From the NCBI GenBank assembly GCA_044344935.1, contig JBIJCA010000001.1, forward strand, positions 17,410 through 81,409: a stretch of 64,000 nucleotides of DNA, written 5' to 3'. Below are positions 1-64,000 of the stretch, one piece after another. The position numbers and the translations under genes were made by a program. The stretch comes from Aquimonas sp. (GTDB lineage Bacteria; Pseudomonadota; Gammaproteobacteria; Xanthomonadales; Xanthomonadaceae). Within the stretch, counting starts at the first letter, position 1; each line of letters opens with the position of its first letter. Below the pieces are notes generated by a model that was given only the letters and a program-made list of their open reading frames with translations, made no database searches and was not told where the DNA came from.

Positions 1-209
1 GCCTGCTTGGCCATCGCCTGCACCCCGATTTCCGTGCGCAGCTCCGCACCGCGGTGCTCCGCTGCGCGCCCCGATTCAACGTCGACGACGCGCTGCCCGA
101 GAGCCTCAGGCGCTGGCCGGAGGAGATCGACCTCGCCTCTCCGTTTGCGCTGCCGGCTGTGCGCGGCGTGGCTGCCGACCTGGCATCGCGATTGGGATCG
201 GGCGCATGA
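1..209 (+). CDS. 3' end of an upstream gene (partial), probably the first of a pair of alpha/beta hydrolases
   Basis: Frame 3 is open from the window edge (LLGHRLHPDFRAQL...LGSGA) to TGA 207-209, which overlaps the next ATG (ATGA). The function is a guess from context. Confidence 0.5.
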   Translation, partial: LLGHRLHPDFRAQLRTAVLRCAPRFNVDDALPESLRRWPEEIDLASPFALPAVRGVAADLASRLGSGA

Positions 210-1003
210 ACGAGTCGATCGTCGATCTCGGACACGGCCGTTTCGGTGTGCTGCATGGCTCGCAGGATCCGGCTGCGGTGATGTTGGTCCTGCTGAGCGC
301 GGGCGCGGTGCACCGCCAAGGGCCCTTCCGGCTGTACGTTCAGCTTGCCCGACGGATGGCTGCGATCGGTTTCAGGAGCTTTCGCTTCGATCAGCCCGGC
401 ATCGGCGATTCCCTGCAGGCGGCGGAGCGCCCGCAGCGCGAGATCGTCGGCGAGGTGCTCGATCGGCTGCAGGCGCAAACCGGCTGCGCGCGATTCATCG
501 TCGGCGGCATCTGCAGCGCCGCCGACGCCGCCTGGCAACTCGCGCTCACGGATCCGCGGGTGTGCGGACTGCTGCTGCTGGATCCGGTTGCGTACAGCCC
601 GCGCTGGTTCCGCTTCGGGAGGCTGCTGCGACTGCGATCACCCGCATCGATACTGGCAGCGCTGAAGCGGCGTCTGGCTGGTTTTGCGACCCGGGCGCCG
701 CGCGGGCAGCTGGCGGTGGAATCGGACTACAGGGATTGGCCGAAGCCTTCGGAAGCGGGCCCCCAGCTCACAATACTGTGCGCTCGCGGGGTCGAGGTCT
801 TTGCGCTCTACACCGGCGGTGTCGCGAATTATTTCCTGCATCCGCGGCAGTTTGCGGACACGTTTGGCAACGCCGCAGCGGATCCCCACGTGCAGTTCCA
901 GTATTGGCCCGACGTCGACCATCTCTTCTACCGACCTGCCGACCGCGCACGTCTGATCGATCAGCTCTGCACCTGGACGCAGAGCCGGTTCGCTCGGCCT
1001 TGA
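206..1003 (+). CDS. alpha/beta-fold hydrolase (exosortase-associated hydrolase 1-like)
   Basis: HRQGPFRLYVQLARR and FRFDQPGIGDS segments, elbow-like GGICSAA, and C-terminal DVDHLF. Confidence 0.75.
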   Translation: MNESIVDLGHGRFGVLHGSQDPAAVMLVLLSAGAVHRQGPFRLYVQLARRMAAIGFRSFRFDQPGIGDSLQAAERPQREIVGEVLDRLQAQTGCARFIVGGICSAADAAWQLALTDPRVCGLLLLDPVAYSPRWFRFGRLLRLRSPASILAALKRRLAGFATRAPRGQLAVESDYRDWPKPSEAGPQLTILCARGVEVFALYTGGVANYFLHPRQFADTFGNAAADPHVQFQYWPDVDHLFYRPADRARLIDQLCTWTQSRFARP

Positions 1004-1028
1004 ACGCTCGAACCACGCGAGGATTCCC

Positions 1029-2042
1029 ATGCAGCGCAGCCCTATCCTGGTGACCGGCGGCGCCGGCTACATCGGCAGCCATGTCGTGCTGCAGCTTGTC
1101 GAGTCGGGCGAGGACGTCGTGGTGCTGGACAACCTGAGTACCGGGTTCCGCGAGGCCGTGCTCGGCGCCGAACTGGTGGTGGGTGAGGTTGGCGATCGCG
1201 AGGCCGTAGAGGCCCTTCTACGCTCGCGTGGAATCCGCACGGTCATGCACTTCGCCGCACGCACCATCGTGCCAGAGTCGGTCGAAGACCCCCTGCGCTA
1301 CTACGGCAACAACACTTGCGCCACTCGCAATCTGCTGGAGGCATGCTCCCGCGCCGCGGTCGAGCACTTCGTGTTTTCCTCGACCGCCGCCGTCTATGGC
1401 ATTCCGACCGGCGGCCGCGCGCGTGAGGATGGGCCCACTACGCCGATCAATCCCTACGGCACCAGCAAGTTGATGAGCGAGTGGATGCTGCGCGATCTGT
1501 CCGCAGCAAGCGCGCTGAGTCACGTTGCTCTGCGCTACTTCAACGTGGCGGGCTGCGATCCGCTGGGCCGGATCGGCCAGTCCACGGCGCGCGCCACCCT
1601 GCTGGTCAAGGTCGCGGCTGAAGCCGCGGTCGGCGCTCGCGGGGCGGTGCAGGTGTTCGGCACCGACTATCCAACCTTGGATGGAACCGGCGTGCGCGAC
1701 TACATCCATGTCGTGGATCTTGCCTCCGCCCATCTGTCCGCGCTGCGTTACCTGCGCAACGGCGGCGCCTCGGTGACGCTCAATGCGGGCTACGGGCATG
1801 GCTACAGCGTCCGCCAGGTGGTCGCGGCGATGTCGCGCGCCGCGGCACGGACAGTGCCGAGCGTTGATCAAGCGCGGCGTGCCGGTGATCCACCGGAGCT
1901 GGTGGCGGATTGCGCGCGCATCGGCGCCATTCTTGACTGGACGCCGCGCCTCGACGACCTCGATCAGATCTGCATCAGCGCGCTGGCGTGGGAGCGGCAG
2001 CTTCTCGCCCGGCGCTCCGCGGCCACCAATGCGCCCGGCTGA
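1029..2042 (+). CDS. galE: UDP-glucose 4-epimerase
   Basis: ILVTGGAGYIGSH Rossmann motif, FSSTAAVYG, YGTSK (YxxxK), LRYFNVAG, GTGVRDYIHV. Confidence 0.95.
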   Translation: MQRSPILVTGGAGYIGSHVVLQLVESGEDVVVLDNLSTGFREAVLGAELVVGEVGDREAVEALLRSRGIRTVMHFAARTIVPESVEDPLRYYGNNTCATRNLLEACSRAAVEHFVFSSTAAVYGIPTGGRAREDGPTTPINPYGTSKLMSEWMLRDLSAASALSHVALRYFNVAGCDPLGRIGQSTARATLLVKVAAEAAVGARGAVQVFGTDYPTLDGTGVRDYIHVVDLASAHLSALRYLRNGGASVTLNAGYGHGYSVRQVVAAMSRAAARTVPSVDQARRAGDPPELVADCARIGAILDWTPRLDDLDQICISALAWERQLLARRSAATNAPG

Positions 2043-2415
2043 TCGATCGGCTTGGTTCGGCTTCCTCCTGCTGAGCGCGGCTGGCCTGTTCGGCTTGCTG
2101 CTGCCGCTGGCGGATTCGGGCAGCGGGACGCGCGTGCTGCTCAACCTCGCGCACGTTCCACTGTTCGCATTCTGGACGGCGTTGCTGTTCCGGCTCGCTC
2201 TGCAGCGTGCGCCTGCGCGCGGCGCACTGCGGCTGACACTGCTGCTGGCAAGTGCAGTGGCGATGGGCAGCGAAGCCATGCAATCGGTGCTGCCGAGTCG
2301 TCAGTCGGACCTGCGTGACGTGTTCAGCAATCTGGCGGGCGTCGGACTCGGTGTGGCGTTTTCGCGATGGCGTTGGCGTCAGCGGTTCCGCGAGGCCAGA
2401 GCTGCTTCACAATAG
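2029..2415 (+). CDS. VanZ-family membrane protein
   Basis: Hydrophobic helices with AHVPLFA, SEAMQSVLPSR and DLRDVFSNLAG motifs. Start placed at ATG 2029. Confidence 0.7.
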   Translation: MRPADRSAWFGFLLLSAAGLFGLLLPLADSGSGTRVLLNLAHVPLFAFWTALLFRLALQRAPARGALRLTLLLASAVAMGSEAMQSVLPSRQSDLRDVFSNLAGVGLGVAFSRWRWRQRFREARAASQ

Positions 2416-2474
2416 CGGCCCGCCTTGTATCCACAAACCCACCGGGCGTCGCGCGCCCACTGCGGAGTCAAACC

Positions 2475-4310
2475 ATGTGTGGAATCGTTGGAGCCGTCGC
2501 CGAGCGTGACGTGACCGCCATCCTGATCGCGGGCCTGCATGCCCTCGAGTATCGCGGCTATGACTCCGCCGGGCTGGCGGTGTTGCAGGAAGGACAGCTG
2601 CAGCGGCGGCGTGCCAAGGGCAAGGTTCGGGATCTGGAGGCCCTGCTGACACGGGAGCCGGTGCTGGCCAAGATCGGTATTGCGCACACTCGCTGGGCCA
2701 CGCACGGCGTTCCCAGCACGCATAACGCTCATCCGCATGTCTCGCAGAATCGGGTCTCCGTTGTCCACAACGGCATCATCGAGAACCACGCCGAGTTGCG
2801 TGAGGAGCTGTCCTCCCAAGGTTACGAATTCACTTCTGAGACCGACACCGAGGTCATCGCCCATCTGGTCGAGTCGCTGCTCAAGCGTGGACTGGACCTG
2901 CGCGCGGCCGTGGTATCGGCTACCCAGCGCCTGCACGGCGCCTATGCGATCGCGGTGTTGTCCAGCGATGAACCGGGTCGGCTGATCGGCGCCCGGCGCG
3001 GCAGCCCGCTGGTGGTAGGCATAGGCATCGGCGAGCACTTCCTGGGCTCGGACGTGCAGGCGCTGCTTCGCGTCACCAATCGCTTCATCTACCTGCAGGA
3101 AGGCGACATCGTCGAGATCCGCCGTGATGGTTACGACGTGTTTGACGATCAGGGCGCGACCGCCGAGCGCGAGGAGCGGGTGACCGATCTGTCGGCCGAC
3201 GCCGTCGAGCGCGGCGAGTACCGTCACTACATGCTGAAGGAGATCCACGAGCAGCCGGACGCGGTGGCGCGCACGCTCGAAGGCCGGATCAGCGGCGACC
3301 GAATCCTGCCGAACGTATTCGGCGTGGATGCGGAGCGGCTGTTGGCGAACGTGAAGCAGCTGCACATCATCGCCTGCGGAACGAGTTATCACGCCGGCAT
3401 GGTGGCGAAGTACTGGATCGAAGCGCTGGCCGGTCTGCCTTGCGCGGTGGAGGTCGCCAGCGAGTATCGCTATCGAACCACGGTGGTGCCCGAGGGCACT
3501 CTGTTCGTTGCGATCTCGCAGTCAGGCGAAACGGCGGATACGCTTGCCGCGCTGCGGTCCGGCAAGGAGACTTCTCGCTATCTGGGCGCATTGGCGGTGT
3601 GCAACGTGCCGGAGTCTTCGCTGGTGCGCGAGTCCGATCTCGTGCTGATGACGCGTGCGGGGCCAGAGATCGGCGTGGCATCGACGAAGGCGTTCACTAC
3701 CCAGCTTGCCGCACTGGCATTGCTGACGCTCGAGTTGGGGCGCTTGAACGGCATGGCGGATGCCAAGTACACCGGCCTGGTGGCTCAGCTGGCGACGCTG
3801 CCACGCTTGGTGAGTGAAGCGCTCAAGCTGGAGCCGAAGGTGCACGCGCTGGCGGAGCGATTCGTTGACAAGCAGCATGCGCTGTTTCTGGGCCGTGGCG
3901 CGATCTACCCGATCGCCATCGAGGGAGCACTGAAGCTCAAGGAGATCTCCTACATCCACGCCGAGGCCTATCCTGCCGGTGAGCTCAAGCATGGCCCGCT
4001 GGCGCTTGTGGATGAGCACATGCCGGTGATCGCGGTGGCTCCGAACAATCAGCTGTTGGAGAAGCTCAAGTCGAACCTGGAGGAAGTGCGCGCGCGTGGC
4101 GGCGAACTGTTCGTCATTGCCGACAACGATGTCGAGGTGCCCCTGGCCCCGGAGCGCGGTGCGCTGCTCAGGCTTGAATCCGGGGGCAATCTCGTGGGCC
4201 CTGCGGTGTTCAACATTCCGCTTCAGCTGCTGGCCTATCACGTGGCGGTGCTGAAGGGCACGGATGTCGATCAGCCGCGCAATCTGGCGAAGTCGGTGAC
4301 GGTCGAGTAG
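2475..4310 (+). CDS. glmS: glutamine-fructose-6-phosphate transaminase (isomerizing)
   Basis: Starts MCGIVG (catalytic Cys); LEYRGYDSAG, HTRWATHG, SQSGET, and C-terminal DQPRNLAKSVTVE. Confidence 0.98.
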   Translation: MCGIVGAVAERDVTAILIAGLHALEYRGYDSAGLAVLQEGQLQRRRAKGKVRDLEALLTREPVLAKIGIAHTRWATHGVPSTHNAHPHVSQNRVSVVHNGIIENHAELREELSSQGYEFTSETDTEVIAHLVESLLKRGLDLRAAVVSATQRLHGAYAIAVLSSDEPGRLIGARRGSPLVVGIGIGEHFLGSDVQALLRVTNRFIYLQEGDIVEIRRDGYDVFDDQGATAEREERVTDLSADAVERGEYRHYMLKEIHEQPDAVARTLEGRISGDRILPNVFGVDAERLLANVKQLHIIACGTSYHAGMVAKYWIEALAGLPCAVEVASEYRYRTTVVPEGTLFVAISQSGETADTLAALRSGKETSRYLGALAVCNVPESSLVRESDLVLMTRAGPEIGVASTKAFTTQLAALALLTLELGRLNGMADAKYTGLVAQLATLPRLVSEALKLEPKVHALAERFVDKQHALFLGRGAIYPIAIEGALKLKEISYIHAEAYPAGELKHGPLALVDEHMPVIAVAPNNQLLEKLKSNLEEVRARGGELFVIADNDVEVPLAPERGALLRLESGGNLVGPAVFNIPLQLLAYHVAVLKGTDVDQPRNLAKSVTVE

Positions 4311-4314
4311 GGCG

Positions 4315-5076
4315 ATGACAACGGTGCTGAGCGTCAATCTCAACAAGATTGCTGTCCTGCGTAACTCGCGCGGTGGCAGCGAGCCTTCGCTGCTGCATGC
4401 AGCGCAGGTGGCCGTCGATGCCGGCTGCGGCGGCATCACCCTGCATCCGCGTCCGGATTGTCGACATGTGCGCCCCCAGGATGTGCATGACATCGCCACT
4501 TGGCGACCTTCCCACGTGGAGCTGAACCTGGAGGGCAACCCCTTCGCAGGCGCGCGAGAGGGGTATCCCGGGTTCCTCGAGCTGGTCGAGGCTGCGCGCC
4601 CGCAGCAGGTGACCCTGGTGCCCGATGGCGATGGGCAGGTCACCTCCGACCACGGCTTCGACCTCGTGCGCGACGCCCTCACCCTGTCAGACGTTGTTGA
4701 TCGAATCAGGCGCTGTGGCGCTCGCGTCAGCGTGTTTGTTGATCCCGGTAGCAGAGGAGCAGCGAGCGCCGCCGGGTGGGGAATCGAGCGCGTGGAGATT
4801 TACACAGGCCCCTACGCGCAGGCCTTCGCTGCGGGCCAGTGGGGCGATGCGCTTGAGCAGTGCATCGCGACGGCGGAGGACGCCCTGGCAGCAGGGCTCG
4901 GGGTGAATGCAGGGCACGACCTCAACCAGCTCAATCTCGGGCTGTTCGCCGCTCGTGTGCCCAGGCTCGCGGAGGTGTCGATTGGCCACGCGCTCATCTG
5001 CGAGTCACTGTACGCAGGCCTTGACGCCACGGTCCGCAGCTATCTCCGCATCCTGTCGGCGGCACTCAAGCACTGA
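4315..5076 (+). CDS. pdxJ: pyridoxine 5'-phosphate synthase
   Basis: LSVNLNKIAVLRNSR, GITLHPRPD, NAGHDLN, EVSIGHALI. Confidence 0.95.
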   Translation: MTTVLSVNLNKIAVLRNSRGGSEPSLLHAAQVAVDAGCGGITLHPRPDCRHVRPQDVHDIATWRPSHVELNLEGNPFAGAREGYPGFLELVEAARPQQVTLVPDGDGQVTSDHGFDLVRDALTLSDVVDRIRRCGARVSVFVDPGSRGAASAAGWGIERVEIYTGPYAQAFAAGQWGDALEQCIATAEDALAAGLGVNAGHDLNQLNLGLFAARVPRLAEVSIGHALICESLYAGLDATVRSYLRILSAALKH

Positions 5077-5181
5077 CCTCGTCCCTACGGCGAAAGGTGG
5101 GTCTTTGGGTGGCTTTGATCGGATGGTCGTTCCGCAAGCTCGCCAGGCGTGCGTCGAGCTGGCGGTTTCGGGAAGCGCTTG

Positions 5182-5206
5182 GATCCCGAATCCGCTTTTC
5201 GGGATC
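5182..5206. terminator. hairpin between convergent pdxJ and the third exbD
   Basis: GATCCCGAA (5182-5190) pairs with TTCGGGATC (5198-5206). No clear U-tract. Confidence 0.4.
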
Positions 5207-5280
5207 GCGCGTGGAGTTTTAGCTTGCTGGGGGCGGCTCAGAACGCCGTCAGTGCAGCGAGGGGGACGGCGTGGCCCACT

Positions 5281-5685
5281 TCAGGGTGTCTGCAACTCCA
5301 AGCGGTTGAGTCCGTGGTTGCGGGCCAGTGCGAGCACTTCGGTCATGCGAGCGTAGGCTGCGTCTTGCGACACCTCGACCTGCAGGATCGGGGCGTCAGC
5401 GCGGGAGCCTTCCATTCGCAGGACTCGGTCCAAAGCCGCCATGCCCAGCGCTTGCCCTTCGAACAGCACTTCGCCTCCGGCGTCGATGCTTAGCCGAATG
5501 ACGGTTGGTTCGATCGGTGTGATCTGCGGCGGACCCGGCTGCAGGGGCAGGTCGATTTGCCGAACCATGATTGGCGCGGCGACCAGAAAGATGATGAGAA
5601 GTACGAGCATCACATCGACTAGCGGTGTGATGTTGATCTCTGATTTGTCCGCGTGTTCCGCCGAACCTGCATTCATGAAGGCCAT
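5281..5685 (-). CDS. exbD: ExbD/TolR-family biopolymer transporter, third paralog
   Basis: EINITPLVDVMLVLLIIF with the conserved TM Asp. Start placed at MAFMN, matching the MAF starts of the other two. Confidence 0.9.
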   Translation of the reverse strand: MAFMNAGSAEHADKSEINITPLVDVMLVLLIIFLVAAPIMVRQIDLPLQPGPPQITPIEPTVIRLSIDAGGEVLFEGQALGMAALDRVLRMEGSRADAPILQVEVSQDAAYARMTEVLALARNHGLNRLELQTP

Positions 5686-5836
5686 GATCGAACTCCCGAT
5701 CGGGCGTTCCTTCGCTTGCGGGCCGGATTTCCTCTCCGGCGACGGCGGCCGCCGCTGGTTCGAGAGTGCGCGCTGGGGCGGACTCTTGGCAACCCCGCGT
5801 TGATGACATGTCGTGCTGGACGTATGCGCTTCCGCC

Positions 5837-5866
5837 AAAACAAGAGGCCGCCTTGTGGGCGGCCTC
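5837..5866 (-). terminator. intrinsic terminator after exbD2
   Basis: Minus strand reads GAGGCCGCC-CACAA-GGCGGCCTC-TTGTTTT. Confidence 0.8.
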
Positions 5867-5898
5867 TAGCGAAACTTCGATGCTGCTGTGCTGTTGGT

Positions 5899-6309
5899 TC
5901 AGAGCGTTTCGACGAAGCCGATCTTCTTCATGTCCGCGTTCTTTGCGGTGGACAGCACATCGGTCAGAACGTGGTACTGGACTTCCTGGTTCGCTTCGAT
6001 CTCCAGCAGCGGCTGGGGGTCGCGACTGGCTTCCACCTTCAGCGACGGCAACAGCGCCGCCTTGGGCATGGGCGAGTTGTCCCAGAAAAGGCCGCCATCG
6101 GCGTCGATCCGCAAACGGATCGGCAGGGGCGGATCCACCACGTTTTCCGGCGGCTTCTGGCTCTGCTGCGGCAGATCGATTTCAATCTCCCGGGTCAGCA
6201 TGGGCGCTGTGACCAGGAAGATGATCAGCAGGACCAGCATCACGTCGACCAACGGCGTGACGTTGATGTCCGCCATGTCGCCGCCATCACCCCCAGTTGT
6301 AAATGCCAT
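5899..6309 (-). CDS. exbD: ExbD
   Basis: DINVTPLVDVMLVLLIIF, C-terminal KIGF. Confidence 0.93.
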   Translation of the reverse strand: MAFTTGGDGGDMADINVTPLVDVMLVLLIIFLVTAPMLTREIEIDLPQQSQKPPENVVDPPLPIRLRIDADGGLFWDNSPMPKAALLPSLKVEASRDPQPLLEIEANQEVQYHVLTDVLSTAKNADMKKIGFVETL

Positions 6310-6321
6310 GCGTGCCTCCTC

Positions 6322-6744
6322 CTACCGTTCCGGGGTGATCACAAAGCCAACCTTGGCGACACCCACATCCTTGGCGATCTTGACCACGTCCGAGACCACC
6401 CGGTAACGCGTCGTGCGGTCGGCGCGGATCTCGACACGCGGCTGAGGCTTCTTCTGCGCTTCGACGGCCAGCTGCGCTTCCAGCAGGCTGCGCTGGATCG
6501 GCTGGTCGTTCCAGTACATCGCGCCGTTGTCGCGGATCGCAATGGTGATCGGCTGACCCGGCACGAGCGCAGCTTCAGGCACCTCGAGACGGTTTTCAGG
6601 CAGCTTCACCTGAATCTTGTGGGACATCAGGGGGGCCGTGATCATGAAGATGATCAGCAGCACCAACATCACGTCGACCAGCGGCGTGACGTTGATTTCC
6701 GCCATCGGCCCGGCTTGCTGATCGTTACCGCTGCTGAAGGCCAT
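6322..6744 (-). CDS. exbD: ExbD
   Basis: EINVTPLVDVMLVLLIIF, IRAD, KVGF. Confidence 0.93.
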   Translation of the reverse strand: MAFSSGNDQQAGPMAEINVTPLVDVMLVLLIIFMITAPLMSHKIQVKLPENRLEVPEAALVPGQPITIAIRDNGAMYWNDQPIQRSLLEAQLAVEAQKKPQPRVEIRADRTTRYRVVSDVVKIAKDVGVAKVGFVITPER

Positions 6745-6773
6745 TACTTAGAACTCCCGGTTCAACCGTCGGC

Positions 6774-7604
6774 TCAACGCTTGGACGAACCTTCGCCGAC
6801 GCGAGAGCCGGTGGCGAAGAAGTCGTGCAGGTCGTGGGCGAAGGCGTCAAACGCCGCGTTGGTGGTGCGGTTCGCACGGTTGAAGAAGTTGTAGGCCATC
6901 ACCGCCGGAATCGCGACGACCAGACCCAGCGCGGTCTTCAGCAGCGCCTCACCGACGGGACCCGCAACGGCGTCCAGCGAAGAGGAGCCGGAGGCGCCGA
7001 TCTTGATCAGGGCCTTGTAGATACCCCAGGTGGTACCGAGCAGACCGATGAAGGGTGCGGCGGAACCGGTGGTCGCGAGGATGGTCATGCCGTTTTCCAG
7101 CCGCGAGCTCTCGCGGGTGACAGCCTGACGCAGCGCGCGGTCGATGAACTCCGAGCGGCTCAGGGTTTCAGCAAGACGCGAACCTTCGTTCTTCTGGTGA
7201 TGTGCCGCTGCGATCGCACAGTCAAGCGCGATCTTCGAGAACGGCTCATTTGCAGGCTGCTCTTCCATGAAGCGGATCGCTTCCTGCGCGTTGCTGGTCT
7301 CCCAGAAGGTCCGGATGACGTGGTTGGCGCGCGCCCTGATGACCTGATTCTGGATGGTCTTGACGACGGTGTAGTACCAGCAGGCGATCGACATCACCAC
7401 CAGGGTGACGACCACCACCCAGGTGACGGCGAATTCACCGGGGTTCGCGACCATGTTGTTGAGCAGGCTGGAGATACCCATCTCTTTCAGCGCTGCTGCA
7501 TTGGTGTCTGCGACGACGCCACCGATGATCTGATCCATCGGCGCCGGCGTGGCAGCCTGGGTAGCAGCCGCGGCTGCCGGCGTGTTGGAGGCTTCTTGGA
7601 GCAT
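6774..7604 (-). CDS. exbB: ExbB (MotA/TolQ/ExbB proton channel)
   Basis: LATTGSAAPFIGLLGTTWGI and GEALLKTALGLVVAIPAV. Confidence 0.93.
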   Translation of the reverse strand: MLQEASNTPAAAAATQAATPAPMDQIIGGVVADTNAAALKEMGISSLLNNMVANPGEFAVTWVVVVTLVVMSIACWYYTVVKTIQNQVIRARANHVIRTFWETSNAQEAIRFMEEQPANEPFSKIALDCAIAAAHHQKNEGSRLAETLSRSEFIDRALRQAVTRESSRLENGMTILATTGSAAPFIGLLGTTWGIYKALIKIGASGSSSLDAVAGPVGEALLKTALGLVVAIPAVMAYNFFNRANRTTNAAFDAFAHDLHDFFATGSRVGEGSSKR

Positions 7605-7630
7605 TTGCTTACCCTTTTGCTAGTTAGGCG

Positions 7631-8290
<660 letters not shown>

Positions 8291-8422
8291 GCGCGATGTC
8301 GAGGTCTTGAGTCGATGCAACCACGCTGTCTGCCCGCTTGCCTAGACAAGCTGAACGACACGGGAACGGCATAGCTTATACCAAGTGATCTGTTCTGCCT
8401 AAGCCCACCCGGTGAACGAAGT

Positions 8423-9691
8423 TCAACGGTTGACCTGACGCAGGTAGGTCTCTGCCATGGTCTTGGTTTCCGGGTACTTCGCGGCTTCTCTGTATGCCGC
8501 CAGCGCGGCGGGCTGGTTGTTAAGTCCGAACTCCGCTGCTCCCAGGATCACATACGCATCTCCCGGTCGCTTCACACCCTTGGTGATCGCCTGGTTGGCC
8601 GCAGCCTTGGTTTCCGACCACCGTTCCAGTTCGGCGAGAGCCCGGGCCTGGTTCAGCGCCATTTCGCCGTCCGTTGCGAGTGCGTCCGCCCTACCAAAGG
8701 CATCCGCCGCTTTCTCGATGTTCTCTGAGAAATAGTAGGCCTCGCCGAGCCCGCGATAGATCTCCATGGACGGCTGCACCTTGCCCTCAGCCACTGCTTT
8801 GTCGAGCAGCTCCGCCGCTTTCAGATCCTGCTCCGCGTACCTGTACATCTTGGAGAGTTCTACGTAGTCGCGCTCCTCGACCAGAACACCGCTGGCGATA
8901 CCCGCTTCCATGGTCTGGATGGCGTTCGGAATCAGGTCTGCGTTGACATAGATCGCCGAGAGATTGCGAATCAGACTGACGTTAGTGGGGTCACGCTCAA
9001 GCAGCTGAGTCGCGATCTCCGCTGCCTCGGCTGGACGGCCCAGTTCGAAGAGGCTCGCCATCAGCATCTGGGAAACCGAGTTGTCGCTCTTTTCCTGGAG
9101 CGCGCTCGCCTTGCGCAGGTCGGCTACCGCTTCTTCGTATTTTTCCAACCGGTAGTAGCAGTTGCCCCTGAGCGCGAAGATCTGCGCGTTCTCCGATCGG
9201 GTCTCGTCGATCCAGCGTGTGAACGTGGCGGCGGCCTCGGCGTACAGCTCATCCTGGAACTGAAGCTGCCCAACGTTCTGCAGTATCTGGTAGTACTGGT
9301 TGTTCTTGATGCCGCCCGCGTCCAAAGCCGCCTGGAAATAGCCTATGGCAGCTGGATAGTTGTCCCGGCCGAGCTCTATCTGCGCAAGGATCTGGTTGAG
9401 GATCGAAACCTCGTAGATGCCGATTCCGCCGTTGGCCAGCAGCGCCTTGGCAGCTTCCTCTGTTTCGGCATCCTTGCCGTCCTCCTGCGAGAGATCAAAC
9501 ACGCGCTGGAGCTGCCGCTGGGTTCGCTGCGCGGGTTTGATCTTGGGCTCTTCGCGCGTGGCGTTCGGGAAAAGGACCTCTTCGGGCTCGGCCTGGCCAC
9601 GCCTCTGGGCCTGCGAGTCGAAGGAGACGCCGAGAGCGAGACCGAGCGCGAGGAAGAGGCTGGCCTTCATGATGACGGGAGAGCTGCGCAT
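8423..9691 (-). CDS. exported tetratricopeptide-repeat protein
   Basis: Signal peptide (MKASLFLALGLALGVSFDSQA) and repeated TPR-like helices (ALRGNCYYRLEKYEEA, GLGEAYYFSENIEKA). Start uncertain (9691 or 9670). Confidence 0.8.
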   Translation of the reverse strand: MRSSPVIMKASLFLALGLALGVSFDSQAQRRGQAEPEEVLFPNATREEPKIKPAQRTQRQLQRVFDLSQEDGKDAETEEAAKALLANGGIGIYEVSILNQILAQIELGRDNYPAAIGYFQAALDAGGIKNNQYYQILQNVGQLQFQDELYAEAAATFTRWIDETRSENAQIFALRGNCYYRLEKYEEAVADLRKASALQEKSDNSVSQMLMASLFELGRPAEAAEIATQLLERDPTNVSLIRNLSAIYVNADLIPNAIQTMEAGIASGVLVEERDYVELSKMYRYAEQDLKAAELLDKAVAEGKVQPSMEIYRGLGEAYYFSENIEKAADAFGRADALATDGEMALNQARALAELERWSETKAAANQAITKGVKRPGDAYVILGAAEFGLNNQPAALAAYREAAKYPETKTMAETYLRQVNR

Positions 9692-9887
9692 CAGTGTGTT
9701 CCTGGGAGAGTTCTCAGCGGTCGGTGCATCGCCGGTGGCCTGCAAGCCTAACCGCAGTTAGAGCAAGGACTCAAGGAGCGTCGCGCGAATTGCGCGTTGT
9801 GGAATCGATTCGTTCGTTAAGGCCTGCCGTCGTTTGAAAGGCAGCGAAACAGTACGGGCGACCCGGACGGGCAACGCTGGGCGCGGC

Positions 9888-10850
9888 TCAGGTGGTGGCG
9901 AAGTGTTCCCGGGCGAATGCGACCCGCTCCGCGGGATCGGTACTGAGACCGACGGTGTCACGGTGCTCCTCGATCTTCCTGAGCCGGTGCAGCAAACCGT
10001 TGCCGTTGGCAATCTGAATGGCCAGGCCAGGCCGGGCGTTGAGCTCGAGGATCATGGGGCCATTGTTTTTGTCAAGAACGAAGTCGACACCGATGTAGCC
10101 CAGCTGGGACAGCTCATAGCAGCGCGACGCCATTTCCAGGAGTTCGCTCCAGCGTGGAATCTGCAATCCGACGATGCTGTGCTCCGTGTCGGGATGTTCC
10201 TTGACCGGCTCTGTACCCCATACACCCCGGCGGGTCAGACCGGTGGGGATATCGATCCCGACGCCGATTGCGCCTTGGTGGAGGTTGGCTTTGCCGTCGG
10301 AGAGCCGGGTTGGAAGACGGATCATCGCCATCACGGGGTATCCCAGGAACACGATGATGCGAACGTCCGGCACGCCCTTGTAGCTCACCTGGTCGAAGAT
10401 CGGGTCGAACTGGACGCAGTATTCGACCAGCAGGTGATCGGGGTGTCCCCCAAGCGAGAAAAGGCCGGACAGGCCATTCGACAGGTGGTGTTCGAACTCT
10501 TCGCGATTCATGAGCTGGCCGTTGGAACGCCGGTACTTGTCCCCGCGACGACCGTTGATGACCAGAATTCCATCACCGCCCGACCCGTGCGCCGGTTTCA
10601 CGACAAACTGTTCCCGGTGCTCGATCTTCCGGTGCAGCTCACTGATCTCGTGCTCTTCGCGTACCACGGCGAAGAGTTCAGGGACGGGTAGCCCGGCCTC
10701 GATTGCAAGCTGTTTGGTGATCAACTTGTCGTCGACGCGTGGATAGAAGCGGCGCTTGTTGTACGCGAGGATGAACTCGGCGTTCCGCTGCCCGAGGCCC
10801 ATCAGACCAATGCTTCGGAGTTGGCGCGCTATCGAGAACAGATTGAGCAT
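9888..10850 (-). CDS. alpha-L-glutamate ligase-like ATP-grasp protein (RimK-related)
   Basis: VDDKLITK, FVVKPAHGSGGDGI, KANLHQGAIGVGID, GYIGVDFVLD, LELNARPGL. Confidence 0.9.
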   Translation of the reverse strand: MLNLFSIARQLRSIGLMGLGQRNAEFILAYNKRRFYPRVDDKLITKQLAIEAGLPVPELFAVVREEHEISELHRKIEHREQFVVKPAHGSGGDGILVINGRRGDKYRRSNGQLMNREEFEHHLSNGLSGLFSLGGHPDHLLVEYCVQFDPIFDQVSYKGVPDVRIIVFLGYPVMAMIRLPTRLSDGKANLHQGAIGVGIDIPTGLTRRGVWGTEPVKEHPDTEHSIVGLQIPRWSELLEMASRCYELSQLGYIGVDFVLDKNNGPMILELNARPGLAIQIANGNGLLHRLRKIEEHRDTVGLSTDPAERVAFAREHFATT

Positions 10851-10853
10851 GGC

Positions 10854-12419
10854 TCAGGCCTTGCCGGCTTGGGCTGCGTTCGCTTTCTCGGTCGCCTGGA
10901 CCTCACGGGCCAATGCTCGGAAACGAAACAGTTCGCTGAGACGATAGCCGGAGTAGCGGCCGATCACGAGAGTCAGGGCGAGCAGGATGAGCAGGGCCTC
11001 GGGGAAAACGAAGACGAAGTGTTCGAGGGGCTCCCAGCTCATGGCCAGATAAGCCATGCAGGCAACGATGAGTGATCCGATGCCTTCCTTCAGTGCGAAA
11101 CCCGGACCGCGCTCTTCCCAAGCGATCGACATGCGTTCGATGGTCATGGCCATGATGACCATCGGGAACAGCGCCACTGACAAGCCGACTTCGATTCCCA
11201 GGCGGTTGGCGAGAATCGAGACCGCGGCCATCAGCAGCACCACAAGAATCAGCACCGAGGTAAGCCTGGGTACAAGCAGGAGGCGCAAGCGCTCCATGTA
11301 GAAGCGCACGAGCAGTCCAGCCCCGACCACCAGAACGAAGAGGGTGACACCCGCCAGGAGCTGCGTTTCCCTGAAGGCGATCGCTATCAGCACGGGCATG
11401 AACGTCCCAAATGTCTTGATGCCGATGATGTTTCGCAGCAGCAACATAAGGAAGGCGCCGATCGGCACCATGAGCAGCACCTTGTAGACGGACTGCGTCT
11501 GCAGGGGCAGGCTCAAGAGCGAGTAGCGCACCAGATCGGCGTTCTGGACCTCAAGACGACGCTCGGCTGTGGCGATTGCATCCGCGAGATTGCGGCTGAC
11601 CGAGAAGGTCAGTTCAGGCCGACCGGCTTCTTCGATCTGCAGCAATGGCGCGCTCGCGGAGGTCCATAGAAAAAGGTTCTCGGGCCAACCGTCGACCGCC
11701 GTTTCCAGATCGATGGTGGTCCACCCCTTTCCGTCATGCACCTGCAGCCAGGGGCGAATCGGTGCAGCGGCTTGACTGTCGGCGAGCAGCAGGCCGCGCA
11801 CAACTCGTGCCGGGATCTGGCGCATCGCTAGCAATTGGGTGATGTAGTTCGCCTTGGCGTCCGCATCGACAAGGCTTTCCGTCAGGAGTGCGACCTCTTC
11901 CGAAGGCGCCGCCACGTTCATCTGCCGCACCAGCTCCTTTGCATAGGTCGGCACGTTGGACGAGCCAAGACGAACGTTGTCCAGCAGGGTCTGCGCTGCG
12001 GTGGCAAAGGGTTCCTCGAGGGTCGGGGGCGTCGCAAGACGCGGGGCACCGCCTAGGGGTTCGCTCTGCCTGTCGCGCACCACAGTCGCCCGGTAGTACA
12101 GCGCCTGGCGACCGGTTGCGCGCCGTATTGACCATTGCACTTCCCGACTGTCGCGACGGGGCTCGTCGAGCTTGGAGTAGTTCCGCGCCACGAAGCGTTC
12201 GTCGAGGACAGTGAAGCCGGGCGTGACCGACGGCAACTGCAGAACGACCGTGTTGGCTGGCTTGCGCGGCTGATACTGGATGCGCGCTTGCAGGGTCCAG
12301 ACCTCGACCTCCGCATTGGGCTGCAGAGGGAAGTCGAGGTATCTCCACTTGTAGTAGATCGCGCCGCCACCGATCAGACTCAGCGCCAGGGCCAGCAGGT
12401 AGAGATGGGCTTTCTTCAT
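10854..12419 (-). CDS. inactive transglutaminase fused to a 7-TM domain
   Basis: N-terminal TM, periplasmic transglutaminase-like region (IPARVVRGL..PWLQV), then multi-TM GIKTFGTFMPVLIA ... LFPMVIMAMTIERMSIAWEE ... YSGYRLSELFRF. Confidence 0.88.
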   Translation of the reverse strand: MKKAHLYLLALALSLIGGGAIYYKWRYLDFPLQPNAEVEVWTLQARIQYQPRKPANTVVLQLPSVTPGFTVLDERFVARNYSKLDEPRRDSREVQWSIRRATGRQALYYRATVVRDRQSEPLGGAPRLATPPTLEEPFATAAQTLLDNVRLGSSNVPTYAKELVRQMNVAAPSEEVALLTESLVDADAKANYITQLLAMRQIPARVVRGLLLADSQAAAPIRPWLQVHDGKGWTTIDLETAVDGWPENLFLWTSASAPLLQIEEAGRPELTFSVSRNLADAIATAERRLEVQNADLVRYSLLSLPLQTQSVYKVLLMVPIGAFLMLLLRNIIGIKTFGTFMPVLIAIAFRETQLLAGVTLFVLVVGAGLLVRFYMERLRLLLVPRLTSVLILVVLLMAAVSILANRLGIEVGLSVALFPMVIMAMTIERMSIAWEERGPGFALKEGIGSLIVACMAYLAMSWEPLEHFVFVFPEALLILLALTLVIGRYSGYRLSELFRFRALAREVQATEKANAAQAGKA

Positions 12420-12977
12420 TGGATGTGGGCGCTTGCAGGGCTAGGCAGCCACGGTGGCCGCATTCAGCCGCAGTATAGCTAGCCGGGACATTCGCGAGCC
12501 GGGCATGACTCTCGCGGATCCATCTTTCGTCTGGGCTTCTCGCCAAGCTCGGTGCCTTCTGCCGACGGCAGCGGCACTTTGGGTAGGCTCGCTGCCCCTG
12601 TGCGGAGCGATTTTGCGCAGGCCATGTTCCCCTCCTGTTCGGAGGTGAGCGCCGCGAGCGCGGCGAGTTGCGCTCAGCCGGTCTGGCGGTCTGGCGGTCT
12701 GGCTGAGGCCTGGGCCTTCGGGCCTGTTGCGCACGCAGGTGAGGAGCACGCGAGGTGCTCTCACCGGATCGTTCAAGGCCCCACAGAAGGGCCGAGAAGT
12801 CCTCCGGCTCGCTCGCTCAAGCGAACCCTCTCACGGAGCTAGGCCGCGTTGACCCCTGTCCAAAGGCAATCAGCGCATCGGAGAGGCCCACGCAGTCCGG
12901 GCAAGGGTCCGCGCGTTTCGTCGCGACGCAAAAAGCGGTGATGGCGTCAGCGTTGGGCGGCTCCGCACGACGAGTGC

Positions 12978-15434
<2,457 letters not shown>

Positions 15435-15471
15435 TCAAGGGGAAACCGTGTCGGCTGGCGCAAGGCGCGAA

Positions 15472-16551
15472 TTATAGCAGGGGGGTGATGGCGCCCCGTT
15501 CCACGTGAAACACCATCTCTGCTGCAGCCTGCGCCCACTCTGGTCGCTCAACTCCAGTCACCAGAGCCTGTGCCTGATGGCTGCGCAGATATCCCAGAAC
15601 AGCCTGAGCATGATGCGTGTCGAGCTCACTGCAGAGATCGTCCAACAACAGTAGCGGCAGTGCGCCATGCGCATTGAGGAACATCTCAGCCAGGCCGAGC
15701 ACCAGAGACAGGGCAACTATCTTGGACTGGCCACGGGACAAGCGATCCCGCGCAAACGAACCGTCTATACGCATCAGGATGTCCGCGCGCTGCGGGCCGC
15801 TGCCGGTGAAACCCGCGGACAGGTCGCGCGTTCGGTTTGCTGCCAGCGCTTCGGAATACTCGGGGTACGCCTTGCCCCAACCCGAGCGGTACTCGAAGTC
15901 CATCTCGGCCAAGGGTGGCGACAGCCACGCCAACACGACGCGGGTACGGTGCAACCATCGCTCCGAGAAGTGCCGCCGGGTCCGATCCAGGCGCTGACCC
16001 AAGGCCGCCAGAACAGGATCAAAAGCATCGAGCTGATCACCGGAGCGGAGTCGCAGCAACTCGTTTCGATGACGCAAGGTGCGATGCCACTCCGACCACA
16101 AGGTCAAGGGTTCACGTTCCACGTGGAACACGCCCCAATCGAGAAGCCGCCGCCGCCGCTCACCCGGCCCTGAAACCAGAGCGTGAGATCCCGGCTCGAA
16201 ACACAGCATCGGCGCCCGCGAAGCGAGCTCGAGCACTCGCCCGACCCTCTCACCGTCAATCCGATACTCCCAAGCGTTACCGCGCTCTCGCGCGATTCCC
16301 AGACGGACCGGAACACCTGCAGCTGAACGCCATTCAGAGAAAACGAAACCGCGACTCGACCCGTCGCTAAGGACAGTCTCGATCTGACTTGTTCGAAAGG
16401 ACCGTGCGTGCGAAACCAGGAACAGGCCTTCAAGCACCGTCGTTTTACCAGCCCCATTCACACCCTGTAACCAAGAGACTCCTGGGCCAGGAAAAAACTC
16501 AGCCCCGGCGAACGCGCGAAGCCCGCCGAGGCTGACGTGACACAGACGCAT
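15472..16551 (-). CDS. recF: DNA replication/repair protein RecF
   Basis: Walker A GVNGAGKT, LSRGQSK, LLLLDDLCSELD; sits between dnaN and gyrB. Confidence 0.95.
   Translation of the reverse strand: MRLCHVSLGGLRAFAGAEFFPGPGVSWLQGVNGAGKTTVLEGLFLVSHARSFRTSQIETVLSDGSSRGFVFSEWRSAAGVPVRLGIARERGNAWEYRIDGERVGRVLELASRAPMLCFEPGSHALVSGPGERRRRLLDWGVFHVEREPLTLWSEWHRTLRHRNELLRLRSGDQLDAFDPVLAALGQRLDRTRRHFSERWLHRTRVVLAWLSPPLAEMDFEYRSGWGKAYPEYSEALAANRTRDLSAGFTGSGPQRADILMRIDGSFARDRLSRGQSKIVALSLVLGLAEMFLNAHGALPLLLLDDLCSELDTHHAQAVLGYLRSHQAQALVTGVERPEWAQAAAEMVFHVERGAITPLL
15497..15512. promoter_or_regulatory. parS centromere site inside recF
   Basis: CGTTCCACGTGAAACA fits the 16-bp parS palindrome consensus (TGTTTCACGTGAAACA type); about 2 kb from oriC. 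Confidence 0.85.
16115..16130. promoter_or_regulatory. parS centromere site inside recF
   Basis: CGTTCCACGTGGAACA, containing the perfect 14-bp palindrome GTTCCACGTGGAAC. Confidence 0.88.
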
Positions 16552-16559
16552 CGAATGGA

Positions 16560-17660
16560 CTACAGCCGCATCGGCATTACGACGTGCCGATTGCGACCAT
16601 GACTCGGCTCACGCACGAGCGCGCTGGACCCGGAGTCGCGGAAGAGCAACAACACATCCTCTTCGGTCAATGCGCCCAACGCGTCCTGAAGGTAACTGGC
16701 GTTGAACCCGATCGAAAGACCGCTGATCGAGGTGTCGGCCTCAACTTCCTCGACTGCTTCTTCCTGTTCGGGATTGTGTGCAGACACCCGCAACACCTGC
16801 GGATCGACCTCGATGCGAACACCCCGGTACTTCTCGTTCGACAAGATGACCGCTCGCTGCAACGCAGCCCGCAGAACATCGCGGTTGACCTTCACTTCCT
16901 TGTCGGCGCCCAGTGGGATCACGGCTTCATAGTCCGGAAAACGACCATCGATCAGTTTCGAACTGAAAGACACATCGTCGCGGCGGACACGGACATGCGA
17001 CCGGCCCACTTCAAGTTCGATTTCGCGATCTGTGTTCTCGAGCAAGCGCAAAAGCTCCAGAACGCCCTTGCGCGGAAGAATCAACTGCCGCCGCGCTTGT
17101 GGTCCTGCGATCAGCTCGCTCTCGCTCAAGGCGAGACGGTGGCCATCCGTAGCGACGCAACGCAACAGACTGCCGTCAGCGTCCAGGAGCAGCCCGTTCA
17201 AGTAAAAACGGACGTCCTGTTGCGCCATTGCAAACGCGGTCGCATCGAAGGTCTTCTTCAATGCGCCCTCCGGAAGCCGCAAGCGGTCGACAATCTCGCC
17301 TTCATCCGTCGAGGGATATTCATCGGCGCTGAGGCCGGCCAGCGTGTAGCGACTTCGCCCCGCGGTCACGGTGATGCGATCGCCGTTCGTACTCACTGTC
17401 ACCATGACGCCGTCCGGGAGCGCGCGGACGATCTCAAAGAACTTCCTCGCCGGAATAGTCGTTGCCCCCGACTCTCCGTCGCTGCAAGCGACGCGTGCAA
17501 CCAGTTCGACTTCGAGATCCGTCGCTGTCAGCGACAGCGTTCCGTGGTCGAGCACGACCAGCAGATTCGACAACACCGGCATGGTCTGGCGCTTCTCGAC
17601 CACGCTGACCACCTGCTGCAACGGCTTGAGCAACACTTCGCGCGTCAGACTGAAACGCAT
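16560..17660 (-). CDS. dnaN: DNA polymerase III beta clamp
   Basis: EKRQTMPVLSN, ATDLE, ATDGHRLA, LIDGRFPDY, C-terminal VVMPMRL. Confidence 0.98.
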   Translation of the reverse strand: MRFSLTREVLLKPLQQVVSVVEKRQTMPVLSNLLVVLDHGTLSLTATDLEVELVARVACSDGESGATTIPARKFFEIVRALPDGVMVTVSTNGDRITVTAGRSRYTLAGLSADEYPSTDEGEIVDRLRLPEGALKKTFDATAFAMAQQDVRFYLNGLLLDADGSLLRCVATDGHRLALSESELIAGPQARRQLILPRKGVLELLRLLENTDREIELEVGRSHVRVRRDDVSFSSKLIDGRFPDYEAVIPLGADKEVKVNRDVLRAALQRAVILSNEKYRGVRIEVDPQVLRVSAHNPEQEEAVEEVEADTSISGLSIGFNASYLQDALGALTEEDVLLLFRDSGSSALVREPSHGRNRHVVMPMRL

Positions 17661-17911
17661 ACCTCGACCCTCATGTTTTTAAAGCTTTTGAAAGAATGTT
17701 GGTGATGATGGTGTCACGGGTTCTCCGGGATAAACCATGCAACTCACTGACATCCAACGATTTTTCCAGGCATAGAGGGCTGTGGGTCAGCCCCCTCCGG
17801 GCTGTGCACCGCGTGTGGATAAAAAGCTCGTCTGTAGCCCCGCCCAATTTGGTCTCCAGCTTATCCACAGCTTACCAACTTGGTTCCACAGCGCCCGAAT
17901 CTCGGGTCTCG
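17661..17911. other. chromosomal replication origin oriC
   Basis: Perfect DnaA boxes TGTGGATAA (17814-17822) and TTATCCACA (17861-17869), degenerate boxes at 17781 and 17882, and an AT-rich tract at 17673-17700 (22 of 28 A/T). Confidence 0.85.
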
Positions 17912-19267
17912 CTATTCGGTCAAGCGCCGCACGAGCTTGTCCCAGTCTTCGCGCGACTTCGGATCGTCACCTACCAGTGCACGCACGACCTTGCAGGCGT
18001 GCATGACTGTGGTGTGGTCGCGACCGCCAAAGGCGTCGCCAATCTCCGGCAAGCTGTGCTCGGTGAGCTCCTTTGCGAGAGCCATCGCCATCTGCCGAGG
18101 TCGCGCCAGCGAACGCGTGCGACGTTTCGAGAGCAGGTCGGACACGCGTAGCTGAAAGTAGTCCGCGACCGTCTTCTGGATATTGGTCAGGGAGATCACC
18201 GCTTGCTGGGCGCGGAGCAGATCACGCAGCGCCTCTTGGGCGAACTCCTCGGTGATCGCGCGGCCCATGAAGTTGGCTCTCGCGGCGAGGGTGTTGAGAG
18301 CGCCCTCGAGATCACGCACGTTCGAACGCATTCGTCGCGCAATCAGGAACGCGACGTTCTCGGGAAGTGGAAGTCCCTTGTGGGTGGCCTTCGCCAACAG
18401 GATGGCTGCGCGGGTCTCGAAATCGGGTGGTTCGATGGCAACTGACAGGCCCCAGCCGAGGCGCGACTTCAGGCGAGGCTCGAGGTTGTCGACTTCCTTC
18501 GGATAACGATCGCAGGTCAGGATGATCTGCTGCTTGAGTTCGAACAGCGCGTTGAAGGTATGGAAAAACTCCTCCTGCGTGCGGTCCTTGCCAGCAAAAA
18601 ACTGGATGTCGTCGATCAGCAGCGCATGCACGGAATGGAACTGCCGCTTGAACTGCTCCATCGCCTTGTCTGCAAGCGCTCGCATCATTGCAGCGAAGAA
18701 CTGCTCGGAGCGCAGGTACAGAACACGCATCCCGGGGTTGCGCGAGAGCATGTGATTACCCGCCGCATGCATCAGGTGGGTCTTGCCGAGGCCAGTGCCC
18801 CCGTATAGCAGGAGCGGGTTGTAAGCCTTGCCAGGGTCGGTGGCGACCTGCATGGCGGCCGCCCTGCCGAGCTGGTTGGAACTGCCCTCGATAAAGGTTT
18901 CGAAGGTATAACTGGGATCGAGATTGCTGGTGATGGGCCGTTCCCTGCCGCCGCTGGCCGAAACACGCACGCCTAGGCTGCTCGGCACGCTACTGCGTGG
19001 TTCGGCAGCGGCCTCGCGATCGCGGCTCCTAGGGGCGCCCAGCCCGAGCTCAACCGACAGCATGGGAACGTCCGCGTAGTGCCGCAGCAGCTCCGCGATA
19101 CGGGGCAAATAGTCATCTCGGACCGTTTCCACGACAAAGGCGTTGGGCGCGAACAGGGTCACACCCGCGTCGCTGACCTCGGCATGCAGGGGCTTGATCC
19201 AGGTGTAGAAGCTCTCGGCCGGCAACTCGGCTTCAAGACGTTCCAGGCAACGCAACCAGGGCGACAT
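17912..19267 (-). CDS. dnaA: chromosomal replication initiator DnaA
   Basis: [44 protein letters not shown]. Confidence 0.99.
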
Positions 19268-19566
19268 GCAGCTTCCCGAGTGGGGCCGCTTGCCCGCGCA
19301 CCCAACGCACGCGGCTGGAGGCAGGCAAAGCAGGCGGAGAAAAGGACTGAAGGTTCTGACCCGGCTTCGACTTGAAACCCTTTATGTCCTTGCCGAAAAC
19401 GAGGGCGTCCGACGAGCCACCGGCAGGTGTCACGACAGAGGACCTGAACCACCGCGCGAGCCGCGGCGCCGAAGCGACCCCCTACGGTCGGCGACGCGTC
19501 CTGTGGTGCGGCGTTTCAAGCAAGCTTCCGAAAGGCCTCAAGCACGGATGCGGCGGGCGGCCCGTC

Positions 19567-19595
19567 AGTCTACGCCGCAGTAAACGCAGTGCCAA
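19567..19595 (-). promoter_or_regulatory. probable sigma70 promoter for dnaA
   Basis: Minus strand TTGGCA-N17-TAGACT, back-to-back with the rpmH promoter. Confidence 0.5.
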
Positions 19596-19606
19596 CCGCG
19601 GCAGGG

Positions 19607-19636
19607 TTGACAGACAAAGCGGACGCCACGTATTCT
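19607..19636 (+). promoter_or_regulatory. probable sigma70 promoter for rpmH operon
   Basis: TTGACA-N18-TATTCT, ending 37 nt before the rpmH ATG. Confidence 0.7.
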
Positions 19637-19672
19637 CCGCGGTCTTTCTGCCCAGACATCAAGGCCGCTGTC

Positions 19673-19807
19673 ATGAAGCGCACCTTCCAGCCCAGCAATC
19701 TCAAGCGCGCCCGCACACACGGTTTCCGTGCCCGTATGGCCACGGCCGATGGACGTAAGGTCCTGTCAGCCCGTCGCGCCAAGGGTCGCAAACGCCTCTG
19801 CCCGTAA
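19673..19807 (+). CDS. rpmH: 50S ribosomal protein L34
   Basis: [44 protein letters not shown]. Confidence 0.98.
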
Positions 19808-19946
19808 GCGCGGACGCGTCAACCGACAGCGTTTTTCACGCTGCGGCGCATACCGGGCCCACACAGGGACACATTCCCACGTGCGCTCCGGTCCTCGCAG
19901 GCCTGGCTTTCGCCGGGCCTGCTGCGTTTCCGGCTTGGCATATCGC

Positions 19947-20453
19947 ATGAATCCGTTGTCCCTTGAGCGACTTCGTCTGCGACCCGAAGCGCGCATGCGT
20001 TTGCCCCGAGAGTTCAGCCGTTGCCTTGATTCCGGGCAGCGCATGGGTGGGGCTTACTACCGCCTGACCTTGCTGCTTGACCCGCTGGCGCCAGGGCCGC
20101 GCATCGGCTTCGCGATCTCCCGCAAGGTCGACAAGCGCGCGGTCGTCCGCAACAGGCTCAAGCGCATCGCTCGCGAGTGTTTCCGCGCTCTGCGCGGCTC
20201 TCTGCCCGCTGGTGACTACGTACTGATGGGCAAGCGCGAAGCGGCCCAGACTTCGCCCGAGATGTTGCGTCGGGATCTCGAACGCCTGCTGTCACGTGTC
20301 CGTGCGTTGAAGGCCCCTGCCGCGCAGGTCACAATGCCCGCTGCGTCAGCGCCCAGCTTTGCCCCGAAACCCTCAGCGGCGGGCGCCAAACCCCTTCCCC
20401 AGACGACAGCCGGGCTTGATTCCCGTCCCGGCGACGACCGAGTGTCCGAATGA
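19947..20453 (+). CDS. rnpA: RNase P protein component
   Basis: RIGFAISRKVDKRAVVRNRLKR (RNR motif). Pro/Ala-rich C-terminal extension overlaps the yidC start. Confidence 0.92.
   Translation: MNPLSLERLRLRPEARMRLPREFSRCLDSGQRMGGAYYRLTLLLDPLAPGPRIGFAISRKVDKRAVVRNRLKRIARECFRALRGSLPAGDYVLMGKREAAQTSPEMLRRDLERLLSRVRALKAPAAQVTMPAASAPSFAPKPSAAGAKPLPQTTAGLDSRPGDDRVSE
20307..20335 (+). promoter_or_regulatory. possible internal promoter for yidC inside rnpA
   Basis: TTGAAG-N17-CACAAT, ending 115 nt before the yidC ATG. Confidence 0.35.
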
Positions 20454-22129
20454 ACCAAGCGCGCACCTTCCTGTTGATAGCCTGGCTGATGGTGATCTAC
20501 CTCGCCTGGGATACCTGGCAGCAGGACTACAGTCGTCCCCGGCCGGAGGCGGTGGCGCAGAGCGAATCGACGGCGCCGCCAACCACGGGCGAACTGCCGG
20601 AATTCCAGCCTGAGCGCAGCGACCCAGGCCAGAGCGCAGTGGCGGCAGACACCACGTCGAACACGGCAGCGGGTAACGCAGGGCGCCTGCTCAGCGTCCG
20701 CACTGATGTCCTGGAGCTCCAGATCGACACACAGGGCGGCAGCTTCGTGCAGGCCGATCTGCTGGCCTACACCCAGCAACCCGAACCCGACTCTCCGCCG
20801 GTCCGGCTGATGAACACACAGGGCGCACGCTACTTCATTGGTCAGTCAGGCTATGTCGGCGACCGCGCAGACCTGCCCAATCATCTCAGCCTGTTCCAGG
20901 CCGAGACGGACAGCTTCGAGCTTGGCACCCGCGAGCGCCTGGAGGTGCCCTTGCGTTGGGCTTCCGCAGATGGACTGAGCCTCGTCCGCACCTTTGTTTT
21001 CGAACGCGGCAGCTATGTGGTGCTGGTGCAGGACCGTTTCGAAAACGCTGGCGGCGCGCCCGTGGAACTCAACGCCTACCGACAGCTCGTGCGGGTCACG
21101 CCGCCTCCGCTCCCGGGGTCGAGCTTCACCAATCCCGCTGCCTTCAGTTTTGTCGGGGCCGCGTGGTACAGCCCGCAGACCAAGTTCGAAAAGCGCAAGT
21201 TCGCGGACTTCAGTGACGGCCCGACCGAAACCAAGGCCAGCCAGGGCTGGGTGGCGATGGTGGAACACTACTTCTTCGCCGCCTGGATTCCCGAGGCCGA
21301 AGAAGCGCAGACCTTCAGCACAGCCACCGAAAACGGCGGTCGCCACCGCATCCGTACCCTCGGACCCACCTTGAGCCTGCCCGCGCAAGGGCAGCTTGAA
21401 AGCAGCGCGCGACTTTACGTCGGCCCCAAGCTTCAGGGGCGTCTGGAAGACATTGCGCCCGGACTGAAGCTGACCATGGACTACGGCATCTTCACGATCC
21501 TGGCCCAGCCGATGGCGATCTTGCTCGGCTGGCTGCACGACCTCACCAACAACTGGGGTTGGGCCATCGTCCTGCTGGTGGTGATCCTCAAGCTGGCCCT
21601 GTTCAAGCTGTCCGAGGCCCAGTACAAGAGCTTCGCCAAGATGCGTGCCGTCCAGCCGCGCATCGAAGCGCTGAAGGAGCGCTATGGCGAGGATCGCCAG
21701 AAATTCCAGACGGCGATGATGGAGCTCTACAAGAAAGAGAAGATCAACCCGATGGGCGGCTGCCTGCCCATCCTGATCCAGATCCCGATCTTCATTTCGT
21801 TGTACTGGGTGCTGATCGAGGCCGTCGAGCTGCGCCACGCGCCGTGGATCCTGTGGATCAACAACCTCACTGCGCCGGACCCGTACTTCATCCTGCCCGT
21901 GCTCAACCTGCTTTCGATGTGGGCGACCCAGAAGCTGTCACCGACGCCCGGCATGGATCCGATGCAGAAGCGCATCATGCAGATCATGCCGATCGCATTT
22001 GGCGTGATGTTCGCCTTCTTCCCTGCAGGCCTGGTCCTTTACTGGACAACCAACGGCGCGCTCGGTCTGCTGCAGCAGTGGATCATCCTGCGTCGCCATG
22101 GTGGTACGGCCACTCCGAAGGCCGCCTGA
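20450..22129 (+). CDS. yidC: membrane protein insertase YidC
   Basis: MDYG..TILAQP, NWGWAIVLL, KEKINPMGGCLP, APDPYFILP. Confidence 0.98.
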   Translation: MNQARTFLLIAWLMVIYLAWDTWQQDYSRPRPEAVAQSESTAPPTTGELPEFQPERSDPGQSAVAADTTSNTAAGNAGRLLSVRTDVLELQIDTQGGSFVQADLLAYTQQPEPDSPPVRLMNTQGARYFIGQSGYVGDRADLPNHLSLFQAETDSFELGTRERLEVPLRWASADGLSLVRTFVFERGSYVVLVQDRFENAGGAPVELNAYRQLVRVTPPPLPGSSFTNPAAFSFVGAAWYSPQTKFEKRKFADFSDGPTETKASQGWVAMVEHYFFAAWIPEAEEAQTFSTATENGGRHRIRTLGPTLSLPAQGQLESSARLYVGPKLQGRLEDIAPGLKLTMDYGIFTILAQPMAILLGWLHDLTNNWGWAIVLLVVILKLALFKLSEAQYKSFAKMRAVQPRIEALKERYGEDRQKFQTAMMELYKKEKINPMGGCLPILIQIPIFISLYWVLIEAVELRHAPWILWINNLTAPDPYFILPVLNLLSMWATQKLSPTPGMDPMQKRIMQIMPIAFGVMFAFFPAGLVLYWTTNGALGLLQQWIILRRHGGTATPKAA

Positions 22130-22222
22130 GGCAGAATCCCGCTGTCGAAACTGGCGATTGAACCAGCGGCCGCGGCGCGAAAGCGCGCGGCCGCTGCTCT
22201 ATCCGGAGGGAGGAAACACGCC

Positions 22223-23620
22223 ATGCGGGACGCTGCTGCCGCGCCCCCGATCGCGGCGACCGAAAGCCCATCGCCGCGCGCGCGCATCGACACCATCGCT
22301 GCCATCGCCACCGCCGCCGGCCCCGCCGGCCTGGGCGTGGTGCGCCTGTCGGGGCCTGAGTCGTTCCCGATCGCACTCCGCCTGAGTGGCATTGAGCCGA
22401 AGCCACGCCACGCCCACTACGTTCGATTCAGGGATGCGGCCGAGGAGGTCATTGATGACGGCCTGTTGATCTGGTTCGCAGCGCCTGCGTCCTACACCGG
22501 CGAGGACGTGGTCGAGCTTCAGGCCCATGGCAGCCCTGCCCTGCTGCGCCTGCTGCTGGCGCGCTGCGTGGAGCTCGGCGCGCGGCTGGCGCGACCCGGC
22601 GAATTCACTGAACGCGCGTTCCTGAACGAACGCCTGGACCTGGCCCAGGCAGAAGCGGTGGCGGATCTGATCCACGCCTCGTCCGAAGCCGCGGCGCGCG
22701 CCGCGCGGCGCGCACTCGATGGCGAATTCAGCCGTCGTGTCGATACCTTGACCGGCGCGCTGACTGCGCTGCGCATCTATGTCGAAGCCGCGATCGATTT
22801 CCCGGAAGAGGAGATCGACTTTCTCGCTGGGCCTGAACTGAAATCGCGCCTTCAGCACGTGCGCGAGCAGATGCAGAGCCTGCTGCGCGAGGCCCGCCGC
22901 GGCCAGCGCCTGCGCGACGGGCTGCACGTGGTGATCGCCGGGCCGCCGAATGCCGGCAAGAGCTCGCTGCTGAATGCGCTGGCGGGTGCCGATCGCGCCA
23001 TCGTCACCGAGATCGCCGGCACCACCCGCGACCTGCTGCGCGAGGCCGTGGTGATCGACGGCATCGAGCTGACCTTGGTCGATACGGCGGGACTGCGAGA
23101 TTCCATGGATGCCGTCGAAGCGGAAGGGATGCGCCGCGCCCGTGCCGAGTTCGCCCGCGCCGATCTTGCGCTGGCTGTCGTTGAATGCGGTTCGGAGAGG
23201 GAGCAGATCCCAGCATTGAAGGCGGAGCTAGGCGCCTTGCCGCAAGTGCTCTGGGCACACAACAAGTGCGAGCTGGCCTCAGAGCCTGTGCGCTGCGAAC
23301 AAAGGCCGGATGGCCTTCACCTGTGGTTGTCCGTCCGCCAGGGCTGGGGCCTCGACGACCTGCGCGCCGCGCTCCGGAATGCGGCGGGCCTAGGGGAGGC
23401 CGCCGAAGGCGCGATCAGCGCCCGAGCGCGCCATGTCGACGCCCTCGTGCGCGCAAACACACAGCTCGAGTGTGCTGCCGAGCGCCTTGCCGAGGCCAGC
23501 GGCGAGCTCGCCGCCGAAGACTTGCGCGCCGCGCAGGATGCCCTGGGAGACATCACAGGTCGCATCAGCGCTGACGATTTGTTGGGTCGGATCTTCGGCA
23601 GTTTTTGCATCGGAAAGTGA
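22223..23620 (+). CDS. mnmE: tRNA modification GTPase MnmE
   Basis: [36 protein letters not shown]-terminal FCIGK. Confidence 0.98.
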
Positions 23621-23785
23621 AGCGCATCGCGGAATTGACCGCTCAAGGCCACTTTTTGCAACGCTGGCCCATCCCGACTTGCGCCCTGACCCGGCGCTGT
23701 GGCTAATGAGAACTTCGTCGGACCGCTGAGTCTTGCGCCCAGGGATGGACGCGGCGGACTGACTTTCGAATCAGGGGATGACCAA

Positions 23786-24763
23786 ATGGGTATGGGAAGA
23801 CTGCGCGGGGGCGCGGCCGTCATGGTGTTGTCTGCGGTTCTGCTGGCTGCTTGCGGCGGCGGTGAGACGCCCGCGCCGGCGCCGCCGGCAGCTGATGCAG
23901 GCGCGGCTCCCGCCGCTGCTGCGCCCGCGGCAGAACCCACCGCTCCGGTGGCGGAGACCTCCGCACCGGCCGAGCTGGTGGCGGGGGCCGGCAGCGTGGA
24001 GGTGGCCGAAGCCGCGTTGCGCGAGCAGCGGCTGTTTACGCCTGCCGGAGATAACGCGTTCGAGCTGTTTCTACTCGCGTCCGAGCGGGACCCGGGCCTG
24101 CAGCGCGTGCGCGACGCGTTGACGGATCTGTTCCCCTACGCCGTACTGCATGTCGAACAGCGCACCGCCGCCCGCGACGCCCTTGACGCTCGCCGCGTAC
24201 TCGACCTAATGGCCAGGGCGCAGCCCGACGCCCCCGCGCTGGAGCGCCTGGAAAGAGAGTTGGAGAGACTGGAGCGCCGTCTCGCCACCGAAGTCGCCCA
24301 GCAGCAAGCGGCGGCGGCTCGCACCGCAGCAGCCCCCGCACCCACGCCGGCACCGGCGCCCGTGGCCAGCGCTCCCGCCCCGAGCCCGGCTGAGCCAGTC
24401 GTCGCAGAGCCGCCGCCCGCACCCGCACCCGCTGCGGTGGCACCGGAACCGGTACCGCCGCCTGCCGCTGCCCCGACACCCGCGCCTGCACGCGTTGCTG
24501 CCACACCGCCACAGCCCAAGGTGCTCCGCCAACCGCCGCTGCGATATCCGGAGCAGGCCATGCGTCAGGGGATCGAGGGGCGAGTGATTGTCGACTTCCA
24601 GATCAACGTCGACGGCAGCGTGTCCGACGTTCGGGTGCAGGAAGCCACACCTCAGGGTGTCTTCGAACGCGAAGCCCTGGCAGTGGTGCGTCGGACCCGT
24701 TTCGAGCCGCCACCGGAGCCCGTCCGCGCCCGCCGCACCATTGAATTCAGCATGGATCGCTGA
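23786..24763 (+). CDS. lipoprotein with helical domain, Pro/Ala linker and TonB C-terminal domain (paralog 1)
   Basis: Lipobox VLLAAC-GG, REQRLFTPAGDNAFE, and LRYPEQAMRQGIEGRVIVDFQI...FEREAL...TRFEP. Confidence 0.8.
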   Translation: MGMGRLRGGAAVMVLSAVLLAACGGGETPAPAPPAADAGAAPAAAAPAAEPTAPVAETSAPAELVAGAGSVEVAEAALREQRLFTPAGDNAFELFLLASERDPGLQRVRDALTDLFPYAVLHVEQRTAARDALDARRVLDLMARAQPDAPALERLERELERLERRLATEVAQQQAAAARTAAAPAPTPAPAPVASAPAPSPAEPVVAEPPPAPAPAAVAPEPVPPPAAAPTPAPARVAATPPQPKVLRQPPLRYPEQAMRQGIEGRVIVDFQINVDGSVSDVRVQEATPQGVFEREALAVVRRTRFEPPPEPVRARRTIEFSMDR

Positions 24764-25417
24764 GCGTCGGTTCCATCGGACGCGTCCAGCACGAACAGGG
24801 GTGGATCCCCCTGCGGCTGCTGTCGCAAGATCGGGCCCATGGCCGGGTTACATCTGCCGTTTCAGTCGCAGACAACGGACGGGCATCGTTGATGTCGATC
24901 GCGGCTGCGCGTTGACGCCCTTCTCTTTCGGGACGTCGATAACGAAGCCCTGATTCATCGGAGCCTTCTACGCGCGCGAGACGCCGCACCCACAGGTAGA
25001 TCTAGACAGCGCTTGATCCAGCCGGACCGAGCACAGCAAAGGCGTCGCAACGCTGCGGCCGCGCGAGTCCGGCCTGAAGCCGGACTCGTGACGTGTGGAC
25101 AATCCTCGACTTGGCCTCGTACAGACCCGGGCTTGCAAAGCGCTGAGGTTTTCACCTGACAGCCCGCCTCACGTCGACTCTACCGCACCAGACGGTTCGT
25201 GCCTCCGCCGACGCACGCGCACACAAACCTGAGATCCGTAGCGCGAACTTCAGGAGATCTCGGGCTGTTCTGACGGTTTCGCTGGCGCCGCGCTGCTGTG
25301 AACGCTGTCGCAGACCGGGAGGCCCGGGCCCTGTGCATCACCAAAGCGCAATGCGCGCTTGGCATCCTGCTCGGCTTGCTGCGATGCAGCGCGTTTGAAG
25401 CGACAGGGGCTCGGACG

Positions 25418-26446
25418 ATGGCGATGAAGATGCGCGAAACCCGGCAAGCGGGGCGGTTCAGGGTTGCAGGCTTCCGGCAGTGGTGGCTTGCATTCGGTGC
25501 AGCGGTACTGGCAGTGGGATGCGGTGGCGGAACACCACCCGAACCGGTGACGCCGACCGTGGAAAGCGCGAATGCCCTCCCTGTGGGCGACACCGGGCAA
25601 GCCGCGGACGCACCCGCGGACACGGTGACGAAGGCGACGACGGCGGGTGAACAGGCGCTGCGCGAGCAACGGCTTTTCCTGCCCGTCTCCGATAACGCTT
25701 TCGAGCACTTTCTGAGTGCGCTCGCGGCGGACCCTGCCAATGAGCGGGCGCGTCTCGCCCTGCTGGATCTTGTGCCCTACGCCGTCCTGCACATCGAACA
25801 GCGCCTTGCAGCCGAGGATGCCGACGAGGCGGCGCGCCTGCTCGCCTTGCTGCAGCGTGCCGCTGCAGATGCGCCTGCCTTGCCCCGTCTGCAGGACGGG
25901 CTGGTCACTCTGCAGGCGCGACAGGCCACTCAGCGACTCGCGGCCGAAACCGCGGCTGAGGCGGCTACGGGCGCTACGCGAAACGCGGCCGAACCGCCGG
26001 CGGCTTCAGCCGGGACGATTGCCGCCCCCGCGCAGTCGGCGCCGAGCGTTCCGCCCGAGCGCGCGGCCGAAACGGCTGCGGATGCTGCAGGCACATCAGA
26101 GCCGCTGTCGGCTGCCGCAGCCGAACCTGCCAATCCGCCCGCTGCCGCCCCGGTCGACGTGACGCCGCCCCCGGCGGCACCAGTCCCTGCAAGAGTGCCG
26201 GAGGTGGTCTACCGACCGGCCCTGCGCTATCCACCGATGGCAGAGCGCAGGCGCATCGAAGGTTTCGTCGAAATCGAATTCACGATCGACGCCGATGGCA
26301 GCGTTGCCGAGCTCGAGATCCTGCGCAGCGAACCCGAAGGCATGTTCGATCGGGAAGCTCTTGCAGCGATGCAACGTTGGCGCTTCGCGCCGCCCGCCGC
26401 CCCCCTTCGCGCGCGGCGAACGCTGGAGTTCAAGTTGGCGCGCTGA
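25418..26446 (+). CDS. lipoprotein with helical domain, linker and TonB C-terminal domain (paralog 2)
   Basis: Lipobox VLAVGC-GG, REQRLFLPVSDNAFE, and LRYPPMAERRRIEGFVEIEFTI...FDREAL..WRFAP. Start uncertain. Confidence 0.8.
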   Translation: MAMKMRETRQAGRFRVAGFRQWWLAFGAAVLAVGCGGGTPPEPVTPTVESANALPVGDTGQAADAPADTVTKATTAGEQALREQRLFLPVSDNAFEHFLSALAADPANERARLALLDLVPYAVLHIEQRLAAEDADEAARLLALLQRAAADAPALPRLQDGLVTLQARQATQRLAAETAAEAATGATRNAAEPPAASAGTIAAPAQSAPSVPPERAAETAADAAGTSEPLSAAAAEPANPPAAAPVDVTPPPAAPVPARVPEVVYRPALRYPPMAERRRIEGFVEIEFTIDADGSVAELEILRSEPEGMFDREALAAMQRWRFAPPAAPLRARRTLEFKLAR

Positions 26447-26467
26447 GCGCGCCGACATCGCTGCGAT

Positions 26468-27109
26468 TCAGGCGCCCGGCTCGGTCCGCAGGCGCAGGCG
26501 CTGGAGGCGACGCTCACTGCGTTCGATGTCATCACGCAGGCCGTCGACGTCCTCGCAGAAGGCATCGAGCTCAGCGCGACCCACCAGCACTCCGGCCTCG
26601 TCGCGGAGATAGTCGGCACTGGCCTCGGCCAGCTCGCGCGAGCTGCGGCGCAGGCCGTCCACCGCGGCCTTGAAGCCTTTGGCGACCTGGACGCCCACGA
26701 CCTCACCGAGGCGCGCCGACAGTGCTGCCTCGAGGTCGGGGCTGTAACGCTGGGCGATGCGCTGCAGCGCCTGCGCCAGCTCGATGTCGCCGGCGATCTT
26801 CATGCTGCCCGGTGCAGCTGCGGTCGCGCCTGGAAGCACCCGCGACAGCACCGCGCCCAGAGTGGCCCGCAGACTGAGGTCCGGCTCGGCTTCTGCCTGT
26901 GTCGGGCCCACCGTGAGGCGCGCGTTGCGCACCTCGATGCGCGCCGCCAGCCGCGGTGCGGCCAGCGTCAGTTCGATGCTGCGGCCTTCCAGTGCCTGCA
27001 GCTGCGCTGGCAGGTCCGGATCCAGCACCAGCGCACGGTTCAGCGCGAACTCGAGCGCCTGGCCGCCCAGTGCGAGCAGTGGAGTGGTGCGGCCAGCAGG
27101 TTCGGTCAT
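26468..27109 (-). CDS. ubiJ: SCP2-domain protein (UbiJ-like)
   Basis: ALNRALVLDP, KIAGDIELAQ, YLRDE, and a coiled-coil C-terminus (VDGLRDDIERSERRL). Confidence 0.75.
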   Translation of the reverse strand: MTEPAGRTTPLLALGGQALEFALNRALVLDPDLPAQLQALEGRSIELTLAAPRLAARIEVRNARLTVGPTQAEAEPDLSLRATLGAVLSRVLPGATAAAPGSMKIAGDIELAQALQRIAQRYSPDLEAALSARLGEVVGVQVAKGFKAAVDGLRRSSRELAEASADYLRDEAGVLVGRAELDAFCEDVDGLRDDIERSERRLQRLRLRTEPGA

Positions 27110-27138
27110 GGAAAGTCTCGCCGCGGTGACCCGGTTGC

Positions 27139-27957
27139 TCAGGAAGCGCGAGCGTACGCGCCCACGGCCAGCTCCGGCAGGTGGAAGAAGGCACGTGCGC
27201 TCGCGGTGGTTTCGGTTTCGACCTGCGCGTAGCTGAGCGCACGATCGCGCGCCAGCTCCTCGGCGATGTGCTGCAGGTACATCGGCTCGTTGCGGCGGTG
27301 CGAAGGCATCGGCTTCAGGTTGCGCGGCAGCAGGTAGGGCGAGTCGGTCTCGATCATCAGCCGGTTGGCCGGAATCTCACGGACGAACTCGCGCAGATGC
27401 TGGCCGCGGCGCTCGTCACACAGCCAGCCGGTGATGCCGATATGGCAGTCGAGGTCGAGATAGTCGTACAGCGCCTCGCGGGTGTCGGTGAAGCAGTGCA
27501 CCACCGCCGCCGGCACGCGGTCGCGGACCTGTTTCAGGATCGCAAGAAAGTCCCCGTGCGCATCGCGCTGGTGCAGGAACAGTGGCTTGCCGAGCTCGAC
27601 CGCGATGTCGAGCTGGCGCTCGAAGGCGCGGCGCTGCGCCGGTCGCGGCGAGAAATCGCGGTGGTAATCGAGCCCGGTCTCGCCGACCGCGCGCACCTCC
27701 GCGTGCGCGTGCAGGGCGCGCAGCTCGCGGTCGGCCTCATCCGTGTATTCGACCGCGTGGTGTGGATGCACGCCGGCGGTGGCGAACAGCCGGCCCGGAT
27801 AGGCGCGTGCGAGTTCGAGCGCATCCGCACTGCCCTGGCGGCTGGCGCCCGTGACGACCATCTGCGCCACGCCATGCGCTGCGGCACGCGCCAGTACGGC
27901 GTCGAGGTCGTGGGCAAAGGACTCGTGGGTGAGGTTGGCGCCGATGTCTACGAGCAT
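27139..27957 (-). CDS. tatD: TatD-family nuclease
   Basis: VDIGANLTH, GVHPH, AVGETGLDY, LHQRDAH, VVHCFT, IETDSPYL. Confidence 0.93.
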   Translation of the reverse strand: MLVDIGANLTHESFAHDLDAVLARAAAHGVAQMVVTGASRQGSADALELARAYPGRLFATAGVHPHHAVEYTDEADRELRALHAHAEVRAVGETGLDYHRDFSPRPAQRRAFERQLDIAVELGKPLFLHQRDAHGDFLAILKQVRDRVPAAVVHCFTDTREALYDYLDLDCHIGITGWLCDERRGQHLREFVREIPANRLMIETDSPYLLPRNLKPMPSHRRNEPMYLQHIAEELARDRALSYAQVETETTASARAFFHLPELAVGAYARAS

Positions 27958-27978
27958 GGGATTGGGGATTCGTGATTC
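27958..27978. repeat. three GGGATT(G/C)-type heptamers abutting the tatD start codon
   Basis: GGGATTG GGGATTC GTGATTC. Confidence 0.7.
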
Positions 27979-28055
27979 GTTTGGGGCGGGGCGTGGCAAG
28001 CCTCATGGCCAGCGACTTGGATCGACGCAGGTGAAGAGCCAGCGGCCGGATCGGT

Positions 28056-29555
28056 TCACACGGGTTCGGGTTCGGGATCGTCGGCGGGCACGCAGCGCTC
28101 GCTCGCCCACTGCCGCAGGCGCGCGACGTTCTCGGCCATCACCACCGAGATCGGGCGGGTGCCGCGCAGCGCGGCCAGCAGATGCGATTGATCGAGGCCT
28201 TGCCCGTCGGCGTGGCTTTCGTAGAGCGCGGCCACCACGGCCTGCTCGATCTCCGCCCCCGAGAAGCCGGCACTGGCCGCCGACAGCGCCGCAAGGTCGA
28301 AGCTCTCGACGGTCTGCTGGCGGCGGCCCAGATGAATCGCGAAAGCCTGCCCGCGGGCCGCTGCGCCCGGCAGATCGACGAAGAAGATCTCGTCGAAACG
28401 TCCTTTGCGCAGCAGCTCCGGCGGCAGCTGTTCGATGCTGTTGGCCGTGGCGACCAGGAACACGGGCGGCTTGCGCTCTGACATCCACGTGAGCAGCGCG
28501 CCGAGCACGCGACGGCTGACACCGTCGTCGCTGTTCGAGGTGGCCAGGCCTTTCTCGATCTCGTCGCACCACAGCACGCAGGGCGCCATCGATTCGGCAG
28601 CGCGCAGGCTTTCGCGCAGATTGCGCTCGGTTTCGCCGTGGTACTTGTTGTAGAGCGCACCAAAATCGAGCCGCAGCAGGGGCACGCCGAAGCCGCCGGC
28701 GCAGGCCTTGGCGGCCAGCGACTTTCCTGCCCCCTGCACGCCCAGCAGCAGCAGGCCGCGCGGCGGATCCAGGCCGGGCGGGCCGCTGCCTTCGATGAAG
28801 ATGCGCCGGCGCTGTTCGATCCAGCGCTTGAGCCGCGTCAGCCCGGCCACTTCATCGAAGCGCGCCACGTCAGGTTCGAAATGCAGCACGCCTCCCGAGC
28901 CCAGCAGCTTGAACTTCGCCTGCTGCGCCTTGGCGATATCGTCGTCGCGGATCGCACCGTCATCGTGGATCAGCTGACGGACGATCTTGCGCGCGTCCAG
29001 CAGCGACAGCCCGCGCAGATGGCGCAGCAGCTGACGTTGCGCGCCCGCCTCGACCTGCACGCGTTTGCCGCCGTGTTCACGCGAATAGGCGAACGCCTCT
29101 TCGCGCAGCATCTGGCCGAGTCGCGCCTCGTCCGGCAGCCGAACCTCGAAGCGCGTGGCCAGCGATTCCAGCTCCTCCGGCAGCTCCACCTTGGCACCGA
29201 CCAGCACCACGCTGTGCTTGCCTGCGGCCTGGCCAAGCACCACCTCGCGCAGGCGGCGGATGCTCATCGCGTAGCGCAGGTAGGGGCCGAAATCGAACAG
29301 CAGCCAGATCGAGCGGCGCGCATCCGCGTGCATCAGCTCCAGCAGCTGGCTGGAGTCATTGCAGGCCGGCAGACCGTCCTCGTCCATGTCCAAGCGCTGC
29401 AGACCCTGGGTGATGCTCCAGCTGAACAGAGGCCGCAGCAGCTCGGCGACGACGTGGCGGAAGGCGTCGAGCAGCAGGCCCTCTTCGTGGGTTTCCACCA
29501 CCACAAGCGGCGCGCCGGAGCGCAACAGGACAGCCAGGTCTCGGGGTTCGAACAT
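28056..29555 (-). CDS. AAA+ ATPase (Ycf46-like)
   Basis: Degenerate N-terminal ATPase domain, then GVQGAGKS (Walker A), LWCDEIEKG (Walker B), and ELLRKGRFDEIFFVDLP. Confidence 0.85.
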   Translation of the reverse strand: MFEPRDLAVLLRSGAPLVVVETHEEGLLLDAFRHVVAELLRPLFSWSITQGLQRLDMDEDGLPACNDSSQLLELMHADARRSIWLLFDFGPYLRYAMSIRRLREVVLGQAAGKHSVVLVGAKVELPEELESLATRFEVRLPDEARLGQMLREEAFAYSREHGGKRVQVEAGAQRQLLRHLRGLSLLDARKIVRQLIHDDGAIRDDDIAKAQQAKFKLLGSGGVLHFEPDVARFDEVAGLTRLKRWIEQRRRIFIEGSGPPGLDPPRGLLLLGVQGAGKSLAAKACAGGFGVPLLRLDFGALYNKYHGETERNLRESLRAAESMAPCVLWCDEIEKGLATSNSDDGVSRRVLGALLTWMSERKPPVFLVATANSIEQLPPELLRKGRFDEIFFVDLPGAAARGQAFAIHLGRRQQTVESFDLAALSAASAGFSGAEIEQAVVAALYESHADGQGLDQSHLLAALRGTRPISVVMAENVARLRQWASERCVPADDPEPEPV

Positions 29556-29721
29556 GCGCGGCGTGCAATCGCTGGAAGCAGCAAGGGCCGCAAGTGTAGC
29601 GGCCGAAGCCGGACTGAATGTCCCGAGTCGACTGCGCGGTCACCTGCAGACTCGGGTGTATCCTCGCCCGACCACCCATTCCTCTGGATTGAGCGGGCCG
29701 ACGCGCCCGGGAGTGCCTTCG

Positions 29722-32700
29722 ATGAAAACCGCCTTTCCGCTTTCCCGCCCACAGGTGCTGGCGGCACTGTGCGCGCTTGCGCTGGCCCCGATGGCCCAGG
29801 CTGAGCGCCTGAGTCTGCCCAGTCTCGATCTTCCCAAGCTGGCGGCCGAGGATCGGGTCAGCGACGGCAAGGCCGGCGTGCCGCTGCGTTACGGCCAGGT
29901 GCAGGCGTTCGGCAACAAGCACCTCGGCCTGCCGGAGCGGGGGCTTGAGGCGGGCGGCAGCTGGACCGAAGCCAGCGATGGCGCCGGCCGCTGGTGGCTG
30001 CAGGTGGAGGCGGCGCAGGCGCGCAATCTGGCGCTGCACTTTGATGAGTTCCGGCTGCCGGCGGGCGCTGAGCTCAGGCTGTACGCGGCTGGCGAGAAGA
30101 CTCCAAGCCTGGTCTACACCGACGCCGACAACACGTCCCAGGGCGATCTGCGGACGCCGATGCTCGAAGGGCAGAGCCTGCGGATCGAGCTACTCGTGCC
30201 GCAGGACAAACGCGCCTTCACGCGCCTGAACCTAGGCAGCGTGGTGCAAGGCTATCGCGACCCCTTCGTCGCCCTGGCCCAGGTGAAGTCCGGTAGCTGC
30301 AACATCGACGTGGCCTGTCCGCAGGGCGATGCCTGGCGGCCGCAGATCCGTTCGGTGGCCCACTACACCTTCAACAGCGGCAGCGGCAGCTTTGTCTGCA
30401 CCGGCCAGCTCGTCGCCACCGGCAGTCAGGCGCAGGACCGCTCCAACCCGCGTTTTCTGACCGCCCACCACTGCGTCAGCACCGCGGCTGAAGTCCAGTC
30501 GATGACCCTGTACTGGAAATACGAAAGCCCGACCTGCCGAGCGCCCGGCAGCACGGCCAGCGGACAGCAGGTGCCTCGCGACAGCAATACCGCGGCGACC
30601 CAGAGCGGCGCCAGCCTGCTGGCCACCCATCGCGAAACGGATTTCACGATCGTCGCGTTGAACGCGACCGTTCCTGCCGCCGCGGACGCCTGGTACACCG
30701 GCTGGGATCGCGGCACCGGCGTCCCCACGGGCACCGTCGGCATCCACCACCCGGCGGGCCACGAAAAGCGCATCAGCATCGACAACAATGCGCCGAGCAC
30801 CGGCCCAAGCTGCATCATCACCAACGCCACCCAGACCACCCACTGGTACGTGGGCGCCTGGGATGAAGGCACCACTGAAGGAGGCTCTTCCGGTTCCGGC
30901 CTGTGGCGGCGCGATACGGGCCGCCTGATCGGTGTGCTCAGCGGCGGCGAGGCCTCCTGTGCCGCGCGCGACCAGTTCGACTGCTACGGAGCCTTGGACA
31001 AGGGCTGGACCGGCGGCGGCACGGCTGCGACCCGCATGAGCGACTGGATGGTGCGCGCCGGCGGCAGCCCGCAGACCCAGGACGGCTACGGCAGTTGCGC
31101 AGCACCGACGGTGAGCTTGAGCTCCAATGCCTTCAGCAGCGGCGCCCGCGTCGGCGAGCAGGTCGCGTTCAGCGCCGCTGCCAGCGGCGGCAGCGGCTCC
31201 GGCTATGTCTTCGAGTGGGACCTCAACGGCGATGGCGATTTCGAGCGCCGCGGCGCCGGCAACAGCGTCAGCCTCCGCTACGCGCGCGCGCAGAGTGGTC
31301 AGGTCAGCGTACGGGTCGTTGACGGCTCGGGCTGTGCAACGGTGGCCTCACGCGCCCTCGACGTACAGGCCGCACGAATCACCGCCACGGCCCAGGCGCC
31401 GCAGCAGGTCTGCGGCAACGGCAACGCCGGACTGGATCCCGGTGAGCGCTGGCGGATCCCGGTGACGCTCACCAACAGCGGCACCGCCCCCCTGCCCGCC
31501 GGTGCCCATGCTCTCTTCGCCAACGCAGAGGGCAGCGGTGGCGCCGAACTGTATGGGCCGGATGCCTTCGGCTACCGCGGCACCAACAGCGCCACCGATC
31601 CTGGTCTTTGCGGCTACGGCTTCGTCGACATCGGCGATGCGCCAGCACTGGCCCTGAGTGCAGCCGGTAACCTGGCGGCGGCCGACGACGGACGCAGCAG
31701 CCTCATCGCTCTGGGTGGGTCGGGCTTCAGGCTGTATGGCCAGACCTACACCGCGGCCATCATGTCCACCAACGGCTATGTGTCGTTTTCTGCCAACGAC
31801 AGCGGCGGTGACTACGACAACAGCTGCACGGGGCTGATGGACAATGGGGGTGCCGGTCCGCGGCTGCACGTGCTGCACGACGATCTTGTGGTCGCCTCCA
31901 ACGGTGGCCTGCGCTATCGCTACTTCGCCAGTTGCCCGCGCGCGCCGATCGGTGGCTCGGATCAGTCCTGCCATGTGTTCCAGTGGGATGCGATGCAGGT
32001 CTACTCGGCAACCTCTCCCACCGGCAATGCCTCCTTCCAGGCGATCGCCTATCCCGGAAACGGCCAGGTGGTGTACCAGTACCGTCGCGCCAACACCAAT
32101 GCCGGTGCCGGCGCCACTATCGGCCTGATCAACGCCAGCGGTGCCGATCAGTTGCTGGCGTCCTGCAACGCGGAGAACTCGGCGCCCGCTGAATCGGCGA
32201 TCTGCGTCTTCGATCCGCAGAATCTACCGCTGGCGTCCACCCCAGTGCTGCTTGAGTCGCCCACGGTGTCCGTGCCTGCTTTGGCGGTTGGCGCCAGCGC
32301 GACGGTCCAACTGAGCGTGCAGGTGCCCCAATCGTCAGCCTGCGGTGCCCCGGTCGGCGTCGACTATCTCGCCACCGCGCTGAGCGGCGAGCACAGCATG
32401 CAACCGGCGACCGTGTTCGCCGCCCAAGTGGCGTCAAGCTGCGCGGCGGTGAGCACCTGCCCTGCCACCTCCCGCCCGCTGCCGCGCCGCGGCTTTTTCA
32501 GCGACCCGGCCCGCGGCGGCAACGGTCTCGCGGTCTTCACCTATGGCGACAACGCGAACCCTGTGGTGGGTGCGATCTGGTACACCGGTGATCGCAGCTA
32601 TCTGAGCGACTGGTACACCCTTGCCGGACCCCTGCGTGGGGGCCTGATGGAGAGCCCGCTGTTCCGCACGCGCAACAACCAGCCCAGCGGATTCGCGCCG

Positions 32701-33219
32701 GTCACCACCGAGATTGGTCTCACTTGGCTGGCCACGGTCGACGCGCGCACGCAGCTGTTCGCGTGGGACTTCGGCGGCGGACAGCGCGGCGCCGAACTGC
32801 TGAGCAACACGGCCGGCACCCTGCCCTACGCCTCGCCTGACCATACCAATGCCTGGATTCAGACCGGCCAGAGCGGCTGGGGCCTCGCCGTCGAGGGTCT
32901 TCAGCTGGGCGACGGGCCGCTTGAGTTCTTCGGGGTCTACCTGTTCGATGCGGCAGGCCAATCACGCTGGCTTACAGGCACCAGCCGCAGCGCCAGCAGC
33001 GGTAGCGTGGAGCTCGCCAGCCAACGTACCCACTGCCCGGGCTGTCCCTTCTACCCGGACTACGCCAGCCTGGCGACGCCGGGCGGTACGCTCAACCGCA
33101 GTTACACCTCGCGCATCCGCGCGACGATGGGCACCAGCATCACCCTGCCCGCGCCGCTGTCGGGCACGTGGAACCGCACCAATGTCGAAATCCAGGCCTT
33201 CGGAGACAACAACCCATGA
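29722..33219 (+). CDS. secreted modular lysyl-endopeptidase-type (Achromobacter protease I-like, S1) serine protease with PKD-like and further C-terminal domains
   Basis: Signal peptide and propeptide; triad TAHHC / TDFT / TEGGSSGS; PKD-like YVFEWDLNGDG; C-terminal GFFSDPARGGNG and AWIQTGQSGWG repeats. Confidence 0.85.
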   Translation: MKTAFPLSRPQVLAALCALALAPMAQAERLSLPSLDLPKLAAEDRVSDGKAGVPLRYGQVQAFGNKHLGLPERGLEAGGSWTEASDGAGRWWLQVEAAQARNLALHFDEFRLPAGAELRLYAAGEKTPSLVYTDADNTSQGDLRTPMLEGQSLRIELLVPQDKRAFTRLNLGSVVQGYRDPFVALAQVKSGSCNIDVACPQGDAWRPQIRSVAHYTFNSGSGSFVCTGQLVATGSQAQDRSNPRFLTAHHCVSTAAEVQSMTLYWKYESPTCRAPGSTASGQQVPRDSNTAATQSGASLLATHRETDFTIVALNATVPAAADAWYTGWDRGTGVPTGTVGIHHPAGHEKRISIDNNAPSTGPSCIITNATQTTHWYVGAWDEGTTEGGSSGSGLWRRDTGRLIGVLSGGEASCAARDQFDCYGALDKGWTGGGTAATRMSDWMVRAGGSPQTQDGYGSCAAPTVSLSSNAFSSGARVGEQVAFSAAASGGSGSGYVFEWDLNGDGDFERRGAGNSVSLRYARAQSGQVSVRVVDGSGCATVASRALDVQAARITATAQAPQQVCGNGNAGLDPGERWRIPVTLTNSGTAPLPAGAHALFANAEGSGGAELYGPDAFGYRGTNSATDPGLCGYGFVDIGDAPALALSAAGNLAAADDGRSSLIALGGSGFRLYGQTYTAAIMSTNGYVSFSANDSGGDYDNSCTGLMDNGGAGPRLHVLHDDLVVASNGGLRYRYFASCPRAPIGGSDQSCHVFQWDAMQVYSATSPTGNASFQAIAYPGNGQVVYQYRRANTNAGAGATIGLINASGADQLLASCNAENSAPAESAICVFDPQNLPLASTPVLLESPTVSVPALAVGASATVQLSVQVPQSSACGAPVGVDYLATALSGEHSMQPATVFAAQVASSCAAVSTCPATSRPLPRRGFFSDPARGGNGLAVFTYGDNANPVVGAIWYTGDRSYLSDWYTLAGPLRGGLMESPLFRTRNNQPSGFAPVTTEIGLTWLATVDARTQLFAWDFGGGQRGAELLSNTAGTLPYASPDHTNAWIQTGQSGWGLAVEGLQLGDGPLEFFGVYLFDAAGQSRWLTGTSRSASSGSVELASQRTHCPGCPFYPDYASLATPGGTLNRSYTSRIRATMGTSITLPAPLSGTWNRTNVEIQAFGDNNP

Positions 33220-33707
33220 GTGAACGCCGCCTGCGCCGCCTGATCCTGCTGCGCCACGCCCATGCCCAGCCCCAGCAGCCCGGCCAGCTCGATCGTGATC
33301 GCCCGCTGTCCGAAACCGGTGAAGCCGAGGCCGATGCCGCCGGTCGCTGGCTGCAGCAGCACGCGCCGCTGCCGCAGCGTCTGGTCTCTTCGCCGGCGCA
33401 GCGCGCCCAGGCCACCGCCCAGCGCGTACTGGCGCAGACCGGCTACATCGACCAGCGCAGCGACGAACGCATCTACGAGGCCAGCCCCGGCGAACTGTTC
33501 GATGTGGTGGTGAGCCACGCCGAGGTCGAAGTGCTGATGCTGGTCGGCCACAACCCGGGTTTTGAGTCGCTGGCAGCGCTGCTGTCGACCGGCCAGAGCG
33601 GTGACCATCGCGGCATGCCGCCGGCAGGGATCGCCGTGCTCGACTTCGAACCCGGCGCCGAGATCGAGCCGGGCGCCGGGCGGCTTTCCGCGTTCTGGGC
33701 CCCCTGA
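33216..33707 (+). CDS. sixA: phosphohistidine phosphatase SixA family
   Basis: LILLRHAHA, DRPLS, SSPAQRAQAT, LVGHNPG. ATGA overlap with the protease stop. Confidence 0.88.
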   Translation: MSERRLRRLILLRHAHAQPQQPGQLDRDRPLSETGEAEADAAGRWLQQHAPLPQRLVSSPAQRAQATAQRVLAQTGYIDQRSDERIYEASPGELFDVVVSHAEVEVLMLVGHNPGFESLAALLSTGQSGDHRGMPPAGIAVLDFEPGAEIEPGAGRLSAFWAP

Positions 33708-33724
33708 GGCGCTGCCGGATCGAC

Positions 33725-34330
33725 GTGCGTACACCCGCTTTCCTCGCCGCCGCGCTGCGGGTCTCGATGTCCATGGTGTTGACCACGACCGCGAGCGTCG
33801 TCGCCGCGGACGAGCCCGGTCTGCGCATCGATACCGCGAAGTCGCTGGCCGGCTTCTCCGTGCGTGCGGCCTGGGTCAAGCGGATCGAGGGCCGCTTCGC
33901 CCATATCGAAGGCGTGGTCCGACCCGAAGCGGCCGACCGCTTCGTGCTGGAAGTGCGGATCGCGTCCGGCAGCGTGCTGATGGAACGCAGCAGCCATGAA
34001 GAATGGGCGCGCTCGGCAGACTTCTTCGATGCCGCCCGGCACCCATGGATCGAATTCCGTGCCGCGGGACTTCCCGGCGCACTCCTGCGCACTGGCGGCC
34101 CGATCGACGGTGTGCTGACCCTGCGGGGCATCAGCCGACCGGTCAGCTTCGAACTGCTGCCGGCGGACTGCGCCGAGCCGGGGCTTCAGTGCCCGGTGCA
34201 GGCCCGCGGCGAGGTCGACCGCAGCGAATTCGGCATGACCGCGCGCCGGGTGTTCGTCAGCGATCGGGTCAAGCTCAGCTTCGACGTCCGCCTGCGCGCG
34301 CCGGAGCCGGCTCCGCCTGGACGCGGCTGA
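33725..34330 (+). CDS. YceI-family protein
   Basis: IDTAKSLAGFSV, FFDAARHPWIEF, GVLTLRGISRPV, VDRSEFGM. Confidence 0.85.
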   Translation: MRTPAFLAAALRVSMSMVLTTTASVVAADEPGLRIDTAKSLAGFSVRAAWVKRIEGRFAHIEGVVRPEAADRFVLEVRIASGSVLMERSSHEEWARSADFFDAARHPWIEFRAAGLPGALLRTGGPIDGVLTLRGISRPVSFELLPADCAEPGLQCPVQARGEVDRSEFGMTARRVFVSDRVKLSFDVRLRAPEPAPPGRG

Positions 34331-34347
34331 ACGGGCATCCACCGGTC

Positions 34348-36243
34348 ATGAACGCGCGCCCCGCCACCGCTGTGTTGCTTGCCCTGCTGAGCCTGCTGCT
34401 GATCGCCTGCACGCCCTCGCGCGAGCGCATCCGCATCGACGTCGATCGCGCGGCGGCGCATCAGGACCATTCGCTTGACTGCGAACGACCGGACCGCTGC
34501 GCCGTCCGCTCGCCGCTGCGGGTGGCTGCTGCGGAGGCCGTGCGCGACTCCACCGCCGAAGCGCCGCGTCACATCGCCCTCAGTCTCGAGAGCGGACACG
34601 ATGCACTGCTGGCGCGCCTGCACCTGATTCGATCCGCGCGTCGCAGCATCGAGGTGCAGAGCTTCATCTTCGCCGAGGATGACGCCGGCTACCTGGTGCT
34701 CGACGAACTGCTGCGCGCGGCCCGACGCGGGGTGCGCGTGCGCGTGCTGCTCGACCAGCTGTTCTCGATCGAGAACGTGACGCTGCAGGCCGGGCTGGCG
34801 CAGGCCCATGCCAACTTCCAACTGCGCATGTACAACCCCACCTTCGGCAAGGGCGCGACCAACAAGTTCGAATTCGTCGGCGGCATCCTCTGCTGCTTCA
34901 CCCAGTTCAACCAGCGCATGCACAACAAGCTGCTGCTGGTCGATGGCCTGATCGGCATCACCGGCGGCCGCAACTATCAGGAGCGCTACTTCGACCTCGA
35001 TCCCGGCTTCAACTACCGCGACCGCGATGTCCTGGTGGGCGGCCCGGTGGCAACCGCGATGCAGCGCAGCTTCGAGCAGTTCTGGAACGCCGAGCGCAGC
35101 CTACCGGTGGCCGGTCTGCGGGATGTGCGCCGTCTCCTCGATGCGGCAGCGCGCGGACGCGAGGTGCTGGCCACGCTGCCCCTGCGCCAGCCCGCACGCA
35201 GCGAGGCGATGCAGAGGGAGCTGGATGACCCGGTGCGGCTGCACGCCGTGCTGATGGCGCCGTTGCACCGTGTGGGCCGCGTCGACTTCTACTCTGACGG
35301 TCCGGAAAAGCAGCTCGGGCGGATCGAGCCAGGCCGCCGCGACAGCAGCGACAGCCTGCGGCGCGCGGTCTTGCGCGCCCGCGAGGAAATCGTTCTGCAG
35401 ACGCCCTACCTGGTCCTGTCGCGGCAGGCCCGCAGCACGTTTCAGCGCCTCCAGCAGCGGCCGTCGCCGCCGCGCGTGCGGATCAGCACCAACAGCCTCG
35501 CCTCGACCGATGCATTCCCGGTGTACGCACTGAGCCACAAGTACAAGCGCACCTATCTGCGCGAGCTGAAGTTCGAGATCCACGAGTACAAGCCGCGCCC
35601 CGAAAACGCCCCCATCGCCCTGAACCTCGACCCCGAGAACGACGCCATCAGCCTGCCGCCGCGCTTTCTGCGCAGCGAGTCAACGCGGGTGTTCGGATCC
35701 GCCGCGGGCTCCGGTGCCGACACCCCGGGTCGACTGGCCCTGAGCGGCCCGCTGCCACTGCAGACGCTCGGCATGCGCATCGGCCTGCATTCCAAGTCGA
35801 TGGTCATCGACGGCGAGCTGGCGGTGATCGGCAGCCACAACTTCGACCCGCGCTCGGACCGGCTCAACACCGAATCACTGGTGATGATCCACGACCGCGC
35901 CTTCGCCCAGGAGCTGCGCGACACCCTGCTGGAAGACATGAGTCCCGCCAATGCCTGGGTCATCGCGCCGCGGCCGCGCGCGCCGCGGCTGGTTCGCGGC
36001 TTGAACTACAGCCTGGGCAAGGCCTTCGAGTACCTGCCGCTGTTCGACTTCTGGCCGTGGCGCTACGCCACCAGCTGGGAGTACACCGGCGGCCCCGGCT
36101 GCCAGCCGATGTCGCCCTTTGACCCGGCCTTCGTCAACTGCCACACGCCGGTCGGCGACTTCCCGCAGGTCGAGATTCCGTTCAAGGCCATGAACACCCG
36201 CATCCTCACTGCCTTTGGCGCGGGGCTGGCGCCGATTCTCTGA
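34348..36243 (+). CDS. phospholipase D-family lipoprotein (cardiolipin synthase ClsC/YmdC-like)
   Basis: Two HKD motifs (RMHNKLLLVD, GLHSKSMVID), GGRNY, GSHNFDPRS; lipobox-like LLIAC. Confidence 0.88.
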   Translation: MNARPATAVLLALLSLLLIACTPSRERIRIDVDRAAAHQDHSLDCERPDRCAVRSPLRVAAAEAVRDSTAEAPRHIALSLESGHDALLARLHLIRSARRSIEVQSFIFAEDDAGYLVLDELLRAARRGVRVRVLLDQLFSIENVTLQAGLAQAHANFQLRMYNPTFGKGATNKFEFVGGILCCFTQFNQRMHNKLLLVDGLIGITGGRNYQERYFDLDPGFNYRDRDVLVGGPVATAMQRSFEQFWNAERSLPVAGLRDVRRLLDAAARGREVLATLPLRQPARSEAMQRELDDPVRLHAVLMAPLHRVGRVDFYSDGPEKQLGRIEPGRRDSSDSLRRAVLRAREEIVLQTPYLVLSRQARSTFQRLQQRPSPPRVRISTNSLASTDAFPVYALSHKYKRTYLRELKFEIHEYKPRPENAPIALNLDPENDAISLPPRFLRSESTRVFGSAAGSGADTPGRLALSGPLPLQTLGMRIGLHSKSMVIDGELAVIGSHNFDPRSDRLNTESLVMIHDRAFAQELRDTLLEDMSPANAWVIAPRPRAPRLVRGLNYSLGKAFEYLPLFDFWPWRYATSWEYTGGPGCQPMSPFDPAFVNCHTPVGDFPQVEIPFKAMNTRILTAFGAGLAPIL

Positions 36244-36265
36244 AGCGCTGATTCGCTGTTCGCTC

Positions 36266-37078
36266 TCACGCCGGTCCCATCCGCGCGCTTTCAATGCCGC
36301 CCCGCCATTCGCGTTCGGCATCAATCGCGCCGCGCTGTTCCAGAAAGCGCAGGATCGCGCGCACCGTCACCACCGGGTAGCGGCCGGACAGTCGCGTCGC
36401 TACCGAGTGGTCGGTGAACACCAGGTTGTCCGCGAGCAGGCCGCCAGCGACTCGCTTGCGGTAGGCGATGCGCACTTCATCAGGAACGAAGCCGCTGCTG
36501 AGCGCGTGCGCCTGTGCTGCGCGTCGGTCGAGTGCGGCGCCGTAGTCGGCGGCGGCGAGCAGCTCCAGCACCCAGGCGGTGGAGTTCTGGGTGTGGCGAC
36601 TGTCCGGGCGGGCGATCAGGTTGTAGCGGCGCTCGTGCAGGGCGTGAACGTGTCCGGACCGCAGCAGGTTCACGACGCGCTCGGCGAACGCGGGCTCAAG
36701 CCAGACGATCCGTGCGTCCTGCCGGTGCAGGTCATCGGCGAAGAAGTTGACCAGCCCTTCGGCGAACAGCGCCGAGTGGCTGCTGGCGCAGTGGTTCAGC
36801 AGATGCACAACCGTCCAGCGCCCCTGCGGATGATCGCGCAGCACGAAGCCGACGTGGCTGTAGTGCAGACCGTGCTTGGACAGGTCGGTGCCGGCGCGCG
36901 CCAGCAGGGCGACTTCGGCCTCGCGATCGTCGAGTGCGGCGGCAACGCGCAGCGCGCTCTCGGCCGCGGCGGCCCAGCCCTGCGGCGAGAGCTCGACGGC
37001 TTCGCAGTCGCGACCGGCCAGCGCGGGCGACGTGATCCAGAAGCAGAGGCACAGAGAGAGCGCACGTAGCCTGCTCAT
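36266..37078 (-). CDS. DUF2145-family exported protein
   Basis: LLARAGTDLSKHGLHYSH, WTVVHLLNHC, QNSTAWVLELLA. Confidence 0.75.
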   Translation of the reverse strand: MSRLRALSLCLCFWITSPALAGRDCEAVELSPQGWAAAAESALRVAAALDDREAEVALLARAGTDLSKHGLHYSHVGFVLRDHPQGRWTVVHLLNHCASSHSALFAEGLVNFFADDLHRQDARIVWLEPAFAERVVNLLRSGHVHALHERRYNLIARPDSRHTQNSTAWVLELLAAADYGAALDRRAAQAHALSSGFVPDEVRIAYRKRVAGGLLADNLVFTDHSVATRLSGRYPVVTVRAILRFLEQRGAIDAEREWRGGIESARMGPA

Positions 37079-37506
37079 CGCCGCAGCTCCGTGCGGTGGA
37101 TGTGCGGTGCGAGGGCTTCGTCGGCGATGAAGGCGATCGCTTCGGACCCTGCCCAGAGCAGGAAGCCGCCGCTGACCGCGGTCGCCACCAGGGTGGTGCC
37201 GACCACCACGCCGCTGGCCTGCAGCGCCTCACGGCCGAGCACGAAGCTCAGCCGCACGCCGTCCACGGCGCCGAGCAGCACGACTTCCATGCTCGCGCCG
37301 ACCGGGCGCAGTGCCGCCACGCTGAACTCGCTGCCCGCGGCGAGCAGATCGACGCTCGCGCGCGGCAGCGCTCCCAGTGATTCGGACAGTCGAACGGACG
37401 CGCGGCTGGCCTCGCTCTGGGCTTGGGCCCGCAGCGGATGGGCGCTCAGCGCAAGAGCCAGGACAAGAATCGCAACGGACAGCGGGGACATCGGCAGACG
37501 ACGCAT
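37075..37506 (-). CDS. small exported hypothetical protein
   Basis: Signal peptide (AILVLALALSAHPLRA), SEASRAS, C-terminal IAFIADE; overlaps the DUF2145 gene start. Confidence 0.65.
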   Translation of the reverse strand: MRRLPMSPLSVAILVLALALSAHPLRAQAQSEASRASVRLSESLGALPRASVDLLAAGSEFSVAALRPVGASMEVVLLGAVDGVRLSFVLGREALQASGVVVGTTLVATAVSGGFLLWAGSEAIAFIADEALAPHIHRTELRR

Positions 37507-37634
37507 GGGGCGCTCCAGCAGTGGCGGGCAGGTCGAGATTCGGCTGAGGTGGCGTCGTCGTGCAATCTGAATCCACCAAGGTGCAGATTCAGCCGCTTCG
37601 GGTATCGTTCACCGATACCGCTTGGGGGATTTCG

Positions 37635-38369
37635 ATGGCGCTGCGGATGGAGCTGGTGGATGCCCTGAAGCGCCTGCTGAAGGCGCAGGGCCTGACCTAT
37701 GCGGCCTTGGCCGCGCAGTTGAAGGTGAGCGAACCCACGGTCAAGCGCATGTTCTCGCGGCGCACGCTGACCCTGGAAAGGCTGGAACAGGTCTGCGCCG
37801 TCCTGCACATCGGCCTCGCCGAGCTGGCCGAGGAAGCGCAGCGCCGCACGCCACCGCTGGCGGAGCTGAGCGCCGCGCAGGAGCAGGCGCTGGTCGACGA
37901 TCCTGCCCTGCTGCTGGCCTTGTATCTGGTGCTGAACCGCTGGCGCAGCGACGAGGTGATGGCGCGCTACCGCTTCAGCGAGCCGGATTGGATCCTGCTG
38001 CTCACGCGCCTGGACCGGCTCGGCATCATCGAGCTGCAGCCCGGCAATCGTGCGCGTACGCGTACGGCGCGCAATTTCCGCTGGCGCCGCGGCGGGCCGA
38101 TGCAGCGCTTCTTCCAGCAGCGCTTGCTGCCCGAGTACTTCAGTCAGAGCTTCGAGGGCGAGCAGGAACAGCTGCTGCTGTTGAGCGGCATGCTGTCGCC
38201 GGCGTCGGCGCGGCAGATGCAGGCTCGACTGCAGGAACTGGCGACGGAATTCGATGCGCTGCTGTCGCAGGATGGGCTGCTGCCCAGTCGTGAACGCACG
38301 GGCGTGAGCCTGGTGCTGGCGCAGCGGCCCTGGAGCCTCGGCCTGTTCGCACCGCTGCGGCGCCAATAG
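37635..38369 (+). CDS. XRE-family helix-turn-helix regulator
   Basis: LKRLLKAQGLTYAALAAQLKVSEPTVKRMFS; divergent from the DUF2145 pair. Confidence 0.85.
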   Translation: MALRMELVDALKRLLKAQGLTYAALAAQLKVSEPTVKRMFSRRTLTLERLEQVCAVLHIGLAELAEEAQRRTPPLAELSAAQEQALVDDPALLLALYLVLNRWRSDEVMARYRFSEPDWILLLTRLDRLGIIELQPGNRARTRTARNFRWRRGGPMQRFFQQRLLPEYFSQSFEGEQEQLLLLSGMLSPASARQMQARLQELATEFDALLSQDGLLPSRERTGVSLVLAQRPWSLGLFAPLRRQ

Positions 38370-38391
38370 GTCGATGGATGTCGTTCTCGCC

Positions 38392-38426
38392 AAAACGAAA
38401 CGCCCGGCGATAAGCCGGGCGTTTCG
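38392..38426 (-). terminator. intrinsic terminator between convergent genes
   Basis: 13-bp stem CGAAACGCCCGGC / GCCGGGCGTTTCG with a 5-nt loop, followed by TTTT on the minus strand. Confidence 0.75.
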
Positions 38427-38458
38427 CGGGGGAACTGCGTGATTCCTGGCTTGGCGGG

Positions 38459-41227
38459 TCAGTTGCCCTCGAAGCCGTGAGCGAAGATGAAGTTCAGATT
38501 GGCTGCTTCACAGGTGGTGCCTTCGAACACGCGAACATCATCGATCCACCAGCCGTTGCCGCCGACTGAAGAATCGCTGCCGGCACGGAAGCGCAAAAGC
38601 ACCGATCGCCCGCCGAAGTCCGCCAGGTTGACCCGGCTGACAACAAACCCGGCGATGCTGCCGTGCCACGCGGCACGGCCGTTCAGCGGGTTGGTCGCTC
38701 CCCCCACGCTGAGCGGACCGACGTAGCCGCCAGCCAGGAAGCGGCTGGCATTTGCAGGCACGCCGCCCTGCGCACCGAGAATATCCGTCCACGTAGTCCC
38801 GCCATCAAGCGAGTACTCCAGCACGCCACCGTCCCAGCTGGCTTCGGTCTGATAGCGATGCGCGAACTCAAGCGTCGCATTGCTACCCACCGCGAGACTC
38901 AGCGGGTTTGCAAGGGTCAACTGACGGTCCGAGGCCGTGGTCGGATTCGGCACGAACCAGCTCCGGGTGGGCGAGTTTGCCGCAGTGCTGACGATCGCGA
39001 AGTTGGCACCGGCACCCGTCCCTGCCACCGCCCAGGCGCCCGGGCCTGACTCGACGTCGTCGGAAAACGCGACCGTATCCGGGCCGAAGGCGGCAGCGCT
39101 GCGACGGATCAGGTTGGTCTCCTCGACACCGTTGCACTGGCCAGCAGCCGGCGTGGCGCCAAGGTCCTCCGCACGCACGATGTAGTGCTGGGCGACGCCT
39201 GATTCGACTTCGATGTCCGCCAGCGCCGTCGCACTGATGCAGGACTCGAGCAGGTTGGCCGGGGCCGGCGTGAAATCCGGGCTGCTGCCGCGGTACACGT
39301 TGTAACGCACGTTCGAAGCGGCGCCGCAGTTGCCGACAGCCGTCGGCCAGCTCAGGGCGATACCGCAGGACGCTGTGCCGGCGCTGGTGGCGCTGGTCAG
39401 GCCGGCAAAGCTCGGCGGCAACGCGCAGGTGCCGCTTGCAGTGGCGCTCGAGCAGGCGCTGGGCGCCGAGGGACACTCTTCCACCGAGTCGAATGCCACG
39501 ACCTGATACACGTAGCTGCTGCCGCCGGAGACGGCGTTGTCGACATAGCTGGTGGCTCCGGTGACCTCGGCGATCTGCACGTAGCCGCTTCCGGGACAGG
39601 TGCCGATGCTGCGCAGCACGCGGTAAGTGCTGATGCCTCCGACTGCCGTCCAGGCCAGCGAGATCTGATTGGCTGCGGTGGCCGTTGCGGTCAGTCCGGT
39701 GGGCGCCGCGGGCGGGTTGCAGCCGCCGATGCCGTCGATCGACACCGGATTCTGGCCCAAGGGGTCGAGGTAGTCGCGTACTCGGGTCGTAGCGCTTCCA
39801 AGGCCGTCCCAGGCATGGAACAGACCGCCGTACTGGTCCCTGAGGTTTGCGCCCGTGGCGCCGCAGGCGGAGGGGCCACCCGAGAGCACGCCGACCAGGC
39901 GCTGTTCGGCGTTGTAGAGCGGCGAACCTGAGGAACCCGGTTCGGTGACGGATGGCGGCAGGGTGGCCGGCATGGGGGTGATGTTCGGCAGGCGCGGTGG
40001 CGTGGGATCCCAGTCGGCGCGCCAGTGGACGCCAGAGGCGCCAGAGATGTTGTCGAGCACCATGTTCTGTTCGACGAAGGTGATCCGCTTCTCATCGACG
40101 CCCGGGTGGTGGATGGAAGCGCACAGCCCGGCGGTGCTGGCGAGGTCGGATGGCGCCGAGCACAGCATCGCCGACGGGCCAGGCGCGCGCCTGTCCCAGC
40201 CCGCCCAGTAGAGGTTGAAGGTGTTGTTCGGGGCCGGCGTCGCCAGCTCCAGCAGGGTGAAGTCGGAGCGGTCACCAGCGGGTGCGCTGCCGCTGAAGGG
40301 ATTGCCGGTCTGAGCGAGGAAGCGCAGTCCGGGCGTGGTGGTCGTGGGTTTGGGCAGGACCGGGCTGCTGCCGCTCGCGGCGGGCACACGGCACGTGGGC
40401 GACTCGTAGTTCCAGTACACCAGCACCGTGGCTGCAGCGGTGTCATTGGCGACACCGCAGTGGGTGGCGGTGGCGAACAGCATGCGGCGGTCATTGGCGG
40501 TGTTGTTGACCAGGGAGCCGGTGCAGGCGTCGGTGCCGCCGCGCGACCAGGCGCCTACCGAGCGACGCGGGAGGTTCCACGGGTCGTTTTCGGACAGGCA
40601 GGCGACGTCGGTGTTGCAGGCGCCGGATTTGCAGGCCTTGGATTTGGAACCGAAGCCGCGGTAGCCCTGGTTCACCGAGTGCATTTCCAGCGTCACTTGG
40701 CTCCGTCCAGACGCCGGAACGCGCAGGTGCAGCAGTGCCTCCTCGCCGAGGACGACCGGCGTCCACAGCTGGCCGTGCGGCAGCATGTCCTGCACCGTGA
40801 ACGGGCCCACCTTGTTGAGCCCGCTGGTCGAGACGATGTTCAGCTCGGCGCCGGGCGGCAGGGCGAACTGTCGGAAGCCGAAGTTCAGGTGAGCGGCGTC
40901 TTCTGCGCTGATACGCAGGCGCCAGATCCAGTCGCCTTCGGGCGACTGCGACCATTCACCGCTGTTCGACGGATTGAAGTCGACCGGGCGTGCGACCGCG
41001 AAGCGCTTGGGAAAGCCGGGCATCTCATCGCGCAGCGTGTCCTCGGCGGCGAGCGTATCGAGGTCGAGCTTGCCGAAGCTCTTCGACGGCACGGCATCAA
41101 GCCCGGCGAGATAGCGGGCATGCGGTGCCTGTGGGTCGACGTTCGCCAGTGCGAACGGCGAAGCGAAAACGATTGCAAGAACGAAGCCCGCGGACAGCCG
41201 CCCGCGTGGCCGGAGTGCAGTAAGCAT
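38459..41227 (-). CDS. secreted lysyl-endopeptidase-type serine protease with FN3 domain(s), jelly-roll domain and IFAHGFE tail
   Basis: Real start at MLTALRPRG (41227); triad ATHC / SDFT / TEPGSSGS; RDQYG; FN3-like APTGLTATAT; WDGGVLEYS..GWWIDDV. The longer listed ORF (to 43981) includes sequence antisense to thrA. Confidence 0.85.
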   Translation of the reverse strand: MLTALRPRGRLSAGFVLAIVFASPFALANVDPQAPHARYLAGLDAVPSKSFGKLDLDTLAAEDTLRDEMPGFPKRFAVARPVDFNPSNSGEWSQSPEGDWIWRLRISAEDAAHLNFGFRQFALPPGAELNIVSTSGLNKVGPFTVQDMLPHGQLWTPVVLGEEALLHLRVPASGRSQVTLEMHSVNQGYRGFGSKSKACKSGACNTDVACLSENDPWNLPRRSVGAWSRGGTDACTGSLVNNTANDRRMLFATATHCGVANDTAAATVLVYWNYESPTCRVPAASGSSPVLPKPTTTTPGLRFLAQTGNPFSGSAPAGDRSDFTLLELATPAPNNTFNLYWAGWDRRAPGPSAMLCSAPSDLASTAGLCASIHHPGVDEKRITFVEQNMVLDNISGASGVHWRADWDPTPPRLPNITPMPATLPPSVTEPGSSGSPLYNAEQRLVGVLSGGPSACGATGANLRDQYGGLFHAWDGLGSATTRVRDYLDPLGQNPVSIDGIGGCNPPAAPTGLTATATAANQISLAWTAVGGISTYRVLRSIGTCPGSGYVQIAEVTGATSYVDNAVSGGSSYVYQVVAFDSVEECPSAPSACSSATASGTCALPPSFAGLTSATSAGTASCGIALSWPTAVGNCGAASNVRYNVYRGSSPDFTPAPANLLESCISATALADIEVESGVAQHYIVRAEDLGATPAAGQCNGVEETNLIRRSAAAFGPDTVAFSDDVESGPGAWAVAGTGAGANFAIVSTAANSPTRSWFVPNPTTASDRQLTLANPLSLAVGSNATLEFAHRYQTEASWDGGVLEYSLDGGTTWTDILGAQGGVPANASRFLAGGYVGPLSVGGATNPLNGRAAWHGSIAGFVVSRVNLADFGGRSVLLRFRAGSDSSVGGNGWWIDDVRVFEGTTCEAANLNFIFAHGFEGN

Positions 41228-41482
41228 GAGTTGTCTCCCCGAGTGATGTCTGCCGCCGCGATCAGCCTGTCCGTGGCGATCGTGAGACGGTTCACCGACA
41301 TTACACCTGTGTTGGGATGGACGAAAGTCGACCAACGGGTTGGACGAGGGGCCCGGCGTCCTCCCGCCTGGGTAGCCGCGCTGCCCATGCCGCCTCGGCA
41401 CAAGCCGCCCTGACGCATTGCAGCAGGCCGTGGAGCCGCTGCTATGCTCGCCCTCCACTTGGATTTCACGAGGCGAATCGTC

Positions 41483-43954
41483 GTGTCGGCAGACCAGCAG
41501 CAGACCTGTGTGGCGCACAAGTTCGGAGGCTCCAGCCTCAAGACCGCGGAGCGCATCGCCCATGTGGCCGGACTGCTGCGAGGTCGCGCCGAGACCTGTC
41601 AGATCACCGTGGTTTCCGCGATGGGTGGCGTCACCGACGCCTTGATCGGCCTGGTGCACGCGGCCAGCCAGGACCCCGCGCAGGCGCAGGCTGAGCTGGA
41701 TGCGCTCGCCGCGCGCCATCGCGAGGCCGCGCGCGCACTGCTGGGCGATGCCGCTGACACCGCATTGGCGCCATTGGAGCGCGACTGGGAAGACCTGCAC
41801 GCCCTGCTGCGCGCGGTGGCCCTGCTGGGTCATCCGGCGGGCGATCTGCTGGAGTACGTGCAGGGATTGGGCGAGGTGTGGTCGGCCCAGCTGCTGGCTG
41901 CGCGCCTGCGCGTCGAAGGCGAACAGGTTGACTGGCTGGATGCGCGGGCCGTACTGGTGATCAGCCCCTCGGCCCTGGGTGCCGTGGTCGACTGGGCCGA
42001 ATCGGCTGCGCGTCTCGCCGCCTGGCGCGCGCGCCACAGCGCGCCGCGGGTGGTAGTCACCGGTTTCGTCGCCCGCGATACCGAAGGCCGCATCACCACG
42101 CTGGGCCGCAACGGCAGCGACTACTCCGGCGCGATCTTCGCGCGCCTGTTCGCGGCAGCCGAGCTGCACATCTGGACCGATGTCGACGGGGTGCTGAGCG
42201 CCGATCCGCGGCTGGTGCCCGAGGCCATCCTGCTGCCGCGGATGAGCTATGACGAGGCCTTCGAGCTGGCCTACTTCGGTGCCAAGGTCGTGCATCCGCG
42301 CACCATGGGGCCGGTGCTGGAAGCCGGCATTCCGGTGTGGGTGCGCAACACCTTCAACCCCGGCTGTGCGGGCACGCGGATCGGCCCCGAGCACGAGGTC
42401 GGGGCCGGTCCGGTCAAGGGCCTGACCATCGCCCGCGAGATGGCCCTGGTGGAAGTGGAAGGCACCGGCATGATCGGCGTGCCCGGCACCGCCGAGCGGG
42501 TGTTCGGCGCGCTGCGCGATGCCAGCGTGTCGGTGGTGATGATCGCCCAGGCCAGCTCCGAGCATTCGATCTGCTGCGTGGTGCGCGAGGTCGACGCCGC
42601 GCGCGCCGCTGAAGTGCTGCGGCGTGCGTTCGCGCGCGAGCTCGACGCCGGTCTGCTGCAGGCCGTGGATGTCGAGAGCGGGATCGCTGTGCTGGCGGCC
42701 GTCGGTGACGGCATGAGCGGCCACACCGGCATCGCCGGGCGTCTGTTCTCCGAGCTGGCGCGCGCCGAGGTCAATGTGCGCGCCATCGCCCAGGGTGGCA
42801 CCGAGCGCAACATTTCGGTGGCCGTGCGTGATGTCGATGCCGCGCGCGCGTTGCGTGCGGTGCATGCCGGTTTCTACCTGTCGCCGCAGACGGTCAGCGT
42901 CGGCGTGATCGGCCCGGGCAACGTTGGCGCGACCCTGCTGGACCAGCTTGCCGCAGTCGCACCGAAGCTGCGCGAACAGAACAATCTCGATCTGCGCGTG
43001 CGGGCCATCGCCGGCAGCCAGCGCTGGCTGCATTCCGACAGTGGTCTCGATCTCGCAGACTGGCGCGCGCAGTACGCCGCCAGCCAGGAACACTTCGATT
43101 TCGAGCATTTCACCCGCCACGTGCGCGCGCCGCATCTGCCGCATGCCCTGATCATCGACTGCAGCGCCAGCGCCACCGTCGCCGCGCACTACCCGCGCTG
43201 GCTGGCGGCGGGCATCCACATCATCACGCCCAACAAGCAGGCCGGAGCCGCTCCGCTCGAGCTTTACCGGCGGGTGCGCGAGGCCGCGCGGCACGGCCAC
43301 TGGCGCTACGAGGCCACGGTGGGCGCCGGCCTGCCGGTGATCTCGACCCTGCGCGACCTGATCGACACCGGCGACGAGCTGCGCGCGATCGACGGCATCC
43401 TGTCCGGCACCCTCTCCTACCTGTTCAATGCCTACGACGGCGCGCGGCCCTTCTCCGAGCTGCTGCTGGAAGCGCGCCAGCTCGGCTACACCGAGCCTGA
43501 TCCGCGCGATGACCTGTCCGGCCTGGATGTCGCCCGCAAGCTGGTGATCCTGTCGCGCGAATGGGGTCGCGAGATCGAGCTGGCCGATGTCGATCTGATC
43601 GGGCTGGTGCCACCCGAGCTCAGCGAGATCGATCGCGACGCGTTCCTCGCCCGCGCCGCCGAGCTGGATGCGCCGATGCTTGAACGGTTCACCCAGGCGC
43701 GGTCGCGCGGCTGCGTGCTGCGCTTCGTCGCCCACGTCGACGCCGAAACCGCCTCGGTGGGTCTGGTCGAGCTGCCGAAGGACCACGCCTTCGCACATCT
43801 GAAGCCGACCGACAACATCATCCAGTTCACCAGCGCGCGCTACAGCGGCAATCCGCTGGTGGTGCAGGGCCCGGGCGCTGGCCCGGAAGTCACCGCCGCG
43901 GGCGTGTTCGCCGATCTGCTGCGGGTGGCCCAAGGTCTGGGGACGCGCCTGTGA
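41483..43954 (+). CDS. thrA: bifunctional aspartate kinase/homoserine dehydrogenase
   Basis: [22 protein letters not shown], two ACT domains, [24 protein letters not shown] start placed at 41483. Confidence 0.95.
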
Positions 43955-44883
43955 GTCGAAGCGTTGCGCGAGCCTTCGCACCCGCGAGCATCGGCAATGT
44001 GGGGGTCGGCTTCGACCTGCTGGGCCTGGTCATCGAAGGCGCCGGCGATACCGTCACCGTAAGCCGCAGCACCGAGCCCGGCGTGCGCATTCGCGCGATC
44101 CGCGGTTCCGAGGTCGCCCTGCCGATGGAACCGGAAGACAACACGGCCGGCCGCGCCCTGCTGTCGCTGCTGGAGCGCGCGCAGCCGGGCTTCGGGCTCG
44201 ACGTCGAGATCGACAAGGGCATCGCCTACGGCTCGGGCATGGGCGGCTCGGCTGCATCCGCTGTGGCTGCCGTGGTCGCCGCCAATGCGCTGCTGGAATC
44301 GCCGCTCGATGTCGAGGCGCTGTACGCCTGCGCGCTGGACGGCGAAGCCGTGGCCAGCGGCGGCCGCCACGGCGACAACGTCGCGCCGATGCTGCTCGGT
44401 GGCTTGGTGCTCACGGTCGGCGATGCGCCGCCGCTGAAGCTGCCGACGCCGCCGGGCGTGTACTCCGTGCTGGTGCATCCGGACTGCGTGCTGGAAACCC
44501 GCCGCGCGCGCGCCGCGCTGGCGACGCCGTATGCGCTGCACGAGTTCGTGGTCCAGAACGGCCATCTCGCGCGCTTCATTGCCGGCCTGTATCGCAACGA
44601 CCTTGAGCTGATCCGCGCCGGCCTTCGCGACGACCTGGTCGAGCCGCGCCGTGCCGCCCTGATCCCTGGCTTCGCCGACGTCAAGCAGGCTGCGCTCGAC
44701 GCCGGCGCGCTCGGCGCCAGCATCTCGGGCGCCGGCCCCAGTGTGTTCGCCTGGTGTCTGGGCCGCGACGCGGCGGCGCGCGCGGGTGAGGCCATGCGCG
44801 ATGCCTTCGCCGGCCATGACCTCGACAGCCAGATCTACATCTCACCGCTGGACGCGCCGGGCGCGCGCCTGCTGGAGGACTGA
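43951..44883 (+). CDS. thrB: homoserine kinase
   Basis: [37 protein letters not shown]. Confidence 0.95.
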
Positions 44884-44886
44884 ACC

Positions 44887-46191
44887 ATGCGCTTCCTCTC
44901 CACTCGCGGCGGCGGCTCCCCGCAGACGCTTTCGAACGCGCTGGCCCTGGGCCTGGCCGAGGACGGCGGACTGTTCGTGCCGGAAACCTTTCCCAGCCTG
45001 ACCGCACTGCCGCCGGCCGGCCTCAGTCTTGCCGAGACCGCCAGCGCTCTGATCGCGCCCTTCTTCGCCGGCGATGCGCTCGAAGCCGAGCTGCCGGCGA
45101 TCTGCGCCGAGGCGCTGGACTTCCCGGTGCCGGTGCTGCCGACGCACGATGCAGGCATCGAGGTGCTGGAGCTGTTCCATGGCCCGACGGCCGCCTTCAA
45201 GGATGTCGGCGCGCGCTTTCTGGCGGCCTGCTTCGCGCGCCTGCCGCGTGAGTCGCATGCACAGCCATTGACCATCCTGGTCGCCACCTCGGGCGACACC
45301 GGTGGCGCGGTGGCCGCGGCCTTTCATGGTCGACCGGGTTTTCGCGTCGTCGTGCTGTATCCGGACGGTCGGGTCAGCCCGCGCCAGGCGCATCAACTGA
45401 GCTGTTTCGGCGACAACATTCACACCTATCGCGTGCAGGGCAGCTTCGATGACTGCCAGCGCATGGTGAAGTCGGCCTTCTCCGATCCCGGGCTGCGCGC
45501 GGCGATTCCGCTCTCCTCGGCCAACAGCATCAGCCTCGGCCGCCTGCTGCCGCAGATGAGCTACTACGCGCATTCGGCGCTCGCGCATCAGGCCCGCTAC
45601 GGTGAGCCCGCGCGCTATGTGATTCCTACCGGCAACCTCGGCAACGCGCTGGCCTGCCTGTGGGCGCGCCGGCTGGGTCTGCCGATTGGCGAAGTCGTGC
45701 TGGCCACCAACGCCAATCGCGTGCTGCCCGACTTCATTGACAGCGGCGACTACCGGCCCGCCCCGAGCGTGTCGACGCTGGCCAATGCGATGGACGTCGG
45801 CGCGCCCAGCAATCTCGAACGCTTGCGCCACTGGCTGCCCGCGATCGATGCGCTGCGCGGCGCCGTCAGTGCGCATTCGATCGACGATGCGCGGCTGTCG
45901 GCGGTGATGCGCGAGGCCGAAGAGCGCTACGGCCACACCCTGTGCCCGCACACGGCGGCCGCGCTTGCGGTGATTGAAGACCGCCGCGCCGCTGGCGACG
46001 CGGGCCGCTTCATCGCCGTCGCGACCGCGCATCCCGCCAAGTTCGAGAGCGTGGTCGAGCCCCTGGTGGGCCACGCGGTGCCGGTGCCGCCCGCGCTCGC
46101 GGCGCTGCTGGCCCGACCGGCGCAGGCGCAGCCGATGCCCGCCGACGACGGCGTGCTGGCGGCCGTGCTACGGCAGCTGCTGCGGCACTGA
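44887..46191 (+). CDS. thrC: threonine synthase
   Basis: ELFHGPTAAFKDVG (PLP Lys), ATSGDTG, SANSISLGR, PTGNLGN, ATAHPAKF. Confidence 0.96.
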   Translation: MRFLSTRGGGSPQTLSNALALGLAEDGGLFVPETFPSLTALPPAGLSLAETASALIAPFFAGDALEAELPAICAEALDFPVPVLPTHDAGIEVLELFHGPTAAFKDVGARFLAACFARLPRESHAQPLTILVATSGDTGGAVAAAFHGRPGFRVVVLYPDGRVSPRQAHQLSCFGDNIHTYRVQGSFDDCQRMVKSAFSDPGLRAAIPLSSANSISLGRLLPQMSYYAHSALAHQARYGEPARYVIPTGNLGNALACLWARRLGLPIGEVVLATNANRVLPDFIDSGDYRPAPSVSTLANAMDVGAPSNLERLRHWLPAIDALRGAVSAHSIDDARLSAVMREAEERYGHTLCPHTAAALAVIEDRRAAGDAGRFIAVATAHPAKFESVVEPLVGHAVPVPPALAALLARPAQAQPMPADDGVLAAVLRQLLRH

Positions 46192-46373
46192 CTGCACGCC
46201 GAGGGGCGCACCGTGCACGAGGCCTCCCTGCAAGCGTCGGCGGGCGAGGGCCCGGCGCGTGCGCGGTGGCGTGCGGCTGTAGCTCGGCGCTTCGCGGGGT
46301 TGCCGTCCTCGCCTGCTGGCGCAGCCCGTGCGCTGCGCATACTGTGCGGCGCTGAGCCCTTCCTGCGGGACCC

Positions 46374-47399
46374 ATGAGCACACTCTTTCCTCTGTTGCTT
46401 GGCTTTTCGCTCGGCGCCGGCGCCCTGCTGATGCTGGCGTTTGCCACCGCCTACCGCGGGCTCGATCTGCCGCCGCAGTCGCGCATCGCCGGCTGGGTGA
46501 TGCTGCTGGGTCTGACCCATACGCAATGGACCCACTTGGGCATCGTCGAGTCGGTGCAGGCGATGCCGCTGACCCGGACCTACGTGGCGGTGCTGTTCCT
46601 GCAGTCGCTCGGCTTCTACTGGCTGCTGCTCGGCCTGCTCCGGCGCAGCGAGGACTGGCGGCGCTGGGAGTGGGCGCTGCCGCCGCTGGTGCTCGCGGCC
46701 GGCCTGCTGGTGCCGCTGGCCTGGGCGATTCCGCTGGCCCTGGGCATGGGCACCGCGTTCGCCCTGCACCTCGCCCTGCTGCTGTACCGGCTGCGCGCCC
46801 TGCGCCGCTGGTTCCGGCTGGAGCTGCCGGTGGTGCTGGTGTTCGCGCTGATGGGAATGACGATCGGAATCGCCGGCGTGTGGGCACCGTTCGGCTTGGG
46901 CTGGGCGGCCTATGCGCAGGTCTACACCTGGATGATCGCGCTCGGCTACTTCGGTGTGTTGTGGCTGCTGCTGGCAGTGCCGGATCTCGCCAGCAAGACG
47001 CAGGAGGCGGTGGCGCAGAGCTATGCGCAGAGCACGCTGGGTCGGGTCGATGTCGAGGCCAAGCTGGCCGCGCTGACGCGATTGTTCGAGGTGGAGCGCA
47101 TCCACCGTGACGAAGGCCTGAGCCTGGCACGCGCAGCCGAGCTGCTGGAGCTCAGCACGCATCAGCTCTCCGAGCTGGTCAATGCGCGTCTGGGCATCGG
47201 GTTTTCGAAGCTGGTGCGCCAGCACCGCGTGCGCGACGCCCAGAAGATGCTGATCGACGAGCCGCGCGCCTCGGTGCTGTCGGTCGGCCTGGCGGTGGGC
47301 TTCGCCTCGCAGTCGACCTTCTACGTCGCCTTCAAGGAAGAGCTGGGTGTGGTGCCGGGGCAGTACCGCAAGCAGGCGCTGGGGGCGGGGCCAGACTAG
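46374..47399 (+). CDS. membrane-bound AraC-family regulator
   Basis: Multi-TM N-terminus; C-terminal LSLARAAELL...VGLAVGFASQSTFYVAFKEELG. Confidence 0.88.
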   Translation: MSTLFPLLLGFSLGAGALLMLAFATAYRGLDLPPQSRIAGWVMLLGLTHTQWTHLGIVESVQAMPLTRTYVAVLFLQSLGFYWLLLGLLRRSEDWRRWEWALPPLVLAAGLLVPLAWAIPLALGMGTAFALHLALLLYRLRALRRWFRLELPVVLVFALMGMTIGIAGVWAPFGLGWAAYAQVYTWMIALGYFGVLWLLLAVPDLASKTQEAVAQSYAQSTLGRVDVEAKLAALTRLFEVERIHRDEGLSLARAAELLELSTHQLSELVNARLGIGFSKLVRQHRVRDAQKMLIDEPRASVLSVGLAVGFASQSTFYVAFKEELGVVPGQYRKQALGAGPD

Positions 47400-47441
47400 G
47401 AGCGAGGAAGGTTCGCTCCCGCCAGCGCGAACACTTCGCGC

Positions 47442-47695
47442 GCCCATAGGGTGGGTCCTGACCCACCGCAGCTGAACCCTCGCCTCGGTTGTCGGTGATC
47501 CGACGAAGTTCACGGAGCGCGCCTGCGAAGGGATGCGGATAGCCCATAGGGTGGGTCTTGACCCACCGCACCTCACCTCTGCCGCAAGCACTTCGCCCTG
47601 CGGTAAGAGGGCGCGGGCGGAGATTCACGCCGCAGGTCGAAGCTTGTGTGACTGAGGCGAGCGTCGAGCTCCGGTGGGCCAGGGCCCACCCTATG
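47442..47695. repeat. REP/BIME cluster 1 (three ATAG-type hairpin REPs)
   Basis: CATAG-GGTGGGT-C(C/T)TG-ACCCACC-G at 47442-47470 and 47542-47570 (+), and CATAG-GGTGGGC-CCTG-GCCCACC-G at 47672-47695 (-). Confidence 0.85.
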
Positions 47696-47773
47696 GATTC
47701 GCGATGATCTTTCTGGAAGTCGGCAAGTCATTGATCCCATTGAGTCGGCGGCGCGCCATGTTCCAGTTCGATC

Positions 47774-48433
47774 GTGCCGGAAGCCGGAGGGCGTGGAGAT
47801 GTCGATGCTGGCTGCCACGCCCGCTGCCGGACCATCCACATGCTGCGTTCTCGCTTTCCGCCAGCCGCAAGGCAACTCCCAACGACGCGCATCGACGCGC
47901 TTCCGCTGGGCGACAGCGGACGCGTCCTCACGTCGCGCGTTCCGCTCGACCGTTCATCCGCTGAGTGTCCGCGGGAGTCAGACATCCCGTATGCGAACTG
48001 GCTCGTCCTGACGCTGCTGGCAACCTTGCCCAGCGTTTTCCTCAGCGCGTGGTTGGTCTCGACCCTGTTTGGCGCCTATGTGCTCATCGCCCTGCAGGGC
48101 CTTGCAGCGATGCCCGTGGTGCCGTGGATGCCGGTGCTTGGCCTCTTGTCCGCGTGCATCCCCTTTCTGTTTGGAATCCTCCCCGCGCTGCTGATTTGCG
48201 CTCCGCTGTGGGCCTTGCTGCAGCGGCTGGGGATGGGCGGGTACATCGCCTTCGCTGTGGTCGGCAGCGTGCCGGCCGCTGGTCTGCTCATCGTCGATGG
48301 CTCCTCTCTCGGCGGGCTGTTTCTTGTTTTCGGTCTGCCCGCCAGTCTGCTGGTGCGTGCGTTTGTCTCGTCGGCGGAGTCGGCTTGCCGGACGCGAAAG
48401 TGCACAGCCGAAGGCAAGGAGCACTCGCCATGA
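47774..48433 (+). CDS. hypothetical multi-TM membrane protein (start uncertain)
   Basis: Hydrophobic region from about 47995 (WLVLTLL...GILPALLICAPLWALL); stop overlaps the next ATG. Confidence 0.5.
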   Translation: MPEAGGRGDVDAGCHARCRTIHMLRSRFPPAARQLPTTRIDALPLGDSGRVLTSRVPLDRSSAECPRESDIPYANWLVLTLLATLPSVFLSAWLVSTLFGAYVLIALQGLAAMPVVPWMPVLGLLSACIPFLFGILPALLICAPLWALLQRLGMGGYIAFAVVGSVPAAGLLIVDGSSLGGLFLVFGLPASLLVRAFVSSAESACRTRKCTAEGKEHSP

Positions 48434-48870
48434 CTCGCCCGATAAGCGGAGGCCGCGCGCTGGTGGTGAGCTATCTGTCCACGATCGGGGGCTTGCTGCT
48501 GGGGGCCGTGATCGGCTGTCTCGGCTTGGTGCTGTTCGCAATGACTGACGAATGCCATCAATGGGCCAACACGCAGCGTCAGCTTCGCAGCTTCCCGTTC
48601 ACTGTGATGCTGTTGATGTTCGTCGGTGGGCTACCGGCTCTGGTACTCGGGTCGCCTTTGTATGCGGCGCTGCTCGGCCACGACCTCGCCAACTACCTGA
48701 CTTCGGCCGTGCTCGGGGCAGCGCTGATAGGCCCGTTCTTCCTGCTCTTCACGGGCCAGTTAGGCGGTCTGATGTTCGGCCCCTGCGTCGCCTGCTCCAC
48801 CCACTTCATCGCGAACCGGCTGCTGCGCGGATGGCTGCGGCCGCCGTCTGCGGTCGAGCCCTCGCACTGA
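48430..48870 (+). CDS. hypothetical 4-TM membrane protein
   Basis: AAGGAG RBS and ATGA overlap; 146 aa; GGLPALVLGSPLYAALL. Confidence 0.7.
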   Translation: MTRPISGGRALVVSYLSTIGGLLLGAVIGCLGLVLFAMTDECHQWANTQRQLRSFPFTVMLLMFVGGLPALVLGSPLYAALLGHDLANYLTSAVLGAALIGPFFLLFTGQLGGLMFGPCVACSTHFIANRLLRGWLRPPSAVEPSH

Positions 48871-48955
48871 CACCATCGCGGGCGCTACACAATCGCTACA
48901 AACCCGCACCAATCCCGCAGCTGAAGCGCGGGCGGTCTGGCTCTAGTCTGCATTC

Positions 48956-49120
48956 CATCAAGCGCGGCCACGGACAGGCTCGCTGCAGTTCAGGCCAACG
49001 CCCTTGTGGGCACGGTCGACGGGGTCCGGACGTTCCGGGCAGTTTCTTCGGGTATCTGCTTCTTCATGTGTATCGGTGCTGTCGTGGCCCGGCCCGCTTG
49101 TGCGGGTCGGGCCTTTTCTT
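48956..49120 (+). ncRNA. candidate sRNA of about 160 nt
   Basis: CTGAAG-N17-TAGTCT (48921-48949) upstream, several internal hairpins, strong terminator, and no convincing ORF. Confidence 0.4.
49086..49120 (+). terminator. intrinsic terminator
   Basis: 12-bp stem GGCCCGGCCCGC-TTGT-GCGGGTCGGGCC followed by TTTTCTT. Confidence 0.85.
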
Positions 49121-49184
49121 GTCCGGCGCAGCGCAGGTCCCGCAGGTTCGATCGCGGTGCTAGCCGTCACCGCCTGGCGCGTGT

Positions 49185-49787
49185 TCAGAGGGTGCCGCGG
49201 TTCCTGCCGATCCACGGGCGGTAGTACTCGCGGATCCTCGCCATGTCGGCATCCAGCGAGTCGGTCATGTCCATCAGCGGGCCGACGCCGATCACCCGCT
49301 CGGGGTAGTGGAAGTACACGCACAGCACCGGCACCTCGGCGGCGCGGGCGATGCGCCAGAAGCCGGATCGCCAGTCCTCGACGCGGCGGCGCGTGCCTTC
49401 CGGCGCCAGCGCCACCCACAGCCTTTCGCGACCGCGGTAACGCTCGGCGACCTGCTCGACCACGCCCGCACTGCTGCTGCGGTTGACCGGAAACCCGCCG
49501 AGCCGGCGCAGCACCCAGCCGACCGGCCCGCGGAACAGCTCGGCCTTGGCCATGAAAGCGATGTCGAGGCCGAGCGCGATCTTCATGCCGAGGCCCCAGA
49601 TGGCGTCCCAGCCGGATGAATGCGGCGCGACGATGATCACCATCTTGTCGACTTCGGGAAACGCGCCGCGCATGTGCCAGCCGCCCAAACGCAGCAGGCC
49701 GCGGCCGAGCCCGCGGGTGAAGGCACCGCCGCGCCGCGGCGCGCGCGCCGGCAGCGGCGGATGCACAGGAATGTTCAGGGGTAGCAT
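49185..49787 (-). CDS. PlsC-like lysophospholipid acyltransferase
   Basis: APHSSGWD (HxxxxD), FMAKAELF, GGFPVNR, LAPEGTR. Confidence 0.88.
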   Translation of the reverse strand: MLPLNIPVHPPLPARAPRRGGAFTRGLGRGLLRLGGWHMRGAFPEVDKMVIIVAPHSSGWDAIWGLGMKIALGLDIAFMAKAELFRGPVGWVLRRLGGFPVNRSSSAGVVEQVAERYRGRERLWVALAPEGTRRRVEDWRSGFWRIARAAEVPVLCVYFHYPERVIGVGPLMDMTDSLDADMARIREYYRPWIGRNRGTL

Positions 49788-50212
49788 CAGTCGACGTCCA
49801 CGCCGCGCGCTGCCCGCTGGCGCTTGATGCCGGCGCGCTCGCGCTTGCTGCTCAGGCGGCGTTCCTGCGAGCCCTTGCTGGGTTTGGTGGCGATGCGCGG
49901 TTTAGGCGGCTTCAGCACGGCGAGGATCAGGGCGAGCAAGCGTTCGCGCGCGTCCTCGCGGTTGCGGTCCTGGCTGCGATAGCGCTGCGCCTGGATGATC
50001 ACCACGCCATCTTCGGTGATGCGGCTGTCGCGCCGCGCCAGCAGGCGCGCCTTCAGCGGGGCCGGCAGGGCATCCGAGTGGGCGGCGTCATAGCGCAGCT
50101 CGACCGCGGTCGCGACCTTGTTGACGTTCTGGCCGCCGGGTCCGGACGAACGCACGAAGCGTTCCTCGAGCTCTTCGTCGGGAATGGCGATGGAGGGCGT
50201 GATGCGGAGCAT
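49787..50212 (-). CDS. arfB: alternative ribosome rescue factor B
   Basis: RSSGPGGQNVNKVAT (GGQ), QRYRSQDRNR, basic C-terminal tail. Confidence 0.95.
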   Translation of the reverse strand: MLRITPSIAIPDEELEERFVRSSGPGGQNVNKVATAVELRYDAAHSDALPAPLKARLLARRDSRITEDGVVIIQAQRYRSQDRNREDARERLLALILAVLKPPKPRIATKPSKGSQERRLSSKRERAGIKRQRAARGVDVD

Positions 50213-50255
50213 GGGCAGGGTTCGCGGGGGCTGCGGGATTGTAGCGAGCGATGAG

Positions 50256-50427
50256 AGCGGGGATTGGGGATTGGGGATTGGGAATTGCCGAAGGTGGGCT
50301 GCATGACGGGTTGGGTGCGTGCTCCGCTTCGTCGAGCCACTCTCACAGCTGGGGAGCCGGCCGCGCAGCTGAGCCGGAGCGCTAGCCAGGATCGCCAATC
50401 CCCAATCCCCAATCCCCAATCCCCGCT
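50256..50427. repeat. inverted heptamer-repeat element A
   Basis: (GGGATTG)3-GGAATTG at 50260-50287 and (CAATCCC)4 at 50396-50423; a 25-bp perfect inverted repeat (50256-50280 / 50403-50427). Confidence 0.9.
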
Positions 50428-51128
50428 GCCACCCCCTGCCACCCGAACCGCTCCAGCAGCGCCTCGAACTCGCCGTCCACGGGCGCTTCGATGCACAGGC
50501 GTCGGCCGTCGGCGGGATGGTCGAAAGCGATCCGCCACGCGTGCAGCAGCATGCGGTGGCAGCGCAGCTCGGCGCGGAACAGACGGTTGTGGCGGCCGTC
50601 GCCGTGGCTGGTGTCGCCGATCAGGTGATGGTGGATGTGCTTCAGGTGGCGGCGCAGCTGGCGGTAGCGGCCGGTCTCGGGCTGCATCGCGAGCAGGCTG
50701 TAGCGCGCGGTCTCGAAGCCGCTCATGGGGTAGGGCAGTTCGATCGTCGCCAGTCGGCGGTAGTGGCTGATCGCCGGCTTGGGCTCGGGCTTGCCCGGCG
50801 CATCCAGCGCGTGCTCGATGCGGTCGGCATCCATGGTCCAGCCGCGCACCACGGCGAGATAGGTCTTCTCCACGCTGCGGCCCATGAATTGCTCGCCGAG
50901 TGCTGCAGCGGTGCTCTTGTCGAAGGCCAGCAGCAGGGCGCCCGAGGTGGCGCGGTCCAGGCGATGGGCCAGGAAGCAGCGCTGGCCGAGCTGCTCGCGC
51001 AGCTGATCCAGCAGGAAGCGATCCTCGTGGGCCGCGATCTGGCTGCGGTGGGCCAAGAGGCCCGCCGGCTTGTTGACTACGGCCAGGGCCTCGTCACGGT
51101 AGAGCAGGTCGAGCGGGGCCTCGGACAT
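50382..51128 (-). CDS. truC: tRNA pseudouridine synthase C
   Basis: VVNKPAGLLAHRS, HRLDRATSG (catalytic Asp), TGRYRQLRRH, IGDTSHG. Confidence 0.9.
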   Translation of the reverse strand: MSEAPLDLLYRDEALAVVNKPAGLLAHRSQIAAHEDRFLLDQLREQLGQRCFLAHRLDRATSGALLLAFDKSTAAALGEQFMGRSVEKTYLAVVRGWTMDADRIEHALDAPGKPEPKPAISHYRRLATIELPYPMSGFETARYSLLAMQPETGRYRQLRRHLKHIHHHLIGDTSHGDGRHNRLFRAELRCHRMLLHAWRIAFDHPADGRRLCIEAPVDGEFEALLERFGWQGVAAGIGDWGLGIGDPG

Positions 51129-51193
51129 CGGGGCAGTGGTCTGAACACGGCCGGCTATGATGCCCGACCCTTCCGCAGGCACGAACTCCCGCC

Positions 51194-52126
51194 ATGCAGC
51201 CCATCGACACCGTGGCCGACTATCTGCGCGGCCTGCAGGACCGCATCTGCAGCGCCATCGAGGGCGCCGACGGCGCCGCGCGCTTTGCCGAAGACGAATG
51301 GCAGCGCGCCGAAGGCGGCGGCGGCCGCACCCGCGTGCTGCGCGAGGGCGCCGTGTTCGAGCAGGCGGGCATCGGCTTCTCGGACGTCAGCGGCGAGCGC
51401 CTGCCGCCCTCGGCCAGCGCCGCTCGGCCCGAGCTGGCGGGTGCGTCCTGGCGCGCGGTCGGTGTGTCGCTGGTGTTCCACCCGCGCAACCCGTACATCC
51501 CCACGACCCACGCCAACGTGCGCCACTTCCGCGCGATGCGCGATGGCGAGGTCGTGGGCTGGTGGTTCGGCGGCGGCTTTGATCTCACGCCCTTCTATCC
51601 CTTGGATGAGGACGTGCTGCACTGGCATCGCGCTGCACGCGACCTGTGCGAGCCCTTCGGTGGCGAGGCGCGCTATGCCGCGCACAAGCGCTGGTGCGAC
51701 GAGTACTTCTTCTTGAAGCATCGCGGCGAGACCCGCGGCGTCGGCGGTCTGTTCTTCGACGACCTGCACGAGGACTTCGACCGCGACTTCGCCTACCTGC
51801 AGGCGGTGGGCAACGGCTTCCTCGATGCCTATCTGCCCATCGTCGAGCGCCGCCGCGACACGCCTTTCGGCGAGCGCGAGCGCGAGTTCCAGCTCTACCG
51901 CCGCGGCCGCTACGTCGAGTTCAACCTGGTCTGGGACCGCGGCACCCTGTTCGGCCTGCAGAGCGGCGGCCGCACCGAATCCATCCTGATGAGCCTGCCG
52001 CCGCGCGTGCGCTTCGAGTACGGCTACACGCCCGAGCCCGGCAGCGCCGAAGCCCGCCTCAACGACTACCTGCGGCCGCGGGAGTGGCTTGGGAGCGGGG
52101 ATTCGGGATTGGGGATTGGGGATTGA
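51194..52126 (+). CDS. hemF: oxygen-dependent coproporphyrinogen III oxidase
   Basis: [45 protein letters not shown]. Confidence 0.97.
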
Positions 52127-52265
52127 ACAACCGAGGTTTCGCAAGCGGCTGCCTGCTTGCTCGTGTGCTCGAGAGGGGCGGTCATCGCAGCCGCGCCCGG
52201 AAACCTTGCTGCGCCTCGACAGCCGTCGGCCAATCCCGAATCCCTAATCCCTAATCCCGAATCCC
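52094..52265. repeat. inverted heptamer-repeat element B
   Basis: Four GGGATT(C/G) units at 52098-52125 and five NAATCCC units at 52231-52265; the interior has its own inverted repeats. Confidence 0.88.
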
Positions 52266-52272
52266 GGCCCCC

Positions 52273-52405
52273 AAATAAAAACCCCGGAACCGAGGGGGAG
52301 CGGTTCCGGGGTCGGGGAGCGCGATCCTGGCTGGGGGGAGCCGTGGATCGCGCAGATTCACTCGAGGGGGAGGGAGTGAATCTCTGCGGTGGCGTTGCAC
52401 CACCG
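52273..52405 (-). ncRNA. sX13-like C-loop sRNA, copy 1
   Basis: Four hairpins: CGGTGGTG-CAA-CGCCACCG; AGATTCACTC-CCTCCCCCTC-GAGTGAATCT; GCGCGATCC..GGCT-CCCCCC-AGCC..GGATCGCGC; ACCCCGGAACCG-CTCCCCCT-CGGTTCCGGGGT-TTTTATTT. Lies downstream of polA. Confidence 0.8.
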
Positions 52406-52716
52406 GGATGAGAGATTGCGCCGGGAGCCGGGAGTTCAAGCGCCGACCCGGATCCATTCAGCCGGCCTTTAGCTGGGTCCGAACCTGGAGCAAGGCTTCG
52501 CCAGGTCGAACATTCAACAGGCCGTGCTGGCGGATGCCCGCGCGCTGTGGCGCCGTGCCGATGCAGGGGCTCGCAAGAGGGTCGCTTTGGCCACTGCAGT
52601 TCAGAGCATCTCAGCCCCGCATGGCGGCACGAGCGGTTCACTTCAGTGGAAGAGTCTCGTGCAGGTGCGCGCGCCGGTGTCTGGTTCCGACCGGCTCGGT
52701 ATGCGGCGAAGCGCCC

Positions 52717-52844
52717 AAATAGAAAGCCCCGAGAGCCGGGGGGAGCTCTCGGGGCTTGGGGGCCGGAAGGCGGTCGGGGGGAACCGGTCCTTCCGTGTAT
52801 TCACTCAAGGGGGAGGGAGTGAATCAGACCGGCGTTGCGCCAGT
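52717..52844 (-). ncRNA. sX13-like C-loop sRNA, copy 2
   Basis: Four hairpins: ACTGGCG-CAA-CGCCGGT; ATTCACTC-CCTCCCCCTT-GAGTGAAT; CGGAAGG..CGGTT-CCCCCC-GACCG..CCTTCCG; AGCCCCGAGAGC-TCCCCCCG-GCTCTCGGGGCT-TTCTATTT. A -10-like TAAGAT lies at 52855-52860. Confidence 0.82.
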
Positions 52845-53099
52845 CGTGGGACGCATCTTACGGATGCATTCTGAAATTCGCGTGACTGCGGGCGTGACGA
52901 TTAAGCACAATTAATCTTTCGTTCATTTCCAGATGCGCGCTTCACATGCAGCGTACAGGTCGGAAGTCACGCAACAACCACGCGTTGAACTGAGTAGTTC
53001 AGGCAATCCTGATGTACTTGCGCGCCGCCTTGGACAAGGCCCCGTCAGGGTTTCCCGCCCGGCGTGGCCTCGCCTTTCGCGCGCTTTTCGAAGTCGCAC

Positions 53100-55835
53100 T
53101 CAGTGCGCCTGATCCCAGTTGTCGCCGACGCCGGCATCGACGGTCAGCGGCACCCGCAGCTCGACCGCGCCCTGCATGCGCCGCTTGGCCTCGGTCACCA
53201 GGGTGTCGACGAAGTCCTCGCGGCATTCGAAGACGAGTTCGTCGTGCACCTGCAGGACCATGCGCGCGCGGCCGTCCTGGGTGCCCAGCCAGGCGTGCAG
53301 GTCGAGCATCGCGCGCTTGATGATGTCGGCGGCGCTGCCCTGCATCGGTGCGTTCACCGCGGCGCGTTCGGCGCCGGCGCGCAGGCCCTGCTGGCGCGCG
53401 TGGATGTCGTTGAGATACAGACGCCGGCCGAACACGGTTTCGACATAGCCGAACTCGCGCGCCTGCTGGCGCACCCGCTCCATGTAGCCCTGCACGCCCG
53501 GATAGCGGGCGAAGTAGAGCGCGATGTAGTCCTGCGCCTCGCCGCGATCGATGCCGAGCTGCTTGGCGAGACCAAACGCACTCATGCCGTACATCAGGCC
53601 GAAGTTGATCGCCTTGGCGGCGCGGCGCTGGTCCGGGCCGACCTCGTCCAGCGGCACGCCGAACACCTCGGCGGCGGTGGCGCGATGCACGTCCTGGCCG
53701 CCGGCAAAGGCCGAGAGCAGCCCGGGGTCTTCGGACAGGTGGGCCATGATCCGCAGCTCGATCTGCGAGTAGTCGCAGGCCACCAGCTTGCTGCCGGGCG
53801 GGGCGATGAAGGCGCGGCGGATGCGGCGGCCGTCCTCGGTGCGGATCGGGATGTTCTGCAGATTCGGATCCGACGAGGACAGGCGCCCTGTCGCCGCGCC
53901 GGTCTGGTGGAAGCTGGTGTGCACCCGCCGGGTGTCGGGGTGGATCGCCTCGGGCAGCTTGTCGGTGTAGGTGCCGCGCAGCTTGGCGAGGCTGCGGTAG
54001 TCCAGGATCAGCTTGGGCAGCTCGTGGCGATCGGCAATCGCTTCCAGCGCTTCCTCGTTGGTGCTGGGCGCGCCGCCGGGCGTCTTCAGCAGCGCCGGCA
54101 GGCCGAGCTCGTCGAACAGCAGGGCGCCGAGCTGCTTGGGCGAGTCGAAGTTGAAGCTGCGCCCGGCCAGCTCGAAGCCGCGCTTCTGCAGCTCCAGCAT
54201 GCGGCGGCCCAGATCCTGGCTCTGCCGACGCAGTTCGTCGGCGTCGATCAACACGCCGGCGGCCTCCATGTCGGCCAGCACCTGCACCAGCGGCAGTTCG
54301 ATCTCGCGATACACACGGGCCAGCGTCGGCTCGGCCTCGAGCTTGGGCCACAGGGTCTGATGCAGGCGCAGGGTGATGTCGGCATCTTCGGCCGAGTAGT
54401 CGCGCGCGACCTCGAGATCGACTTCGGCAAACGAGATCTGCTTCGCGCCCTTGCCGGCGACCTCGCTGTACGCGATCGGCGTGTAGCCCAGATAGTTCTT
54501 CGCCAGCGAATCCATGTCGTGGCGACTGGCGGTGGAGTTCAGCACGAAGCTCTCCAGCATGCTGTCGTGGGCCAGCCCGCGGAGCAGGACGCCATGCTCG
54601 CGCAGCACATGGATGTCGTACTTGGCGTTCTGCGCGAGCTTCGGCTTCGATGCGTCTTCCAGCACCGGCCTGAGCTTCGCGAGCACTGCGGCGCGATCGA
54701 GCTGGGCGGGTGCGCCCGGATAGATGTGCGCCACCGGGATGTAGGCGCCTTCGCCTGCGAGGGTCGAAAAGGACAGACCGACGAGATCGGCGCGCAGCGC
54801 ATCGATGCTGGTGGTCTCGGTGTCGAAGCAGATCAGTTCGGCGGCTTCGAGTTCGCGGATGAGTGCATCGAGATCCTGTTCGGTGAGAATCAGGCGGTAG
54901 CTGCCGCGCGCCTGTACCGGCAGATCCGCGGCCGGTGCAGCGGTGGCGACGCTGGGGCCTGCGCCCGCAGCTTTCGCTGGACTGCCGCCGTTGCCCAACT
55001 CCAGGTCGCGCAGCGCCGCATTGAAGCCGTAGCGCGCGTACAGCTGCTTCAGCGCCTCGATATCGCGTGGGCGCAGCCTGAGGTCGGTCGGGCCGCGGTC
55101 GAGCTCGACCGCGGTGACGATGGTGGTGAGCTGGCGGTTCAGCGGCAGACGCGGCAGGGCCGCACGCAGGTTCTCGCCGATCTTGCCGCCCATCGTCGGT
55201 GCAGCCTCGATCACGCCGTCGAGCGAGCCGAACTCGCCCAGCCACTTCGCCGCGGTCTTCGGCCCGCATTTGTCGACGCCGGGGATGTTGTCGACCGTGT
55301 CGCCCATCAGCGCGAGGTAGTCGATGATCTGCTCGGGCCGCACGCCGAACTTCTCGACGACGCCGGCTTCGTCGAGACGCGAGCCGCTCATGGTGTTGAC
55401 CAGGAGGATGCCGGGTCGCACCAGCTGGGCGAAGTCCTTGTCCGAGGTCGAGACTTCGACCTCGATGCCCTCGGCCGCGGCGCGCGTGGCGAGCGTACCG
55501 ATCACGTCGTCGGCCTCGACGCCGGGCACCCGCAGGATCGGAAAGCCGAGTGCCTCGACAATCGCCATCATCGGCTCGATCTGCGCGCGCAGATCGTCGG
55601 GCATGGCTTCGCGGTTGGCCTTGTACTCGGGGTAGAGCGCGTCGCGGAAGGTCGGCCCGGAGGCGTCCATCACGAAGGCCGCATAGGTCGGGCCTTCCTT
55701 CAGCGTCGAGCGCAGCATGTTGACCACGCCGAACAGCGCACCAGTGGGCTCGCCGGCCGCATTCGACAGCGGCGGCAGGGCATGGAAGGCGCGGTACAGG
55801 TAACTTGAACCGTCGATGAGGATGAGCTTGTCCAT
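53100..55835 (-). CDS. polA: DNA polymerase I
   Basis: LILIDGSSYLYRAFHALP, EADDVIGTLA, FDTETT, TGRLSSSDPNLQNIP, DYSQIELR, AKAINFG, QVHDEL. Confidence 0.99.
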   Translation of the reverse strand: MDKLILIDGSSYLYRAFHALPPLSNAAGEPTGALFGVVNMLRSTLKEGPTYAAFVMDASGPTFRDALYPEYKANREAMPDDLRAQIEPMMAIVEALGFPILRVPGVEADDVIGTLATRAAAEGIEVEVSTSDKDFAQLVRPGILLVNTMSGSRLDEAGVVEKFGVRPEQIIDYLALMGDTVDNIPGVDKCGPKTAAKWLGEFGSLDGVIEAAPTMGGKIGENLRAALPRLPLNRQLTTIVTAVELDRGPTDLRLRPRDIEALKQLYARYGFNAALRDLELGNGGSPAKAAGAGPSVATAAPAADLPVQARGSYRLILTEQDLDALIRELEAAELICFDTETTSIDALRADLVGLSFSTLAGEGAYIPVAHIYPGAPAQLDRAAVLAKLRPVLEDASKPKLAQNAKYDIHVLREHGVLLRGLAHDSMLESFVLNSTASRHDMDSLAKNYLGYTPIAYSEVAGKGAKQISFAEVDLEVARDYSAEDADITLRLHQTLWPKLEAEPTLARVYREIELPLVQVLADMEAAGVLIDADELRRQSQDLGRRMLELQKRGFELAGRSFNFDSPKQLGALLFDELGLPALLKTPGGAPSTNEEALEAIADRHELPKLILDYRSLAKLRGTYTDKLPEAIHPDTRRVHTSFHQTGAATGRLSSSDPNLQNIPIRTEDGRRIRRAFIAPPGSKLVACDYSQIELRIMAHLSEDPGLLSAFAGGQDVHRATAAEVFGVPLDEVGPDQRRAAKAINFGLMYGMSAFGLAKQLGIDRGEAQDYIALYFARYPGVQGYMERVRQQAREFGYVETVFGRRLYLNDIHARQQGLRAGAERAAVNAPMQGSAADIIKRAMLDLHAWLGTQDGRARMVLQVHDELVFECREDFVDTLVTEAKRRMQGAVELRVPLTVDAGVGDNWDQAH

Positions 55836-55919
55836 GCGCGGAAGTGTAGTCGCCCGCGCTATGCCTCGCCGCTGCCGCTGGCTATGCTCGGGGTCCGTCA
55901 CCACCCGAGGCCTGCTGCC

Positions 55920-56276
55920 ATGCGCTCATCCTTTCGACTGCTGCCGGTCCTGCTGCTTGCGGCGCTGTGCGCCCCGCTGACGCAGGCCCAGACCGAAACC
56001 CCGGCCGCTGCGCCTGAAGAGGCGCCGATCCCGCCCAAGCTGCCCAATGTGCCGAGCGAGGATGAGGTTCCGGCGGTGAACATCCGCCGCGACGAGAAAA
56101 CCGGCGACGTGATCGAGGAGTACCGTCTGAACGGCCGACTGCAGATGGTCAAGGTGACTCCACGCGTCGGCCCGTCGTACCAGCTCATCGACACCAACGG
56201 CGACGGCAAGCTGGATTCACACGATTTCGAGGGCGGTGTGCGGCCGGTGTACTGGACCCTGTTCGAGTGGAACTGA
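55920..56276 (+). CDS. DUF2782-family exported protein
   Basis: Signal peptide, IEEYRLNGRLQMVKVTP..GPSYQLIDTNGDG, C-terminal WTLFEW; divergent from polA. Confidence 0.8.
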   Translation: MRSSFRLLPVLLLAALCAPLTQAQTETPAAAPEEAPIPPKLPNVPSEDEVPAVNIRRDEKTGDVIEEYRLNGRLQMVKVTPRVGPSYQLIDTNGDGKLDSHDFEGGVRPVYWTLFEWN

Positions 56277-56410
56277 GGGTCTCTCGGCTCCGTTGGGTGT
56301 CGCAGATGCTCGCTGCGGAAACCGTGGGTGCTCACGGGTCTGTTTCCCGGGCCCGCGGCTGACCCGGCGGGCAGCCGCGCGCGCTGCCTGGTTTGATCGA
56401 CGCGGTCTTG

Positions 56411-58680
<2,270 letters not shown>

Positions 58681-58684
<4 letters not shown>

Positions 58685-59247
58685 TGCAGCGTCTGGAACA
58701 GGAAGGCCCGCGCGACCTCCCAGTCGCGGTGCGCGGTCGCCCGCGACACTCCCAGCACCTGGGCCACTTCGCTCATGTCCAGGCCGGCGAAGTAGCGCAG
58801 CTCGACCACCTGCGCCTTGCGCGGGTCGGCGGCTTCGAGCTGCTGCAGGGCCTGCTCCAGCGCCAGTGCGTCGACGCCGGCGGTGGCGCCGCGATCGGCC
58901 GCGGTCGACAGGGTGACGCGCTCGGCGCCGCCGCCGCGCTTGTCGGCATCGCGGCGGCGGGCGTGATCGACCAGCACCTGCCGCATGCGATGGGCGGCGA
59001 CCGCGAAGAACTGGCGGCGGTCCTCGATCGAGGCCACCGAGCCGCCGGCAAGCCGCAGCCAGGCCTCGTGCACCAGTGCTGTCGGCGACAGGGTGTGGCC
59101 GGCACGCTCGCCGACCAGCAGGTGGTCGGCCAGGCGCCGCAGTTCGGCATAGACCCGCTGCAGCAGCTGCGGGTCGGATGCGCCAGCGGCGCCGGCGTCG
59201 CGCAGCAGGCGGGTGAAGTCGTCGCCGGGGTCAGCGTTCGCGGACAT
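58681..59247 (-). CDS. ECF sigma factor of the kinase-associated type (EcfK/ECF43-like)
   Basis: VYAELRRLA, HTLSPTALVHEAWLRL, ARRRDADKRGGG, VVELRYFAGL, RDWEVARAFL; stop overlaps the kinase start. Confidence 0.92.
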
Positions 59248-59289
59248 GCGCGGATCATAGACCGCCCCCGGGCGCGCTGCCCGGTGTCC

Positions 59290-60726
59290 TCACGGCAGCG
59301 CATCAACCTGCTGCAGGACCCGTCCCAGCACCGACTGCACGTTGAACTGGTCGATACCGCCGCCCACGCTGTTGGCCATGGCGACCACGACGAAGGGCTC
59401 GCGTCCGGCATCCTCCAGCAGCCAGGCGTGCACCAGCACGTGGAAGCCGTTGGCGCCGCTGCTGAGGCTGCCGCCCTTGTACCAGACCCGGTCCCAGGCG
59501 CCGCGCACATTCGGCTGTGCGGCCTGCGCACCCATCGCGCGGTCGACCATGCGGAAGGCGTCGGAACCTGCCGGCAGCCGCCGCAGTGCGGCGAACGCGC
59601 GGCAGACATCCGCCGGACTGGCCTCCCAGGTGCCCTCGCTGAGCAGATCGGGGTGGAAGAAAGCGCCGCCGGTATTCGGACCCAGCGGCTCGATCTGACT
59701 GGCCAGAAAGCCGTACTGGAAGGTCTCGCTGCCGTTGACATAGCTGTTGGCGGTGGCGAGATCGAAGGAGCGGAACACGTGGAACTGCTCGCTGATGTTG
59801 AGGAACGGTTGCAGCAGGGTCGGGGTCGCGTGTCCGTAGCTGACCACCAGACCGTCGAGCAGGCTGCGGCCGACGCGCTCATGCAGCAGATCGGTGGCGG
59901 TGTTGTCGCTGATGCCCATCATCAGCGTGGCCAGATCGGCCGCGCTGAACAGCGTGCCCAGCGGTTCGCTGTTGATCGTGCCGCCGGGCGCCAGCTCGCT
60001 GGCCACCAGCGCGATGTTCTCCGACGGAAGCATCGAGCCCGCGACGACACGCTGCGCGGCGCCGCCGAGTACGTACATCTTGAACACCGACCCGGTCGCG
60101 CGCGGCGTGTTCGGATCGCGCGACTCGATCGACGTGCACTGGCCGTTTGCCCCGATCCGGCCGACGAACAGGCCGGGCGCGCTCGACAGCGTGGCGAAGC
60201 GGTCGGCGGCCTGGGCCAGGCTCAGATTCTGGTCGGCCGGAAACAGCACGGTGCCGCCGAAGTTGTTGACCCCGAACTGCACGATCCGACCGGCGCCCGC
60301 ATAGACGGTACCGAACTGCAGGAAGCCCGAAGGCGGAGGACTGCCTGGGCTGTCAATCACCGCCACCACGCGGGTCGGCGTGTGTCCAATCAGGTCGGTG
60401 ATGCGCGCGTTCGGATAGCTGTTGCGCACCGAGGCGATGAAGTCGATCGTGGCCTGCACGTTGATGCTGGCCAGCCAGGTCGGATCGAAGTGCTCATTGA
60501 CCTCGGCGGCAGTGGTGACGGCCCCTGCCTGGAGCTCGCCGAGCAGCCACTGCAGGCGGGTGCTGACCGGCGCCGGCGGTAGCTGCACGTTGCCACCGAC
60601 GATCGGGAACTGCGGCGCGATCGCGCTCTCGAAGCCGTCGGCATAGGTCTGCGCCCGGCTAACGCCGGACAGCATCAGGCCGCAGGCGGCCAGCGCGGGC
60701 AGCGCCCGTCGAATCCATGTGTTCAT
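59290..60726 (-). CDS. exported class A beta-lactamase-fold serine hydrolase (Cpe/LpqF-like)
   Basis: Signal peptide and extra N-terminal domain; SxxK (TGSVFK), SDN (GISDNTATD), KGG (YKGGS), and PFLNISEQF. Confidence 0.8.
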   Translation of the reverse strand: MNTWIRRALPALAACGLMLSGVSRAQTYADGFESAIAPQFPIVGGNVQLPPAPVSTRLQWLLGELQAGAVTTAAEVNEHFDPTWLASINVQATIDFIASVRNSYPNARITDLIGHTPTRVVAVIDSPGSPPPSGFLQFGTVYAGAGRIVQFGVNNFGGTVLFPADQNLSLAQAADRFATLSSAPGLFVGRIGANGQCTSIESRDPNTPRATGSVFKMYVLGGAAQRVVAGSMLPSENIALVASELAPGGTINSEPLGTLFSAADLATLMMGISDNTATDLLHERVGRSLLDGLVVSYGHATPTLLQPFLNISEQFHVFRSFDLATANSYVNGSETFQYGFLASQIEPLGPNTGGAFFHPDLLSEGTWEASPADVCRAFAALRRLPAGSDAFRMVDRAMGAQAAQPNVRGAWDRVWYKGGSLSSGANGFHVLVHAWLLEDAGREPFVVVAMANSVGGGIDQFNVQSVLGRVLQQVDALP

Positions 60727-60925
60727 GCGTGCGTGCTCCCCTGTGGCCCGTCGGTGAGCCCCTTGGAGGCTTCAAGGCGCAGAACGGGGCTTCAGTGTCG
60801 CATCGGTGGCGCGGGTGGGCGAATGCAGGGCGCTGCGAGGCAACGCAGCGTTGCAGTCGCGCGACTTGTGGGCGCCGCGGCGCGGGGCCATCTTCGACGC
60901 CATCGAAACCTGCTGGAGAGCACCC

Positions 60926-61768
60926 ATGTCGCAAGCCCGTCATGTCAGCCGCCTTGTGCGCGGCATGCCCACCTCGGATGGCGCCGGCGTGCGCCTGACC
61001 CGGGTGATCGGCACGCCCGAGCTGCGCAACCTCGATCCCTTCCTGATGCTCGATCACTTCGGTTCGGAAGAAGCCGCCGACTACATCGCCGGTTTCCCCA
61101 ACCACCCGCACCGCGGCTTCGAGACCGTCACCTACATGCTCGAAGGGCGCATGCGCCACCGCGACAACCAGGGCAACGAAGGCCTGCTGGTGTCGGGCTC
61201 GGTGCAGTGGATGACCGCCGGCCGCGGCCTCGTGCATTCGGAAATGCCCGAGCAGGAAGAGGGCCGGATGTCCGGCTTCCAGCTGTGGATCAATCTGCCG
61301 GCGGCGCAGAAGATGTGTGCGCCGCGCTACCAGGACATCGCGCCCGAACGCATTCCGGAAGTCGAGCCCCTGCCCGGCGCGAAGGTGCGCGTGCTGGCCG
61401 GCGAGTACGGCGGCCTTCGCGGCCCGGTCGACGCCGAAGCCACCTCGCCGCTGTACCTGGACATCGCGCTGCCAGCGGGCGCGGCGCTTGAGGTGCCGGT
61501 GCCGCGGGGACACACCGCCTTCGCCCACGTGTTCGAGGGTGAGGCGCTGCTGGCCGGGCAGCCGGTCGGCACCGATGTGATGGCCCTGCTGTCCGACGGC
61601 GATCACCTGACCGTCGCCGCCACCGAGGCGCCGGTGCGCCTGATCCTCGTCGCTGGTCGCCCGCTGCGCGAACCGATCGTGCAGTACGGACCGTTCGTGA
61701 TGAACCATCCGCATGAGATCCAGCAGGCCATGCTCGACTACCAGGCGGGGCGCTTCGGGCCGGTGTGA
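60926..61768 (+). CDS. pirin-family protein
   Basis: LDPFLMLDHF, GFPNHPHRGFETVTY, QWMTAGRGLVHSE, GPFVMN. Confidence 0.95.
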   Translation: MSQARHVSRLVRGMPTSDGAGVRLTRVIGTPELRNLDPFLMLDHFGSEEAADYIAGFPNHPHRGFETVTYMLEGRMRHRDNQGNEGLLVSGSVQWMTAGRGLVHSEMPEQEEGRMSGFQLWINLPAAQKMCAPRYQDIAPERIPEVEPLPGAKVRVLAGEYGGLRGPVDAEATSPLYLDIALPAGAALEVPVPRGHTAFAHVFEGEALLAGQPVGTDVMALLSDGDHLTVAATEAPVRLILVAGRPLREPIVQYGPFVMNHPHEIQQAMLDYQAGRFGPV

Positions 61769-61888
61769 GCCCTGCCAGGGCTCGGGCGACGGTTGCAGGA
61801 GCGGTGCGAGACGCGTGCAGCGCGCGGCCATGGCGTGCGCATGGCGCGCCATGCAAGTCGTGTCGCGCGTGGCGCGCGCCAAGGAAGC

Positions 61889-62289
61889 CATAGGGTGGGT
61901 CTTGACCCACCGGAACCTGGCGTCGATCCATGTACGTGGCGGAACTTGCGGTCGTTCGAGCTGCGAGCTTGATGACCGGGGCGAGCGTTGAGCTCCGGTG
62001 GGCCAGGGCCCACCCTATGGACCGGGGCGAGCGTTGAGCTGGAGGCGCGGGTGCCGCAGGGACAGAGCCGCGGGCCGTTCGTCATGAACCATCTGCATGA
62101 GATCCAACACGCGACACGCGGGCCCTAGGTCGATCTTGGCGCATAGGGTGGGCCCTGGCCCACCGTGGCCCTGAAGAACTTGGGGGGTGAGCCGGAGGAC
62201 CTGGGCGAGCGTTGAGCTTCGGTGGGTCAAGGCCCGGCCTATGAACCGGGGCGAGCGTTGAGCTCCGGTGGGTCGAGACCCACCCTATG
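61889..62289. repeat. REP/BIME cluster 2 (five ATAG-type REPs, 46-bp tandem units)
   Basis: REPs at 61889-61912 (+), 61996-62019 (-), 62142-62165 (+), 62220-62243 (-, degenerate) and 62266-62289 (-). Confidence 0.88.
62071..62114 (+). pseudogene. 44-nt diverged copy of the pirin 3' region
   Basis: 38 of 44 nt identical to 61687-61730; reads GPFVMNHLHEIQHA versus GPFVMNHPHEIQQA. Confidence 0.75.
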
Positions 62290-63835
62290 AGCTGCAGGAC
62301 AGCATCGAACAGCCGGCGCGGTGACGCGCCCAGTCGGGGCGCTTCTGCGCGTAGGCCTCGGCGCCGGGTTGCTCTTCATGGGGACGTTCGAGCACCGCCT
62401 GCAGGCGGTGCAGCGGCGCGAGGTCGCCCTGCTCGGCGGCGTCGATGGCCTGCTGGGCGAGCCAGTTGCGCGGGACGTACAGCGGATTCATCGCAGCCAT
62501 GCGCTCGCGCCGCGCCGCAGGCGCCGCTTCGCTGCCCAGCCGCTGTGCGTAATCGGTCAACCATGTGGATAGCGCCGCTCGCTGGGCTTCAAAGCCGGGC
62601 TCGCTGTAGCTCGCCTCACGCAGGGTTTCGATCTCTGGCCGGTCGGGATCCAGATCCATCAGCCTGCGGAAGGTCAGCGTGAAATCGAGCTCGGCGGCGT
62701 GCATCAGCCCATACAGGCGCTGTGACAGCCCGAGGTCGCCCTCGCGCGCGTCCAGCAGGCCGAGCTTTGCGGCACTGAACCCGGCGTGCGTGCGGTTGAA
62801 GGTCTCGGCGTAGGCGCGCAGGCCTTCGCGCAGGATCTCCTGATCCGCGAACAGCGCGGACACCGCACCGGCGAGGCAGGACAGGTTCCAGTGTCCGATC
62901 TGTGGCTGCCGACCGAAGGCGTAACGCCGCCCCTCCGCATCGGTGGTGTTGGGCGTCCACTCCGGATCGAAGTCTTCCAGCCAGCCGTAAGGGCCGTAGT
63001 CGATGGTCAGCCCGAGCACAGAAAGATTGTCTGTGTTCATCACGCCGTGCACGAAACCGACCCGCATCCAGTGCGCGATCGTTCGCGCGGTGCGCTCGCA
63101 GATCGCCCGGAAGACCTCCGCATCGCGCTGCGGCGCGTCCGCGAATTCGGGGTAGTCGCGCACGCACATGAAGTTCCAGAGCTGCCGCAGCAGTGCGTGC
63201 TCGCCGCGCGAGGCCGGCAGTTCGAAGTGGCCGAAACGCAGGAAGCTCGGCGCCACCCGGCAGACGATCGCACCGGGCTCGGGCTTGGGATCGCCCGCGT
63301 ACAGGATGTCGCGTACCACCGCTTCTCCCGTGGCGATCAGCGACAGCGCGCGGGTGGTCGGAATGCCCAGTGCGTGCATGGCCTCGCTGCAGACGAACTC
63401 GCGCAGCGAAGAGCGCAGCACGGCGCGGCCGTCGGCGCGGCGCGAGTAGGGCGTGGGGCCCGCACCCTTGAGCTGCAGCTCATGGCGGCGACGGTCGGCG
63501 GCGATGACCTCGCCGAGGCTGATCGCGCGTCCGTCGCCGAGCTGGCCAGCCCAGTGGCCGAACTGGTGGCCGCCGTAGTTGGTGGCGATCGGCTGCATGC
63601 CGACCAGCAGCGCGTTGCCGCTGAAAACCTCGGCAAACTCGGGGCTGCGCAACTGTGCCGCGCTCAGTCCGAGCTCTGCGGCCAGCGAGCTCGACGCCGC
63701 CAGCAGACGCGGCGCTCGCACCGGCGTCGGCTGTACGCTCGACCACAGCGCGGCGCCGACCTGACGCGTGTAGTTGCCGGCTTCGGGGTCGCCGGGCAGG
63801 TCACGCCGGAAGGCATTGTCGAACTCGAGGTGCAT
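62285..63835 (-). CDS. selO: protein adenylyltransferase SelO (YdiU)
   Basis: YGGHQFGHWAGQLGDGRA, LKGAGPTPYSR, HGVMNTDN, DYGPYGW, C-terminal GCSMLSCSS. Confidence 0.96.
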   Translation of the reverse strand: MHLEFDNAFRRDLPGDPEAGNYTRQVGAALWSSVQPTPVRAPRLLAASSSLAAELGLSAAQLRSPEFAEVFSGNALLVGMQPIATNYGGHQFGHWAGQLGDGRAISLGEVIAADRRRHELQLKGAGPTPYSRRADGRAVLRSSLREFVCSEAMHALGIPTTRALSLIATGEAVVRDILYAGDPKPEPGAIVCRVAPSFLRFGHFELPASRGEHALLRQLWNFMCVRDYPEFADAPQRDAEVFRAICERTARTIAHWMRVGFVHGVMNTDNLSVLGLTIDYGPYGWLEDFDPEWTPNTTDAEGRRYAFGRQPQIGHWNLSCLAGAVSALFADQEILREGLRAYAETFNRTHAGFSAAKLGLLDAREGDLGLSQRLYGLMHAAELDFTLTFRRLMDLDPDRPEIETLREASYSEPGFEAQRAALSTWLTDYAQRLGSEAAPAARRERMAAMNPLYVPRNWLAQQAIDAAEQGDLAPLHRLQAVLERPHEEQPGAEAYAQKRPDWARHRAGCSMLSCSS

Positions 63836-63920
63836 GCGCGGGGTCCGGGACGTATCAGCGCGACGGACGCAGGGGCCTACATGCGCCCGCGGGCAGCCGT
63901 CGGGTGCCGCGGGCGGGACG

Positions 63921-64000
63921 TCAGTTCGCCGAGCGACCGGTTTCCTTCAGCAAACGGTAGCGCTGCAGGATGCTGTCGTACTCGGCCTGCAGGTTTTCGC
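63921..64000 (-). CDS. 3' end of a gene starting beyond the window (partial)
   Basis: Minus strand reads ENLQAEYDSILQRYRLLKETGRSAN* with GC-rich third positions. Confidence 0.5.
   Translation of the reverse strand, partial: ENLQAEYDSILQRYRLLKETGRSAN

Follow-up and report, generated by a model that had tools for sequence, protein, structure and literature searches.

A tandem pair of putative sX13-family sRNA genes downstream of polA in Aquimonas

Among the regulatory RNAs of the Xanthomonadaceae, sX13 is the best studied, and it has been treated so far as a single-copy gene. It is described as one gene, always located downstream of polA, whose C-rich loops, together with the '4G' motifs of its targets, are both needed for repression, while Hfq is dispensable (PMC3771888). 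In Xanthomonas, the RNA builds up at 37 °C, under high salt and in minimal medium (PMC3771888), and its 115-nt form was judged to be a processing product, no transcription start site (TSS) having been found (PMC3300014). The published accumulation conditions fit a stress promoter but name none. Small RNAs that occur as tandem siblings are also familiar, including PrrF1/PrrF2 of Pseudomonas aeruginosa, OmrA/OmrB of E. coli and AbcR1/AbcR2 of the Rhizobiales, all of them Hfq-dependent pairs with single-stranded seeds. No description of tandem or paralogous sX13 genes was found in the literature searched.

In the 64,000-nucleotide stretch of an Aquimonas genome analysed here (the window), two sX13-like elements stand in tandem next to polA (Table 1). 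These are probably two functional sX13 paralogs, most likely the products of a tandem duplication at the base of Aquimonas, both of which have been kept since; together they are predicted to form a sibling-sRNA system that feeds two signals into one regulon. A preliminary description had reported two minus-strand elements of about 130 nt with a shared four-hairpin layout between polA and hemF. Reading of the coordinates and folding confirmed the elements and their layout, and the location of both between the two genes stands as well; the only correction to make is that hemF is on the opposite (+) strand. The starts of copies A and B are 443 bp apart, with about 310 nt between the elements. The polA stop is at 53100 and copy A begins about 250 nt downstream of it, a polA-downstream position that is also found in other Aquimonas loci, and the gene order polA, sRNA(s), hemF is kept in Aquimonas and in most other genera. 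(Three ORFs that overlap the sRNAs, at 52066-52641 (-), 52408-52722 (+) and 52524-52874 (+), together with another one antisense to hemF, match no Pfam family and were taken as spurious.) A dispersed heptamer-repeat element directly adjoins copy B.

Table 1. Features of the polA to hemF region, in window coordinates
Feature	Position	Strand	Remarks
polA (DNA polymerase I, 934 aa)	53100-55904	-	upstream neighbour; Pfam DNA_pol_A, 5_3_exonuc_N, DNA_pol_A_exo1
Conserved region upstream of copy A (type 1)	52849-52945	-	
Copy A, putative sX13 paralog type 1, polA-proximal	52717-52848	-	
Copy A H1	52827-52845	-	CAA loop
Copy A H2	~52796-52826	-	loop CCUCCCCCUU
Copy A H3	52764-52795	-	loop CCCCCC
Copy A C-rich linker		-	GCCCCCA
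Copy A H4 (terminator)	52724-52757	-	loop CCCCCC, tail UUUCUAUUU
Variable spacer between copies	52475-52716	-	
Conserved promoter-like block of copy B (type 2)	52409-52474	-	
Copy B, putative sX13 paralog type 2, distal	52273-52405	-	
Copy B H1	52387-52405	-	CAA loop
Copy B H2	52354-52383	-	loop CCUCCCCCUC
Copy B H3	52319-52353	-	loop CCCCCC
Copy B H4 (terminator)	52280-52313	-	loop CUCCCCCU, tail UUUUUAUUU
hemF (coproporphyrinogen III oxidase)	51194-52126	+	downstream neighbour, convergent; Pfam Coprogen_oxidas, E 1e-124

Each copy consists of a 5' hairpin with a CAA loop (H1) followed by three hairpins with C-rich loops (H2, H3 and H4), the last of which, with its U tract, is called as an intrinsic terminator. 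When each copy is folded alone, four hairpins are formed, with folding energies of -66.5 and -66.0 kcal/mol. Not one of 200 dinucleotide shuffles folds as well, and relative to these the z scores are -7.6 and -8.1. The separate termination of each copy that had been proposed agrees with a terminator scan, which detected both. In a comparison of copy A with copy B over the 41 base pairs of the model, 20 pairs are identical, 11 differ by a compensatory double change and 5 by a single-sided change. The earlier observation that H2 is near-identical, while the stems of H3 and H4 have been rewritten and yet still pair, is borne out, and the stem sequences that had been given (ACCCCGGAACCG/CGGUUCCGGGGU and AGCCCCGAGAGC/GCUCUCGGGGCU) are correct; the stem of H1 has been rewritten, too. 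The loops are another matter. Runs of at least five C are present in all three C-loops of copies A and B, runs of at least four C are found in each of H2, H3 and H4 in 20/20 Aquimonas copies, and the H1 loop reads CAA in 49/49 family sequences.

Do these elements belong to the sX13 family? At its gathering thresholds, Rfam gives no match in the window. In E-value mode, on the other hand, both copies align to the Rfam sX13 model (RF02232) over model positions 1-115 of 115, copy B with 37.9 bits (E 2.9e-5) and copy A with 35.5 bits (E 1e-4), both below the gathering threshold of 50 bits. All of the Aquimonas copies score similarly on this model, at 23-40 bits, below the cut-off. The link in the reverse direction comes from R1, a covariance model made only with 15 Aquimonas copies, on which copy A scores 150.1 bits and copy B 127.6 bits. 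It matches 389/401 Xanthomonadaceae genomes in 63/64 genera, nearly always with one match per genome, and since what it finds there is the canonical sX13 locus, the two copies are assigned to sX13. On loci found by the Rfam sX13 model, R1 scores 53-88 bits, including 76.7 bits on the top locus (136 bits with Rfam), and the host genus Aquimonas is in the same GTDB family as the genomes with a 136-bit sX13. The 3' end of polA lies within 1.5 kb at 35 of the 39 loci fetched. The sX13 identity put forward in the preliminary description is thus supported by the end-to-end, sub-gathering alignment to RF02232, the site downstream of polA and the retrieval of canonical loci throughout the family by R1, and by these sequence-based measures both elements are divergent members of sX13. 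The "virulence" label that had come with the name, however, does not carry over to the Aquimonas copies, since, among the records of the genus covered here, the only named isolate is A. voraii DSM 16957 and the others are metagenome-assembled genomes. Aquimonas is an environmental genus, and the host is not a known pathogen. (Matches to the Rfam families anti-hemB and MIR1437 were also seen, but were sub-threshold and were rejected; the MIR1437 match is the heptamer inverted repeat.)

The elements are not a dispersed repeat, in agreement with their initial interpretation as a sibling pair: their own genome holds exactly two copies, both by BLAST of each copy against the whole assembly and by the R1 search, and the spacer between them is unique in the genome, matching only itself when compared with its own assembly by BLAST. 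A third, decayed copy in the long spacer was considered and rejected, since R1 gives only two matches in the window and the spacer is unique and, outside the promoter block, non-conserved. The copy number bears on the reading that these are cis-acting structures and not trans-acting RNAs, either terminators or insulators stacked between the convergent polA and hemF or REP-like repeats. Such structures might be expected to lie between convergent genes and to end in strong terminators, as these elements do, and a truly dispersed element, the heptamer repeat, does adjoin copy B. There are just two copies in the genome, however, and the loop sequences, besides the stems, are conserved across 64 genera, while terminators need no such loops. 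Moreover, the homologous Xanthomonas RNA was experimentally shown to be a trans-acting regulator (PMC3771888). A purely cis-acting role is therefore very improbable.

The tandem pair is found in 10 of the 11 Aquimonas species genomes, with exactly two R1 matches in each. (The eleventh, G002, which is 75% complete, has a single weak match that covers the terminator region only, on a contig piece without polA or hemF; this was taken as a chance match and not as evidence of loss.) The copies fall into two orthologous classes, the polA-proximal type 1 and the distal type 2, and both are present in two deep subclades of Aquimonas, implying that the duplication is older than the split between the Aquimonas species in the sample. 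In the other 63 genera, a single copy is the rule, and no tandem pair was seen in this sample. Sixteen genomes from eight of these genera have two matches, but when these were re-searched, the second match always lay on a different contig or at a distance of hundreds of kb and was mostly weak, at 30-49 bits. A maximum-likelihood tree of 49 sX13-family RNAs has low support and does not show types 1 and 2 as sisters. As far as this tree goes, one copy may instead have been acquired from another lineage, but a tandem duplication at the root of the genus is the most likely origin of the pair.

Have both copies been maintained for their function? In an alignment of 50 sequences, which was fitted to model R1 and is hence biased towards it, standard base pairs occupy 91.4% of the cells, a share that falls to 37.7-48.6% once the 3' partners have been shifted by 1-3 columns. 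In the same alignment, compensatory double changes are seen in 37/41 pairs, and the observed values were reached by 0/500 shuffles. An alignment of the 15 Aquimonas copies made independently of R1, with MAFFT and RNAalifold, still shows compensatory changes in 19/32 pairs. Similarly, 13 pairs have compensatory changes within type 1 alone, and 13 within type 2 alone. Identity to the orthologs in genome G007 is 0.94 for type 1 and 0.93 for type 2, compared to 0.78 at the four-fold degenerate sites of hemF, and for the orthologs in G006 the corresponding values are 0.75, 0.76 and 0.50. Both types are more conserved than the hemF four-fold sites in 8/8 species with a comparable hemF. By this sequence measure, purifying selection acts on both copies, contrary to what would be expected of a decaying duplicate.

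It might nevertheless be supposed that only one copy is functional and that the other is a redundant duplicate drifting to loss. The near-identical loops could make the two redundant, and in the model-fitted alignment pairing is lower for type 2 than for type 1 (87.8% vs 95.8%). The latter difference, however, is due to a one-column register shift in H3, and the single-sequence fold is fully paired. Furthermore, both types have been kept in all 10 species with an assembled locus, in the two deep subclades; both exceed the four-fold sites in conservation and have undergone compensatory changes; and the C-runs are kept in every loop of both types. It is hardly credible, then, that one of the two is on its way out. 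What had been proposed as a sibling pair holds up as two homologous sRNA genes that are both under purifying selection and both carry compensatory changes.

The regions upstream of the two copies differ. Including the promoter block, the spacer between the copies is 84-108 nt long in seven species and 280-455 nt long in the window, G007 and G009, and over the 10 species only its last ~65 nt, directly before copy B, are conserved. In the window, this block contains CTAAAG..CTGAAY..., followed by a -35-like GAACTC (52432-52437), a 16-nt spacer and a -10-like TCTCT (52411-52415). The arrangement GAACT(C/T)-N16-TCT.T is found before type 2 in 10/10 species, ending 2-3 nt ahead of the model start. 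A looser version, GAACNN-N16/17-TCNN(A/T), whose background frequency in random 66-nt windows from this genome is 0.5%, is present before 10/10 type 2 copies, 0/10 type 1 copies and 19/29 single-copy sX13 genes of other genera, and in 18 of those 19 it stands at a fixed 3-5 nt from the model start. The consensus of sigmaE/AlgU-type ECF promoters is GAACTT-N16/17-TCTGA, and the copy B motif fits this type. The type 2 block also fits a sigma32-like pattern (CTTGAA-N14-CGCAATCT in the window and CTTGAA-N14-CGC(A/C)ATCT across type 2), and as judged from the motif, which fits both patterns, the two are indistinguishable here.

Which sigma factor might recognize this motif? A search of the 93%-complete assembly with the NCBIfam model TIGR02939 found no RpoE ortholog above the cut-off (the best match had 86 bits, compared to a cut-off of 236), and the neighbouring ORFs have no family matches. 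Five candidate ECF sigma factors have upstream regions without a convincing autoregulatory motif. A strict scan of the genome for TGAACTY-N16-TCTN(A/T) gave only two sites, one of which is copy B, and no regulon could be defined from these.

For type 1, about 95 nt upstream of copy A are strongly conserved among the 10 Aquimonas species. When aligned to 29 other genera, this region is syntenic with the region upstream of the single-copy sX13 genes (TCACG..TTTCAG..CCGTA), but its GAAC and TC..A elements are mutated. It also contains TAAGAT at 52855-52860, 7 nt ahead of the model start, and GATTAATTGTGCTTAATC, a palindromic block rich in A and T. A search of 52000-53200 for sigma-70 consensus sites found none, and neither the sigma-70 scan nor the scan for the GAAC-N16-TC motif revealed a recognisable promoter consensus upstream of copy A. 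Taken together, two different conserved upstream blocks suggest, as far as sequence can tell, that the two copies have separate promoters.

The 5' hairpin provides a clue to how the RNAs may be produced. The Rfam sX13 model starts with AACGCC, and in genomic alignments this AAC forms the 3' portion of H1's invariant CAA loop. Just upstream of the Rfam start lies the other, 5' arm of H1, which covaries with the 3' arm throughout the family, with double changes in 6/8 pairs and 95.7% of the cells paired. This complete, covarying H1 supports the "four-hairpin" description. The Rfam sX13 model is incomplete: divergent members escape it, as all Aquimonas copies fall below its cut-off, and a conserved 5' hairpin is left out. 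The 5' end published for the Xanthomonas sX13 falls inside the CAA loop. Most simply, H1 would be part of the primary transcript, with cleavage taking place in or near the CAA loop.

Cleavage at H1 would also leave a precursor route available for copy A. One could thus imagine, in place of two independently initiated genes, a single transcription unit that begins at polA or ahead of copy A and whose long transcript is cleaved at the CAA-loop hairpin to release both RNAs or, at a minimum, copy A. A scan of the minus strand found only the two sRNA terminators, so that polA has no intrinsic terminator of its own ahead of copy A, and copy A lacks a promoter consensus. The U tract of the copy A terminator is interrupted (UUUCUAUUU), making read-through conceivable, and the 5' end of the Xanthomonas RNA, inside the loop, together with the judgement that it arises by processing, points the same way. 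However, in a spacer of 84-455 nt, conservation is confined to the 65 nt before copy B, which carry a promoter-like motif in 10/10 species, the ~95 nt upstream of copy A are strongly conserved as well, and copy A ends in a GC-rich terminator stem of 14 bp. A shared precursor is thus an unlikely source of the two RNAs. It should be noted that this alternative concerns RNA production and is compatible with both copies being functional sX13 paralogs.

How would a pair of functional paralogs work? We infer the following from the sequence features and by analogy with the Xanthomonas sX13. Each copy would give rise to a separately terminated RNA of about 130 nt, with a CAA-loop 5' hairpin and three apical loops with runs of 4-6 C. 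Base pairing would take place between these C-rich loops and G-rich, Shine-Dalgarno-like "4G" motifs located in the 5' regions of many mRNAs, whose translation would be repressed without Hfq. The two copies have nearly the same loops, so that a wide overlap between their sets of targets is to be expected. The preliminary description had pointed to GGGGAG leaders near 41227 and 60726 as candidate targets. The motifs are indeed present, on the minus strand, 7-10 nt before an ATG, but they do not serve as evidence of targeting, since GGGGAG is an ordinary SD-like motif. The distal copy, which retains the stress-sigma-type motif found ahead of most single-copy sX13 genes, would respond to a stress sigma factor. 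The polA-proximal copy, having lost this motif, would be made either from another promoter with its own conserved block or by read-through from polA and processing at H1. In this way, the pair would act as a sibling-sRNA system, bringing two signals into one regulon.

Such an arrangement could have come about if the ancestral regulation was split after the duplication. The distal copy would then have kept the family-ancestral stress-sigma promoter, either sigmaE/AlgU-like or sigma32-like, while the proximal copy lost it and came to be made by polA read-through or from a new promoter, the RNA being released at the CAA-loop hairpin. This scenario is speculative, and we put it forward only tentatively. 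If it were true, the "constitutive" and "stress-induced" outputs, superimposed in the single-copy sX13, would have been separated in Aquimonas by a natural experiment, and the published 115-nt sX13 would be a processed form without the conserved 5' hairpin arm.

What is gained by duplicating sX13? An RNA that had been regarded as single-copy is stably duplicated in Aquimonas, with loops that are the same and upstream regions that differ, suggesting that duplication is one way for dosage or regulatory input to evolve. The non-pathogenic A. voraii DSM 16957 offers a culturable system for the transcription and processing of sX13. The conceptual gain is moderate, since sibling sRNAs are already a well-known theme, and the tandem pair is a new organisational variant of the known sX13 family, not a new kind of element.

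The closest relative is the sX13 of Xanthomonas campestris pv. vesicatoria (RF02232; Schmidtke et al. 2012/2013; PMC3300014, PMC3771888), with which the Aquimonas elements have in common the site downstream of polA and the bacterial family, three hairpins with 4C/5C loops and a terminator, a full-length alignment to the model, and reciprocal detection by the model built from Aquimonas. In contrast to the Xanthomonas gene, there are two tandem copies in Aquimonas instead of one, and these reach 35-38 bits against the cut-off of 50. The H2 and H4 loops are longer (CCUCCCCCUU, CUCCCCCU), and the Aquimonas RNAs show a complete CAA-loop 5' hairpin, which is conserved throughout the family but which neither the Rfam model nor the three-hairpin structure in the literature includes.

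Two other families resemble the pair in some respects. The alpha-r14 or "cuckoo" RNAs of the Alphaproteobacteria (RF02344; PMC4615179) are likewise multi-hairpin RNAs with anti-SD loops of the CCUCC type, often found in tandem clusters. The two copies score 37.2 and 35.3 bits on the ar14 model, almost equal to their sX13 scores, against a gathering threshold of 58.8. An ar14 identity was rejected, as the scores are below gathering, the family belongs to the Alphaproteobacteria while the host is a gammaproteobacterium, and the paper describing the cuckoo RNAs explicitly sees no established homology with sX13 (PMC4615179). The match most likely stems from loops of shared composition and a shared arrangement of hairpins. 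With ErsA (Pseudomon-1, RF01719), the common feature is the sigmaE/AlgU-like motif, going by the general AlgU consensus quoted above, before copy B and most single-copy sX13 genes. ErsA of Pseudomonas aeruginosa is a sigma22/AlgU-dependent sRNA (PMC5819304). The match of the Aquimonas elements to RF01719 itself is at chance level (16.5 bits, E 2.9, partial model), and identity with ErsA was dismissed.

In their arrangement, the Aquimonas genes are most like the PrrF, Omr and AbcR pairs, which are also adjacent homologous sRNA genes on one strand, with shared target-binding regions, a divergent remainder and terminators of their own. They differ from these in that the seeds, by analogy with Xanthomonas, would be the C-rich apical loops of a family reported to be Hfq-independent, and in that the upstream regions of the two copies differ in kind, with a stress-sigma motif before one copy only.

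The two arms of each inverted pair of heptamer arrays in the window enclose about 105 nt of non-conserved DNA, and one such pair separates the terminator of copy B, the polA-distal sX13 paralog, from hemF. An Rfam match to MIR1437, which has its source in this same pair, was spurious. In the window's own genome, a BLAST search with the heptamer array returned 229 matches distributed across many contigs, and the elements look like MITE or REP sequences. The hemF open reading frame extends into the array with its final ~10 codons (window 52094-52126), and the HemF proteins of relatives can be aligned only to residue 298 of 309. The native C-terminus and stop codon of hemF appear to have been replaced by the repeat insertion.

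Features of the sX13 loci and their surroundings (window positions)
Feature	Positions	Description
Heptamer arrays, inverted pair 1	52097-52125 and 52232-52266	(GGGGATT)x4-5 and complement
Heptamer arrays, inverted pair 2	50259-50287 and 50391-50424	(GGGGATT)x4-5 and complement
AT-rich palindromic block GATTAATTGTGCTTAATC	52880-52905	~45-60 nt upstream of copy A
H1 hairpin, CAA loop	52827-52845 (copy A) and 52387-52405 (copy B)	Present at all sX13-family loci

A search with R1, the covariance model built from 15 Aquimonas copies, detected a second, non-tandem sX13-like locus in some other Xanthomonadaceae genera. This locus scored 67-77 bits in two of them (g4 and g7) and 30-49 bits in three (g11, g16 and g58). 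Three genomes (G013, G016 and G188) each have two strong matches on separate contigs, and in G020, G025, G111, G158 and others the second match is weak and distant. These loci may be dispersed sX13 paralogs or other C-loop sRNAs.

The flanks of sX13 have been termed "highly variable" (PMC3771888). Upstream of the single-copy genes of other genera (loci L005-L033), about 95 nt 5' of the sX13 match is kept across genera, in the order TGAAT, CTGAAT, TTAAC and TTCACGAAC, followed by N16 and TC(A/T)(T/G)A. The first four elements are spaced by approximately one helical turn, and these phased repeats may be activator sites. The palindromic block preceding copy A, the polA-proximal paralog, may be a transcription factor binding site; it is conserved within the Aquimonas subclade comprising the window's genome and G004-G010, and its form in relatives is ATTG-N4-CAAT.

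In H1, the 5' hairpin of each RNA, the loop is CAA in 49 of 49 family sequences and the stem covaries family-wide. H1 is likely a processing site. Its 5' arm falls outside the Rfam sX13 model (RF02232), and also lies beyond the published 115-nt Xanthomonas sX13, the 5' end of which is located inside the CAA loop.
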